A stretch of DNA of 64,000 nt, taken from assembly GCA_946965045.2 (NCBI GenBank), contig OX337228.1, forward strand, positions 1,984,001 through 2,048,000, in the 5' to 3' direction. Positions 1 through 64,000 of this stretch are shown here, piece after piece. A program made the position numbers and the translations under genes. How positions within the stretch are numbered: the first letter of the stretch is position 1; every line of letters starts with the position of its first letter. The stretch comes from Epithemia pelagica. Lineage: Eukaryota; Protista; Bacillariophyta. The notes under the pieces are model-generated. The model did not search any database and was not told where the DNA came from. It saw only the letters and a list, made by a program, of their open reading frames with translations.

Positions 1-995
1 TTTGGTCGTGAAGGAGCCAGAGTCGCGACCAATTTGTCCTGCGCAGCATGAAACACAATCGAATCAGAGTTTGCTAGTCCTTGATGCTGAAACAGAATGG
101 ATGCAGATGCAATCGAAGCATGTCCACACAGGGGAACTTCCACGGTAGGGGTGAAGTAGCGAATGTTGTAATGCCACGATGAATCGTCCTTGACATTTTG
201 TGACAGGGACTTCTCTTGTTGGTCTTCAGTATTTTGCGCAGGGAGCTTTCGCCATACAAACGCCGTTTCCGCCAGGTTGAACTGCTGCGCAGTAGTTTGC
301 ATCCAAGCTCGTGTTTCATTATTTTCCACATCAGTGTCATCGGGCATTAAAACCACACCAGCAGGGTTACCAGTACCTCTTCGTTTCGGGTCGGCAAAGG
401 CATCCACCACCCAGCATGGGTAATTCCATGGGATATCAATCTCACGATCCAGTTCATACCACCGTTCGCTACCATGAACGATTGGGCTTTCTCGAACAAC
501 GCGGAATCCGGCGTTGATGTAAAAACATAAAAGGTGTTTCTTGGCAAGCAAGACCATTTTTTCAATTGGAGATGATCGCTTGCCCTCATCATGCTGCATT
601 TGATTAAAACTCGAGACATGCTTGATATATTCTTGGAGCATGTAGGTCGCAATACCCTGTCGTCGATAGTCTTCTCGTACAACTACGCTATGAATCGCGA
701 GGAGCTGTCCTCCTGCATCATGAGTCGTCATACTTTCGTGCGTGAAATCCGTACAGCGGGTGGAACATACAAAGCCAATCAACGTCTCGCCACCACTGTC
801 CTCCATTTCTGAATTGCCATCAATGACAGCACAACAAAAATAAGGCGCCGCTTGATGTTGTCTGTATTGCAGCGTTGTCTTAGAAGCGGCTTCATCTTCA
901 GGATAGGAAGCATGTTCCAGTTCTATACAAGACGGAAGGTCGGTCGGAACCACCTCCCGAAATCGAATTTGTTGTTGGAGCTTTGGCATCGACAT
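1..995 (-). CDS. GNAT (arylalkylamine N-acetyltransferase-like) - PhzF-family fusion protein, 3' end runs off the window
   Basis: Manual translation from ATG at 995, open to the window edge and so absent from the ORF track. GNAT motifs: ELEHASYPEDEAAS, LAIHSVVVREDYRRQGIA, LLAKKHLLCFYINAGF, HGSERWYEL. PhzF motifs follow in the same frame: VDAFAD..GNPAGVV, FNLAETAFV, IRYFTPTVEVPLCGHATIASA. Confidence 0.85.
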   Translation of the reverse strand, partial: MSMPKLQQQIRFREVVPTDLPSCIELEHASYPEDEAASKTTLQYRQHQAAPYFCCAVIDGNSEMEDSGGETLIGFVCSTRCTDFTHESMTTHDAGGQLLAIHSVVVREDYRRQGIATYMLQEYIKHVSSFNQMQHDEGKRSSPIEKMVLLAKKHLLCFYINAGFRVVRESPIVHGSERWYELDREIDIPWNYPCWVVDAFADPKRRGTGNPAGVVLMPDDTDVENNETRAWMQTTAQQFNLAETAFVWRKLPAQNTEDQQEKSLSQNVKDDSSWHYNIRYFTPTVEVPLCGHASIASASILFQHQGLANSDSIVFHAAQDKLVATLAPSRP

Positions 996-1610
996 GGCCA
1001 CGGTCAAACAATGATGATTAGTTTCAATAATAACCGAGAAACAGAGTACAAGGAACAAACAATGGTAAAAATATCGACACAAGCAAACACCGTCCACTAC
1101 CACTTCTCGTCCCATAGAAAAGAACGCAATTGAGGGCACTCCAATGGCAAGAATGGACTGCTTCTTCTTCTCTAGTTGTACGTCGCCTCCCACATTTCCC
1201 CTCGCCCTCCTGGAAGTATAGTAAATCTATGCGTGTGGAGAGGAAGAAACACAGACACAAATGCAACCCCAACGAAAAGACCAGCACCACAAAAAGAAAA
1301 AGACAGACAAATGAGAGATGGCGATGCTCGGAACGGAAGAGACGACCACAAAATGCAACATCACACATACGCATGACAGCGACTCAGAAGCGATCTCAAT
1401 TGTCGCGGTCATGGTTCAACGCCCAAAGATTTCAAGTTTTCAAATTTTGGAATTTCGAAGATCTTTCTCCTCTCAAGATTTCAGATTTTTCTTTTGTTGA
1501 CGCACGTCTCATCAAATATGTCAAGCATCTCTGAGAATGAGATAGGATTCGAATAGTTGTTGATGGCCCAGTTCTGACACAAAACCAACGTTGGACAAGA
1601 CAGACGACAC

Positions 1611-3293
1611 ATGAGGAAGCACGATGATGAGAATACGGCACTCCTTGGATCAGGCATTCAAGTGGATACAAAGGACGATCATGCCATTCGCCCATCCCGT
1701 AGTGCGGCGGTCGATCCGCGTCCAGCTATCAGGATATCGCTTCTTGCTTTTGTAGTGCTTACCGTGTCGATGATTGGATTTCATTTCTATTCCTCTCGAT
1801 CACAGTCTTCGCCAACGACGGGTTCTCCTCTCTCAGCTACCACCACTTTGGAGATTGTGAAGAATGATTCGCTTCAACTGTCGTCGCCCTATATATTCCC
1901 TCCGAACTTTACATGGGGTGCAGCAACCAGTAGTTACCAGGTTGAAGGGGCGGTGAAAGAAGATGGACGTGGTCGATCCATTTGGGATGCCTTTTGTGAA
2001 GAAGAGGGGACAATCATGGATGGTTCGAACGCTGACGTGACGTGTGATCATTACCATCGCGTGGTCAACGACGTAGCTCTCATGAAAACTATGAATCTCA
2101 AGGCGTATCGCTTTTCTATATCCTGGCCAAGAATCATGCCCAGTGGAGTCGGTCCTGTCAATTCCAAAGGAATTACCTTCTACAGCCACTTGATTGACTT
2201 GTTGATCGAGAATGGAATCGAACCATGGGTCACCTTGTTTCACTGGGATCTACCAGACGCACTTTACCAAAACTATGGAGGCTGGCTAGATCGAAACAAC
2301 ACAGTGGTAGCGTTTGGCGAATACGCTCGCATTTGCTTTCGCGCCTTTGGAGATCGCGTGCAACGGTGGGTGACCATCAACGAAGCATGGACCGTGGCCG
2401 TAAATGGACATGGCACCGGAATACATGCACCAGGTCATCAATCGGACACGGAGCCGTATATTGTCGGTCACAATCTCTTGCTGGCGCATGCCACGGCGGC
2501 TCACATTTATCATACCGAATTCGCTCCCCACCAGGAGGGAATGATTGGAATCGCCAATTGCGGTGACTTTCGGTACCCCTTGACTCCCCGTGACTATGAA
2601 GCAGCACAACGAGCCATGCTGTTCAAACTGGGATGGTTCACAGAGCCATTGTTCTTTGGAAAGTATCCATCTGTTATGGAGAAACGTCTCGGATCCCGTT
2701 TGCCCGAGTTTAGTGAACAAGACCGAGAACTGGTTCGTGGTTCCGCAGATTTTGTTGGCTTGAACTACTACTCGGCTCTGCAAGTTTCCACACCCAAAGA
2801 AAAGGCGTCCTATCAGGGATATTGGGCTGATATCGATACGGATTTTCATTTTCATCCAGATTGGGAAAAGAACGACATGGGATGGGGGATTGTCCCGGAC
2901 GGTTTACGGGAGATGCTCTTTTGGTTGTCGAATCGATACGGTCGACCCATTATTTACACAACAGAAAACGGTTCAGCTGAACCAGAGCCAAATGTTTTGG
3001 TAGCCCTACAAGACGAGAAACGTCGCAAATTTATCGAGGGGCACGTTCGTGCGTGTGCACAGGCAATTGAAGGCGGAGTTGATTTGCGAGGTTATTTTGC
3101 ATGGAGTTTTATGGACAACTTTGAATGGCAATTTGGTTATCAACGCCGATTTGGCATGTACAGGGTTGACTTTGATACCCTCGAGCGAACCCCCAAGAGC
3201 TCTGCTGTTTGGTACAACGACACAATCCAGAACCATGGTCGTAACATTCCCCGAATGAAGAGAGTGAGCTGGTATCCCTGGCATGGAGCGTGA
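1611..3293 (+). CDS. Glycoside hydrolase family 1 beta-glucosidase with N-terminal membrane anchor
   Basis: 560-aa ORF. FTWGAATSSYQVEG, YRFSISWPRI, TLFHWDLP, acid/base TINEAW, nucleophile YTTENG, WSFMDNFEW. Hydrophobic stretch ISLLAFVVLTVSMIGFHFY near the N-terminus. Confidence 0.95.
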   Translation: MRKHDDENTALLGSGIQVDTKDDHAIRPSRSAAVDPRPAIRISLLAFVVLTVSMIGFHFYSSRSQSSPTTGSPLSATTTLEIVKNDSLQLSSPYIFPPNFTWGAATSSYQVEGAVKEDGRGRSIWDAFCEEEGTIMDGSNADVTCDHYHRVVNDVALMKTMNLKAYRFSISWPRIMPSGVGPVNSKGITFYSHLIDLLIENGIEPWVTLFHWDLPDALYQNYGGWLDRNNTVVAFGEYARICFRAFGDRVQRWVTINEAWTVAVNGHGTGIHAPGHQSDTEPYIVGHNLLLAHATAAHIYHTEFAPHQEGMIGIANCGDFRYPLTPRDYEAAQRAMLFKLGWFTEPLFFGKYPSVMEKRLGSRLPEFSEQDRELVRGSADFVGLNYYSALQVSTPKEKASYQGYWADIDTDFHFHPDWEKNDMGWGIVPDGLREMLFWLSNRYGRPIIYTTENGSAEPEPNVLVALQDEKRRKFIEGHVRACAQAIEGGVDLRGYFAWSFMDNFEWQFGYQRRFGMYRVDFDTLERTPKSSAVWYNDTIQNHGRNIPRMKRVSWYPWHGA

Positions 3294-3398
3294 AAAGGGA
3301 AATCGATATGTATCGGAATTTTAATTTGGTCTGGAGAACCTCACTCAAGCTTTCCGATATCCTTCAAGTGTCTAATTCTTACAAAACTACTCCTACAC

Positions 3399-4749
3399 CT
3401 ATACCTTTTTGCAGAGCTGTACAATGTCCTCGTCAGACAAGACGTGATCCCTGCCACATCGCTGAGGTTGATGTTTGGCACTCTTCCCCCACTGTTGTTT
3501 GTTAAGCAAAGAAGGTACAAGATAAGACAATAGGATGTGTGACACAGTAGAAACGACCTTGCTACAAGAACACTTACAACCCATGCATGGCTGAAATCGT
3601 CAATTAGACTCTTGTGCAATCGATTACAAAACTCCTCAATTGTTGGATTCTCTGCGTGCAATATAACCGGTTCTTCATAGTCAGGGATTTGGCCTTTTGG
3701 TTTTGTGTAAATTCGCAACATGTTACACCGATCTGGACAACAAATACATAAGTGGTGAGAAATGGTTTGTGATGCGAATGCGGACCACAGGTTCTTTGTG
3801 AAACATACCCCAGATAGACTCCATCAACTCCTCCAGATTCCATTTTTGTTGGCTGCTGATTGGCACATAGTTGGGCATTTGGTCCAGAATATCGAGCTCT
3901 TCAATCGTTATGGCATCAATTTTATTAAACACATACAGGACAGGAATATAGGCCCGGTTTCCTTCAATAACGTCAATGAATTGGTCCACCGTAATATCTT
4001 CTCTGAGGATAATTTCTGCACAGGATATTTTGTATTCCTTGCATACCAATCGTGCAACTTCGACATTCATGCCTTTCGTTTGTTTTGTAACCTCTTGGTA
4101 GCCAATTCCTCCATTTTCCTTTTTAATGAATTTGACTTCGGGTGGTGACTGATTAATCCGAATACCAAAACTAAATAGCTCACTTTCGATAATCTTTTTG
4201 TGTGTCACGGGCTTTGCGGCATCCAACACTATAAGAATCAGATTGCAGGTACGCGCTGTAGAAATGACTTGTCGTCCACGACCCCGACCATCGGCCGCCC
4301 CTTCAATGATTCCAGGCAAGTCAAGAACTTGAATGCGAGCACCTCGATATTTCATTGTTCCTGGAATACAGGTGAGTGTGGTAAATTCATATGCCGCGGC
4401 TTCACTGCGCGTCCCGGTCAGGGACGTGAGTAAGGTGCTTTTGCCCACGGACGGAAATCCCACTAAACCGATCCGAGTATCGCCACTCTTGGTCACGTCA
4501 AAGCCTCGTCCTGCATCTTTGCTTCCAGCCGATTTCCCTCCAGGGCCATTCACCAATTCCGACTAGATAGAAAATGATCAGATACCAAGGGGAATCAAAC
4601 TCCGATTCTCCAAACGATGAACGACGTACCTTGAGTTTGGCAATTTTTGCCTTGAGGGTTCCCAAGTGATAATTTGTGGCCTTGTTTTTCTGGGTACGGG
4701 CCATTTCCGCCTCCAGCTCATCAATCTTTTTTTGAATATCATCCGACAT
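3399..4749 (-). CDS. DRG1: Developmentally regulated GTP-binding protein 1 (OBG family), 4 exons: 4749-4630, 4562-3809, 3732-3578, 3491-3399
   Basis: [61 protein letters not shown] and a C-terminal TGS domain ([17 protein letters not shown]). Three GT-AG introns join the ORF pieces in frame. Confidence 0.95.
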
Positions 4750-5145
4750 GATTTACGAGCACTCCAATCTTCTTCTTTTGCTTTTCGTCAACAAGACCAA
4801 GTCCGATCAAGTGATTACGGAAGTGATCGTCATAAAATGGCAGAATGGGCATGCTCGAGTGACGGGCAAGGAGGTTGGAGCCTGGTAGGGAGCACGGGGG
4901 AGATGGGCTCGGAAGCGCGACTGGGTCAATCCCAGAAACCTTTTCCCTCACAAACTCCAAATTGTGCTTACAAGACCATTTCTAAATAAAGGTGCACCTC
5001 CCGTCCGTTGCGTTCGATATGACAACTTTTTTGGAGGAACCTTGAATGCCTGCACGTTCATTGCCCTGCCAACCACAAAGGCAAGTGGAAACAGAGTTGC
5101 TATTAAGTGGTGCGCGCGTAATTGCCTCTTCGTTTGAAACCCACC

Positions 5146-7527
5146 ATGGGATCAACTAATATATCACTGGGACTTCTCTTGTCAATACCTTGGTTGCTGA
5201 TACAAGGCATCAAGTCAGTCGAAGATGACTCTTCTAGTCTATCGAGGGAAATGTTCTTCCAACGGCCATCCATGAGCCAGGAATTCCGTATGCTCCAAAC
5301 AGGGGTTTCATGCAGTCAGGTTCTGACTATGCTTGAAACGAGTGTACTGCCGAGAGACACTTGCACCTGTGAAGTCGATGGTGCATCTTCGGGTTCACAA
5401 GCAACGTTCTACACCATTAGCTGTGAAAACTTTTGTTCGACCAACTTCACAAGTGGACCTGTAGATTTTGAAGCATCCTACAGGTTTGAAATACAAGAAC
5501 GGACTGGACGAATTGTCCAATCTACAGAGACCTACACCAGCACCAGAACAGTGGGTGCGACCATTAAACTTTCCCAGGAATTTAATTTTCTCGACGGGTC
5601 TTTTCAGTCATGCGGTGTTAATGTTGACGGTACACAATGTACGTCTTGCGGACAAAGCACTTGGGCAAGCATGTGCGAGGAAAGCATGTACAACATTGAT
5701 TGTCGTAATGCTGACTCGAACCAGGGACGAGTGGACATGTGCATTCAGCAGCATCTTTTGCTGGAAGAATCAGATTTGCTAGGTCCATTGAATACGAACC
5801 TGTTTGACACGCAGTCATGTTTCGAATCAACGCCCACCTCGCCCCTCGCAATGGCGGCCTCCTCGCCGGCTTCTCCAGCCTACAGCCCAGTTTCCCCAGT
5901 TGGTGGAGCTCAAGCGAACGCCGACTCAGAGCCTCCCACCGACTCTCCATCTGCTTCTCCATCGGCTTCCCCATCAAAGCTTCCTTCAGGATCTCCGACA
6001 AATATCCCGACAAGATCTCCATCTGTGAGCCCATCAGTTTCTCCTTCAAGCTCACCGGTTTCTGTCAAGACTTCTGCGGAAGATTCCCCTGGCATTACGT
6101 TGCTTGTAGATCCCACTGCTAGTCCCAGTGTTTCGTCTGCTCCTTCTGTGAGCTTTCGCCCCACCACTTCGGAACCACCAAGCGCCGGACCAAGTGTATC
6201 ACATCGGCCCACCACGACGACGAGCCCAAGTGCATTTCCCAGTACATCACAACAACCAAGTTCGTTTCCAAGTGATTTTCCGAGTAACGTTCCAAGTACT
6301 TCGAATCGACCTACTGTAAGTCCGGCACCAAGCGCTGGTCAGAGCTCGGAGATCCCAAGTCTTTTTCCAACCGGCGAGCCTACATCTTCGTCACCCACCG
6401 CTTCTCCAACGTCACTACCCTCAGATTTTCCATCCACTGTTCCATCTGTGTCATCTGCACCTTCGGAGCTGGATCAAACTGACGTTCCAACCACGTCCCC
6501 AACAGGAACTCCGACAGCTTTGCCCACAGTCCCGCGCACGTCCAGTCCAACTGGCCCACCTTCTCTAGCTCCCACATCTCCTCCTACCTTGCCTCCCACT
6601 TTGGCACCAACAAATCGTCCAACGATCTCCAGTCAACCCACGTTATCGTTCGCGCCTTCTTCAGGAACCGAGACCCCAACCGTGTCATCAGCTACCCAAG
6701 TTCTGCTGTTCCCATCTACGATATTTGCCTATGTTGAGGGTTTGGATGAGGCCGAGTTTGCCTTTCAGACTGCAGAATATATTTTTGCAAGTTTAAAAGG
6801 TCAATTTGAAGAGTTGGAAGAAATTCGTGTCGCGGTGGTTGAGGTTGCAGGACAGTCAAGAGTAGGAATTCAAATTTCGACCATAGCCGCCGTCACCGGA
6901 CCCGTCAGCGAAGAAACAGTGCGCAAGTTGAACCTTGCCATGACACAGGCACTTCTCGATACAGATGCATATGAAAAGTCTCTAAGGAGCAATCGCAATG
7001 TTGCAGACTTTATATCGATAAAGAGAGTTGTAGTTGAGAGACCACCGCCGGGTTCCAAGGGTAACGGAAAAGGCAAAGGGAATGGAGACGACAAAGGCAA
7101 GAAGAAAAAGAAGAAGATTAAGAAAAAGGCTAAGAAGAAAACGGACAGATCCCGTCCTTGGTATTCTCCATCACACAAACCTATGATGACGGCCCCAGGC
7201 CCATGGATAATGAAGAAACGAGGCCCCACATACGGAATGAATGTTCCGAGTTCTTGGACGAGGAACAGAAACAGGGCACCCGTACCGACGACGACACACT
7301 CCGATCCTTGGAGAAATCCAAAGAATGGATTAATGAAGTACAGGGGGTCTAATCTATGGAAGATGATGATGGGAGTCCTCGTCAAGAAAGCGGCCCCGAA
7401 AATGTACAGTTGGACGAAGCCAATGAAGCGACGAAGACCAATGAAAAAGAGAGTATCCCTTCTGGGAACGAGTCAGACAGAACCAGAACAAGGGGAAAGT
7501 TCTCAAGATAATGACTCCAATAGATGA
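5146..7527 (+). CDS. Secreted or cell-surface mosaic protein: Cys-rich N-domain, long P-S/T-x-x-P-S repeat stalk, Lys/Met-rich basic C-terminal region
   Basis: Long ORF with ATG at 5146 and a signal-peptide-like segment (ISLGLLLSIPWLLIQG). Cys-rich region, many PSxxPS/PTxxPT repeats, then GKGKG..KKKKKKIKKKAKKK and MMM-containing tail. No family recognised. Confidence 0.7.
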   Translation: MGSTNISLGLLLSIPWLLIQGIKSVEDDSSSLSREMFFQRPSMSQEFRMLQTGVSCSQVLTMLETSVLPRDTCTCEVDGASSGSQATFYTISCENFCSTNFTSGPVDFEASYRFEIQERTGRIVQSTETYTSTRTVGATIKLSQEFNFLDGSFQSCGVNVDGTQCTSCGQSTWASMCEESMYNIDCRNADSNQGRVDMCIQQHLLLEESDLLGPLNTNLFDTQSCFESTPTSPLAMAASSPASPAYSPVSPVGGAQANADSEPPTDSPSASPSASPSKLPSGSPTNIPTRSPSVSPSVSPSSSPVSVKTSAEDSPGITLLVDPTASPSVSSAPSVSFRPTTSEPPSAGPSVSHRPTTTTSPSAFPSTSQQPSSFPSDFPSNVPSTSNRPTVSPAPSAGQSSEIPSLFPTGEPTSSSPTASPTSLPSDFPSTVPSVSSAPSELDQTDVPTTSPTGTPTALPTVPRTSSPTGPPSLAPTSPPTLPPTLAPTNRPTISSQPTLSFAPSSGTETPTVSSATQVLLFPSTIFAYVEGLDEAEFAFQTAEYIFASLKGQFEELEEIRVAVVEVAGQSRVGIQISTIAAVTGPVSEETVRKLNLAMTQALLDTDAYEKSLRSNRNVADFISIKRVVVERPPPGSKGNGKGKGNGDDKGKKKKKKIKKKAKKKTDRSRPWYSPSHKPMMTAPGPWIMKKRGPTYGMNVPSSWTRNRNRAPVPTTTHSDPWRNPKNGLMKYRGSNLWKMMMGVLVKKAAPKMYSWTKPMKRRRPMKKRVSLLGTSQTEPEQGESSQDNDSNR

Positions 7528-8123
7528 CGGAGAAACTTCCTCTGGATGAATCAATGATGAAAAGAGGGTGCTGAGATCTCATCTTTTCCACCGGAAACAC
7601 TGTTCGATACTAGTTGTACTTTTAAGTAACATGGATTATCGCCACTTTTACCTGGGATTTGTCCGTTCCTCTCCCTCCAAAATGTTTTGCGTCTGTTCTG
7701 CTTCAACTTGATGATCTGGGATTTCTTTGTTGAGCAGGAAACGAATAAAAGAGGCAAAAGCCAAAAGCTTTGCTTGTTTCAGAGGTACCATAGTCCTGTC
7801 TACCTACTGATATTTTGAAACCTTATCATAGTCATAGTCTATGATACCATACTCATTGACGGAAAGATGCGACATTACGTGTCCAGCTGTCTGTACAGAG
7901 CTCGTATGGTTGTGTAGTCTCCTCTGAGCGTCATGGAAACTATTATTTAATGAATACTTGGATCAGGAAGCTACCACCCGATGGGTAGTGCAACTGAGAC
8001 CCAGCTGTGACAAAAGGGCAGGCGGCTTCAGACACATCGGCGACAACAAAGAGCGAAGAACGAGGAGACAAGACAGACAACAATCAATCTGTTGTCACAA
8101 AAATTCAGGAGTTGTGGACGACG

Positions 8124-9236
8124 ATGACGGAATCTCGCAAGGCAACGTTGTTAGAGTCCATGGCTCTTGGAGGAGCCGCCGCTTCTTTTGCTGTCAACTT
8201 TACGCATCCCATGTGAGTACCAATCGATTAATCTCCGCGTGCAAGAGTTCATTGATAGATGTGAAGCTTGAAGCCGATGAATCTTGTCGAGTCGGCAGAA
8301 AGCGAACAGAAATCAATCGGAAAAGAATCATCTCACCTCTTGCCTTTTCATACACCATCGACCTACTTTTACATAGCGAGACTGTCAAAACTCGCATGCA
8401 AGTGAGTGGGGGTGGTCTGGGCAGTACCATTTCAGGTATTGCGTCGAATGAAGGCTTTGGTGCCTTTTGGAAAGGTATTCTTTTTGCGTATGGACGAGAA
8501 CTCTCTTACACTGCGATAAAGCTTGGTGCCTATGCCCCTGTCCGTGATGCCTTGGGTGCAGGAAAGGATTCACCTGTTTTCTTGAAATTTATCGCCGGAG
8601 CGATCACGGGAGGGATTGGATCGTTCATTGGCAATCCTTTTGGTACGTTTTACGACTCGTCGAAGAGCACTGGGTATGGTGCCAATTGACTGTGAAACGG
8701 CTTGTGAAACCTCATTTTACTCATATTACTGTTATCTGTTAGACGTTTTGAAAACACTTGCCCAAACGAACAAGGATAAGGCCGTTCCATTGCCCAGGCT
8801 AATGGGACAAATGTACCACGACCAGGGAATTGGGGGCTTCTATCGTGGAGTGGAAGTCAACATCGCTCGAGCCTGTGTACTGAATGCGACAAAGATGGGA
8901 TGCTATGACATGTCAAAGGGATATGTTGTAGGTATCACTGGTTGGAAAAGAAAAGATCCGCGTACGGCGTTTTCGGCTGCCTTTATTGCTGGATTTTTTA
9001 TGACTTGTACTGTGGCGCCGTGGGATATGCTTCGAACCAAACTAATGAACCAACCAACAGACAGGAAAATATACAATGGATTCTCAGACTGCTTGGTTAA
9101 GACTGTCCGTGATGACGGTTTCTTCTCTCTATGGAGAGGCTTCATACCAATCTGGGCTCGTTTCGCCCCACAAGCAACCCTCCAGTTGATGACTCTTGAG
9201 TTCCTTTACGAATCATTTGGTTTCAAAAGTATTTAA
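8124..9236 (+). CDS. Mitochondrial carrier (SLC25; oxoglutarate/dicarboxylate/UCP-like), exons 8124-8212, 8377-8642, 8743-9236
   Basis: Three carrier signature motifs after splicing: [29 protein letters not shown]. Also [18 protein letters not shown]. Introns GTGAGT..ATAG and GTACGT..TTAG. Confidence 0.9.
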
Positions 9237-9334
9237 GTTTCTATGTTAGGTCTCATAGTGTATGGATGCACGGAAAAATCGCTTACTACAATTATGAGCA
9301 TTCTAAAATGCCTTAGTATTCATGAATCGTCGTC

Positions 9335-12300
9335 CTAGCATTCGAAGGTACCATCTTTAATCGGCAAGTGTTGTGATGATTGTATGCTGTCAGTCGGTAT
9401 TGATTCTTCGACATCGAAGCACTCGTAAGCCGGACTTTTCCCTCCATCTGACGGAGTGAGTGGCCTTGTGGAAGTAGTGTTGAGCGTCCCTGCACATTCC
9501 TGATTATTAATCTCGACTTCCATGTCCAACTTCTCATCGATCTGTCTCGCCAATGAGTCAGGCTCACTATCCCCAAAGGTTCCTGGTGCGCTCTCTTCGC
9601 CTCTCAGGTCCGGGGTGTCCAACTTTGGCTTCAAAGGATCTGCCTCATCCATGTTCCTATCAGGTAAAGGGCTCAATCTCACTCCATCCGGGTCCTTGCC
9701 AACGTCTGAGTCCGCATGAACAGCTTTGTTATCCGACGAACGATCCTGATGATCACCCAATACATCGACAACTCTGGACATAGCGTTCCCATTCTTGGCT
9801 ATTTGAGCTTTGGAGGTAAACTCTTGGCACAAATGGCTCGATTCTAGAGGTGTACGTTTCCCGATATTCTCTTTGGCAGAGCCATCACCAGACACTGCTA
9901 CGTCAACATTTTTGTCTTCCTCAAGGCTTTCTTCTGACATTCTCTCAGGTTGAATCGGATCCAAAGGACTTTCTGGTTGTTTTGAAACTGCGTCCGATAC
10001 AGGTTCCATGGTTGACGTGGTTTCAGACAAAGTTGTCGATTTTGAAAGGATTTTTTCCTCCTTTGTCGTTTGGGCGGCTGTCTTCTTATGTGACTGGTAG
10101 ACTTTGGAAAGATTCCAGATCAAGGTTCCCATCTCTGTCCGAATCCTATCAATGTCGTCTGCGCCAAAAATAAAGTGTTCATGGGTCGTGATCATACGCT
10201 TGAAGGGATGCCGTGGTACGTCGAGCTGACACGTTCGGAAGGAAAACGTCCTATCTCGCAATTTGTAGAGGCCATACGCGTACCGACAGACAAAGACGCC
10301 ACAATCCCAGCCATTTTCCTGATAGGGAACTTCAGGTAAAAAACACTGCGTTAATAGGGTTGTGGAAAGTAGAGTTGGTTTCGCAGGAAAACCCTCTTGT
10401 TACTCACCTTTGGGCGAATGCACCTTCATGGACGATTCTGTGAAAGGCCTTTGGTTGTCGTTATGGATTCGCTTCCATTCGGCATTTAACCAATTACGAA
10501 TCTTTTTGGCAACAGCTATCTTTGGATGACTTCTCAAGGAATCAAAAAACAAAATGCAGGACAGTGGTTGGTCGTCGTCCAGGTTTGTCTGACCGAGAAT
10601 GGCCCCGGGGTTGACGGCCACTGCCAAGGACCAATGAAAGTTTTTGTTAATCGGGAAAAACACCATCTTCTTGTCGAATACATTGATTCCCTTTCGCTGT
10701 GTCCAGTTCTGAACTGCGGATACACCCAGCTCGGATAAGGTGGTATAGAAATGTGTCGTGAAGAAATGCGTGTTGGACTGATCGGCCCGGGAAATCCTGT
10801 GCGACGACCACGGCCACGAGGGTGAGTGAGTGAGTGAGTGAACAAACAAACAAAACCACACACCAGAGCCAACCAGTTCCAGGGTGTAGTGTCTCACACG
10901 TACCATCTCATCCAAAAATCAATGAGCGTATCATTGAGATACTCTTGTGGCTCCAATCGTTGCACGTCATCCAGTTCAATGGAAAGGAAATGATCCCGGC
11001 GGCCCGACGGTTTGGGGCCATGCGCACCCGCAACAGGAGCTTTGCAACCATCCTTGAGTTCGTGCAACTCTTGGGCGGCCTCTTCCATGGCTTGATCACT
11101 GCCCGCAAAGGGATACACCAGCAATACTTGACTCGGTCCTTTCCCATTGGAGGAAGACGTTGAGGACGAGGAGAGGGTCTTGGAACTACCCCGACTACCG
11201 CTGCTGCCAGGTTTGGTGGGTTGAAAACTCTTGATTCGATCGGCTTCTTCGGCTCGAGAATCCTTGAGGAGGACGGTACAATATTCTTGGGCCATTCCTG
11301 CTGGAATCGCCTGGGGTTCTCCGTCTTGCCCCTCGAGCCGATTGCCGTGATTCAAGTCCTGTACCAGTCGATCCAAATCGCCATCTTCCCGAAACTCCAC
11401 CACCACAAAACTCCGTTCGGCACACTCCCGACTGGGATCAAAGTTGGCGGAAATGGTTTTCAATTTTTGCGTCAATTTTCCCGTCGTTGTCAAGGCAAAA
11501 AAGCTAAAGCTATCAAAGGATTCTTCGTCTTCGGCCGTCCCGCAGCTAAAGTACAAGAATTGCTGGACATGCTCGCGCATTCCAATGTCAATTTCCGTCC
11601 ACTCCCCTTCTCCTCGACTCGTGCTGTTTCTCGTCCTTCGTTTCTCGTGTCGAAATTCCAATCCAATATCCCCGTGTGGATGGTATACCACTTTGCAGTC
11701 CACATGCATGACGATTGGACCAATCGAGATTCGGGCCGCCTCATATTTGATCGGACCCTCCTCTTCGTCCAATGGGTCGTTCGGTGGTGCCGACTTGGAG
11801 TCCTCCTCTTCTTCGTCATCGCTATCATCCAGTTCCACAATTTCCGGTTCCTTCTTCTGTTTTGCTGCCCCACGAGGCGATCGTCTCAGTTTGGGTTGTA
11901 GGCCAATGGGCTCCACGCCGCCATTGAGGTTTTTTGTCTTCTTGTTGTTGGTTCCAGAATTGGCATCTCTGTCTATGGTTCGGGACGACTTGTTGGTGGA
12001 TGCGGTTCGTTGTGGATCGGCTTGTTGGAGCGATGCTCCCACTGTGATTTTGGAACCCTTTTTGGGATTGGAATTCTTCTTGAAGACATTGGCAACTACG
12101 GAACCCGCGAGTTGCATCAATTTGTTGGATGTACTTCGGGTTGTCGCAGTCGTCGTGACAGAAGCCGTTTCCGTGGCTCGTACCATTCGTTGTGGTTCTC
12201 CTCTGCGTTGCCGTTTGTGGGGGGGAGCTGGAGTAGTGTGTTTGGTCAGACGGAACCCCGTAGAAGCCGTCGTCGTTGTTGATGCTGCTGGGTCGTCTCG

Positions 12301-13764
12301 GGTGGCGGCAGATGGTGGTACAAACATTTGCCTATCACACTGATCGGCAATGCGCTTGGCCCGTGCGGCCGCCGTCTCTGGCTTGGTGGTGGAGCGAGTG
12401 GTGGGTTCGACAATGGTACACTCCTGGTCGTTGTCGTCGTCGTCTTGTTCTTGTGGTGGTTGTGGCTGATCACTGGAGTCTTGTTGTTGTTGTTTTCGTG
12501 GTGGTGGTAGCGGATCACTGGAGGAATAGGCTGCAGGTGGATCTGCAGCCGGGGATCGCCGCGGTTCCTCCTCTTCCTCCCGTTGGGTCGTCCGGGTCTG
12601 GAGCAAGGGGGAGGAGGCCGACGACGACGATGCTTGATTCCCATATTTCATCAAATGATTCGTCAAAGACGACGAAGCGGATGACGTAGTAAAATAGGGA
12701 GATTTCGTGGCCACGGTGGTCCGTGGTCCGGATCCACTACGGATCGACAAGGAGGTGGCAGCTCGTTGGGGAGACGTGGAAGAAGGAGGACAAGACGACG
12801 ACGACTGAGACGATGACGATTCGGACGACGATGATGGGGGTGGTTCCTGTTGTGCGGTGGCAGAAGATGACGGTGCATCTTCAAGTTCCGAGGAATTGGT
12901 CGGGGGAGAGTGATCCTTGGATGGTGCTTGGTTCGGCGTTGCAAGGTTTGGTGACGCTTCATCCTTCTCAGTTTCATCGTCCTCGTCGTCCACTAAATCA
13001 ATCACTTCTTGTTTCTTCGTTTTCTGTGAAGTGTTGTGGTGGGATGCATCCGCGGGACCTTGCGCCGCACGGGACGACACGTCGTCGTCGCCCGCGGTAG
13101 CGTCCTGCGGGAGGGTCCGTCGTTTCTTTTTCTTGGGAATCACGTCTGTAGGAGACGCCATTGGGTTGGCACTGCTGCTGCTGCTGCTCGCGGGTGGACT
13201 GGCATCCTCCTCCTCCATCTGCCGTTCTTTCCAATCGTTTTCATTTTGATACTTGTAGGGTCGTGACAAGCGCACTGGCACGGGTGAGGCTGGCGAGAGC
13301 GCTTGTGCGGCCGCCGCACGAGCAAGGGTGGGCCGAGACTCGGCAAGTGCTGGTGGTCGTTGTGGTTGTGGGGGTGCTGCTGGTGGACGTGGCTGTCCCT
13401 TGAGTTTGGGTTGGACGGGTCGACGTTCGTCGAGACGACGACGCTGTTGTTGTGGTCGTCGTGGATCAGTCGCTCTCCGAACGGTCGAGGACGACGAAGT
13501 GAGTGGATGTCCCGACGAGGTCGGTAGGCCAATCTCGAGCAACACATCGTGGGAAGAGAACCCATCGTGGCGGGGAGTCGATAAAAAGGAATACTGCTGG
13601 TCGTCACTGTAGGTGTTGTGGTAACCACGGGGATTGCCGGGGTACCGGGGATTGCCTGTCTGGCGTCCAAATCGTCGACGATTGCTGTTGGTACGGTAGG
13701 AGGTGCGGGGACGCGATGATGGAGAGGAAGAAGACGAAGACGGTCGTTGGAGAGCATTCTGCAT
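9335..13764 (-). CDS. Ulp1/SENP-family SUMO protease (Ulp2/SENP6-7-like) with long disordered N-terminus; exons 13764-10904, 10796-10408, 10329-9335
   Basis: C48 peptidase motifs: LEPQEYLNDTLIDFW, HFFTTHFYTTL, FFPINKNFHWSLAV (His), ILFFDSL (Asp), VPYQENGWDCGVFVC (Gln/Cys). Two GT-AG introns join the frames. Confidence 0.9.
10822..10855. repeat. (GTGA)n/(AAAC)n microsatellite inside SENP intron 1
   Basis: gtgagtgagtgagtgagtgaacaaacaaacaaaac read directly. Confidence 0.8.
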
Positions 13765-14556
13765 CGTGAGCCAAACAAGCGTTGTTGGAGTGGTATATGG
13801 TAGACCAGGAAGGGTTGGTGGATGCGTCAACTGTGTGGCTGTGAATTGTTTCCGAACCAATTCATGGAATGTTCACGGTCGAATGGGTTTCCGTTTGTTG
13901 GAACGTTTGTTTCTTGTTCTTGCGGTTTCCTTTTGTGTGGGGCAGTGTTGGGATTTTAATGGATACACCACGCTACTATAGTTCTCTTCCACACGACAAG
14001 GGCTCCTTGGTTCGGGACGATGATGCGGTGTGACGGTGGATCAATGCCAAATCAATCCGTTTCGTCGTACGGGAATTGTCAATCCAGAAGAGAACAACAA
14101 CAACACTCGTGGGTCAACGCCTTTTTACCATATATATTAGATTACACATGGATATGCTCCGTTTCTTCCTTTTTGGAGGGATATACTCGAGTAACTCCAA
14201 GCGAGTTGATCAATTCGTGAAGGAAGAAGGTGTATGTAACAATTTTGAATCATGGGTTGGTTTGTACTCCTTGTCCTCAAAATTACCGTTCGGGAGTCTT
14301 CTGGAAGAGTTTCACCAGAGCGAGCCGTCTCCTCCCCGTGCGTGACCCCAGAACTCGGGCGCGCTTCCCAGCTGGGCTGTATCCATCAAAAGCACCAGCA
14401 AGAATCCAGCCGGGAATCCAATCGTGTCGGCAACGCAGAAGATTCCATATTCCATATATATCACAGGTGAGACCTTTGGTTGTCTCCTCCTGTCTCTTGG
14501 GAACGAGATCCATTCACAACGTCTCTTACAGGTAATAGCACAGGACACACGACACC

Positions 14557-17500
14557 ATGGCAGAGTCTCCCAGTGACGGCGGAGTACGACAACAAGCGGC
14601 CGAGGAATGGGTCTTTTCCATTCGAGTCCCTCACGACGCTCCCGTAGGACGACGACCACGACCACACACTCGTCGTGATGGTGATGGTACCGCGGCCAGC
14701 ACGAACGATCATCCTCATGACAACGACGACAACGATCCAGACAACGATCCAGACAATCACTTGTATGACACGAGTGGTCATCGGGTAGTGGAATTGCGAC
14801 AAGGTCCATCACCACCAGCACCAAATCTCGACAGGAACAACAACAAGAGGACCACCACCACTCCTTTGGTCGCCTCCGCCGCATCGCCCATAGTGCGTGA
14901 ACCTTCCTTTCAGGACGACGACGAACCGCAACAAGAACGTGAATTTCTGTTATCGTCCCATTCTCCCACTGCGAATGCGAGCAAACGAACTACGACAACG
15001 ACGCCCTCCTCCATGGCTTCCTCCAAAGGATCCACCACCACCACCACAACTCCATCAGGAGGATGGACCTTTCAAAGTCCGTATTGGACCATTCACTCCA
15101 AGTACGTCTTGCAAATCACCTTTCGACCCGCATGGCAAGCCATTCCCGAATATACGCACTGTCAAACCTGTGGTAGCAGCTCGGCCTCATCTCCTCCCAA
15201 CCACAACACCAACAATATCTCCCAATCCGACGAACCAGTCATGACCACTACAACGACAGCAACGTCCCGGTTGGTTCGTACCGTGGGTTCGTATTGTTGT
15301 AGTGGAACGAGTAGTAGTAGTAGTGGATGTGGTCTTTGTGGTACGAGTAGTCGGGAGGTGGACTTTTATTGTCATACGTGGACGGCGGCCGACATTGTCC
15401 AAGTCCAGCTCCTCGACTCGTTCGTGGTACCAGGCATGGAGGAGTGTCAAGCCTTGCAACTCACCTTGTCACCATTGGTATTGGACGATCAGTCCGAGGA
15501 ATTTGGTCCTCCACCACCCCATTATCAAGAGGCATGGGAAGCGCATGTGGAACGCATGGAATCGTCGTCCATCCGATCCATTGTGAATGCCACGGATGAT
15601 GCGACGACCGGCACGACGACCACGGCGGTCCCCGTCCTTCCTACCGTAACCTTTTGTTTGCCCAAATCTCAAGTCGATCCACCCTTGTTGTGGAAGGTCC
15701 AATTGCCCAGTGTGGGAGACCAGGTCGATTTGGCCCTGGAAACGTATAGTTTGTTGGACGGGACCTTGACCACGTCCACCACCACGGAACCGACCCACTT
15801 GTATCTCAATGGCTTTCAATCGTGGAGTTTTGCCGGGAGTATTGTCCGAGGCCATGATCAACCCCAACCGGCCATGCCCTCTGTCTTTAGTCGAGCCTTT
15901 GGATTGGGGGGATCCCCACCTCCACCCGCCACAACCTCGTTTGGAACCATGGCCGACCAAAGTACGCAACAACCACAACCACCAGACGACGACGACGCCA
16001 CGGAACCAAATGTTTGGGAACCAGCCTATCAATCGGATTTTTTCACCTGCATTACTTCGGATGGAGAAACGCCCGTGGAAGCACCACCCACTCGACTTCA
16101 AACCGCCATGGACCAGATACGATCGTCCTCACGAAAAAGTAACAGTAGTCGTCAACGGGGACACAGCAGTAGTAATACAAGCAGTCCAAGACGACGATCT
16201 ACGAGGGTGGAGGAAGAACCCTTTCCCTTTCAAAAATTGGACGAACGAGGTGGACCGGCGGCAGTCCTGGGATGGTTGGCCCAACGACAACAATTTGGAG
16301 TCATTACCGCCGATCGCAGCTTGCGACGAGTGGCCATGCACGCCTCGGCCGATGGAACCATTTTACCGGGTCGGACGCGGAACGCGGCTCCCTTGTCCCA
16401 AACGACCGATTGGGCCTATGTCCAACTCTTGTCGCCCCATTCCTACGATGAAGAACCCATGGTCCACTACTTGCATAATGTGGCCGCCCACAACAATTGT
16501 CGGCCCTTGCAAAATGGGAGTTTGTTGACGGGTTGGTGTAGTTGGTATCATTATTACAGTGATATTTCCGAAGCCAATTTACGAGAAAACTTTAGTAAAT
16601 TGGCAGCCCTCCGATGTCGCGTGCCCACCAATGTCGCCGTCGTGGACGATGGGTACATGACGTCCTGGGGAGATTGGGATTCCTTGAAACCAGGCAAATT
16701 TGATAGCATGGCCAAGGTGGCCCGTGATATTGATGCCAATGGGATGCGACCGGGCTTGTGGTTGGCCCCCTGGACGGCCGACAAGTCGAGTCAATTGACC
16801 AGGACGCATCCCGATTGGATCATTACCAATGATTTTGGAGCACCCGCCAATTCGGCCAATTGCGGGAAATTCTTTTACGGACTCGATGCGACCAATCCTC
16901 ATGTGCATGAGCATGTTTATGAATCCATTCGCCGCGCCGTTCAGGATTGGAAGTACAATGTCTTGAAGATTGACTTTTTGTATGCCGCCTGTCTCCATGG
17001 CAATGGCAAGTACAATTTGTCCATGAGTCGAGCACAGGCCATGCACTTGGCACTCGATACGATTCGTCGGGCGGCCGGTCCGGATGTCTTTTTGATTGGA
17101 TGTGGTTGTCCCATTGCCTCGGCCATTGGGTATGTCGATGGCATGCGCATATCCGCCGACACGGGTCCCACCTGGTATCCCTCCTTTCCTTTGCCCTGGT
17201 GGGATCATGGCACCTTGCCCTGTCTGCGAAGTATGGTCCGCAATTCCATTTCCCGGGCTCCCATGGGACATCGGTGGTGGCACAACGATCCGGATTGTTT
17301 GTTGCTAGGCCACAGTACGCGATTGAGTGATCTCGAAGTGGCCAGTGCTGCTACGGTTGTGGCCATGACCTGTGGAATGATGCTCTTGTCCGATGACTTG
17401 ACCAAAATATCGCCCTCCCGAACCAATATGTTGACCAAAATTTTCCCCATGACGGGTGCTTCGGCCGTGGTTCTGGATTTGCACAGTACCAATGATGGAT

Positions 17501-18507
17501 TGCCCAGTTTGTTGCGGTTGTGGGCCACGGACAATCACAAGGAAGAATTCATGGACTCGTTGTCTCCCCAAGAACAAGAAGATTCTCGACGACCACGTGA
17601 CTTTAATCGAGAGGCCACCTTTTTTGCCCGCAAGGCCTCCTTTGTGCCCAGTGAGGGCGATAGTCCGCCACCACCACCCAATGAACGGAAACGGAGTTGC
17701 ATCTACGCTCCGGCTGGATTGGGATCCTGGACCATTATTTCCTTGAGCAACTGGTCCGACGAGACCGCAGTCTTGCACATTCCTCCACCAGCCCTCCTTC
17801 CACCACCGGTCCGTGGATGGGAGGACGATGAAGCAGATACCTTTCTCCCCGAAAACAACAAGCATCGGACCAACTCGTCATCGCTTCACAACAACAACAA
17901 CCACAACAACCACAATGACGATCATGGGTATCATGTCTTGGCCTTTTGGTCGTCCCGGTATAGTTGGTTGCCTCCACAATCGACGGCCACTTCTACCAGA
18001 AATCATCATTCTTCCCCCTCCTCGACGGATTCCATTTTGAGTCGTCGCTTGTTGCCTCATGAAACGGAAATTTTTCACATGAAACAAGTGACACCCGATC
18101 GTCCCCAATATTTGGGCAGTGATTTGCATTTTTCGTGTTGTCGTGAAGTGGCACGGTTTGTCGTGGTTGACCACGAAGCATTATCGTCGTCGAATACGAA
18201 TACGAGTAGTAGTAGGGCCGTGCACATTTACCTTCGAACGACCGTACATCGAGTGGGTCATGTGTTTGTGTTTTTGCCCATTCTCAATACGACACCCGTG
18301 CGTATCACTGTCAATGGGCAACCCGGTTTGTGGATTGCAGTGGGCAATACTCCCAAGGTGGCCGACAATGGCAGTCCCAAATTGGCCGGTCGGGTTATTC
18401 GAATATCGGTTACGGTTGCGCAACAAGAACAAACAGCATCATCTCCAACAAGCTCGACCAGCCACACCAACAAGAACAGCAATGGTCACATTTGCATTCA
18501 ATTTTGA
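14557..18507 (+). CDS. Alpha-galactosidase-like glycoside hydrolase (GH36/melibiase clan D) with low-complexity insertions
   Basis: 1316-aa ORF. GWCSWYHYY, VAVVDDGY, GMRPGLWLAPW, nucleophile region LKIDFL, acid/base region MRISADTG, WWHNDPDCLL. Confidence 0.85.
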   Translation: MAESPSDGGVRQQAAEEWVFSIRVPHDAPVGRRPRPHTRRDGDGTAASTNDHPHDNDDNDPDNDPDNHLYDTSGHRVVELRQGPSPPAPNLDRNNNKRTTTTPLVASAASPIVREPSFQDDDEPQQEREFLLSSHSPTANASKRTTTTTPSSMASSKGSTTTTTTPSGGWTFQSPYWTIHSKYVLQITFRPAWQAIPEYTHCQTCGSSSASSPPNHNTNNISQSDEPVMTTTTTATSRLVRTVGSYCCSGTSSSSSGCGLCGTSSREVDFYCHTWTAADIVQVQLLDSFVVPGMEECQALQLTLSPLVLDDQSEEFGPPPPHYQEAWEAHVERMESSSIRSIVNATDDATTGTTTTAVPVLPTVTFCLPKSQVDPPLLWKVQLPSVGDQVDLALETYSLLDGTLTTSTTTEPTHLYLNGFQSWSFAGSIVRGHDQPQPAMPSVFSRAFGLGGSPPPPATTSFGTMADQSTQQPQPPDDDDATEPNVWEPAYQSDFFTCITSDGETPVEAPPTRLQTAMDQIRSSSRKSNSSRQRGHSSSNTSSPRRRSTRVEEEPFPFQKLDERGGPAAVLGWLAQRQQFGVITADRSLRRVAMHASADGTILPGRTRNAAPLSQTTDWAYVQLLSPHSYDEEPMVHYLHNVAAHNNCRPLQNGSLLTGWCSWYHYYSDISEANLRENFSKLAALRCRVPTNVAVVDDGYMTSWGDWDSLKPGKFDSMAKVARDIDANGMRPGLWLAPWTADKSSQLTRTHPDWIITNDFGAPANSANCGKFFYGLDATNPHVHEHVYESIRRAVQDWKYNVLKIDFLYAACLHGNGKYNLSMSRAQAMHLALDTIRRAAGPDVFLIGCGCPIASAIGYVDGMRISADTGPTWYPSFPLPWWDHGTLPCLRSMVRNSISRAPMGHRWWHNDPDCLLLGHSTRLSDLEVASAATVVAMTCGMMLLSDDLTKISPSRTNMLTKIFPMTGASAVVLDLHSTNDGLPSLLRLWATDNHKEEFMDSLSPQEQEDSRRPRDFNREATFFARKASFVPSEGDSPPPPPNERKRSCIYAPAGLGSWTIISLSNWSDETAVLHIPPPALLPPPVRGWEDDEADTFLPENNKHRTNSSSLHNNNNHNNHNDDHGYHVLAFWSSRYSWLPPQSTATSTRNHHSSPSSTDSILSRRLLPHETEIFHMKQVTPDRPQYLGSDLHFSCCREVARFVVVDHEALSSSNTNTSSSRAVHIYLRTTVHRVGHVFVFLPILNTTPVRITVNGQPGLWIAVGNTPKVADNGSPKLAGRVIRISVTVAQQEQTASSPTSSTSHTNKNSNGHICIQF

Positions 18508-18578
18508 GACACACGCTAAAGAAGTACCGAGAGGATACTATCTAATTTTAGTCGAAATTCTTTTGCTCTCTACCTAGT

Positions 18579-20021
18579 CTATTCGTCCAATGCATGAATG
18601 TACTGTTCCAGCCACACTTGTTGCGCTCCCGCCAACCACAAATCCGCCGGAGTGGAGGAAGTTCCACACCAAGACTGGTGCTGCTCGTCAATCGACAACC
18701 TTCCTCGAGGAGGAACAATGCTGGTAGTGGTAGGATTTTGGTCGTAGACAGGCTCTGCGGCATTCCCAACAGTTTGTTCCCCATCCTTCCTCTTTTTGTT
18801 GTTGTTGTTGTTCTTGTGTTCCTGGTTGGTGTCGTCGTCCCAACCCTGTGGATACTGTGGATTCCTTGTGGTCATTTCAGTGGGATGAAAATCTCGAATC
18901 AGGGGAGCCAAGTAGACAGCCTCATGAGGGGGCAACCGATGAGTACAACGACGACGACGACAAAGAGACTGCTTTTGGCCTCGAACTGGAGTCTTGTCGT
19001 TGTGAGGCTGTGAAGGATGCATCGTTTCCATGTTAGGCCACAAGTGACTTTGCACCAATTGACGTAGCCAGAGTCCCAACGAACCCTTGGGTGCCAGTCG
19101 TCCTGGTGCATGTACGGGTAAACCAGTAGTCTCCTGTGCTTGACTATGCATCTGGGCATCGGTGCAGGCCAAGGTATACCACAAGGCTCCCATTGTCTCG
19201 GGAGATTGTCGACATGTTCGTAAAACCAATTCTGGATAATACTCATGGGAAGAATCGCGTTCCGGACGAGCATCCTTTGGTTTCTTTCTTGGTGGCTCCT
19301 CCGAAGCAGATTGAGGGGAGGATCCCGACAGGTCCTTTTGGATTTCTTGTTTCTTCTCTTGTTCTTGGTCGTCGTTGTTTTTTTGGGTCATGATGCGACA
19401 CAGGTACAGGAGCATGCCTTCGGACAAGGGACCCGTTTGTTCTTCGTGTTGCGTTTGTGCCATTTGAAACATGGATTCCGCATGCTGTTGCTCCTCATTC
19501 TTGGTTTCTGCTGCTGCTGCTGGATCATTGCAAGAGTCCAAAGACGACGACGACGACGAGCAGGAATCATCCTGCTTCTTGTCCTTGTCCTCGGTGGGAG
19601 CAATGCAGGACATCCAAGAATGACCCAAAGTGGGCAACACATTTGTGGTGGACGTTGGTGGTTCGTTTGGGTCCTCTTGTGCTTCCTCTTGTGCTTTGTC
19701 CTGCTGTTGAGATGCTTCAAATCGTTGTCGAATCACCAACAAGGCTAATGACGTTTGGAGCAAGGCCGCTTCCTCTCGTGACAAACACGGTGGTGGTGGT
19801 GGTGGCGGCGGTGACTCCTCCTCCTCCCGAGCGCTACGTGGGAGCAACCACGGCGGTGCATCATTCACCGTATTACCACGAACCATCGTGACACGATTCC
19901 TGTCATGGAACATTTGCGGCTCAGATCCTTGACACCAGGGACAGTCGTAGACATGACCACCCCAAAACTCATTCTTCTCGGTGGGTTGTCTTTGTTGACA
20001 AGAAGAACAGACGGCCGCCAT
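18579..20021 (-). CDS. Hypothetical protein with N-terminal CxxC..CxxC motif
   Basis: Long ORF (527 aa from the ORF-track start; ATG at 20021, MAAVCSSCQQ..YDCPWCQG). Codon and repeat style match the neighbouring genes. No family recognised and the start is uncertain. Confidence 0.55.
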   Translation of the reverse strand: MAAVCSSCQQRQPTEKNEFWGGHVYDCPWCQGSEPQMFHDRNRVTMVRGNTVNDAPPWLLPRSAREEEESPPPPPPPPCLSREEAALLQTSLALLVIRQRFEASQQQDKAQEEAQEDPNEPPTSTTNVLPTLGHSWMSCIAPTEDKDKKQDDSCSSSSSSLDSCNDPAAAAETKNEEQQHAESMFQMAQTQHEEQTGPLSEGMLLYLCRIMTQKNNDDQEQEKKQEIQKDLSGSSPQSASEEPPRKKPKDARPERDSSHEYYPELVLRTCRQSPETMGALWYTLACTDAQMHSQAQETTGLPVHAPGRLAPKGSLGLWLRQLVQSHLWPNMETMHPSQPHNDKTPVRGQKQSLCRRRRCTHRLPPHEAVYLAPLIRDFHPTEMTTRNPQYPQGWDDDTNQEHKNNNNNKKRKDGEQTVGNAAEPVYDQNPTTTSIVPPRGRLSIDEQHQSWCGTSSTPADLWLAGAQQVWLEQYIHALDE

Positions 20022-20271
20022 TGTTGCTGGGTGCTCTTTTGTGCTTGGGGGAGAAAAAACCTTACCGGCGGGACTACCATAATAAGGCGGACGAACTCCC
20101 CGTACGCCGACCAGCACGCAAGGCATGCGCGGGGTACGCGCGAACGAGACCGCCATGAGCACTACTACCTACTACCTACTGGGAATATAGTTTACTCCTA
20201 GCTTGGATTTTTCGTACGTACTCCTAGAAGAGTACTCCTAGATAGCCGAAATGGTTCTCGGTCGACTATCT

Positions 20272-23200
20272 CTAGGACCGTCCCTTGTTGCTCGTGGATC
20301 CTCGACTTTTTCGTCGTTCTTGTTGTTTCCGTCGTTCTTCCAAATATTGCGACAATTTGTGTTTCATACGATCCAAGACGGCTTGATGGCGACTCAAAAT
20401 GGCAGCTTCACTCAAGTCTTCTTCTTCTTCTTCTGGATCGTCCTCGCCGTCTTCTTCTTCTTCTTCCACCAAGTCTTTTAATTGGACCTTGCGACAAAAG
20501 GGTGCAAAGATCTTACCATCAATGGGTAAGGGCGTTGATTCTCCACCATGATGACCACCATGCGAATGATGATGACTGGTGGATGCCGAAGACGATCGAG
20601 ATTTTTTGGGCAATTCCACCTTTTGAAAAATATCTGCCACATCGGACCAAGGAATTTCCACGGTACTTTGAGGAAACAAGGCTTCCTGGGAGCCATCGTC
20701 TGGGGGAGGAGAAGGAGGCGCATCTGACACTGTGTTGGTTGTTGTGGTATTGTTGTCTGTCTCGGTAGGAGTCGGTTGCGGCTTGCCTGGTTGGCCAAAT
20801 GCCTGTACTCCTGCTACCGGTTGATGTTGCTGCTTTTTGACTCGTTTGTTGGCAATCAAGGAATTTGACAATGACGATCGAGGACGATCCGACACGACAT
20901 GTTTGCCGTAGGGCAACACTTGCAAGGCTGTAGGATCCCACAACAAGGGTTCTGTGAAATGGCGTGGATGAAAGACGGTCCAGCTCGTGGCCTTGGCCGA
21001 TCCTGTACCGGGTGGGACGGGTGGCTCGACATGAACGGTTGATTTGCGCTTGACCCCCGTGGAACGAGGCGAGGTGGCGGGAGGAAACCGGGCCCGTCCA
21101 CCAACACTGCTCGTGGAGGGATGCACCACGGTACCAGGATCGGAATAGGGACCGGCTCCCAGCCAAGAGGTACCTCCCTGCAAAATGGGTTGCTTGTCTT
21201 GCAACTTTTTGAGAGATTTTTGAATCATGGCACGAGCATGTGCTCGTCGAGTCAATTCGTCCGCCGTCAAACCCAAGGACATACAGGCTGGTAACGGTTT
21301 GCAAGGATCTTCCCAATCCTGCGTTTCTTCATCGGTAAAGACATCGTAGGGAATCATGGTGGAGATACCCACTTGCTCATTCTGGACTATTTCAAACAAC
21401 TTGCCATGACCAATCGCCTCTCCGGCGCGGACCATGGCACTGGTATAGGCATGCGAAAAGGATTCCGTCATGGTGGCCTTACGAGAAATCAAATTGGCCA
21501 ACAAGGTTCGTTCTTGAGCCTTGGCTTGCAACGCTACCATGCAGGCTTCTTCTAAATATTTCAGACACTTGTCATACTTGAATAGCATGGTATCGCAAAC
21601 ATTGTCAATCGATACTTGTTTGGCCAAGGATCGACAGACGACAGCGGCAGCGTGTATATCCACACGAGAGCTCAAAATGGATATGTTTTTTTCGAGAGCG
21701 ACATGATTACCGGAACCTTGCTGTTGCTGTTTCTTGGTGGCTAGCAACTTGCGGGCGGCCGCCAATTGCGCATGCACACCATCACCGGATGGCGTAGACC
21801 GTTCCTTGGCAACCTCATGGACCAAATCTCGGGCACATATATCCACACTGGATTGGATCCACCATTTGCAGTCGGGATCGGCATCAATGCGACCACTGTT
21901 ACGAAACGCCATGCGAAAGGTTGCTTCATGATTCGCCCACAACCATACCAGAATGGACGAAGCAACAATGTCCCGATTAATTGTGGTTGCGCCACTAGTT
22001 CTCAAGCCCGGCAAATTCAAACATTCCTTGAGAGGAAGACTGATCAAGGTCTTGGATATCGGTATCGCAGCACTCACTGCCAACAGATACTCCATGGCCG
22101 CCTTTAGCTTTTCCATAGTCGTCGCACCCTCTTCCAGTAACGAATGCAACCGACCCGTTCGAATCAATGTGGCTTCCCGTTCTTCCAATTGAGCCGGCAC
22201 AACCGGTGGCACAAATTTCAATTCAACGTCAGTGGTGGTGGATGAAACCGTTGCCTTGGCCGGAGGAGGAACCTTGTCTACTGCGTTGAATGTTACGGTA
22301 GAATCATTTTGAACCCCTGGCTTTGTTTCAGGTCCGTCCAAAGTTTTGGACTCAGGGGACAGGGTCGATTTCTCCGGTTGTGTCGTCTTTTCACTGTCGT
22401 GGCTAGTTGCCAATGATTTTTTTACAGCTTGTTGTGATACCACAGAAGGTTCCTTATTTTCTGTTTTTGGGACTTCATCTTGAGTTTTCGTTTGGTCTGC
22501 GATTCTGGGCTCATTCGATTCCTTGACCATGGGCAAAACTGTCTTCTCCTCATTGCTGGTTTCGTCTGGTGATTTGGCATCCCGCGATTCGACTGGTGGT
22601 CCAAGTGGGTTCGTGGTGGGTTCTGTAGGTCTTTGAGCTTGGGAGGTTGTATTCCTAGTATTTTGCTCCATGATTTCTTGTGGCTGTCTTTCTGCTATTG
22701 TAGGAATACTGGTCGTTGTTGAGACACCTGATGTAGTTGGGGCTGAAACAAAGGAGGAATGAATGGGTTGTGTAAATTGAGTCACTGGAGTGTTTGTGGG
22801 TGCCATCATGGGAGTTTGAATGCTATAGGGAGCCAGTTGTTGCTGTTGTTGTGGTTGTTGTTGAGATGACAAGTAATAATGGGGGTTACCCAGCAAGGCC
22901 GATACGGTGGATGGTTGTGGAACGTAGGGTCGATTCGTGTTGGCGGCAAAAAAGGCGGCAGCTTGCTGTTCTTGCGAAAATCGAGCCCGAGCTTGTGCCA
23001 TGATTTGGTCTTGTCGAGCCATCCCAAAGGCCAACTGCTGTGGTAAGGGAGGCTGTACCACACCGGTATCAATCGAGCCTGGTGGAGGTTGACTAATGGG
23101 ACCACCATAGACTTGGGTCGTGGTAGACGGTGGCGGCACAAACACTTCAGAGGGTTGTGGTGGCTGTTGTTGGGGAACCTGTGATGACATGTTGTACCTA

Positions 23201-26200
23201 AATGGATGATGGGAGGTCAATTCGGCAGTGGACGACGGATGAGGATGATAATAGGCCGTACTTTGTTGCAGTTGTTGTGCCAATTGCAACGTGTGGAGAC
23301 CAGGATAGGTACTGGCGGTTGCTGGTGATGGAGTGAGATAGCCGGGAGCAGCCGCCAAGGTAAAATTCGAGGAGGGGACATTGCTGGGTATACCCAATGG
23401 TGGAGTATTGCCCTCCAAAGTCGCTGGTTGGCTAGAGGAGGGATTCGCGTTGTCATTGCCACTCACTGCACGTTGTTGTTCGGCACCACCACCTCGAATG
23501 GATTCCACCGGAACGGCAGAAACAGTGGTTGTGGTATCACTTGGTCGTCGGATTCGTTTGGCAGCAGGAGTCATGTCCGTTGTCATGTCGTCGGTATCTT
23601 GGTCCGTTGAGACAGCATTTCGTTTGCGACCACCATTAGCAGTGGTAAAGGTGTGGGTTACGCTGGGACAAGGAGAGGATAGTTCCATTCGCAATTGGTC
23701 CAAAGTCTTGGTCAATGGTGTCGTTCCAGTGGCATTATTCGTAGAGGAAGTCGTCTCGATGGGAGCCTTGGATAGTTTCTCGTCCAAGGTTTCCCCCATG
23801 TTTGTTGTGGTGGTACGGGGACCAATCAATCCAATTGAGCTCAGTACCAAAAAGGCCACCATTGGATCCATTTCCTTTGTTTCGGGATCATCTCTGGTTT
23901 CAGTACTATTGTCATTGCTTCCGCTGGTCGCGGCAGTCGAGACGGGTGGTTCTTCTGTTCCAGTAGAAGTACCAGAGGAAGTAGGATTGATCGTTGTTGT
24001 TGTTGCTGCTGATGGTGTTGTTGTTGTTGTACGAAGTTGACGCAGCAGACTTGTATAGGGTACCGATGGAGACCGTTCCTTGTCTTGTGCTTTCTCCTTG
24101 CTGCTAGTCGTTGTATTGGCCGTGTCCCATCCACCAAAGGCGGCCAGTACCCGTTCAATGGCCCTCGTAGCTCGTGGTGTGGCCGCTTGCGAGGGTGACA
24201 AGACCTCCAAGGGTGGGCGGTCCAGTCGATCCTTGGTGGTGAGAGGCAAGGGTGGAAGCGTCGCATCCTCCAACCACGAGGAGGAGGACGATGTGGAATC
24301 GAAGGTCCGTCGTCCTCCTCGTCCCAAGAATGAGTCGGGATGAGGATGTCGAAACCTCCAGGCTTGAGTCTTGTGGTGGTAACTTGTCGTGCTTCCCGGA
24401 GTGATCAGGTGACTGCCAATCCCTCGTGCCACCAAGGCAGCCGTGGCGGCCGACCAGGGTGCTTGTTGTTCTGCCGACGTCGTTGTTGTTGTTGTGGTTG
24501 TGGAGGATGCCGATGAGGTAGCCAGTTGTTCGGCTTGGGGCAACAAGTTCAACAAGGATGTCGAAGAGACAATGGCAGAGGTTCGTCCTCGAGCCACTTT
24601 GGAGGCCGTCCCACCCATTGCCGTCGTAGCAGTAGTAGTGGTGGACCGTTTGGAGGCAGTGATGGCGACCGCGGAGGTCGTTGTCGTTGTGGTTGGCACC
24701 GTGGAAGTAGTAGCAGTACTGGTGGATGGAACGAGAGCGGTGGTGGGTCCCATTGCCCCCAGCAACGGATCCTTGGCTGTGGCAGTTGCCGTGACTGTCG
24801 GGGGCGGAACGGCTGCCGTGTCCGAGGGTTGTGGTTGCTGTAAGACAGCGGCCAAGGATCCAGCCGCGGACAAGGCGGCGGCAGTGGCTGTCGCCGTGAC
24901 TGGAACTGCCGTAGCTGCGTCAGAGGTTGTGTTGGTGGATAAAAATGGCATGGCATCCGTCAAGTGTTCCGGTAGTGGTTGTTCTTGTTGTCGTTCCCGT
25001 CGCAGAGCAATAGCCTTGCGGGTTCGATCCAAAATGACATCGCCCGAAGTGGCGGCCGCATGACTAATGGCTCGATTGCGTTGTCCATTTTCCAACATGG
25101 GACCTCTTCCATTTGAATAGTGTTCCAACAACACGTCGGGAGGAAGAGTGGTGGAATCTTCGGGCAAGAGGACCAAATTCAACCCCGCCGACAAGTACAT
25201 GAGTTGTTCGGCATGATCAATCATATTGGGTGGTAATCCCAAGAGCGAGGTGGCGGCCGAGGGTGTTGTGGTGGTGGTGCCGGAGGTGGAGGGAGTGGTC
25301 GTTTTGTGAGACTGGAGTTGCACATTGAGCTGGGCCGCGTGTTTCTTTTCAACTTCTTTTTCCGCTCGGACTTGTTCCATTTCGTGTTGCAAGCGTTCCA
25401 AGGCTTGTGTAGGATTTTGTTGAATGGGTTGTAGGAGGGCAGTTAAACTGGGTGGAGGTGGGATGAGACAGACTCGGTATTTGCCATAGACGCGCTCGGT
25501 AAAGGCCTTGCGCAACAACCGCGTTTGTTCCAAGGCGGTCTGCAAGCGTTGACGTGCATCGTTCAAACACGTGTCACTGGGACAAATGTAGGGATGATAC
25601 AAATCGGTCAAACTCGTTCGTTCGTGACGAATTTGAGCCACGGCTGCTTCGTGCGCATCCGTCGCCGTTGGAGCAGTGGTTGTTGTGGTTGCTGGTGGTG
25701 CTGCCGCCGTCGCACTGGCATAAGTACTACTAGCCACGGTCAACGGTGGTGGCATGGAGGCCGCATGGACCGTGGAGGGGGTGGTGGTGCTTGCTGCAGC
25801 CGCACCTGTCGTATTCGTGACGGGTACCGTTGTTGTTGTCGTTGTCGTCGAAGGAACCACGACGACTGTACACGTCATGGTCGCTGCGGTGGACGGGACG
25901 GCCGCCGTTGGGGGATTGGGCTTGTCCTTCTTGTGGTCCGCGACAACGACTGTCGTCTTGCTGGGTTGTTCGACGACGGGTGGAGTCAAAACTGCCGTTG
26001 ATTTTGTGGTGACTGTGGAGGTGGTCGTTGGACGGACATTGGAAGTTGTTGCGTTGGAGGATGATGATGATGAAGGCGGCTTCGGCTGGATGGTTGTGGT
26101 AGGCTTTGTCGTCGCAGCAATGGCTGAATCGGCTCTTGTCGTCGTCGTTGTTGGTTGCACCTGCTGGGTGTTGTGAGCAGTGGTGCTACTAATAGGAACA

Positions 26201-26385
26201 ACAACAGCAGGGGCAGTGCTTCCAACCATGGATAAGGTGGTGGTTTTGGTCGTCGTCGTTGCAGTCGTGGTCAAAGATGGTGCTGGCCCAGTTGCAGCTG
26301 CAGGCCTTGTTGTTGTTGCCGTCGTCGTCGAATCTGTGGCTGCTGCCGTCGTTTCCGTAGGAACGACGGGTGGTGGTTCTGTCAT
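20272..26385 (-). CDS. Very large (about 2040 aa) Thr/Pro/Ala/Gln-rich hypothetical protein with several ordered islands
   Basis: Uninterrupted 6.1-kb ORF, ATG at 26385. Non-repetitive segments such as ARQRLQTALEQTRLLRKAFTERVYGKY and RRAHARAMIQKSLKKLQDK, and a basic NLS-like C-terminus. Confidence 0.8.
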   Translation of the reverse strand: MTEPPPVVPTETTAAATDSTTTATTTRPAAATGPAPSLTTTATTTTKTTTLSMVGSTAPAVVVPISSTTAHNTQQVQPTTTTTRADSAIAATTKPTTTIQPKPPSSSSSSNATTSNVRPTTTSTVTTKSTAVLTPPVVEQPSKTTVVVADHKKDKPNPPTAAVPSTAATMTCTVVVVPSTTTTTTTVPVTNTTGAAAASTTTPSTVHAASMPPPLTVASSTYASATAAAPPATTTTTAPTATDAHEAAVAQIRHERTSLTDLYHPYICPSDTCLNDARQRLQTALEQTRLLRKAFTERVYGKYRVCLIPPPPSLTALLQPIQQNPTQALERLQHEMEQVRAEKEVEKKHAAQLNVQLQSHKTTTPSTSGTTTTTPSAATSLLGLPPNMIDHAEQLMYLSAGLNLVLLPEDSTTLPPDVLLEHYSNGRGPMLENGQRNRAISHAAATSGDVILDRTRKAIALRRERQQEQPLPEHLTDAMPFLSTNTTSDAATAVPVTATATAAALSAAGSLAAVLQQPQPSDTAAVPPPTVTATATAKDPLLGAMGPTTALVPSTSTATTSTVPTTTTTTSAVAITASKRSTTTTATTAMGGTASKVARGRTSAIVSSTSLLNLLPQAEQLATSSASSTTTTTTTTSAEQQAPWSAATAALVARGIGSHLITPGSTTSYHHKTQAWRFRHPHPDSFLGRGGRRTFDSTSSSSSWLEDATLPPLPLTTKDRLDRPPLEVLSPSQAATPRATRAIERVLAAFGGWDTANTTTSSKEKAQDKERSPSVPYTSLLRQLRTTTTTPSAATTTTINPTSSGTSTGTEEPPVSTAATSGSNDNSTETRDDPETKEMDPMVAFLVLSSIGLIGPRTTTTNMGETLDEKLSKAPIETTSSTNNATGTTPLTKTLDQLRMELSSPCPSVTHTFTTANGGRKRNAVSTDQDTDDMTTDMTPAAKRIRRPSDTTTTVSAVPVESIRGGGAEQQRAVSGNDNANPSSSQPATLEGNTPPLGIPSNVPSSNFTLAAAPGYLTPSPATASTYPGLHTLQLAQQLQQSTAYYHPHPSSTAELTSHHPFRYNMSSQVPQQQPPQPSEVFVPPPSTTTQVYGGPISQPPPGSIDTGVVQPPLPQQLAFGMARQDQIMAQARARFSQEQQAAAFFAANTNRPYVPQPSTVSALLGNPHYYLSSQQQPQQQQQLAPYSIQTPMMAPTNTPVTQFTQPIHSSFVSAPTTSGVSTTTSIPTIAERQPQEIMEQNTRNTTSQAQRPTEPTTNPLGPPVESRDAKSPDETSNEEKTVLPMVKESNEPRIADQTKTQDEVPKTENKEPSVVSQQAVKKSLATSHDSEKTTQPEKSTLSPESKTLDGPETKPGVQNDSTVTFNAVDKVPPPAKATVSSTTTDVELKFVPPVVPAQLEEREATLIRTGRLHSLLEEGATTMEKLKAAMEYLLAVSAAIPISKTLISLPLKECLNLPGLRTSGATTINRDIVASSILVWLWANHEATFRMAFRNSGRIDADPDCKWWIQSSVDICARDLVHEVAKERSTPSGDGVHAQLAAARKLLATKKQQQQGSGNHVALEKNISILSSRVDIHAAAVVCRSLAKQVSIDNVCDTMLFKYDKCLKYLEEACMVALQAKAQERTLLANLISRKATMTESFSHAYTSAMVRAGEAIGHGKLFEIVQNEQVGISTMIPYDVFTDEETQDWEDPCKPLPACMSLGLTADELTRRAHARAMIQKSLKKLQDKQPILQGGTSWLGAGPYSDPGTVVHPSTSSVGGRARFPPATSPRSTGVKRKSTVHVEPPVPPGTGSAKATSWTVFHPRHFTEPLLWDPTALQVLPYGKHVVSDRPRSSLSNSLIANKRVKKQQHQPVAGVQAFGQPGKPQPTPTETDNNTTTTNTVSDAPPSPPPDDGSQEALFPQSTVEIPWSDVADIFQKVELPKKSRSSSASTSHHHSHGGHHGGESTPLPIDGKIFAPFCRKVQLKDLVEEEEEDGEDDPEEEEEDLSEAAILSRHQAVLDRMKHKLSQYLEERRKQQERRKSRGSTSNKGRS

Positions 26386-26594
26386 GGTGAAAATTCCCAA
26401 AAACTATAGAGATAGAATAAAAGCGGAGGACGAACCCGGATTCGCGATACGAACCCGGACGACGGCCGAGCCGCGCGGGCTATGGATTGGTCGCCGAAAA
26501 AAGATCCACGGCAAACGTGGACACATCACGTGAAATCTTGTGTTGCTGTTCATGTTGTTGTCCTTTTGTTCTTTGAGCATGAATGAATGAATGA

Positions 26595-28436
26595 ATGGCA
26601 AAGACCAATCATCGACGACAAGGAGGACACCTGGGAAAGTGTTTTATTTGGAGAATTGTTGCCTGTTTTGAATTGCTTTCCTCTTCTTCTTCCAGAGCGA
26701 CAACTAGCAGCTGCAGCAGCAGGACGAGGGCCTTGTCATCCTTTCTAGCACCAGCAGTGGGTAATTCTTGGTGTCGTGGTCGTCGATTGCTCTCCAGTCA
26801 TCCTTTCTTCTTTTCTGGTTCGAGATTGGCAAGGAACTACCCCCATTCTCTTGTTGTTTTGTCGTCGTTGTCGTCGTTTTCGACCGAATCCAAATCCACC
26901 AATAACCCAAACAGTCCGAGCAACCACCACCACACTCCAACCACAACCACAACAACCATGGTAAAGAGGAACGACGAAGACAAGACCACAACCAATCATG
27001 AAGAATCGGCGGTCTCCAACAACACGAAACAACAGCAACAACAGCTACAAGATACCGCCAAGGACCAAGCATCGTCATCGTCCAATGTCAATGACATTGC
27101 CCAAGCCTTGCAACAAGTGCATTTGGAGGACGATGCGTCTCCCAAAGCCTCTTACAATAGCCAGGAGGAGGATTCCCCAGTAGTACCCAAGGCCAAGGAC
27201 CAATCCACAACCGTGCCGTCGTCGTCATCGTCATCATCGCCCCTGGTCCATTCACTCCCCAAGACAACTCCGGTACCATTATCATCTTCCCTCCAAACCT
27301 TTGCGTCGTGGATTTCTCAGGGAGACATTTCCAATGTGTTGGTCGTGACAGGAGCAGGGATTTCGGTCTCGGCGGGCATTCCCGATTTTCGAACACCAGG
27401 CACGGGTATGTGACATTACAAGAGAAGGAGAATCGACTCGAAAAAACCTTGTCTTGTGTCGGTCCAAAACTGCCAATCTGTCTCTCATTCGTGCTCCCTC
27501 TATTTGTGATTGCTTTTGGTGTCTTGTGTCTGCTTCATGATGACATTGCGCCTCTCTCCCATACATACCCACATGATGATATCCTAGGATTGTACGACAA
27601 TTTGCAAAAGTACAATTTGCCCTATCCGGAAGCCGTCTTTGATTTGGAATTCTTTACGTCCTACAATCATCAACCTTTTGTCACATTGGCGACTGAATTA
27701 TGGCCGACCGGACAAACCTTTCGGCCCACCATTACCCATTCCTTCCTCACCCTGTTGGCCCGGAAAAACAAGTTGCTTCGTGTGTACAGTCAAAACATTG
27801 ATGGATTGGAGCATTTGGGTACGTTTATATATTGGTGATTACCACGTGACTGGATACACGCGTCTTTCTTGTCAATTCTTTGCTGACGCAGCATCCTGTA
27901 TTCCTTGTGTGTCTGTGTGTTATTTCTCATATACAGCCGAACTTCCCGTGGACAAACTCGTCGAATGCCATGGCCACTTTCGTTCCGCCTCTTGTACACA
28001 ATGCGGCAAACCGGCTCCCGACATGCAAGTCATCCAGAATATAATATTGAAAAAGTCTCAAGTTCCTCGTTGTACCTATTGCAAAACGGGCAAAATCAAG
28101 CCTGACATTGTCTTTTTTGGCGAAGGATTACCCATGAGATTTCATGATTTGTTGCCGCGAGACTTGAAACAGGCCGATTGTTGTCTCGTGCTGGGCACAT
28201 CCTTGCAAGTGGCACCCGTGAGTAACATTCCCGAACAAGTACCGACTCGTTGTCGTCGCATGTTGCTCAATCGGGAATTGGTGGGACCCTTTTCTTCCCG
28301 TTCCTCCAAACGACCCCACGATTTACATCATTTGGGCGATTGCGACGATTCCATCCGATCTCTCGCCCATGCGTTGGGGTGGCGGGACGAATTGGAAGAG
28401 ATGCACCAAAAACTGGGTTCCTCCTCCCCCAAGTAG
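26595..28436 (+). CDS. NAD-dependent deacetylase, class I sirtuin (SIRT2/Hst2-like); exons 26595-27405, 27588-27818, 27937-28436
   Basis: [24 protein letters not shown] after splicing, [16 protein letters not shown], Zn-ribbon [25 protein letters not shown]. The start codon could be a later ATG. Confidence 0.92.
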
Positions 28437-28731
28437 TAGGCGCCTCTCCCCTCTTGTACAATAAACGTGTCGACCACCATTTCACAACAACTACCGTTTA
28501 ATACAATGGCATTGCTGTGCAGTATTTCCTCTATATCTCATGATTGCTATAATATGTATGTATATCTTGCGTTGGTTGGTCCGCCCATGACAGTCCTCCT
28601 CAGAAAGCCGCAAACGGAACGATACGAGAAAGAAGGAAGGGACAAGGTCCTGTCCTGGAGTGCTTGTCCATATTGTGTGTGTGTACGTGTCTGTGTTTGT
28701 CCTACTTTGTAAATATACTGCCATGGACCAA

Positions 28732-29355
28732 TTACAAGTCATCTTCTTCCCCAATCAGTTGCAGATTGGAGGCCCGTGCCGACGGTGCTCGAATTAATCT
28801 AGAACTGGGTGTCCGCGCCGACAGAATTTTTCGTCGCGGTGTCATTTCCGGTTCCAAGTTGCAAAAGGCCGCCTTTTGATCCGCCAACAAATCCGAGGCC
28901 GATTCCGAGAGGGTCCCTATATCATCTCCGGCACCGCCAAAGGTATCAAAGGATGCGCACGAATCATCAAAGGCCAAGGACGATTCCGATGCACCGCCAT
29001 TCTTGTGATTGTCAAAATATTGAGCGCCAAAGGCATGGTGACCCGAGTGTACACTGTCTTGATACTTCCAACTCTTTTCTTCTTCGGCTGTCAGCAGATT
29101 CAAGTGATCTTCAATGCTAATCGTGGTTGGTTGCGTTGTGGAAGGGCTCTGCATATTGTTATTGTTGTTGCTTCCCTTGGTGGGCAATTTGCCTCTTTGT
29201 GATATTGCCAATTCATCCTTCTCGAACGACTTGTTGTTGTTGATGCTGTTATTCAGTGAGTTGACGGACGATGATCCTAAACTTAGGGACGAATGTCTGG
29301 AATCATTCTCCTGACCCGAGATTTGTTCCTTGTTGCTTTCGTCGTTGAGAGCCAT
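28732..29355 (-). CDS. Hypothetical Ser/Asn-rich protein
   Basis: ORF of about 207 aa from ATG 29355, divergent from the syntaxin gene. No recognisable domain. Confidence 0.45.
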   Translation of the reverse strand: MALNDESNKEQISGQENDSRHSSLSLGSSSVNSLNNSINNNKSFEKDELAISQRGKLPTKGSNNNNNMQSPSTTQPTTISIEDHLNLLTAEEEKSWKYQDSVHSGHHAFGAQYFDNHKNGGASESSLAFDDSCASFDTFGGAGDDIGTLSESASDLLADQKAAFCNLEPEMTPRRKILSARTPSSRLIRAPSARASNLQLIGEEDDL

Positions 29356-29923
29356 AATGAAATAATAGTGGCACAATCACAAACGAGTTTCTTGTGGTTG
29401 GAGGCACGACAAGACGCAAGACCGAAGAGAGAAATGGAGAGATGGTTGTCGCTGCAAGAGACAAAAGGACGTCGAGAAAGCCAGTAATTTCAATGTTGCA
29501 AGAAGAGGAATACAATAGCAACCTGTTCGTTCTTTTGAAAAAGGCGGACGACGAAATGGTCACAAGACGCATCGACCCAGACTCCAAAAGACTCTCCCCC
29601 ACGAGGTGTAAAGCAAGACCAAACCTCATCCTAATAGCATATTGATGGCTGGTAGGGCATCTTTTACGGTACAGTTCCACACTATAGTGTTACCATCTCT
29701 AACGGATGATGCGGTCGTGGTGCTCCTGAATGACATATACTAAAAAAGTCGAGCCGTCGAAGAAAGCACATTGGATGGATGGTTGGGACAGTCCATATGC
29801 CCTTTCTTTATCTGGCCACGCCTTCGGTCGCTCCAGGATGGACAAATTAGGGATGAGGATACGGATATATGTGGGGTACATGTCTCCTTTAGAGGTTAGA
29901 GGTCAAACTTTTCTGCGGCGACC

Positions 29924-31305
29924 ATGGCTATTGGACGATCCTTCCACGGTCATACCAGTCAGGACCGAGGCGTAGAATGGAAATGGTGTTGCATGCAAGC
30001 CTTGCGATGGTATGAAATCCAGGATCCTGAAGAAACTGATTTACGACAAGACAGGAAAAAGCGTCCGCGCAAGGATGTCGTCTTGGTCAATTTAGTAGAG
30101 GGACAACGACGACTGCGGCAAACAACTCCCGTGAGTCATGAAAGCAATCAGGACTCGTCCCACCAGAGCGAAGATCCGGACATGTTTTGGAAGACGGCCA
30201 TTCAAGAAATTGAAGACAATATGAATCGAATGATTGCGTGGTTGGGAGAGAAATCTTGGACCTATTCTCTGCCACAAACTTCGGATCAAGAAGCATCTCT
30301 CATCCAATCCACCATTAGCTCCTACACTGTGACCAGCGCCAACGAACTTGAAAATCTGAGACGACACTATCAAACTACCATGATTCCGTCGGCTCCTAAA
30401 ACCAGACCATCACAGCGTCCTCGCCACGCACAACAGCAGCAGCATGACATGGCAGTAATTCAAATCTTGTCGGAGCGTCTCAAAGAACGTGTGGCGGAAC
30501 CCTTTAGCAAACTTCAGAAGCAACGCCATCGTGCTGCTGTTCAATTGTGGCAAAATCCACTGTCTTCCCGATTTGTGCCCACGCTGCGAAGCGCCCATGA
30601 CAACGATGACGACCTCGACAACAAGAGTAATGACGATGACATGGATCGAGTGCTGGGTTTGAGTAACACCAATGATGGTGCTTCCTCGACAATCGATCGA
30701 CGCTTTCTTCCCAGACGCGCCAGGCATGTCTTGAAACATGAACAAGATTTTTTAAATTCATATTCCAACCTACCACCCCGTGCCCCCATGCGACCCCAAA
30801 CGTTCTTATCGGAACGACTCAAACGACCTCGATCCTCTACGCCAACAGCTACCAAAGGTCAAGCAACGGCATCCGGAACGGACATTATTGAGGACGCAGA
30901 AAAGAAGCGCACCCGACTTTCTTTTCAACAGCAACCGCTCCCACCATCCGACACCACAGACCAGTTTCTCTTTGAGTCTGTAGTGAAGGAAGAAGAACTG
31001 CAGCAAGAAGCTGTTGTGTTACAGGCACAACAACAACGACACGAATTGGATGCCGTCCAAAACATGGAATCCACTATGGTACAAATCACGGCGCTCTTGT
31101 CGCAATTTCCGAATTGGTGAGTTCTCAACAAGAAGAGGTCTTGCAGATTCACGATGCGGTGACAACCTCCAAACAAAACATGGAACAGGGCAAGGAGCAA
31201 CTTGCTGATGCGACACAACGCACCGAGCAATCCAAACACTACATGGCGTCGGCCATTACAGCCATGGGCGTGCTACTCCTATTCTTTCATTGGATCCGTC
31301 CCTGA
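29924..31305 (+). CDS. Syntaxin (Qa-SNARE, STX18/Ufe1-like) with an apparent 1-nt frameshift near 31105
   Basis: The SNARE helix DAVQNMESTMVQITALLSQF continues in another frame as LVSSQQEEVLQIHD..NMEQGKEQL..A, followed by a C-terminal TM anchor (MASAITAMGVLLLFFHWI). Confidence 0.75.
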
Positions 31306-31393
31306 CCCCACAAAGCGAATGCTCTAGAAGTATTTTCCCTTATTATTTATAACTTTCAATTCGCTAGCTCTACCTTGGACTTCCTAGAACTTG

Positions 31394-32851
31394 TTAGGAA
31401 ACTGAACCACCCCTCAGCTTGCTAGCTCGCAACGGGTGGACGTTGGCTTGACCGTGCAAGTTGTTGGAGGATGGAGGTTTCTTTTCCAATACCCAATTTC
31501 CCATGAGACAGCAGCAATCCCCTTCCACTTTGATGCTTGCCGTCGAGCTGCGCTTGTAGACCAAGGGCGACGATTTTTCCACACCATCCGTACTGCTACC
31601 ACCCATGCTCAGGGCCATGACAGGGACCACAATTTTGGCATCCACGGCCGCGTCCGTGAGTGGATTCTCTCGTACCTGTTTCAACCCTCCTTCGTCCGCC
31701 ATGAGCGTCATTACGAATCGTTTCGGACGGAAGGTACGAATGACATTGCTGATCAAAGATTTGTACGAACTGACCTTCTGGTTCGTCTCAAACGAAGCGT
31801 AGGACGATCCTGACTCGGGTGTAATGTGAATTGTCGAGTACGAACGAAAGAGAATTGCATTCATGGAGTAACCACAGGGTTCAAAGGCTCGTGAATCAAT
31901 AACAGCCCCAGGACAAAGGGCGTTGATTCCACTCGCGGCAGTCTGTTCCGAGGAAATGCGTTTGGTCTGTTCTTCCTTGCTTTCATCAGGCCTGTTTGTG
32001 TCATACTGGTCATAATAAAATAGTTCGGCAACTTTTTCATGGACATCAAACATCATAATATTCAAGACACGATCCGTGTCAAGTTCCCCTGACGTGCGCA
32101 TGGTATGATCGGCCACAAAGACAAACCAGTGGTCACCCGTGACAGGTCCAAGAGTGTATCCATTTCCATCCAATCGTTCACACAAACCACGATGACTGGA
32201 GAGGTAATCCAGTTCCTGATGAAAGGACTGATGTGGAAAGGATTGATCACCAGGGAAATTGAAGTTTTTCCTTGAATAACCAATCCAATCAATTTCCAAG
32301 CCCAAACGACGGCCAATGTCAATCAAAATGCCGATGCAACGCAAGAGTGTGGTGGTACCACATGTCTTGAGCACCAACATGTACGGGTACACAAAAAGAG
32401 AGGACTCGGACAAGACGTAGGCGTCCAGGTATCGATTGGAGACGCAAGACAGAATGGTGCAACGAGCACGTTCGCAAATTCGATCCAAGTCGCTGCGAGG
32501 AAGTCGACGAAGCCCGACAGGAACCGGAGCGTCGGTAGATGGCGTAACCGCCGTACCTGAGACCTCACCAGGACTGGAGTCCACGTGCTCGTCGTGCACG
32601 CGACGAAATACTACCTCCAAGGTTTTTTCCGGGCCTTCAAATGTCCCCGTATAGTCCCGATCCAACAGATGGCCCGATTCATCATCGGAGGATTGGTGAA
32701 GTTGAGGAGGAGATTCAATACTATTGCTTACGTTGGTACGATCGCCGTTCAAGTGTTTCACAGAAAAGGGATGAGAGGCCTCATTGCTGGAGTTCTTCAC
32801 ACCCACCGACGTTGGTCCGCCATGGCCAAGCTCAGGAGTTGTCAACGTCAT
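31394..32851 (-). CDS. SAMDC: S-adenosylmethionine decarboxylase proenzyme
   Basis: FEGPEKTLEV, autocleavage site DAYVLSE-SSLFV, LKTCGTT, FEPCGYSMN, TIHITPE..SYASFET. ATG at 32851 taken as the start. Confidence 0.95.
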   Translation of the reverse strand: MTLTTPELGHGGPTSVGVKNSSNEASHPFSVKHLNGDRTNVSNSIESPPQLHQSSDDESGHLLDRDYTGTFEGPEKTLEVVFRRVHDEHVDSSPGEVSGTAVTPSTDAPVPVGLRRLPRSDLDRICERARCTILSCVSNRYLDAYVLSESSLFVYPYMLVLKTCGTTTLLRCIGILIDIGRRLGLEIDWIGYSRKNFNFPGDQSFPHQSFHQELDYLSSHRGLCERLDGNGYTLGPVTGDHWFVFVADHTMRTSGELDTDRVLNIMMFDVHEKVAELFYYDQYDTNRPDESKEEQTKRISSEQTAASGINALCPGAVIDSRAFEPCGYSMNAILFRSYSTIHITPESGSSYASFETNQKVSSYKSLISNVIRTFRPKRFVMTLMADEGGLKQVRENPLTDAAVDAKIVVPVMALSMGGSSTDGVEKSSPLVYKRSSTASIKVEGDCCCLMGNWVLEKKPPSSNNLHGQANVHPLRASKLRGGSVS

Positions 32852-32913
32852 GACGATACTCAAGAGAGATGCGCGTTGAAATTGCCGTTGTTGAGAGACA
32901 CAATTAAGGGCTG

Positions 32914-33100
32914 CTAAGATGGGAAACTCTTGGCCCGCCCAGGAACAGCCAAGACGATGGGGACAACAAAAACAACCCGTGGAACAGGCTGTTAGAGCGA
33001 ACGACAGCCGGCCGACAAAACGAAAGGGAAACCAAACAACTAGTGAGAAGGTGAAGGTGAAATCGATATTCATTTTCGTTCCTTGGTCACGTACAAGCAT
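32914..33100 (-). promoter_or_regulatory. Predicted spliced upstream ORF MLPVPRVVFVVPIVLAVPGRAKSFPS* in the AdoMetDC leader (exons 33100-33095 and 32988-32914)
   Basis: ATG CTT is followed by donor GTACGT (33094) and acceptor CTCTAACAG (32989), a 106-nt intron. The joined frame ends TTC CCA TCT TAG, 62 nt before the main ATG. Confidence 0.55.
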
Positions 33101-33214
33101 ACAACGCTTCTAACGGAGCAACTACCAGCCTCCGAAGCTTCGAAGGTGGTAGAGGAAACCTGAAGATCCAACTCTATGCGTTGTAGGAGAGGTTCTGGAG
33201 AAGAGAGGCGATGT

Positions 33215-33233
33215 CCAATGGCCAATGGCCAAT
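33215..33233. promoter_or_regulatory. Three CCAAT boxes at 7-bp spacing upstream of AdoMetDC
   Basis: ccaatggccaatggccaat read directly. Function is inferred only from position. Confidence 0.35.
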
Positions 33234-33977
33234 CAAAGAGCAACGAGCAAAGCACTAGGAGTACCTATGGTGTCTCTATGGTCTCTATGATGATTAGTGG
33301 TGCTAAAAAGTGAGCGTACTTTCGCGTCTGAGCATCTGACGTCACTATGAAGGAGTGTGTACCCCCCAGGCCCGTCGGCTTGCTTTTTTACGCGGTCCAC
33401 AAAGACCCACGTGTGTCGCGAGTCGCGAACGGACAACGGACGCGTTGTCATCATCATCATCATCTGTGGTGGTGGTGGTGGTCATACGGAGTAAATTATT
33501 TTCTCCCTCTTTCGGGTAGTAGATGGTAGCAGATCGCAGGAGTAGAGGTTTTGAGTTTGGACCGCTCCTACCAACTCCTAGGAAGATATGATCCTAGAAA
33601 AGCGAAACGATCCACGATGAACTTTGACGGAAGTGGTAGGATTACATGAAAGACTGACATCAACGAAAAGGTTTTGCATCTCTCTTGAAATTCTTTTTGC
33701 AAAGCTACAACATGCGCTTAGATTCACAAAGGGGCACTGCCTACTTGGAAAAGCCAGGCGGCCGAACATTAGACACGACATCCCTTGCCAAATATAACAG
33801 CTGCAATATCAGGGAGAGTTTGTATGGGGCAAGGCGCAAGGGCGAGTGTGTTTGGGAGATATCTGGCCACATGTTGTCTGGATAGCGCCTGTAAGGCTTT
33901 GTCCGCAAAACTCTTGAATTGTCAAAGAATTCTTCGGTTTTTGTTGCTTGATTATCTTCCATACAGCCCATCATACA

Positions 33978-34328
33978 TCATATCATATCAATTCGGGTCC
34001 AAATTCTTTCATGTAAGTAGTAAATAATGAGTTTGGCCACAAATTCAATCAGACCAATCTGTAAGGCGGCTTCGACTTCACCTGTTACCAGCCATGCAAT
34101 GAAAGTGGTTGTCGATGTCGCCAGAAATCGCCATGTGATACCCTTGACCAGACTACGTGTATGTGAGTCTGAAGGCCGTGTTCCGGTGGCATTGCCATCC
34201 ATGGTCATGAGACCATCCTTGCCGTCCCCATCGTTCATACTGCTGTAATCGACACTGAGGGGAGCGGCTGCATCTGTTCGTCGACGGTGGGCATGGACTG
34301 CCAGAGTCGATTCAGAGACAGGTTCCAT
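33978..34328 (-). CDS. DUF2061-type small membrane protein
   Basis: RSLVKGITWRFLATSTT..AWLVTG..ALQIGLIEFVAKLIIYYLHERIW pattern. Confidence 0.8.
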   Translation of the reverse strand: MEPVSESTLAVHAHRRRTDAAAPLSVDYSSMNDGDGKDGLMTMDGNATGTRPSDSHTRSLVKGITWRFLATSTTTFIAWLVTGEVEAALQIGLIEFVAKLIIYYLHERIWTRIDMI

Positions 34329-35880
34329 GTTCCTCTGCGGTGGACACTTGCAATGGTTTGATGTATCATCCCAAAAGTTTATAGGACAGCACGTCCACCG
34401 TGTAGAACTGGTACATAAGCCACGTATGTAGGGGGTAGTACTAGGTATAAGCAGAAAAGAAAAGAAGGAATCTTAGTCTTATTCCCGTAATGTGGAGAGA
34501 GCAGAGACGAGAGGTTGTACTGCTCTTGCCTCTTGTGTCTTGGCATGAAGAATGAAAAATGAAGAGCTCGTCTCCTCGAGACAAGGGTGCTTCCCTGGTC
34601 TTCGTCATCTCATTATTAGGGACGACACCGGGGCTCTGAGTGTCCAACTGTGTTTGTCGAGAGCAGAAGTGCTTTCAACAGTGCCAGCAGGCATCATAGG
34701 TTATCATAGGTTTTGTTTGGTTTTGTTGTCTTGTCTGGTCGTCTTTTGTAGTTGTGTTGTTGCTCCTCTTCAGTTGTTGGATTGTTGCGTTTGGACAAGG
34801 GGTTGTTGATTGTTGCATAGGTTCTCTGGAGTGTTTCTGGCTCATCCAGGTAGTTAATTGTTGTTTTCGTCTTCATCAGGTTGTTGGTTTGGCTCTGGTA
34901 GGAAAGCTGGGGAAACAAGCCTGAAGAGCCAAGGGCACATTGCATACCAGCCTCATCTCTTTTTCTCAATGTTGCTGCAGTTGATTGTTGTTTTGGACAT
35001 TGTCTTGTACGTTCGGTGGAGTTGATTGTTGCGCTCGTTGTCGTGCTCGCTGCCATTGTCTCGTATGGGGAGTTGATGTTTTTGCGTAAAGAAGAAGCTT
35101 CCATCGACCAACATCCATGATGGTAGTCCATTGGGATCCATTCGATTGTCTTGGTGGTTCCTTCTCTGCGGTTGTTGCAATTGGCGGTTGGGTCAGAACA
35201 TTCCAGTTGATTGCCGCATGTCATTGTCGTGGCTCTCCTATGCCTCATGAATCGTAATGATGCCGGCGGTAACCATCTTCCACTTGATGGCCAGCATCTC
35301 CTCATTGAACTCTCCTCTGTACTAGCATCTTTATGTAAGCGAAGGCTTGTGCAAAAGCACCCGTGGGTCCTTGTCGTTGCGGTTTCTCGTCCTATGACAA
35401 GTACTCCCTCATGGGTATGTCCAGTCAAGCGTGATGCGAGGGTTTGTGAAATTCCCTTCTGCTACATACAGCGCTATCATGACCCGGACAGGTGTCCGCC
35501 AAACTATTGAGTAAAACTTGTCACTTCTTTTGCTCGTAGGCTATGGTACAGCGATCCTGTGCTGTGGCGCTAGGTTAGGTACTGATCATCAAGATTTCTA
35601 GGACTTCTGTCCGGTAATTTTTTCCGATATCCCTAAGTTTGTCCTATAAATTAGGGCTAATGGCGGACCTTACGGAGTGGCCTTTGTGATGGCGTTGGAA
35701 TTGTTGCGCCGAAGAACACAACCTCACGGTCGCATGGCAATGAAGTACATACCTCGCTATTAAAATTTCGGAAATAACTGTTGAGTTGTATAACTGCCAA
35801 GATTCCCTACATTTTTTGCGTTGATGACTGACGCCCCCCAATATCCCAAGTTGTGACAGAACCAGAGCCCAAAGATAAGG

Positions 35881-37523
35881 ATGGCCTCTAACAATGAAGC
35901 GGCAACGTCCCCGAGCTATCATTTCATGGTAGTGGTGTTAGGTAAGTGAACATGTACCACACAGAATAGACCACTTGTCCGATCCGTGCATGATGGTCCT
36001 TCTCACGCTGCCATTTGCTTCTTTGTGCTAACCCTTTAGGAGATTTGGGACGGTCTCCACGGATGCAATATCATGTCTTGTCACTACTACAGGCTGGTCA
36101 TTTTGTCACGTTTATTGGATACACGGGCGAGCAGTTGGTTCCACCATTGTTGAAATACGCACCCAAATCTGTGATTGGGGAGGATGCGGCCAAGAACCGT
36201 GACCACCCTCCGACTTTGCGGGTGATTCGATTTCCGGCCCCTAAAGTGGACATTCTTCGATCCAATCCACTCTTGTTGCCTTTGTACTTTGCATGGAGGG
36301 CCATTACCTTGACCTTTCTTTTGATCATGGCGCTGTCGTTTGTCAAACCCGCTCCTCTTTTGTCGACGGGCGAAAAAGTGAAGCCACAAGCCATTTTAAT
36401 GCAGAATCCGCCTGCGATTCCAATCTTGATGCTTATGGTTACCTACAAGTTCTTTACGGGGGCCAAGCTTGTAATTGATTGGCACAACCTTGGCTACTCC
36501 ATGATTGAAAAACAATACACAACATTTCGGGCATTTGGCCGCTGGTATGAACAAACCTTTGCCCCCTTTGCCGACGGACACTTGACCGTTACCAAAGCCT
36601 TGCAGAACTTTTTGAAGAATGAATTGAAAATTGAGAACGAAAACTGTAGCGTTGTACATGATTGCCCACCGTCAATCTTCCGATTGCGAACACTGGCAGA
36701 GCAACATCGAATCTTGGAAGGAGCACATTCACAATTGATGAAAGCGTTGACAGATAACAAAGTTGATTGGCCAGAAGTCAAGCAAAGTCCCTCCCTAGAA
36801 GAGACTAAATCAACCCTTTTGACGGAGCCAGTGCCCCGACGACCTGGAAAATTTCAGCCCCGGTCTCAGCGGCCTGCCTTTTTGATTTCTAGCACCAGTT
36901 GGACGGCCGACGAAGATATGGACATTTTAATTGATGCCTTGCAACTGATCGATAAGAATATTCAATCTACTAGAAGTCCCTTGCGCATCATATGTGCAAT
37001 TACGGGGAAGGGGCCACTGAAACAACATTACGAAGACATCATTGCTCAAAAGACTTGGAAATCTGTCGTTGTCACTACCATGTGGATGGAGCCAGAGGAT
37101 TATCCAACGTTCTTGGCAACGGCGGATGTTGGAATATCACTCCATACATCTACATCCGGCCTCGATCTCCCTATAAAAATACTGGACTATTTTGGTTGCG
37201 AGGTTCCTGTCTGTGCCTATCGATTCCCTTGTTTAAATGAACTGGTACAGGACGATGTCAATGGCCGGACATTTGAGAAGGCAGACGAACTGTCCGAGAT
37301 CCTCGTTGAACTGTTGGAACCACTGGCATCTTCCAAACGAGGCGATCACCTTGCAAATCACGACTTTGGAGAGTTGCAGCGGTATTCGATGCAAGTCCAA
37401 GGACAATTGCTTTGGAGCGAAAACTGGCCCAAGAATGCATGGCCCGTCCTGGAACGAGCTGTACAAAGATCGTCATCCGCTTCGCGAGCCAAGGAGATGA
37501 CGGACAAACCTAAAGACGATTAA
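35881..37523 (+). CDS. ALG1: Chitobiosyldiphosphodolichol beta-1,4-mannosyltransferase; exons 35881-35941, 36040-37523
   Basis: Spliced VVVLGDLGRSPRMQYH, MQNPPAIP, VIDWHNLGYS, SSTSWTADED, ADVGISLHTSTSGLDLPIKILDYFGC. Intron GTAAGT..GCTAAC..TTAG. Confidence 0.95.
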
Positions 37524-37736
37524 TGTGGCATGGGAGTTCTAGAGATATATCTTGTATGGTTGTCTTGTAGAATCTAAAAAGCGTGTTTTCTAAACGTTCT
37601 GCTGCATTTGTCATGAGGTTATAGGAGTAGAAGACTGCAATTAAGCTTAACTATAGTAGCTAGAGGAGCGCTAGCAGGAGCTTTTGGTACGTTCAGAACG
37701 CACAAAATCTACTCCTACGAAAAAATCTTGTTGACC

Positions 37737-39107
37737 ATGACCATCGTGTCAGCAAGAGAATCACATCAAAAAGCGAAATTCCGCGTAAAGACGGTATCCA
37801 GCGAAACGCAAGAGGAAACAGAACTGGAATGCCAACCATACTTTGTTGACTTCGCGTCTCTACCTCAAAGTCAACTCCAGCATTTGCGAGAATGTGGTCT
37901 CCTGCACGAGGATTTGGTGAATGTGCGTTTGATCGCCGACCGGCACATTCAGTATTTGCAGCAGACGTGGGATACAGAGCAAAATCTACGGCCTAGTTTT
38001 GTGAGCTTGGATGCCAGTCGACCATGGATGCTTTACTGGACCTTACATGGATGTGATTTACTCAACCATACGCCGTCCGATCACGACTGTTTGTTGATCT
38101 TGAACACATTGAAAGCATGCTGGACGAACGCCACGCCAACTTCCGGAGGATTCGGTGGTGGACCGACTCAAATGCCTCATGCGGCGACAACCTATGCGGC
38201 CGTTTTGGCTCTCTGTATCTTGGCGAGTGATCATTCCACGGGGAAACCCTACGCGAAGCAAGCGCTCGAGTATTTGGACAGCATCCGAGAACCATTATTT
38301 GCATGGATGATGACGTTACGAGAACCCGATGCAGCGTCGTCGGGTTTTTCCGTTCGAATGCAACATGATGGAGAAATTGACGTTCGGGCGTCCTATTGTG
38401 TGGTTGCGGTTGCCAAACTCCTTGGAATTCTGCGACCATCCTTGACCGAGGGTCTGGCCCAATATGTTATTTCATGTCAAACATACGAAGGCGGATTTGG
38501 TGGAGAACCCTGGTCAGAAGCGCACGGGGGATACACGTTTTGTGCCATTGCTGCCTTGTACCTTCTCGGTCACTTTAATCCTGATAGCAAGAGCAGTACT
38601 GGGAATCAGCAACTGGACATAGAATCACTGACGCAGTGGCTCACCTCAAGGCAAATGGCATACGAGGGAGGTTTCAGTGGACGAAGCAACAAGCTAGTAG
38701 ATGGGTGTTATAGTTTCTGGCAGGGTGGGGCTGTTGCTATTGTATCGGCAGTGCATTCCTCACCTCCATCGTCGAAAGTCGGCACTGCGACGGAGCCAGA
38801 GGATCCATGGTTGTCGGGCACAGTGGACCAAGACGCGTTACTGATGGACGAAGGCATGTTGGAACGATATATTTTGCTCTGTGCACAAGATGTCACGGGT
38901 GGTCTACGCGACAAGCCGAGTAAACGGCGTGATTTTTACCATACCTGTTACAACTTGAGTGGATTGTCCGTGGTCCAACAGTGTTCCGGAGTGAGCTTTG
39001 GTCATCCCACCCAATCTCGTGTTGCCCAAACCCACCCTTGTTACAATATCCGCCTGGATCGTGTCAAAGCCATTTTGGAACATTATCGCAGTATAATAAA
39101 TAAATAG
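37737..39107 (+). CDS. FNTB: Protein farnesyltransferase beta subunit
   Basis: DASRPWMLYW, GGFGGGP..MPHAATTYAAV, GEIDVRASY, CQTYEGGFGGEP..EAHGGYTFC, NKLVDGCYSFWQG, GGLRDKP..DFYHTCYNLSGLS. Confidence 0.92.
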   Translation: MTIVSARESHQKAKFRVKTVSSETQEETELECQPYFVDFASLPQSQLQHLRECGLLHEDLVNVRLIADRHIQYLQQTWDTEQNLRPSFVSLDASRPWMLYWTLHGCDLLNHTPSDHDCLLILNTLKACWTNATPTSGGFGGGPTQMPHAATTYAAVLALCILASDHSTGKPYAKQALEYLDSIREPLFAWMMTLREPDAASSGFSVRMQHDGEIDVRASYCVVAVAKLLGILRPSLTEGLAQYVISCQTYEGGFGGEPWSEAHGGYTFCAIAALYLLGHFNPDSKSSTGNQQLDIESLTQWLTSRQMAYEGGFSGRSNKLVDGCYSFWQGGAVAIVSAVHSSPPSSKVGTATEPEDPWLSGTVDQDALLMDEGMLERYILLCAQDVTGGLRDKPSKRRDFYHTCYNLSGLSVVQQCSGVSFGHPTQSRVAQTHPCYNIRLDRVKAILEHYRSIINK

Positions 39108-39213
39108 CGCCACGCTTACCAAATTGATCCAATGGAATCAAATAAGAACATTGTTCCAGCGACAAAATGACCATGTCTTCTACTCGTTCTTGTCATTACT
39201 ATCGTTTATCGAG

Positions 39214-39969
39214 TCAATGACCTGGAGATTTGGCGCAAAGACACCCAATTGTAGGATCCTGGCCACATTGGGCGGCAAACGTTTCGATCCCCCAGCAAAT
39301 GGTCGCAAATGGCAAGACATCGGTAAAGGGTAGAATTTCTTCGGCCAGCTCCACAAAAAAGGCTACATTGCTCCCCCCAAACAGGGTACGAATCTGGTAG
39401 GCCGCAAAGGGAGCAAACAAGACGTCGACCACCTCCCCATAAATTGGCACCAACTCGGATGCCGATCCAGCCAGATCAATGGCAATACAAATTGCGAGTT
39501 TGGACAAATCAATCGACTTTGTAATTCCCGATCCTTCTCGAGGAGCGCTTTGACTCAACCGGGAGGAAGCGTCGAACTCGTTGAGTACAATCGATGAATT
39601 TTGGATGGCAATGGCAACCACGACGGCAAAGACAACCGCTGCAAGGAGTTGACTTGCCAAGATGATAACCAATTGTGCTTTCAAGTTTACCCAATATGCA
39701 GTAGACTTCACCACTGGATTCGTGATGGAACTGCCATCAAAGACTGGAACGACCGATGTGACCAAAGACGACGAACCCACACTCCAAAGGTGATGAGGAT
39801 CGAAGGACACTGGCAAACTAGTCATGGACCGTCGTGGGGTCCTGTCAACACGTCGATCTCTCCTTTCTTTGGACATGCATCCGATGTTATGGTTTGGAGT
39901 GAACGAATATACTCTCCATGATAGCATCAGTGCAAGTACTAGTATGGACGATCGCATCATTGTTGTCAT
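39214..39969 (-). CDS. Putative plastid-targeted membrane protein of unknown function; C-terminus possibly frameshifted
   Basis: Signal peptide followed by YSF-TP (bipartite-type presequence), two hydrophobic segments, ICIAIDLAGSASELVP..EEILPFTDVLPFATICW. ATG at 39969. Confidence 0.65.
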   Translation of the reverse strand: MTTMMRSSILVLALMLSWRVYSFTPNHNIGCMSKERRDRRVDRTPRRSMTSLPVSFDPHHLWSVGSSSLVTSVVPVFDGSSITNPVVKSTAYWVNLKAQLVIILASQLLAAVVFAVVVAIAIQNSSIVLNEFDASSRLSQSAPREGSGITKSIDLSKLAICIAIDLAGSASELVPIYGEVVDVLFAPFAAYQIRTLFGGSNVAFFVELAEEILPFTDVLPFATICWGIETFAAQCGQDPTIGCLCAKSPGH

Positions 39970-40225
39970 GGTCTCCTCCTTTGCAGATCTTTGCGATCTT
40001 TGTGGGAAAAACCATTTGACACTGCCACGTGGCACATGGAAAGGAGGAGTAGTCGCGAGTCGCGATTCCGCCTGTCCCTCCCCCGCGTCTCAAAGAGCAT
40101 TGCTCCAAACTCCAACTCGTTCCTCATTTTTCTCCAACCCACTTTGGTTGACGAAGACGACCGTCACCCACACCGAGACTCTTGGAAACGCAATCGGCTT
40201 GAAGGAACCAAACACTGTCCTCATC

Positions 40226-41920
40226 ATGTCGTCCATGGCCTACAACTCTGCAGCCGGTCTTTCCGGTATGCTGAAAGAGGGAACCCGGCACATGCAGGAG
40301 TACGGGGACGATGGAAGCGTGGTTATGCGCAACATTGACGCTTGTCTCCAGTTGTCGCGACAAATGTTGACGTCGAGTTTGGGTCCACAGGGACGTTGTA
40401 AACTCGTGGTGAATCACTTGCAGAAGATTATTGTAACGGCGGATTGTGCGGCGATTCTCAAGGAAGTTCAGATTCAGCATCCCGCAGCCAGCTTGCTCAG
40501 TATGACCGTACAAAAGCAAAAGACGGAATGTGGCGATGCCACCAACTTTTGCTTGAGCTTTGCTGGAGAGCTGTTGTGGCAGACCGCTCTTCTAATTCAA
40601 AAAATGACTTGGCAGCAGACGGCTCCGGAAATCATTGCCGGATTTCAGCATTCACTCAAGCTATGTTTAGAAGAGTTCTTTCCACAGACTGTGGCGGTAA
40701 CCATCGCGGATATGGACAAGAAAGAGAATCTGATGAAAATAATAACGCCAGTTTGGCAATCCAAGCAGTACGGAACGGAAACCTCCATGGCGTCTTTGGT
40801 AGCAGACGCTTGCATGCTCGTGTATCCCGAAGGTTCCAAAGGATCCTTTCCAGCAGCATCGATTCGAACAGTCCCAATTCTTGGCGCTGGCGTTCAACAG
40901 TCTGTATTGATTGAAGGATACGTTGCCACTCGTGGACTACAATCTGTCAAAAAGTCTGCTTCCAACTGCAAGATTGCTGTCTTTGCAAGTGGGATCGAGG
41001 CAAGTAGCACGGAAGCAAAAGGAACTGTGGTAATGAAAACGGCCGAGGACCTCATGACCTACAACAAGAGTGAAGAACTCAAAATGCAAGAAATCATACA
41101 AGGTCTTTCCGACGCAGGCATTCAAGTCGTGGTGAGTGGAGGGGCTGTGTCCGATATGGCAATGCACTTCATTGACAAGTACAATTTGGTGTGTTTGCGC
41201 GTCAGCTCCAAGTGGGAACTGCGTCGACTTTGTCAAGCCGTGGGTGCCACAGCCCTGGTGCGACTTGGAACGCCCATGCCAGAAGAAATGGGTTTCGCCG
41301 AGACAGTCAAGCAACAGGAACTGGGAGACAGGACCGTGACAGTGTTTGCCAATTCCACAGGGGAATCCAAACTGGCCACCATTGTGTTGAGAGCCTTTAC
41401 CCGAACCTTGTTGGCAGATCTGGAACGTGCAGTGGACGATGGCGTACAAGTGATTGCCCAGGCAGTCAAGGACTGTAACAGAAATGGAGTAGCGCGATTG
41501 TGCTATGGAGGTGGATGCTCCGAAATGGCTTTGTCCGTCCGGTTGCAACAAGCGGCGCAAAAGGTCCCTGGATTACAACAATATGCCATGCAAGCCTTTG
41601 CTCAGGCATTGTGGGTGGTACCTCGTACTCTGGCCGAAAACGCGGGACACAAGGCAACGATTACCCTGGCTCACTTACAAGCAGCTCACTCCACTAGTGT
41701 CAGCGACGGATCCGATGGTGCCATTTGTGACGTGGGCATCGACATTGAAGAAGACTCGGCGAATGGTGTTTGTGGAATGGCCGAAGGTGGAGTCCTTGAT
41801 TTGGTAGCCACGAAACAGTCTGCGCTTCGTTTGGCTGTGGATACGGTTACAACCATTCTCAAAATTGATCAAATCATTATGAGCAAACAAGCCGGGGGGC
41901 CTAACCCAAGCGGTCCGTAA
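40226..41920 (+). CDS. CCT8: T-complex protein 1 subunit theta (chaperonin CCT8)
   Basis: GLSGMLKEGTRH, VMRNIDAC, SSLGPQGRCKLVVNHLQKIIVT, IQHPAA, ECGDATN, VPRTLAENAG, TILKIDQIIMSKQAGGP. Confidence 0.93.
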   Translation: MSSMAYNSAAGLSGMLKEGTRHMQEYGDDGSVVMRNIDACLQLSRQMLTSSLGPQGRCKLVVNHLQKIIVTADCAAILKEVQIQHPAASLLSMTVQKQKTECGDATNFCLSFAGELLWQTALLIQKMTWQQTAPEIIAGFQHSLKLCLEEFFPQTVAVTIADMDKKENLMKIITPVWQSKQYGTETSMASLVADACMLVYPEGSKGSFPAASIRTVPILGAGVQQSVLIEGYVATRGLQSVKKSASNCKIAVFASGIEASSTEAKGTVVMKTAEDLMTYNKSEELKMQEIIQGLSDAGIQVVVSGGAVSDMAMHFIDKYNLVCLRVSSKWELRRLCQAVGATALVRLGTPMPEEMGFAETVKQQELGDRTVTVFANSTGESKLATIVLRAFTRTLLADLERAVDDGVQVIAQAVKDCNRNGVARLCYGGGCSEMALSVRLQQAAQKVPGLQQYAMQAFAQALWVVPRTLAENAGHKATITLAHLQAAHSTSVSDGSDGAICDVGIDIEEDSANGVCGMAEGGVLDLVATKQSALRLAVDTVTTILKIDQIIMSKQAGGPNPSGP

Positions 41921-42018
41921 TATAGTAAGCAATGAATAAGGTATGATAATATGGCAACTGTTATAGACTTGATATTCTCAACTGAAAGATAGTCGCTTGC
42001 GTCCTCTCCGTTTGAGGT

Positions 42019-43077
42019 CTACCTTGTGATCTTTTCTTCCTTTTCAAAACTTTCTACGCTCGTGAATGAGATTGAAACTCCAGATGGGTCAGTGAATGGT
42101 TCCACCTCGCCCGATCCGTCGCTTGATGGGGTGTACACGACATTCAAAGACTGAAGCACTGGGTTTACAGAAAGCTTTTTCTTTTTGGATGGAAGCAACA
42201 ATATACCCATGGAATTCTTTGACGGCGCCAAGTAAACTGATTTGGCAGGTTGTGGTGGTTCAAACTGACCCAGGCCCTTGGAAGGTCTGGCATATGGATA
42301 TTCTTGTTCCACAAACCCCAACTGTTCGTAGAATGCCTTGGATGCCTCAACATTGGCACAGTTGATGGCGACAAACATGATCGGGTCTGGAGTGAACCCG
42401 ACAATGCCTCGAATTGGCAAGCCCGAGGGCGACACCACATTCACTATACCATATGCGTCCAAGATATTCCCTCCATACTTGACCATTTTTGAAATCCGAT
42501 ATTCAGTCACTCCCACTTGAAGGAAAGCAATATTATCGCCTGGAGCATCGTTTCCCACTCGATATAGTGCATCGGTCGTGCTGCGATCGTAGGAAATTTT
42601 GATAGAAGCATGCCCACCATAGGTATTGAATGAAGAAACAGGAATGGTAAAGTCATCCGGGATAGTCAGCTGCTCTGGGCCAAATCCCATCCAGATGTCT
42701 TCTACTCCACCACTGATTCGCTGACGTAGAACTTCGAAGCCAAAACCTTGGGACAGGAACGACACCATGGCATCTTGCTGAGACTTGTCCGCTACCGTGA
42801 TGGTCAGACCCTGAAGGATAGCATTGGTATCCTCTAGTTCTGGGAGTTTTCCGACAGCTGCGACACTAGCTGAGGGTGAAGACCCGATTAAGAGACTGCC
42901 GCAAACCAACCCATCCAGGAGGATGAACCTTCTTGATGTTCCGACGTTGTGAAGACACACTGACCCCGTTCGTTGTGGAATGGATCTCGCGAACACCCGA
43001 CCTGGTGCTTGAAAGCTACTACAGATTCGCAAATGGAGAAGAAAAAGCGCAAACAGAGGGAGCTTGTGGTTGTGCAT
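42019..43077 (-). CDS. Putative plastid/thylakoid-targeted VOC (glyoxalase-like) two-domain protein
   Basis: Signal peptide plus SSF-QAP, then an RRFILL..GSLLIG..ASVAA segment resembling a thylakoid transfer peptide. Two VOC-like repeats (DAMVSFLSQGFGFEVLRQR; NVEASKAFYEQLGF). Confidence 0.65.
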   Translation of the reverse strand: MHNHKLPLFALFLLHLRICSSFQAPGRVFARSIPQRTGSVCLHNVGTSRRFILLDGLVCGSLLIGSSPSASVAAVGKLPELEDTNAILQGLTITVADKSQQDAMVSFLSQGFGFEVLRQRISGGVEDIWMGFGPEQLTIPDDFTIPVSSFNTYGGHASIKISYDRSTTDALYRVGNDAPGDNIAFLQVGVTEYRISKMVKYGGNILDAYGIVNVVSPSGLPIRGIVGFTPDPIMFVAINCANVEASKAFYEQLGFVEQEYPYARPSKGLGQFEPPQPAKSVYLAPSKNSMGILLLPSKKKKLSVNPVLQSLNVVYTPSSDGSGEVEPFTDPSGVSISFTSVESFEKEEKITR

Positions 43078-43352
43078 GACGAAAACAAATCTAACTCTGC
43101 CAACAAGTTAATGACCAAGGGACGTTGCGATACACTGATACCTGATACCTCGTACCTTGTCTCTCGTCGATTGATCGCTTCGGCATTTTCTGTGGTCGTG
43201 GGCATGATTCATGATCTGGGTGATGTCATGCGATATCTTTTTCGAGCGACTGGAAGTCTGCTACCCGTGCTATCACCTCCTGATCAAAAGAGTAGGAGTG
43301 CTAGACGAGTAGTCCTACTGAAAATGTAGGGTTCCACGCCCTCGAAAGGATG

Positions 43353-43526
43353 TGAATAAATCCCGCCAACAGGTCGCATATTGGCGGATACATGGTCGCA
43401 TATTGGCGAATATGCATCGCCTACATATGCTTCTATGCATCTAGTTTTCTAGTCATAATTTTGGTCTAGCCACTTGTTGCACGCCGTATACACCGTGTTG
43501 TAGCGTGTAGTGGCAGGATTTATACA
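43353..43526 (+). repeat. 5' LTR
   Basis: Starts TGAATAAATCCCGCCA and ends TGGCAGGATTTATACA (16-bp imperfect terminal inverted repeat, 14/16). Internal duplicated GGTCGCATATTGGCG. Confidence 0.97.
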
Positions 43527-43549
43527 GTTTATCAGACCCAAACTGCAGA

Positions 43550-43621
43550 GCCGCAGTGGTTTAGCTGGTAAATGTTTCCTGTTGGCTCGTAGTGCCAGGG
43601 GTTCGAGTCCCCTCAGACTCA
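43550..43621 (+). other. tRNA-like module (A box, D arm, T arm with B box) in the retrotransposon 5' leader; acceptor and anticodon stems do not pair
   Basis: TGGTTTAGCTGG A box, GTTT/AAAT D stem, tRNA-like 23-nt spacer, perfect T arm AGGGG-TTCGAGT-CCCCT. Confidence 0.6.
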
Positions 43622-44295
43622 GCTTTAAGTTAAGACTCCCAATTTCTGGGGGCCGCCATATTTGGGGTGTATGTTACAAGACGTTTCCCCGCTGGTAAGA
43701 AGTGCATTTTCTCAAGAGAGGTCGTTCATAGCATGAGTGCTTTCACCGCTTAGTTCATACGCTATATGCCAAATGGACGGGGGAACGGATACGTGTCTTT
43801 TACCTAACTCACCAACTATGCTAGCTAAGCTATGCATTATGTGAAACTCCTTGGAGTCTTGCTCTCTGCCTTTTGCCCGTACTGGCAGCGGCTGATCACC
43901 GCTTGGGAGTGTTCGCGCTAAGCTACTCGTCACAGTATGCTTGCGGCACTACTTATAGTTCACACTCGTGATGTGTGACCCATGGCACTCTCCCACGTGA
44001 CGGGGAGCACTCGCTTAAGTGAGCGATTGTTTTGGTAATCTTTTCTCCATACATGAAAATATAGATACCTCCTTTTGCACTGTGCCGACGCACACGTCAT
44101 AAGTATTTGTTCTCTGCCGACTGCAGCGCAAACGCAAGTCGACACTACTTGTGCACCTTAATTCCAGGTAGAATCGCGAAATCTGCGATCTACATCACCT
44201 TTTGGCAATGCCTCCACACTTCTGTGTTTTTTGCCTGTGTTTTGCTCTGAACCTCTCCTGCTTCTGGCTCTCTTGCTTTCCTTTTGCCTTCCACC

Positions 44296-45747
44296 ATGTC
44301 TTCATCTACTGCCCCTGAAAATCCCAAGGAAGATTTCAAGGCTGCCGTTAAACGCTGTGGATACAATGATGCCACCGTTACCTACATCATTGAGCAGGGT
44401 TTTGATGATGCTCAATCGTTCATGACTGTTGCGGTCCATCAAGTGCTGTCGATGTTGAAGATGATGGCGAAGACCCCTCCAGAGAACGGGGCCTTTCCCT
44501 TCAGTGCTAACCTGCAGCTCCACGGCTTCCGCATGTGACTCGAATACCGTTCGTCTCGTGGTCAGGCTCTTAAAGTCTCACTTTTCTCTGATCCGCCCCT
44601 GATCAAGAAATGGACCAAACGTACCCAGGAACTGTTTGCACTCAACAAGGAAGTTGCCTCCGATGAACTGACCCCACCGAAAGAGTTGACTTCGTTTACT
44701 CAGTGGGAGGTGTTTAACGATGCCTTGCTCACGTTCCTCGCACAGCATCGCAATCCCACAACGGGAGTCCCTTTGACATACGTCCTTCGTGAAACTAAGC
44801 CTGTCGGTTCTGAAGCAAGGAATGCTGCCTACGATACTATCGATGACGATTTGATTGCTACTACTATCCTGCAAGGTGATCAGTATGCCCTTGACAATCA
44901 ACGCGTCTTCACACTGATGAAACCTTTTCTTGTTGGCGGACCTGGCCTGACGTTCATCAAGCCACACCAAAAGAAGAAGGACGGCCGTGAGGCTTATCTT
45001 GCGTTGACTCGCCAAGCTACTGGAACAGCAGCTGTCACCATCCGCAAGAAAGAAGCATACGCTGCTATTGCCGACGCGAAGTTTACAGGCCGCGGTCGTT
45101 TCTCGTATCAACAATATGTTCACCGCCATCAGAAAGCTCATAATACGTTGGCTGAACTTGATGAACCCGTTGCCGAAACCAAAAAGGTAACCGATTTCCT
45201 CAAAGGTATATCGGATCCCTCTTTGGCGGCGGGAAAGACGGTCGTCAATGGTGACGCAGCAAAGCTTTCTGATTTTGAAGCATGCCAGCAGTATTTTGGC
45301 ACGTTGATTGCTGCATCCCGTACCGACAAGACCAATGACGAGAATCGAAAGATTGCTGGTGTGGGTACGACTAAGACTAGTGGAAAGAAGAATGGTCGTA
45401 ACAAGCAGAATAAGAAGAAGACACGTCATTACAGTTTGGATGAATGGCGCAAGCTCTCTGATGAAGAGAAGGCCGAAATCCTCCGTGCCCGTAAAGAACA
45501 GAAAGACAACGAACAGAAAGACGCTAATGGAAAGCGCAAGGCCGGAGCCGTGCGAACTGAAGATGAAAATGGCTCTCGCAAGTTGAGTAAAACTGAAACT
45601 CCAAAGTCTGATGACATGAAATTGGAGACCACTGACCTGGATGGCAACGACGCGCCGAACCATTCCGAGCCTGATCCTCCTGTTGCTGATGAAGCGACTG
45701 TTCCCAAAACCTCAGCCGGAAACAGTTTCGGACGCTTTTGCCCATAG
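44296..45747 (+). pseudogene. gag: Retrotransposon gag with in-frame TGA at 44536-44538
   Basis: The 84-aa ORF and the 353-aa ORF share one frame, separated only by a single TGA. Contains PLTYVLRE and YSLDEWRKLSDEEKAEILRAR. Confidence 0.8.
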
Positions 45748-45856
45748 TAAAAAAGGATCTACAAAGCCGCACAACCCTGATGAAACCAAGGAGCCTACAA
45801 CTGCCGTTGCGAAAGCTGCCCTTGCTGATAAGGCCACAAAGCAGACCTGAGGCTGT

Positions 45857-48800
45857 GTGCCCAGTGATGAAATTGATAAAACAAATCTTATCCGTCCACA
45901 TTTCTCACTTGTAGGCACCCCTACCTTCAGCTTAGCCTTTGCACACCGTTTATGTGCTGCCGTATCACAGTCCCATACCACTGATCCGATTGATCTGACA
46001 TGTGAAATGGACTCGCATGCTGACACTTGTTGTGTTGGTCGCAACTTTGTGAAATTTAGGGAACCTGACCGTTACATCACTGTTTCCCCATTCTCAGAGG
46101 AATATAAACCCCTCGAGCGTATCCCCGTCACCACGACCGCCACTGTCTGGACTGATGCCCACAACAATAGTTATCTATTGCTGTTTCACGAGTCGTTATT
46201 CTTCGGGGACCGATTGTCCCAATCATTGATTTGTCCCAATCAACTGCGTTCAAACGGCCTCATTGTCCATGATGTGCCGCGTCAGTTTGACCCTTACAGC
46301 ACACACAGCATTCGTATTCCCGATGCTGACCTGACCATTCCTCTAGAAATGTCCGGTGTTATCTCTGGCTTCGCGACCACGAAGCCAACCCCGGAGGAGC
46401 TCGAGTCGCTCCCACGGATAGTCATGACTGCTGATTCGGTGTGGCACCCTCATTCGTCCACCTTTGCTGCCGCGGAGGAGAAAGCCAATGCATCCAATGC
46501 ATCTGCTGTCCGCCAAGTTGATCCGAATTCGATTGCCGCATCCTGTGTCCCGCGGTTGGTTGCTGCCGTCCGATCATACGACGAAACCTATGGCTATTGC
46601 ATGGAACTTGAGAATGACGAGGATGAACTATGCAACCGCTTAGTTGCTGCCGTTCGAGTGTCCCATCCACCAAGTGCCAAGGACACTGTGGACATTGAGG
46701 ACCTTGATCCCGACGAATACTTTCTCAAAGCCGTTAAGTCTGCTTCGTCACGACCAACGAAAGCCGTAAAAGTCTTGCCATCTTCTTCTAAGACTGTACT
46801 TGATCCCCAGACCTTGTCTTCTCGATGGAATGTCGGCCTTACTAAGGCCAAGAAGACTTTACAAGTGACAACCCAGGCTGGGGTCCGAAATGTCCTTGTC
46901 CCATCCGAACGCAAGGTCCGAAAGAAAGCTCCATGGCTCAAATTCCCGAATGTCAAGGGACGATGGTTTTGCGACGAGATGTTCTCCAAGTGCCCATCGC
47001 TTGATCTTCACACGGGTGCTTCCGTATTTACTGATGGAAAGGGCTATGATTTTGTCTATCCCTGGAAATCAAAGAAGCAACACCCTGAAGGTCTGATGTC
47101 CCTTATCCAGAATGTCGGAATTCCTCAGACGTTAATTTCTGATGGTGCGCAAGAGCTATTTCATGGACGTTCTCGTGAGATCTGTAATGAGTACCGTATC
47201 AAACAAGAAGTGACCGTCCCATACAGTCAATGGCAGAATGCCGCCGAAGCGAGCATCTGTGAGTTGAAGAAAGGTGTTATTAGGAAGTTACGTCAAACTG
47301 GTGCACCACGACGCACATGGTCCTATGCGCTGAAGTGGGTTGCCTCCGTCCGCCAGTTAACTGCCTCTGATATCCCTGAACTTAATGGACAAACGCCATT
47401 TGAACACGTTCTTGGATCGACACCCGACATCTCTCCCATGGCTTTGTTTGATTTCTATCAACCTGTATACTATTATACGCCGTCGCATGACTTCCCTCAT
47501 GAGCGTAAATGTATTGGGCGCTGGCTTGGTCTTGCCGATGACTGTATTGATGACATGGCTTTCAACGTCTTGACAGAGAAAGGTCGAGTTATTGTCCGAA
47601 AAGATGTGTGGGCAATCCCTGACGACGATATAAAAAATCCCACAATCCGTCAACAACTGGAAGTCTATGATGGTCTTATCAAGACTCTCCTCGTGGATAC
47701 ATCGCCGTCTTCCGATGAAGATGCCGCCAACGTTTCCCCTGATCCACCCGATGATTTCTTTGGAGAAGACGAAAGTGAATCTCTCTTTCCTGCTGCTCTT
47801 GACTCCGATACACCTCTCCCTGATGCTGACGACTACACTCCGGAGGAGTTAGACGAATATCTCACAGCCGAAGTCATGCTGCCGCATGGCGGGGACCAGG
47901 CCAGAGCCAAGATCATAGGCCGCTCCAAAGATGAACATGGCCGACCAATTGGCAAACGTGATCCAAATCCAATCTTAGACACACGTTTCTATGACGTGCT
48001 GTATCCCGATGGATCGACCGAATCTCTTGCTGCCAATCTCATTGCCGAGAACCTTTACTCTCAAGTCGACACTGAGGGCAACTCCTATGCCATTGTAAAG
48101 GATATCATTGGACATCGCAAAACCAAGGACGCTGTCCTCCGAACGGATCCGGACTGGTTGAATGGCCGTAAACGCCATACAACCGTTGGTTGGGAACATG
48201 AGTGTGAACTCTCCGATGGTTCTACTGTTTGGATCCCTCTCAAAGATCTCAAAAACGATTCGCCTGTACAACTAGCCGAATATGCTGTTGCGGCGGGGCT
48301 TGCCAAAGAACCGGCCTATGCCTGGTGGGTTCCACATACGTTACGCAAACGTGGTGTGATTCTTGCGAAAGTAAAATCTCGCTATTGGAAACGTACCCAC
48401 AAATATGGTATTGAACTGCCCAAAACCGTTCAAGAAGCTCTTGAGATTGATCGTCGAACGGGGACTGATTTCTGGCGGAAAGCCATCAAAAAGGAGATGA
48501 AAGATGTTCGCATTGCCTTTGAATTCCGTGCTGATGACAAAGTACCAATTGGATACAAACATATCCCATGTCATATGGTCTTTGATATCAAGTCTGATCT
48601 TCGCCGTAAAGCCCGACTGGTTGCCGGCGGGCATAAGACTGATCCACCGAAGGAATCCACGTACTCCAGTGTTGTATCCCGTGATAGCGTACGAATTGCA
48701 TTCACTATCGCTGCCCTTAATGGCCTGGACGTGTTGGCCGGGGACGTACAAAATGCATACCTCAATGCACCCACAAAAGAGCGAACTTATATTACGGCGG

Positions 48801-50107
48801 GACTAGAATTTGGTCCCGAAAACATTGGCCGACCTGCACTGATTGTTCGTGCTCTGTATGGTTTGAAGAGTTCTGCTGCTCGTTGGCGTGATCACATTGC
48901 CGCAACACTTTGTGAAATGAAGTTCAAAAGTTGCTTGGCTGACCCTGATGTCTGGCTTCGACCTCAAGTCCGACCATCTGATGGGTTCCAATACTATGAG
49001 TATGTACTTGTCTACATAGACGACATACTCTGTGTCAGTCATGATCCGCGATCGATCATGAATGATCTGGAAAAAGGGTATACAATCAAACCCGAGAGTA
49101 TTAAAGACCCAGACGAATACTTGGGATCTGAGATTCGACACTATACCATACCAGATACTGACGATCCTGAGAACAAACCCCGATGGGCCATGTCCTCCGA
49201 CAAATATGTTAAACGTGCCATATCTGAAATTGAGACCGAACTGTCTAAAGTTGGCCAAAAGCTACAGACACGAGTCTCAACTCCGCTTGCCACTGGGTAT
49301 CGTCCTGAGATCGACTCATCTCCTGAACTGGACCCCCGACGTGCAAATTACTGTCAGGGACTAATTGGTATCCTTCGTTGGGTTGTGGAACTTGGTCGTA
49401 TCGATATCATTGTTGCCGTATCACAACTGTCCCGATATCTAGCTATGCCACGTGAAGGACACCTCGAACAAGCCTTGCACATTTTTGCATACCTAAAAGC
49501 GCATGGACGTTCCACCCTAGTGTTCGACGACACAACTCCGACCTTCGACGAGGATCGTTTCTTCCAGGCAGACTGGTCTGAATACTACCCTGATGCTAGT
49601 GACCCTTTGCCGCCCAATATGCCACCACCTCGTGGACGGGCTGTTACCACAACTTGTTTTGTTGATGCCGATCACGCTGGTTGTCTTGCTACGCGTCGCT
49701 CACAAACTGGTATTCTTATGTTCTTACAACGAGCACCTATCTTGTGGTATTCCAAACGACAGAGTACTGTTGAGACATCAACATTTGGCTCCAAATTTGT
49801 CGCAATGAAGACTGCCATCGAACAGATAGAGGGTTTCCGTTACAAGTTGAGAATGATGGGCATTCCACTTGATGGCGAAACCAATGTGTTCTGTGATAAT
49901 GAATCTGTGTTCAAGAGTGCAACCATGCCTGAAGTCACTCTGAAGAAGAAACACAATGCGATTGCTTACCATTGCACACGTGAGGCACAAGCCGCCAACA
50001 TTGTGCGTATCGCCTGGGAAGAAGGTGAAACCAATCTTGCGGACCTGCTGACAAAATCGTTACCAGGACCCCGATTGCGTTTTCTAGCACAACGCGTTTT
50101 GTGGTGA
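45857..50107 (+). CDS. pol: Retrotransposon pol polyprotein (protease, integrase, reverse transcriptase, RNase H)
   Basis: PR: EMDSHADTCCVG. IN: WFCDEMF, LISDGA, QWQNAAE. RT: AGDVQNAYL, VYIDDIL. RH: FVDADHAG, STFGSKF (E to K), FCDNESV. Confidence 0.95.
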   Translation: MPSDEIDKTNLIRPHFSLVGTPTFSLAFAHRLCAAVSQSHTTDPIDLTCEMDSHADTCCVGRNFVKFREPDRYITVSPFSEEYKPLERIPVTTTATVWTDAHNNSYLLLFHESLFFGDRLSQSLICPNQLRSNGLIVHDVPRQFDPYSTHSIRIPDADLTIPLEMSGVISGFATTKPTPEELESLPRIVMTADSVWHPHSSTFAAAEEKANASNASAVRQVDPNSIAASCVPRLVAAVRSYDETYGYCMELENDEDELCNRLVAAVRVSHPPSAKDTVDIEDLDPDEYFLKAVKSASSRPTKAVKVLPSSSKTVLDPQTLSSRWNVGLTKAKKTLQVTTQAGVRNVLVPSERKVRKKAPWLKFPNVKGRWFCDEMFSKCPSLDLHTGASVFTDGKGYDFVYPWKSKKQHPEGLMSLIQNVGIPQTLISDGAQELFHGRSREICNEYRIKQEVTVPYSQWQNAAEASICELKKGVIRKLRQTGAPRRTWSYALKWVASVRQLTASDIPELNGQTPFEHVLGSTPDISPMALFDFYQPVYYYTPSHDFPHERKCIGRWLGLADDCIDDMAFNVLTEKGRVIVRKDVWAIPDDDIKNPTIRQQLEVYDGLIKTLLVDTSPSSDEDAANVSPDPPDDFFGEDESESLFPAALDSDTPLPDADDYTPEELDEYLTAEVMLPHGGDQARAKIIGRSKDEHGRPIGKRDPNPILDTRFYDVLYPDGSTESLAANLIAENLYSQVDTEGNSYAIVKDIIGHRKTKDAVLRTDPDWLNGRKRHTTVGWEHECELSDGSTVWIPLKDLKNDSPVQLAEYAVAAGLAKEPAYAWWVPHTLRKRGVILAKVKSRYWKRTHKYGIELPKTVQEALEIDRRTGTDFWRKAIKKEMKDVRIAFEFRADDKVPIGYKHIPCHMVFDIKSDLRRKARLVAGGHKTDPPKESTYSSVVSRDSVRIAFTIAALNGLDVLAGDVQNAYLNAPTKERTYITAGLEFGPENIGRPALIVRALYGLKSSAARWRDHIAATLCEMKFKSCLADPDVWLRPQVRPSDGFQYYEYVLVYIDDILCVSHDPRSIMNDLEKGYTIKPESIKDPDEYLGSEIRHYTIPDTDDPENKPRWAMSSDKYVKRAISEIETELSKVGQKLQTRVSTPLATGYRPEIDSSPELDPRRANYCQGLIGILRWVVELGRIDIIVAVSQLSRYLAMPREGHLEQALHIFAYLKAHGRSTLVFDDTTPTFDEDRFFQADWSEYYPDASDPLPPNMPPPRGRAVTTTCFVDADHAGCLATRRSQTGILMFLQRAPILWYSKRQSTVETSTFGSKFVAMKTAIEQIEGFRYKLRMMGIPLDGETNVFCDNESVFKSATMPEVTLKKKHNAIAYHCTREAQAANIVRIAWEEGETNLADLLTKSLPGPRLRFLAQRVLW

Positions 50108-50261
50108 TTACATGATCGAATTCATTGTCCTCACACCCCTCTTTTATTGTCCGAATAGACACCCCTCTTAATTGAGAAAAAATAGTCCTGATGGACCGGC
50201 CTCTGCTGAAACAAGTCGTGGGCGACCTAGTCGAAATGCTTCCGATCTAGCTCGCGGGGAC

Positions 50262-50435
50262 TGAATAAATCCCGCCAACAGGTCGCATATTGGCGGATAC
50301 ATGGTCGCATATTGGCGAATATGCATCGCCTACATATGCTGCTACGCATCTAGTTTTCTAGTCATAATTTTGGTCTAGCCACTTGTTGCACGCCGTATAC
50401 ACCGTGTTGTAGCGTGTAGTGGCAGGATTTATACA
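50262..50435 (+). repeat. 3' LTR
   Basis: Matches the 5' LTR except at two positions (TTCTATG vs TGCTACG). Preceded by GCGGGGAC. Confidence 0.97.
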
Positions 50436-50488
50436 GATGTGCACAACAACGAAAACCGCGCAATGGCGAGGTGGAAAAAACAAAAGGT

Positions 50489-50529
50489 TGACGACTGTGG
50501 GATTTGAACCCAAGCCTCCGAAGAGAATG
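50489..50529 (-). pseudogene. 3'-half fragment of tRNA-Leu (variable arm, T arm, acceptor 3' strand) created by the duplication
   Basis: Same as 51581-51621 except one change in the T stem (CCCAAG vs CCCACG on the plus strand). No 5' half. Confidence 0.85.
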
Positions 50530-50638
50530 TCGTGGGCATGATTCATGATCTGGGTGATGTCATGCGATATCTTTTTCGAGCGACTGGAAGTCTGCTACCC
50601 GTGCTATCACCTCCTGATCAAAAGAGTAGGAGTGCTAG

Positions 50639-51479
50639 TGTCTATTCTACCCCTGTACTCATATGAGGACAAATCCTCATATGAGTACACTTTCAAAAGA
50701 AGAATATCAAATCAATCATGTACTCCTAAGTGGTTTTTAAGTTCAGATTCGTAATCTCCATACTTGAAAACGTACCCCGTGGTATTCTCATGGTTTAATT
50801 GTGATGAGTAGTGACGATACAGTATCAAAAACAGAATTCATCCATGTTGGAGCGATGGTGATTTTCTAAACTGAGTGTTTGGAGGGGATAAAACAGAAGA
50901 CAATCAACCTGATGAGTGTTATTATCCCTAGTGATGATGACCAGTTGTCCTTTGCCTGATTGAGGCATCAAATTGAGAGAATTCAGCCAAAACAAGCCTA
51001 CATCACCACAGAGGAAAATTCTGAGACCGTAACAGCATTCGACACCAATACAGGGTCAAATGCGGCGTCTGAGCCTCCTGCACCCCAACAGTTCATGTAC
51101 AGAAAGCACAGACACCTTCAGGGAACCAGGAAAGTGCAGTGGGAGACTCAAATCCGCCAATGTATGTGAGGACAGTTGATTTCCCTCGACAAAATGGTTG
51201 GATTTGCCCTACATAAACTGGATGGATGCATTTTCCAACACACGTAGTGTCTTGCCACATAAACATAGAACATAATGGTTGATTGTGGTCTATTACTTTT
51301 CTATTTTAGTTGTTCATTTTTTTGGTAGAACGGCAGATTCCCATGGTTGGGTTACATTTTTTGTCGATAGCTTCGTACAAAAGCTACTGTGGTCTACGTA
51401 GATATGATTTTAGTAGGATTGTCCTCATATGAGGACAAGCGCTGTCCTCATATGAGGACAAACCGGCGTAGAATAGACA
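50639..51479. mobile_element. 841-bp non-autonomous TIR DNA transposon (MITE-like) inserted at CTAG
   Basis: 12-bp perfect TIR TGTCTATTCTAC/GTAGAATAGACA, flanked by CTAG at 50635-50638 and 51480-51483. The empty site GTGCTAGAC is preserved in duplication copy 1. Subterminal palindromes of the TCCTCATATGAGGA type at both ends. Confidence 0.9.
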
Positions 51480-51566
51480 CTAGACAAGTAGTCCTACTGA
51501 AAATGTAGGGTTCCACGCCCTCGAAAGGATGTGCACAACAACGAAAACCGCGCAATGGCGAGGTGG

Positions 51567-51577
51567 AAAAAACAAAA
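51567..51577 (-). terminator. RNA polymerase III terminator of the tRNA-Leu gene
   Basis: Minus strand reads ACC-TTTTGTTTTTT immediately after discriminator A73. Confidence 0.8.
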
Positions 51578-51580
51578 GGT

Positions 51581-51746
51581 TGACGACTGTGGGATTTGAA
51601 CCCACGCCTCCGAAGAGAATGGATCCTGATTCCACCTGCAGGTGAGGGGAGGTTTCGATGCTCGTGAGCAGTGGCCAGATGACATTCAACAAGTAGAGCT
51701 ACTGCTGCAATATACTTACCACCTTAGACCGCTCGGTCAAGCCGTC
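51581..51746 (-). tRNA. trnL-CAG: tRNA-Leu(CAG), exons 51746-51720 and 51635-51581, interrupted by an 84-nt GT-AG intron at position 26/27
   Basis: Spliced sequence GACGGCTTGACCGAGCGGTCTAAGGTG+GTGGAATCAGGATCCATTCTCTTCGGAGGCGTGGGTTCAAATCCCACAGTCGTCA (82 nt). It folds fully: acceptor GACGGCT/AGTCGTC, D stem ACC/GGT, anticodon stem GTGGA/TCCAT around AT-CAG-GA, Leu-type variable arm CTC-TTCG-GAG, T arm GTGGG-TTCAAAT-CCCAC, discriminator A73. Confidence 0.9.
51636..51719 (-). other. Spliceosomal-type intron inside the tRNA gene
   Basis: GTAAGTATATTG...TGCTCACGAGCATCGAAACCTCCCCTCACCTGCAG: donor, branch-like motif, pyrimidine tract and acceptor all resemble the mRNA introns in this window. Confidence 0.8.
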
Positions 51747-51870
51747 CCGCGTCTTTTGCTTACATTAAATCACACAAATTGTCATTTCCCATAAAGGCTT
51801 CATCGCACAATACGATGATCGAATGGAAGTGGAACGACCGAGAAGTTATAAGGCAGTAAATATTACAATT

Positions 51871-52016
51871 ATTAGGCGTTGATAATGTAGTCAGACTTCA
51901 TAGCCACTACCGGAAGGGAAAGCTTCTCCTGTGACGTCTTTTCAACCCGACATTGATTAGGCGTTGATAATGTAGTCAGACTTCATAGCCACTGCCGGAA
52001 GGGAAAGCTTCTCCTG
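51871..52016. repeat. Two 61-bp direct repeats (51871-51931, 51956-52016; one mismatch) with a 24-bp spacer
   Basis: ATTAGGCGTTGATAATGTAGTCAGACTTCATAGCCACT(A/G)CCGGAAGGGAAAGCTTCTCCTG read twice. Confidence 0.9.
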
Positions 52017-52020
52017 GCGT

Positions 52021-53085
52021 TCAAAGTACATAGTGGTAGAATTTTTTCTTTGTTTCTCCGTCCTTGTCGTAGAAATTCTTCGTCATGAAACCTTTCTCGT
52101 CGTCTTTCACAAATTCTTTAATTTCTTCCTTGGTGACCCATGCAAAATCTTTCAAGGCGATACTTCCGTCATCCGAAACGTCCCCCGAATAATGCACAAA
52201 TTTCATGAAAAAAGTCTTGGTGCCACAGATTCCAGTTTTTTCCTGTTCTTCGTTAGGATATGTATGCAAATCAACAGCCATTGGACCATTTCCCGGACAC
52301 CAATAAACCAAATCCTTTCCAACACGTTCATCAATGGCTCTTCGTCCCGCCGTGAGGAGAGATTCTTCTGCTCCAAGAGGTATCGTTGGTAGGTGCCATT
52401 GAGTTTGTTCTCCTTCTTTGACAAACAGAAAAACACTTTCCGTGAGCTTTCTGTCAATTGTACTAAGATTGCCACTCAAGTCTGCTTCAGTTATTCGTGA
52501 TGGCGGGTGGACGTATCCAGGTGGGAACATCCCCTCTAGAATTCGTTTCCTTCTCTCCTCCTCAGTTCCATCGAAAATTTCCTCAAGGAGGAGCTCTTTT
52601 GGGTAAGCAGGTTTTCTAACCTGCCGAAGATGGTCCCTCAGTTCATCGAAATCTTTTTCCCATTGCGGTTTTTCAGGGAGAAGTATGTTATATCGTTGCA
52701 GGATGACGGCAACTTCGATTTTCCAATCTAACCCATTCTTACGAGCATAATGATCCATGTTTATTTCATTCATCTTCTTCTTCAAAAAGAATTCACGAAA
52801 GATAGCACGTTTCTCTCCTCTCACTTTCCCCTCGCGACGAAACTTGACACGCTCCTTCCGCTCTCGTCTCTGCCTCAGTATTTCACGACGACGCTCCTTT
52901 TTCTCCGCCTTCTTGGCATAGTAGGAGCCTGGAACGAACGACACCGAGGAGAGTAGCCGGGTATGGTGGTTAAGACCATTTTGTGGGAGCAAATAATTCT
53001 GATTCATCATATGTTGACCCGTTGAGAAAACCGATGGCATGCGCCCAATCGCACGGGTTGCAAATATGCATAGAGCAGCGCTCAT
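52021..53085 (-). CDS. MRPL46: Mitochondrial ribosomal protein mL46
   Basis: Basic mitochondrial-type presequence from ATG 53085. SRITEADLSGNLSTIDRKL..VFLFVK, WHLP, KTFFMK, DFAWVTKEE (Nudix-like fold of mL46). Confidence 0.8.
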   Translation of the reverse strand: MSAALCIFATRAIGRMPSVFSTGQHMMNQNYLLPQNGLNHHTRLLSSVSFVPGSYYAKKAEKKERRREILRQRRERKERVKFRREGKVRGEKRAIFREFFLKKKMNEINMDHYARKNGLDWKIEVAVILQRYNILLPEKPQWEKDFDELRDHLRQVRKPAYPKELLLEEIFDGTEEERRKRILEGMFPPGYVHPPSRITEADLSGNLSTIDRKLTESVFLFVKEGEQTQWHLPTIPLGAEESLLTAGRRAIDERVGKDLVYWCPGNGPMAVDLHTYPNEEQEKTGICGTKTFFMKFVHYSGDVSDDGSIALKDFAWVTKEEIKEFVKDDEKGFMTKNFYDKDGETKKKFYHYVL

Positions 53086-53407
53086 GGTTGACTTCGAAGA
53101 CTTTTTCGATGGATACCAAAAATAGACAGGCAACAAAGAACAACGGAGCCCAAAGATCCAAAATGTACGGTTCTGCGACAAGAATTCCGGTTTATGATCC
53201 GCACGTCCGACGCCCGGACGCCCCGCGGCAGGCACCCCATTCTAACTCGCGGATAAGTCGCATGAACTACATCGGCCGTTGGGGTTGGCGGACTACCAAA
53301 GTCGCATTGCGGTGTTGCAAGTTGCAAGCGTTGATAAAAGAGCCACAGAGGGTTGAATCGAGAAGAGACAAACAAGAGAGACAATAATAAAACAATAGAA
53401 TTCAACA

Positions 53408-54257
53408 ATGTCAGAAGTTCCTCCGACGCGAATGAATCAACAAGTATTCAAGGTCAAGAAAAAGGCCGCTCAAGGAGGACACAAGTTGCTGAAAAAGAAG
53501 GCAGACGCTCTCAAGGTGAGCATTGGTTCCAAAAATCTCCCACCCATCATGCAGCTCTCTGTAGGGTCTGTGCAGTTGGGTATTGGATGGTTGTCTCACG
53601 TTGACTTTTTCCCAGGTAAAATTTCGTGACTATGCGAAGTCAATTGCTGAAACCAAATCAAGCATGGCTGCAGATGCCGCAGCCGCTTACTTCAGTTTGA
53701 CACAAGCGGAGTATGCCGCAGGAAACTTCAAACAGAAAGTTGCTGAAGGGTCCATGACAGCTCGCGTACGCGTCGGAGCTGGTGTAGACAATGTGGCTGG
53801 TGTGAAGCTCCCTGTTTTCACTAAATTTGAGACTGGCGCAGCCGCAGACAACCAGAGTTTAGGTCTTGTTGGCGGTGGAAAGAAAATTGTGGCCGTTCGC
53901 GAAAAATTCACTGTTATGCTTGATCTTTTGATCAAACTTGCTTCGCTTCAAACCTCGTTTCAAACACTTGATGAAGCCTTAAAGGTGACGAATCGCCGTG
54001 CGAACGCCTTGGAAAATGTTACCATTCCACGCATTGAAGGCATCTTGTCTTACATCGGTCGTGAGCTTGATGAATTAGAACGTGAAGACTTCACCCGTCT
54101 GAAACTCGTACAAAGTAAAAAGGAAGACGAAATCAAGGAGGAGGCCAATAAGAAAAAAGCCGAGATCATGGCAGGGAAAAAATCTGCAGGGAAAGAGAAT
54201 GAGGAGGATATCACGGCAAAGTTCGATGCAACGGACGATGAGGATGTTGTTTTCTAA
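53408..54257 (+). CDS. ATP6V1D: V-type proton ATPase subunit D; exons 53408-53515, 53616-54257
   Basis: PTRMNQQVFK..AAQGGHKLLKKKADAL, NVAGVKLP, LASLQTSF..LDEALKVTNRRANALENVTIP, ELDELEREDFTRLK. Confidence 0.95.
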
Positions 54258-54540
54258 AGAACCATTATGCTTTACAATTGCTGAATTGTTTAGTAATGTG
54301 CGCGAGTATGGCAGTGAGAAGTCAACGAACACAACGCCTTTCCTTTCATGTTGTGTGATGCATGTTCAATGTTCAATCCGCGCTACTGAGTTTCTCCATT
54401 CTCCACGGCCGCTGTGGACCTTCATAAAGCGTAGTTGAACTTGACTATTTACAGTTCCTCTATCTTTGAGGTCCTATGATTCTTCACTTCATGCCCAATT
54501 TCGGGGTCTTTTCCATAGTGACATCTTCGTCCTGATGTTT

Positions 54541-55632
54541 TTAGGGATCTATGGTTTGGGTGGCAGCAGTTGATCTATCCGTTGTATCTTGTTGCTCGTT
54601 AGAATGAGTCTCTGCCTCATATTCAGCTGCATCGTTTGATTCGGTCAATTGAACGTCATGGACCATTCTCCCATGGTCCTCTTTATTGGAAACGGCAACA
54701 GCGTCCTTGTCGATTCTACGCCTTCGTCGCTTTCGACGTGTCCCTAGAGGGTCCGGCAATGGTTCACTTCGTTCTGTTCCATCTGGATTGAGTAAGCCCT
54801 TTTGTTTTAGTTTCCGACGTCTTCTGGACTCAATCAATCTTCGTTCATAGGCTTCGTCCAGTTCAGGGGGTCGTGGAGGAAACTGCACCGTGGTATATCT
54901 TGATATCTCTCGTTCCAAGTCGTTGCGGTCCTCCGGACGGGCATGAATCCAAGGACCTGTCCCCTCCACTCTTTCGAATTTTCGTGACGGCCGGAATGCC
55001 CCTGTTGCGCGATATTCGAGATGCTGGAGCTCGTATTCTTTTCTAGCCTCTTCAGAAAAATTTGTGTAGAACTCACGGTCCGCATCAGATAAACCAATGC
55101 GCCATATTTTGCTGATCTCCTGAACAACAGCGGTTTGGTTGTGGGGTACATTTGGGCGATCATGTCTAATTTTGGCAGTCATCTGACAAACGAAGACGAC
55201 ATATCCTGCGGAAGGCGGTTCGGGAGGAGCCTCTGGAGCATCTCGATCACGGAAAATTCGGCGTCGGCGCTCACCAAAGACTCGAGGCTTGTCCCATCGA
55301 TCTTCACCGCGGCATTCAGGTTGTCGAGCTCGCATCCGTTGAATCATGTTTCTTTTGAGTTCCGCGATCTTATTCGTCTCATCGTCGTTCGTCCATACAA
55401 TGATATGGTCCGTGTTGGAATGGCCCGCAGTCGTCCCTGAGTTGACGTTGGACAATTCGGACACGACGGATTCTCCCACTTTCCCACAGATATCGGAAGC
55501 TTCTTCAAGGAGATCAGTGGCGGAGGAAATTTGTTCGTCACATTTGTCCAAGAGTTGCTGAATCTCAGTTTCCGAGGGGCTCGACACGGTGTAGTCCGTC
55601 ATCTGCTCTCTCGTTTTGATGACTTGCCTCAT
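54541..55632 (-). CDS. HMG-box domain protein
   Basis: PEPPSAGYVVFV..IRHDRPN..VVQEISKIWR..EFYTNFSEEARKEYE matches the HMG-box pattern. Basic NLS-like KRRRRR. Confidence 0.75.
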   Translation of the reverse strand: MRQVIKTREQMTDYTVSSPSETEIQQLLDKCDEQISSATDLLEEASDICGKVGESVVSELSNVNSGTTAGHSNTDHIIVWTNDDETNKIAELKRNMIQRMRARQPECRGEDRWDKPRVFGERRRRIFRDRDAPEAPPEPPSAGYVVFVCQMTAKIRHDRPNVPHNQTAVVQEISKIWRIGLSDADREFYTNFSEEARKEYELQHLEYRATGAFRPSRKFERVEGTGPWIHARPEDRNDLEREISRYTTVQFPPRPPELDEAYERRLIESRRRRKLKQKGLLNPDGTERSEPLPDPLGTRRKRRRRRIDKDAVAVSNKEDHGRMVHDVQLTESNDAAEYEAETHSNEQQDTTDRSTAATQTIDP

Positions 55633-56114
55633 GAAAGCTGCTCCGATGGTGTCATAGGGAGCGACAACAAATATAAACAATACGGTCTTCAGTTAGGAGG
55701 CATGGCCACGAGAATGAGATGATGAAAAAAAAAAACATTTCTTTCTGTGATAGGAGTGTAGAGGTGATAGCGTGAGGAAAGTGGTTAGGTGCCCGTAGTC
55801 TACCTCTCATAGCAAAGAGTCAGCTTTGAAATCCACTGTTTATCTCCAATCGTGAAGAAGAAGGGAAGGCAACAGGCAACGGCTAATCCGAGAAGCACTT
55901 TTCAGCACAGCAATTGAAACAACTTGTTGCGAAAAAATTCTAAATAAAGCAATATCTGAAAAGTAAAGTTTTACCTTTCTAGATCAATAGATGAGGCAAG
56001 AAAGGTCTCAAATCACTGATTTCGTGACACCGAGAGATGCCGTTCGAGACAATGAATAGACCCATGGTCAGGAACTTCTGCAATCGCAGTTTCTCGTTCG
56101 TCGACCATTAAATT

Positions 56115-56405
56115 TTACTTGACTTCCGCAGCTGCGGCTTTTTCTTGTTCTTTCATGGCTTTCTTTTTCAGAACTCGCTGTTTCCACGCAATGTACATAC
56201 ATTCTTCGTAGATATGACGCTCATGTGTACAACGGTCGGGGTTATAAGCAGTTTCACATCGACACTCGTCCAGAGGCAATAGCAGGTGTGCGCAAGTGTC
56301 ACGGTGACGGGGGAGAATCTGTCTTGCTTTGAGAAGCTCCAGATCTTGATCAAGTCTAGGCATGGCCTCAGGCGAATGCTTCTGATTGAAATCGATTTTC
56401 CCCAT
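56115..56405 (-). CDS. NDUFB7: NADH:ubiquinone oxidoreductase subunit B18
   Basis: Twin CX9C pattern: RDTCAHLLLPLDECR..CTHERHIYEECMY. Confidence 0.88.
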   Translation of the reverse strand: MGKIDFNQKHSPEAMPRLDQDLELLKARQILPRHRDTCAHLLLPLDECRCETAYNPDRCTHERHIYEECMYIAWKQRVLKKKAMKEQEKAAAAEVK

Positions 56406-56755
56406 GATGATGAGAGAATGAAGAATCCAGAGTGTCGGGCGAATTCAACACAGGTAAGATCAACAGCAACGAGTTCGATGATGTCTGACCCACGATAGCG
56501 GGCGATCTCGCGATCGTCTCTCTACCAACGTACCCGGATGTGGAGCAGCAGAGAGAGGGGACTTGATCAGTCCCGTCTGATGTTTTCCATGTTGGCACCA
56601 CAGAACCCCATCCACATGCAAAGTAACCTGACCTCTGACCTCCTTGTCGATCTGGATCACTAAAACGGAATCTACGAATCGATTTACACTTTGACGTGGT
56701 ACGCAATGACTTAATGATTATCGTGTTTTGGGGGCGGCGGCAGTAAGCTAACGAG

Positions 56756-57910
56756 ATGGCCAAGGCACCCACAAGTACAAATGCCTCTCAGTTCGCGGAA
56801 GTGGACAATATTGAAAATTTGTTCCTACAGACCTTGTTTCGAAGTGCCCTATCCAAGGCAAATATTTTTCTGAGAGAAACTTCCACTCGTCCACCTCGCA
56901 TAGTACGTGATTTCTGTGACGAGGCCAAGATCACGCCTGAGACTCCAGTGAAGTTTGCGGGTGCCTGCGGGTGGCAAAAACCAAGATATGTGCATATACG
57001 GCCCGGTCAGCCAGAAACGGGCGCTGTCGATCGCGTTGCTGCGGTGGCGCTTCAGAGTTTTTACGAACTATGGAGAGGTCAAAATGCAATGACTGACTGC
57101 AAGCTAGTCCAGCAACAGTTGGTTCCATTCGTGGACATATACTGTTCGTCATCCAAAGATGAAAACTCTCATCGTTTGATGGGAATTCCCCTTGCGGTCG
57201 TTTTGATCGAGTTTCTAAACGCTACAGGAGATTTCCACAATGCAACGGAACTTGCTGGTGAAGTGCTACACCATTTTGGATCATTTACCTGTAGCATCAG
57301 TGCTGATCGATTCACTGTCGCCCAGAAGGAATGTGATGATCTCGCGAGATTACTTTTTGTTTCGTTGTTACCTCTTGCGTTGACTTCTTCACAGGTGGAG
57401 GAGTTCTTGAGCCGTTTTGAGCAACCTGACTGGATTGCTGTAGGATCTCAGCTGGAATCTTCGCGGGATTTACAGGGTGGTTCCATCTCTGTAATTGTAA
57501 CGTTTCTGAAGGAAAAGCAAGATCAACCTTCAGTCGTTCCATGGACATCTCTAGACCACTCTCACAAACGACTACTTTCTTTGCAGTCGAAGGTAGGGGA
57601 GAAGGCGGTGTTAGAGGCGTCTCCCAGAGAAGTGATGGACGAGAATTCATGTACGTCGTCAACAATTGGTCCCCTGTCGGAGAAACATGTCAATAGCAAG
57701 CTGTTCCGGTTGTACACGAGAACTCGCCATTACATTGAACATATCGTTACCAATGGAAATCGGGTGCAACGAACTACAGCTGCATTAGTAAGTCTATTGG
57801 TAATCATTGCATGGCGAAGGAGACGCTGTTTGTCAATCTCAGCCAGACAAGCGATAAAATTCATCCTTCAACCAATTCAAGAGATTGTTCAAGCTTTCAT
57901 TCCTCAGTAA
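56756..57910 (+). CDS. Hypothetical tail-anchored protein
   Basis: 384-aa ORF divergent from NDUFB7. C-terminal TM segment (AALVSLLVIIAW) followed by RRRR. Confidence 0.6.
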   Translation: MAKAPTSTNASQFAEVDNIENLFLQTLFRSALSKANIFLRETSTRPPRIVRDFCDEAKITPETPVKFAGACGWQKPRYVHIRPGQPETGAVDRVAAVALQSFYELWRGQNAMTDCKLVQQQLVPFVDIYCSSSKDENSHRLMGIPLAVVLIEFLNATGDFHNATELAGEVLHHFGSFTCSISADRFTVAQKECDDLARLLFVSLLPLALTSSQVEEFLSRFEQPDWIAVGSQLESSRDLQGGSISVIVTFLKEKQDQPSVVPWTSLDHSHKRLLSLQSKVGEKAVLEASPREVMDENSCTSSTIGPLSEKHVNSKLFRLYTRTRHYIEHIVTNGNRVQRTTAALVSLLVIIAWRRRRCLSISARQAIKFILQPIQEIVQAFIPQ

Positions 57911-57979
57911 ACAAAGTGATATAGGCATTGATGAAAAAAGGACATACAGTACGTAGTCAGAAAGCTTCCCTATTTCTGC

Positions 57980-59167
57980 CTAGCGGAAAACTGAGTCCAA
58001 TGGGTCCTCCGGGACAACCAGGTCTTCTTTCCGCTCCTTCAACCTGTCTCGAGCACGTTTCCGATCAATGTATGCCGTTCCCTTTTTACGCTTCTCCATG
58101 GCCCTAATGGTGTTGGGGGAAATGAATGAGGCGCTTTGGAAAAGAGTCGGTCCACCAAAGGATCCTTTGAAAATCCGAATTGGGTTCAAGACAAATCTGG
58201 GACCTATTTCCACTAAGGATGTGGAGTTGGCGAGATCTTCTTCCTTTTTTGCAGATGCGTGCTGCTCCATGATCTGATAGTTGCGAACCCATATCTGTTA
58301 ATCAGAAAGACGGGCACATTACGTGAGCCAAAGACAGTGATTGGGAAGAGGACTGTTTGCTGTAGAACCAAGAAACCCATGTCTCATTCCATCGTAGTCA
58401 ATTTGATGTATTTATTCTCATTGGTGACCTCCGACATACGCTCATCATTTTATAATCAACGACTGGGAGACGTTCTTAGTCTTTGTGTAACTTACCCTAT
58501 CGTCGGCAAAGTAAAATGACATTACCCGGTCGACAAAAGGTTTCACCTTGGGGTGTCCTCGGGGCACACCAAAGATATCGATAAATAATCCTTTTAACAG
58601 CTTCAAATGATCTAAGCGGTTGAAACTCTCATCAAAAGATAGGATCGGTCGGCTTCCCTTGAGGCAGTTTCCGGTGAGTCGAAGTTCGTCCATTGTATGT
58701 ATGTTGCTCACCAAGAACTTGACACTTGGGCCAAAGCTAGTCCCATTCGATCGACTCAGCCACATATAACAGTCTTGTTTTTTCCGACACTCCAAAAACA
58801 AGAAAGAGTTACAACTGCGAAGCATGGCAACATCCGTGACGGCACGACCAATACCCTCGCTACCAGCGTCGAGCTTTGATTCTTTCTTGTGATGTGGCAT
58901 TAAAGTTCTGAGATCCTGCAGTAGATGGCGATATCTCGCTGTCACTCCCCTAGAGCATACAACTAAACAGCGCTGCTTGTTTCGGTATTTTCCATCGCTG
59001 ATGAATTGGTCTCCACCCGATTCGGTGCTTTCGGATGCCTTTTGTGAATGCCCTTCTTCCGCATCAATTTTCGATCTCTTTCCATTAATGGATGACTGGG
59101 CGGCAGCCTGATCATCATCTGATGCCATACGCACATTACTGGTAGCTTTCCGTTTCGATCCTTTCAT
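57980..59167 (-). CDS. BRX1: Ribosome biogenesis protein BRX1 (Brix domain); exons 59167-58496, 58294-57980
   Basis: KQRCLVVCSRG..RHLLQDL..PHHKKESKLD, GPSVKF..NIHTMDEL..TGNCLKGSRPILSFD, KPFVDRV, spliced DR-IWVRNYQI, LVEIGPRFVLNPIRIF. Confidence 0.93.
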
Positions 59168-60287
59168 TTCTGTGGACGGCAATATTTCATAGTGAGATTG
59201 AATCTTTCTCAACAAAATCTACGAACAAAGATTTGGATGGTTGGTTGGTTGGAAAAATAGACAACGGCTTGCGGACAGACTTCGGAATTTTCGGGATTGA
59301 CGCACGCGAGACACGAGTGGGCGACTTTTTCGTGTCTTTGCAACGTCCCAAGTCGGACAAACCCAATAAGAATGTAAGGTCTAATGTCCTTTCCTCCAAG
59401 TCCAAGTTTCCCCATGCGAATTACCAGTTCCACTGATAGATTTACTATAGCAAAAACTGTGATAATTTTCTTATAGGACTTTCGACTGTATACTAATGTG
59501 TACCCTCGTTGTTTGACTGCACGAAAGAACGGCCCAAACAGCGTTTGTTCGATTGATTCCTTGGAGCGTCAAAACACTCGAGATATCCAAGCCGTTGTTA
59601 GGAGCAACAGCAAGATATATGGCTCCGAATGAAACAGACCGGTCTGATAATGCAATGAGCTCCTCTCCTACACCAAATGCTCCTGGAGCCGGAAAGAAAG
59701 CCGTACATGTCAAGGTAAGCATCTGCTGCATTTCTAAATACGTTTGCTGTATGCGTGTTGCTACCAAGGCCATGTACAAAAATGGTGGTATACTTTACGA
59801 ATATTGCAGCAATGAACAAATCCAGATGATGCGCTTCTGCTCCGATTTCGTGAATGATGGACTTATTTTAATTTGATTGTGGGAGATTGAAACATGGTCA
59901 CTGTGACTATCATAGTCATAGTGACTTGGTCATTGACTGCAAGAAAGGTTCAGAAAGCAAGGGAGAAGCTGAAAGCACACGAAAAAACAGAGGCAACGTC
60001 AAGGGCCCAACATGAAGTCGAAGACCTTCCTTCTTCTTATCATACATGTGCGCAACTCCCACCACGCACCACACACAATCAATAAAATCGGAAGCTCGGA
60101 AGACGGACCGGCGTGTCAGTTACTATAGCCCCAGAGCCAACTTTGTTGGGCTTATTATTGCCCCAACCAGACGTGCCCCATGCCACCAAATGTCCGGCTT
60201 GTGTTCTGGTCTTGTTTTTGCCAGGTGCCCTTCCTTTTCTCATTTTTTGTTTTGTTGACTCTTTAGTGGGCCGGGAAAACAATAGCT

Positions 60288-61640
60288 TTGGGAACGTTTC
60301 CTTCAGCAGAAGCCGACGAAAAATGCCAGAAAGCAAAAGCTTTGACTCGTGCGTGGAGGTCTACAATGAGGCCAAAGCCCAGTCGTGAATGGGTGATGGT
60401 CGAGCTTGAGAGGCTCGGTGTCAGAGTCGTCAGCGGGCGGCTGGGACGAAAAGCTGGAGAAGAAGGCGATGAACCGCCCCCAGCACAGGACAAGCCCAAA
60501 CCCCTCCCTGGATCTAATGACACTCATTCTGGGGGAAATATCATGGCACAGCCTGGGATGGAAAGATCGTCAAGTCTCGGCTGGGGAAGCGAAGCGGATC
60601 TACAAACTCTTATGGCAAGACGAAACTCCTCGCTTGGTTTATCCATGATGGGCGAAACATTGGCCAGAAGAGGATCGCTGAGTTCCCTTGGTCAAGTGAT
60701 GGGTCTTGAGGGTGACCCCACCATACCGCCGCATCGTCCGTTTGTTGGGGGTGGAGCTGCTGCGGCCTATGAAGCCGCGCGGCACGATCATTTTCAACAA
60801 AAGAGTGCAGAGCAACAACGCAGAGCGTCCAGTCTGGGACTTGGGAGCTTGGCAGGCGGTGGATTGGGCATGTCGGTAAACCCAAACCAGTAAGTTGAAT
60901 CGATGCAACATTTTTGTTTATCTTACGGTATTCCCAACCTAATGAAAATGAAACCATGCAGACACTATGAAATGCTCAAGCTACATCACATGAATCTTCT
61001 CAACGAGATTCAAGAAACGACACTTATGATGAACCTTTATCAGCAGCAACAACTTCAACAACAGCAACAACAATTGCAACAGCAAGCATCAGCGGAACAA
61101 TTGGGTGCAAATGCAGGCAGTGCAGATACGCAGCTGTCAATGCTCATGCAGCAACAGAATGGAGTTGGTACTCAAGCAATAGATGGAATGTTTGCCAATA
61201 GCCAAATGGGACAGCATCGGGCATCCCTTGGACTCGGTGCAGCCTCGCAGATTAGTGGCTTTGCAGGTTCTGGAGCACTGGCGAGCACTGTTCGAAATGG
61301 CCATGCTGGAACATTGTCTGGAGGGCTCCCGGGGCAACTTCAGTCCTCTGTTCAGAGTGCTGTGCTCGGCCAAGGAAACAGTGGATCCCGGGAGAATGGC
61401 GGAGGCGACGACGCCTCCAGCCAACCAGTACCCCCGGCAGTAGGGAGTGACGGTGGAACTCAATCAAGTCCAGCAGCCTCCGGCTCCGGAAACAAAACTG
61501 GGGCAAACAGCACAGAAGGTAAAGAGAAAAAACGCGGCAAAGCAAGTGGAGAGGAGGCCTCGGAGCGAAAATACCCGAAGAGAACAAAGAACGAAGATTC
61601 GCCAAAAGCTACTGATAATTCTGCATCCAAATATTCATGA
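60288..61640 (+). CDS. Gln/Gly-rich putative regulatory protein; exons about 60288-60889 and 60962-61640, 5' exons unresolved
   Basis: Intron GTAAGT..GCAG joins NPNQ-HYEMLKLHHMNLLNEIQETTLMMNLYQQQQ. The frame opens after an AG at LGTFPS, which implies upstream exons. Confidence 0.6.
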
Positions 61641-61767
61641 AACAAGAGGAATGAATATACCTGTAATCTTTAAATTAATCATTCTGTTCAGAATACAAAT
61701 ATAGATTGAAACCTGATCGTGTGTATGTCTGCAACATTGTAGCCCATGTTGAAATTGGTCTCGTTCC

Positions 61768-61971
61768 TTAGAAAATGTTGACTAGGTCAATCCAGCTTGG
61801 CTTTGGCTCCGTCATCATGCCATATAGAATTACAGAGGGCGTCCAACCCCAGAACAGGATAAACTTGGTTTTCTGAAAGATGAAATGGACGTCCAGTGCC
61901 TTGAGAAAGGTGCTAGTGATCTGCGACACACTCAGCGCGTTCGAAGTTGCTCTTCTTCTCGGTACAGGCAT
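61768..61971 (-). CDS. TOM7: Mitochondrial import receptor subunit Tom7
   Basis: 67 aa from ATG 61971. KTKFILFWGWTPSVILYGMMTEPKPSWIDLV matches the Tom7 TM/Pro pattern. Confidence 0.75.
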   Translation of the reverse strand: MPVPRRRATSNALSVSQITSTFLKALDVHFIFQKTKFILFWGWTPSVILYGMMTEPKPSWIDLVNIF

Positions 61972-62203
61972 GCTTGTAGTTTGGGAGAGAAAGGCGCAAA
62001 GTGAAACAAGGGATTCTATCAATCGACAAGTCCAATGGGTATTGGATATCCGCGGTTGGACAGGATGAATGAAAAGGTTTGGTTGGTGGTTCTGCTCCGC
62101 CCCGCTGCGCAAAAAGTGGGCCGCCGGGCAGACCTTTCGGCGACCCAAAAACGAAACGACAATAGGGCAGAATAGGGCGCGTCCATAAGATGTTGTCTGC
62201 ACA

Positions 62204-63766
62204 ATGAGGTCGGACGACTCCACGTCCTCCGTAGCGGCTCCGTCGTCACGCCAGGAACGCAACGGTAGGGATGACTCACGGCGTCATTCGCATCGCGACA
62301 GGGATTTTTCCTTTTCCAGAAGTCCTTCCAGAGTGAGGTACAAGAGAAACGTGCGAGATCGTTCATGGGATTCAGGTAGTGATCCGGGTAGTCCAAGGGA
62401 CGGCAGAAGAAACAAAAGAAGGCGGAAAGAAGATCAAGAAACGAACAGAGACCACAGGGATCCTCGGCGTGGATCGAGGCGAAGGAGACGACGTCGTCGA
62501 AGAAGAGGAAGAGAGTCGTCCCGACATCGTGACACTGATTCAATTGTTGAGGAGAATCGACGAGGGGGTGTCGAAGCTTTGGCATCGGAAAAGACAACGA
62601 CGGGGATTGTTAGCGATGACGAAGACTATGCTAACGTTGGTGGGGTAGAACCAAAGTCAAGAACCAAAGCATCTCCAGGAGTAGTCGCTAACAAAGTCCG
62701 ATCGCCCTCGAGTCATGATGATTTGGTGGGGCATTTCCAAGGAGGTCCTGGCACGGTAATTGCGGACCGCTATCGATTTCTTCGAGAGGTAGGGATGGGG
62801 ACGTTTGGAAGGGTTGTCGATTGCCTTGATCTTAGCAGCCAGCGCCATCGTCGCGGAAGTGGACAAAAGGATGCGTATGTTGCTATCAAGATCGTTAGGA
62901 ACGTGAAGCGATACTGTGAATCAGCCAAAATTGAGGCCAATATTGTTGGACAAATAAACCGTAGGGGTGGGAGAGGCAGAAGTCACTGTGTCGTTTTACA
63001 TGACGCTTTCAATTACAAGGGTCACTTCTGCCTGGTCTTTGAGAGCCTTGGGCCATCTCTTTACGATTTTATGAAACGACATGACTACCGCCCATTCCCA
63101 ATGATCTGTATACAAGATTTCACAGTCCAGTTGCTGGAGGCAATTGAATTTCTTCATAGCTTTGGTCTCGTACATACCGACCTAAAAATTGAGAATATTC
63201 TTCTCATCAGCAGTCGAGAAATTACATATCGCCGTCAACGAGTTCCAGAGTCGACAAGGATCAAACTCATTGATTTCGGTGGAGCTTGTTACGATGATTC
63301 AAAAAAGAGCTCGGTCATTAATACCAGACAATATAGGGCACCAGAGGTGATCCTCGAAGCTGGATGGTCAATGCCCTCTGACATGTGGTCTTTGGGTTGT
63401 ATTTTGGCTGAGTTATACAAAGGTGAACTACTTTTTGCCACCCATGAAAATATCGAACATCTCGCGTTAATCGAGAGAGTTCTTGGGCCTTTTCCAAGAC
63501 GCCTATTAAGCAGGGCAACAAAATTTGTGGATGAAGCGTTTGATTCTGACGGATGGCACCGTATGGGACGGATCTTGTCAGGAGAAAGCTTATCTTTCGT
63601 GAGAAACTCACCCACACTCCAGTCCATAATCAGAAATCCAGATGATGACTGGTTGCTAAGATTACTTTCAGAAGTATTGAGGATTGAACCAGAGCAGAGA
63701 TGGACCGCTCATGAATGTCTCAGATTCCTATCTCGCATTAAGAGAGACGTTGTGTGCTGTGCATGA
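62204..63766 (+). CDS. LAMMER/CLK-family dual-specificity protein kinase with RS-rich N-terminus
   Basis: GMGTFGRV, VAIKIVR, HTDLKIENILL, IDFGGA, TRQYRAPEV, EHLALIERVLG (LAMMER-motif variant). Confidence 0.92.
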   Translation: MRSDDSTSSVAAPSSRQERNGRDDSRRHSHRDRDFSFSRSPSRVRYKRNVRDRSWDSGSDPGSPRDGRRNKRRRKEDQETNRDHRDPRRGSRRRRRRRRRRGRESSRHRDTDSIVEENRRGGVEALASEKTTTGIVSDDEDYANVGGVEPKSRTKASPGVVANKVRSPSSHDDLVGHFQGGPGTVIADRYRFLREVGMGTFGRVVDCLDLSSQRHRRGSGQKDAYVAIKIVRNVKRYCESAKIEANIVGQINRRGGRGRSHCVVLHDAFNYKGHFCLVFESLGPSLYDFMKRHDYRPFPMICIQDFTVQLLEAIEFLHSFGLVHTDLKIENILLISSREITYRRQRVPESTRIKLIDFGGACYDDSKKSSVINTRQYRAPEVILEAGWSMPSDMWSLGCILAELYKGELLFATHENIEHLALIERVLGPFPRRLLSRATKFVDEAFDSDGWHRMGRILSGESLSFVRNSPTLQSIIRNPDDDWLLRLLSEVLRIEPEQRWTAHECLRFLSRIKRDVVCCA

Positions 63767-64000
63767 AGTTGATGGTTACCGGTTCTGTCGGAACAATGTA
63801 TCATGCTTTGAGTACGAATACGTTCAAGCGATGAAAAGTAAACTACAAGTAATGTTTGTTCGTTTGACACAAGAGGAAGGTCCATCGTTGCATCTTTAGT
63901 CTTTAGGGAATCAGAAAATGTGGCCACTGCTCTACTCTAGAGACCTATCGGTACAGCTACTTTCACAGCTAGCTCGCTCTGTTGGAGTAGGTAGAGGGAT

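Follow-up and report, generated by a model that had tools for sequence, protein, structure and literature searches.

Whether a nuclear tRNA gene can be interrupted by an intron of the kind that the spliceosome removes is the question raised by a tRNA-Leu(CAG) gene in the DNA of Epithemia pelagica analysed here, a stretch of 64,000 nucleotides referred to as the window. The gene is split between positions 26 and 27 by a segment that begins with GT and ends with AG. Reviews published up to 2026, which cover tRNA biology (2023), intron types (2025), non-canonical splicing (2026) and algal tRNA gene repertoires (2026), divide the three nuclear intron kinds strictly by substrate, and tRNA introns are always assigned to an endonuclease and a ligase (PMC10275265, PMC12530127, PMC13149111, PMC13578239). 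Full-text searches of the literature agree with the claim of the sequence-only reading of this locus that no spliceosomal intron in a tRNA gene has been described; subscription papers lay outside the scope of these searches, and an older report is possible. On the evidence of the sequence, the locus is probably (at about 60%) a live nuclear tRNA-Leu(CAG) gene that has gained a real, U2-type spliceosomal intron at position 26/27.

The two exons and the insert have the coordinates and sequences first assigned to them (Table 1). When the exons are joined at GT and AG, ARAGORN recovers the 82-nt cloverleaf that had been predicted, a class II tRNA-Leu(CAG) in which every stem is paired and all 23 pairs are intact (21 Watson-Crick and two G-U). 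The spliced tRNA has the long variable arm of a tRNA-Leu together with A73, U8, A14, G18G19, U33, G37, T54-C56 and A58, and an A box, a B box and an oligo-T run are present as in a nuclear tRNA-Leu gene. Unusual features are the A10-U25 pair and the residues A32 and A38. The insert widens the spacing between the A and B boxes by 84 nt and leaves both boxes intact, and a wider spacing of these boxes is tolerated by RNA polymerase III. Within the insert no run of T exceeds 2 nt, so that there is no run of four or more, and its pyrimidine-rich end, downstream of the branch-like TGCTCACGA, reads CCTCCCCTCACCTGCAG. The unspliced body of 166 nt is detected neither by ARAGORN nor by any of the Rfam models, even at permissive thresholds, and the gene thus escapes standard scanners, as had been anticipated.

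Table 1. Coordinates of the features of the tRNA-Leu(CAG) locus, of host introns in the window and of split tRNA-Leu genes on metagenome contigs. Positions are those of the window unless a contig is named.
Feature	Position	Strand	Description
tRNA-Leu(CAG) exon 1, GACGGCTTGACCGAGCGGTCTAAGGTG	51746..51720	minus	27 nt, positions 1-26: acceptor 5' strand, D arm and G26
GT-AG insert at the 26/27 hinge, candidate U2-type spliceosomal intron	51719..51636	minus	84 nt, GTAAGT...TGCAG
5' splice site, G|GTAAGTAT	51719..51712	minus	intron +1 to +8 match the extended U1-complementary consensus
Branch-site-like TGCTCACGA	51670..51662	minus	A at 51665, 29 nt before the 3' end of the insert
C-rich tract and 3' splice site, CCTCACCTGCAG	51647..51636	minus	first AG at least 10 nt past the branch A
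tRNA-Leu(CAG) exon 2, GTGGAATCAGGATCCATTCTCTTCGGAGGCGTGGGTTCAAATCCCACAGTCGTCA	51635..51581	minus	55 nt, positions 27-73: anticodon arm, long variable arm, T arm, acceptor 3' strand and A73
A-box-like TGACCGAGCGG	51739..51729	minus	in exon 1; single departure from consensus, at position 10
Anticodon CAG	51628..51626	minus	in exon 2
B box, GGTTCAAATCC	51602..51592	minus	in the T arm of exon 2
Terminator-like run TTTTGTTTTTT	51577..51567	minus	T4-G-T6, RNA polymerase III type; 3 nt (ACC) past A73
MRP-L46-like gene (L46)	52024..53085	minus	upstream of and co-oriented with the tRNA; stop codon 275 nt before tRNA position 1; synteny anchor
Partial tRNA duplicate	50436..50529	minus	positions 42-73 and 53 nt of 3' flank; 98.9% identical, one mismatch in 94 nt (G-to-T, T stem)
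Copia element splitting the duplicate	LTRs 43353-43527 and 50262-50436		LTRs of 175 nt each, 99% identical; target duplication CACATC
DRG1 intron	3808..3733		76 nt, GTATGT..TTCTCACCA..CCAG; branch motif 23 nt from the end
BRX1 intron	58495..58295		201 nt, GTAAGT..GGCTCACGT..ACAG; branch motif 29 nt from the end
SIR2-family gene, intron 1	27406-27587		182 nt
SIR2-family gene, intron 2	27819-27936		118 nt, GTACGT..TGCTGACGC..ACAG; branch motif 50 nt from the end
L051 tRNA-Leu(UAA)	L051:1624-1786		52-nt insert at 26/27, GTCAGT...TACTAAC...CAACAG
L018 tRNA-Leu(UAA)	L018:2301-2471		51-nt insert at 26/27, GTCAGT...GCTAAT...TTTTCAG
L024 group, tRNA-Leu(CAA)	L024, L039, L067, L085, L086, L094		151-162-nt GTGAGT...TTGCAG insert at 26/27 and a 45-nt intron at 37/38

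As the insert lies at the hinge that joins the D stem to the anticodon stem and splits no helix, the cloverleaf alone does not dictate the exact GT and AG boundaries. Many cuts displaced by up to 3 nt still yield a tRNA-Leu in ARAGORN, and the G|G at the junction leaves an ambiguity of 1 nt. A cut 3 nt upstream had been thought to wreck the anticodon stem; it is instead the 3' strand of the D stem that is lost. What counts is that a strong pair of splice sites sits in the one register that leaves a single G26. The junctions may alternatively be read, from their sequence, as an 81-nt insertion accompanied by a 3-nt duplication of GGT, and with this reading the tRNA itself supplies part of the splice signal. 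A 6-nt direct repeat, AGGTGG, is found at both junctions (51719-51724 and 51632-51637), 3 nt off the splice sites, with the 3-nt overlap GGT common to the junctions. Similar short repeats occur next to recently gained introns, but deletion of one unit would not restore a valid tRNA.

Host mRNA introns were located in the window through the continuity of Pfam domains, and the four found (in DRG1, in BRX1 and two in a SIR2-family gene) open with GTATGT, GTACGT or GTAAGT, the same type of 5' site as in the insert. The branch-like heptamer GCTCACG is common to the insert and the BRX1 intron and lies 29 nt from the end in both, the terminal CAG of the insert agrees with the ends of the host introns, and the length of the insert falls within the host range (76, 118, 182 and 201 nt). 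The likeness in signals and size class to the introns of DRG1 and BRX1, on which the sequence-only reading had drawn, therefore holds, as both introns were confirmed and the type of 5' site, the branch motif and the length class agree. With its GTRNGT 5' site, its branch motif at the appropriate distance, its pyrimidine-rich tract followed by YAG and its length, the insert has the make-up of a U2-type intron, and the first usable AG after the branch A at 51665 is the one that restores the tRNA. When 117,164 GT..AG segments of 30-300 nt, taken from both strands of the window, were each removed and the joins run in ARAGORN, a tRNA was obtained at this locus only. Among the 84-mers of the window (n=127,832), 65 start with GTA[ACT]GT; three of these also end in YAG, and CT[CG]AC at 15-55 nt from the end is found in a single one of the three, the insert itself. 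The probability that splice signals and fold coincide here by chance is low.

Introns removed by the tRNA splicing endonuclease (TSEN) sit at position 37/38, or else form a bulge-helix-bulge in which the cuts fall in 3-nt bulges around a 4-bp helix, and 26/27 is not where the eukaryotic enzyme measures its cuts. The insert is at 26/27, and no bulge-helix-bulge is found at its junctions in either geometry, nor a relaxed form of it: at most 3 of the 4 pairs of a central helix can form, flanking helices are nearly absent, and shuffled inserts equal the score of the real one in about 70% of cases. The absence of this motif, asserted at the outset, is thus upheld for both geometries, neither of which does better than the shuffles. 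Rfam intron families searched at permissive thresholds across 51400-51900 gave no match, and no snoRNA or other RNA family was found by Rfam within the insert. Self-splicing group I and group II introns have a conserved catalytic core and measure several hundred nucleotides; this class was rejected, as 84 nt is far too small and no Rfam intron family matches. A mobile intron of the introner or MITE type was likewise rejected because the insert is single copy, its depth being that of the single-copy flanks and no second copy being found by BLAST in the window or in related loci.

In order to find comparable genes, JGI metagenome contigs were scanned for a Leu-type D loop followed by GTNNGT, which gave at least 120 loci. 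Most of these are organellar tRNA-Ser(UGA) genes, uninterrupted tRNA-Leu(CAG) genes or chance matches, and the true split genes among the matches listed form three groups, L051, L018 and the L024 group (Table 1). Viral contigs scanned with two patterns gave no matches. The genes on L051 and L018 each also carry an ordinary 37/38 intron (10 nt or 19 nt) that is devoid of GT-AG ends. Between these two genes the exons are identical at 81 of 82 positions; the GT-AG inserts share only about 45% identity in their interior but have retained GTCAG, a GCGACC block, CTAA and CAG. Such a pattern would be expected if the tRNA is in use and splice signals direct the removal of the insert. The neighbour of the gene on L051 is the C-terminus of GCN2, and contigs carrying related GCN2 genes bear fungal genes, for example Cut12. 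TACTAAC is the classic fungal branch site, and the L051 and L018 contigs appear fungus-like. In six contigs with a GCN2 gene related to this neighbour the tRNA is not syntenic. The L024 group consists of six near-identical population variants, and all differences among them fall in either intron or in the 3' flank. Its source is possibly a green alga, a lead given by the GC-rich context and a weak Streptophyta match in the atlas; a protein search with the group gave no named matches. A terminal CAG, on which the search pattern made no demand, is common to all four GT-AG inserts, and in none of the four does a bulge-helix-bulge rise above chance. The host-flavoured signals, the lack of a bulge-helix-bulge, a position that is wrong for TSEN and, in the parallel genes, the TACTAAC motif and the separate 37/38 intron are the reasons why the evidence at the sequence level favours a U2-type spliceosomal over a tRNA-endonuclease intron.

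The age of the insert can be judged from the surroundings of the L46 gene. Homologues of L46 are present on an ENA diatom contig (L121, 55% identity) and in Epithemia clementina (L122, 50% identity), and the block formed in the window by Brix, HMG box, ATP synthase D, L46, tRNA and Cpn60 is preserved in both relatives. The syntenic tRNA-Leu(CAG) is uninterrupted in both (L121:11532-11615 and L122:11362-11443) and lies on the strand opposite L46, so that the two genes are convergent, whereas the copy in the window is co-oriented with L46. The intron is therefore a gain specific to the lineage of the window, which has seen an inversion of the gene as well. More distant diatom relatives of L46 (L123-L129) have no tRNA at that place. 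A search of other diatoms for an intron at the same site had been suggested together with the first reading, and its absence from both orthologues speaks for a recent gain and not for a conserved diatom feature. The first reading of the insert as a spliceosomal intron is partly supported: all the evidence gathered from sequence favours the U2 type over the endonuclease, and the intronless orthologues weigh against a conserved feature.

Comparison with the two orthologues also reveals structural constraint on the exons. Between the tRNA of the window and those of L121 and L122, 6-8 pairs have changed on both sides and one or two have changed to G-U, none of the 23 pairs being broken; one of the compensatory changes, at pair 4:69, spans the intron. 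The unpaired positions that differ from the orthologues number only four out of 36. Such compensatory change is what long-term selection on the fold leaves behind, although it may have taken place before the intron was gained.

The surroundings of the gene are unstable and contain several repeats. The partial duplicate of the tRNA resumes at 43354..43301, past the Copia insertion, and comprises 142 nt in total, 1.1 kb downstream of the tRNA; it is bracketed by a perfect direct repeat of 110 nt (43195-43304 and 50529-50638). Between the L46 stop codon and the tRNA, in what is presumed to be the 3' UTR, a recent tandem duplication (51865-52016) consists of two 67-nt copies that are spaced 85 nt apart and are 96% identical. 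About 100 nt past the tRNA begins a high-copy repeat (51200-51495), with a depth in the DNA runs of 20-100x that of single-copy sequence, and within it lies a 43-nt palindrome (51419-51461) with a weak MIR1887-like match in Rfam.

Both junctions of the insert are spanned by contigs from four DNA runs at single-copy depth, and a second assembly of the same species (L136) is 99.96% identical across 7,022 nt around the locus. The differences number only three, at 51763 and 51768 (leader -16 and -21) and at 51678 (intron nucleotide 42), none of them in the exons, and the probability that three random differences fall within 91 nt is about 5e-4. Active tRNA genes show raised mutation in their flanks and strong constraint on the mature sequence (PMC6130373). 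The polymorphism at this locus fits a transcribed and constrained gene subject to transcription-associated mutagenesis, the alternative cause of the three differences being a single clustered mutational event. In four metatranscriptomes, reads fall only on 51994-52671 and represent pieces of the neighbouring L46 mRNA. As these reads are confined to the L46 gene, we infer the transcription and splicing of the tRNA locus from its sequence, and likewise the polymerase involved, the formation of a lariat and the use of the tRNA in translation. No joints indicative of an intronless twin of the gene were found in the DNA runs. A diverged intact copy would escape this test, and for this reason a recently disabled gene remains a serious rival to the reading as a live one.

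If the gene is live and its intron spliceosomal, maturation may proceed as follows. The tRNA body would be transcribed from the internal promoter up to the T4-G-T6 run, most likely by RNA polymerase III, and the D arm, anticodon arm, T arm and acceptor stem would all be free to fold, the insert forming a loop at the hinge. U1 would pair with G|GUAAGUAU, an unusually strong 5' site in which eight intron positions match U1, and the branch would form at CUCAC, on the A at 51665. The spliceosome would then remove the 84 nt as a lariat and join G26 to G27, creating the junction TCTAAGGTG-GTGGAATCAGG, after which RNase P, RNase Z and CCA addition would complete the 82-nt tRNA. Several features count against such a course of events. 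The orthologues are intronless and inverted relative to the gene, and the insert could have arrived recently, and possibly disabled the gene, at a site that is rearranged and rich in transposons; A10-U25 and A32/A38 are unusual, and the A box is off consensus at position 10; and an uncapped 5' exon of only 27 nt would be an unusual substrate for the spliceosome. A coupling of CUG decoding to splicing activity is speculation.

That the gene has recently been disabled seems unlikely, even if many observations can be accommodated by this explanation. Here, 81-84 nt of DNA would have been inserted at 26/27 during a local rearrangement, the splice-like ends would be partly the GGT of the tRNA and partly chance, the product would be unspliced or unused, and another gene would decode CUG. 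The intronless and inverted syntenic orthologues, the Copia element, partial tRNA duplicate, 85-nt tandem duplication and high-copy repeat of the neighbourhood, the unusual A10-U25 and A32, and the metatranscriptome reads on the L46 gene only all agree with this. However, even with the GGT granted to the tRNA, the combination of an AAGT start, a host-type branch at the host distance and a CA end is estimated here to arise in about one of several thousand random inserts. The same design is moreover present in two other lineages, in which exons are conserved while introns drift, and the polymorphism at the locus spares the exons and touches the leader and the intron. An assembly artefact or chimera, which would make the split gene itself spurious, is hardly credible given the four DNA runs that span both junctions at single-copy depth and the agreement of an independent assembly.

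Other explanations accept the insert as an intron and differ in the machinery that would deal with it. The intron may be spliceosomal and yet belong to an RNA polymerase II transcript, either a read-through product or the 3' UTR of the L46-like gene, so that RNase P and RNase Z would cut the tRNA from an already spliced RNA. The recruitment of the spliceosome is normally coupled to RNA polymerase II, and the arrangement of the genes is suggestive: the tRNA is co-oriented with L46 and begins 275 nt past its stop codon, the intronless orthologues are convergent with L46, and on L051 and L018 a co-oriented open reading frame precedes the tRNA by 470-640 nt. Co-orientation in three of three cases is nevertheless not significant (p = 0.125), and on L039, of the L024 group, the nearest identified gene is convergent with the tRNA. 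Together with the intact A box, B box and immediate oligo-T terminator, and with an L46 RNA contig that ends at 51994, far above the tRNA, this renders the read-through explanation quite improbable. Removal of the insert by the tRNA splicing endonuclease and a ligase at an ectopic site, a mode known from Cyanidioschyzon merolae and archaea, is very improbable, considering the missing bulge-helix-bulge and the separate 37/38 intron, free of GT-AG ends, within the same gene in the parallels; it would also leave the GT-AG ends and the branch motif unexplained.

Compared to known systems, the spliceosomal reading of the locus comes close to the U6 snRNA of Schizosaccharomyces pombe, an RNA polymerase III transcript that is spliced by the spliceosome (PMC5855946). 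In S. pombe and other fungi, as here, a short GT-AG intron with a branch site resides in a small non-coding RNA gene of the RNA polymerase III type, and the lineage-specific, patchy distribution of the U6 introns is consistent with sporadic gain (PMC5855946). The present case differs in that the host RNA is a tRNA, interrupted at a helix junction, and in that splicing is predicted from the sequence. Unlike U6, a tRNA is not a component of the spliceosome, and reverse splicing at the catalytic centre is therefore not a ready explanation for the insertion. Other records of spliceosomal introns come from U1, U2 and U5 of Rhodotorula and from the rRNA genes of some ascomycetes, with tRNA unmentioned (PMC5855946); these cases demonstrate that such introns can settle in structured non-coding RNA genes, none of which is a tRNA gene. 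Ectopic tRNA introns in Cyanidioschyzon merolae, Chondrus crispus, nucleomorphs and archaea are located outside 37/38, including in the region of the D arm, and are missed by ordinary scanners (PMC3728597, PMC13578239). They form a bulge-helix-bulge and are cut by the tRNA endonuclease, whereas the insert described here lacks this motif and carries GT-AG ends and a branch signal. With the canonical 37/38 intron processed by TSEN and ligase, the insert shares that it interrupts a nuclear tRNA gene and would have to be removed before use; the two differ in position, sequence signals and expected chemistry, and both kinds occur side by side in L018, L051 and L024. A 37/38 intron is often present in tRNA-Leu isoacceptors.

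Should the reading prove true, a tRNA that needs the spliceosome would break the division of nuclear introns by substrate, tRNA would join the short list of spliceosome substrates other than mRNA, and a type-2 gene of RNA polymerase III would be seen to be able to host a spliceosomal intron. As the gene is missed by both ARAGORN and Rfam, it would also point to a blind spot in tRNA annotation. The chances are evenly balanced that spliceosome-dependent tRNA genes constitute an overlooked class in several eukaryotic supergroups (diatom, fungus-like and possibly green-algal), recurring at the 26/27 hinge of tRNA-Leu and missed by every standard tRNA finder; some isoacceptors regarded as 'missing' would then be hidden split genes, and the supply of tRNA would depend on the spliceosome. 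The recurrence at one site in three lineages would also make it possible to examine by what route and at which sites new spliceosomal introns become established.
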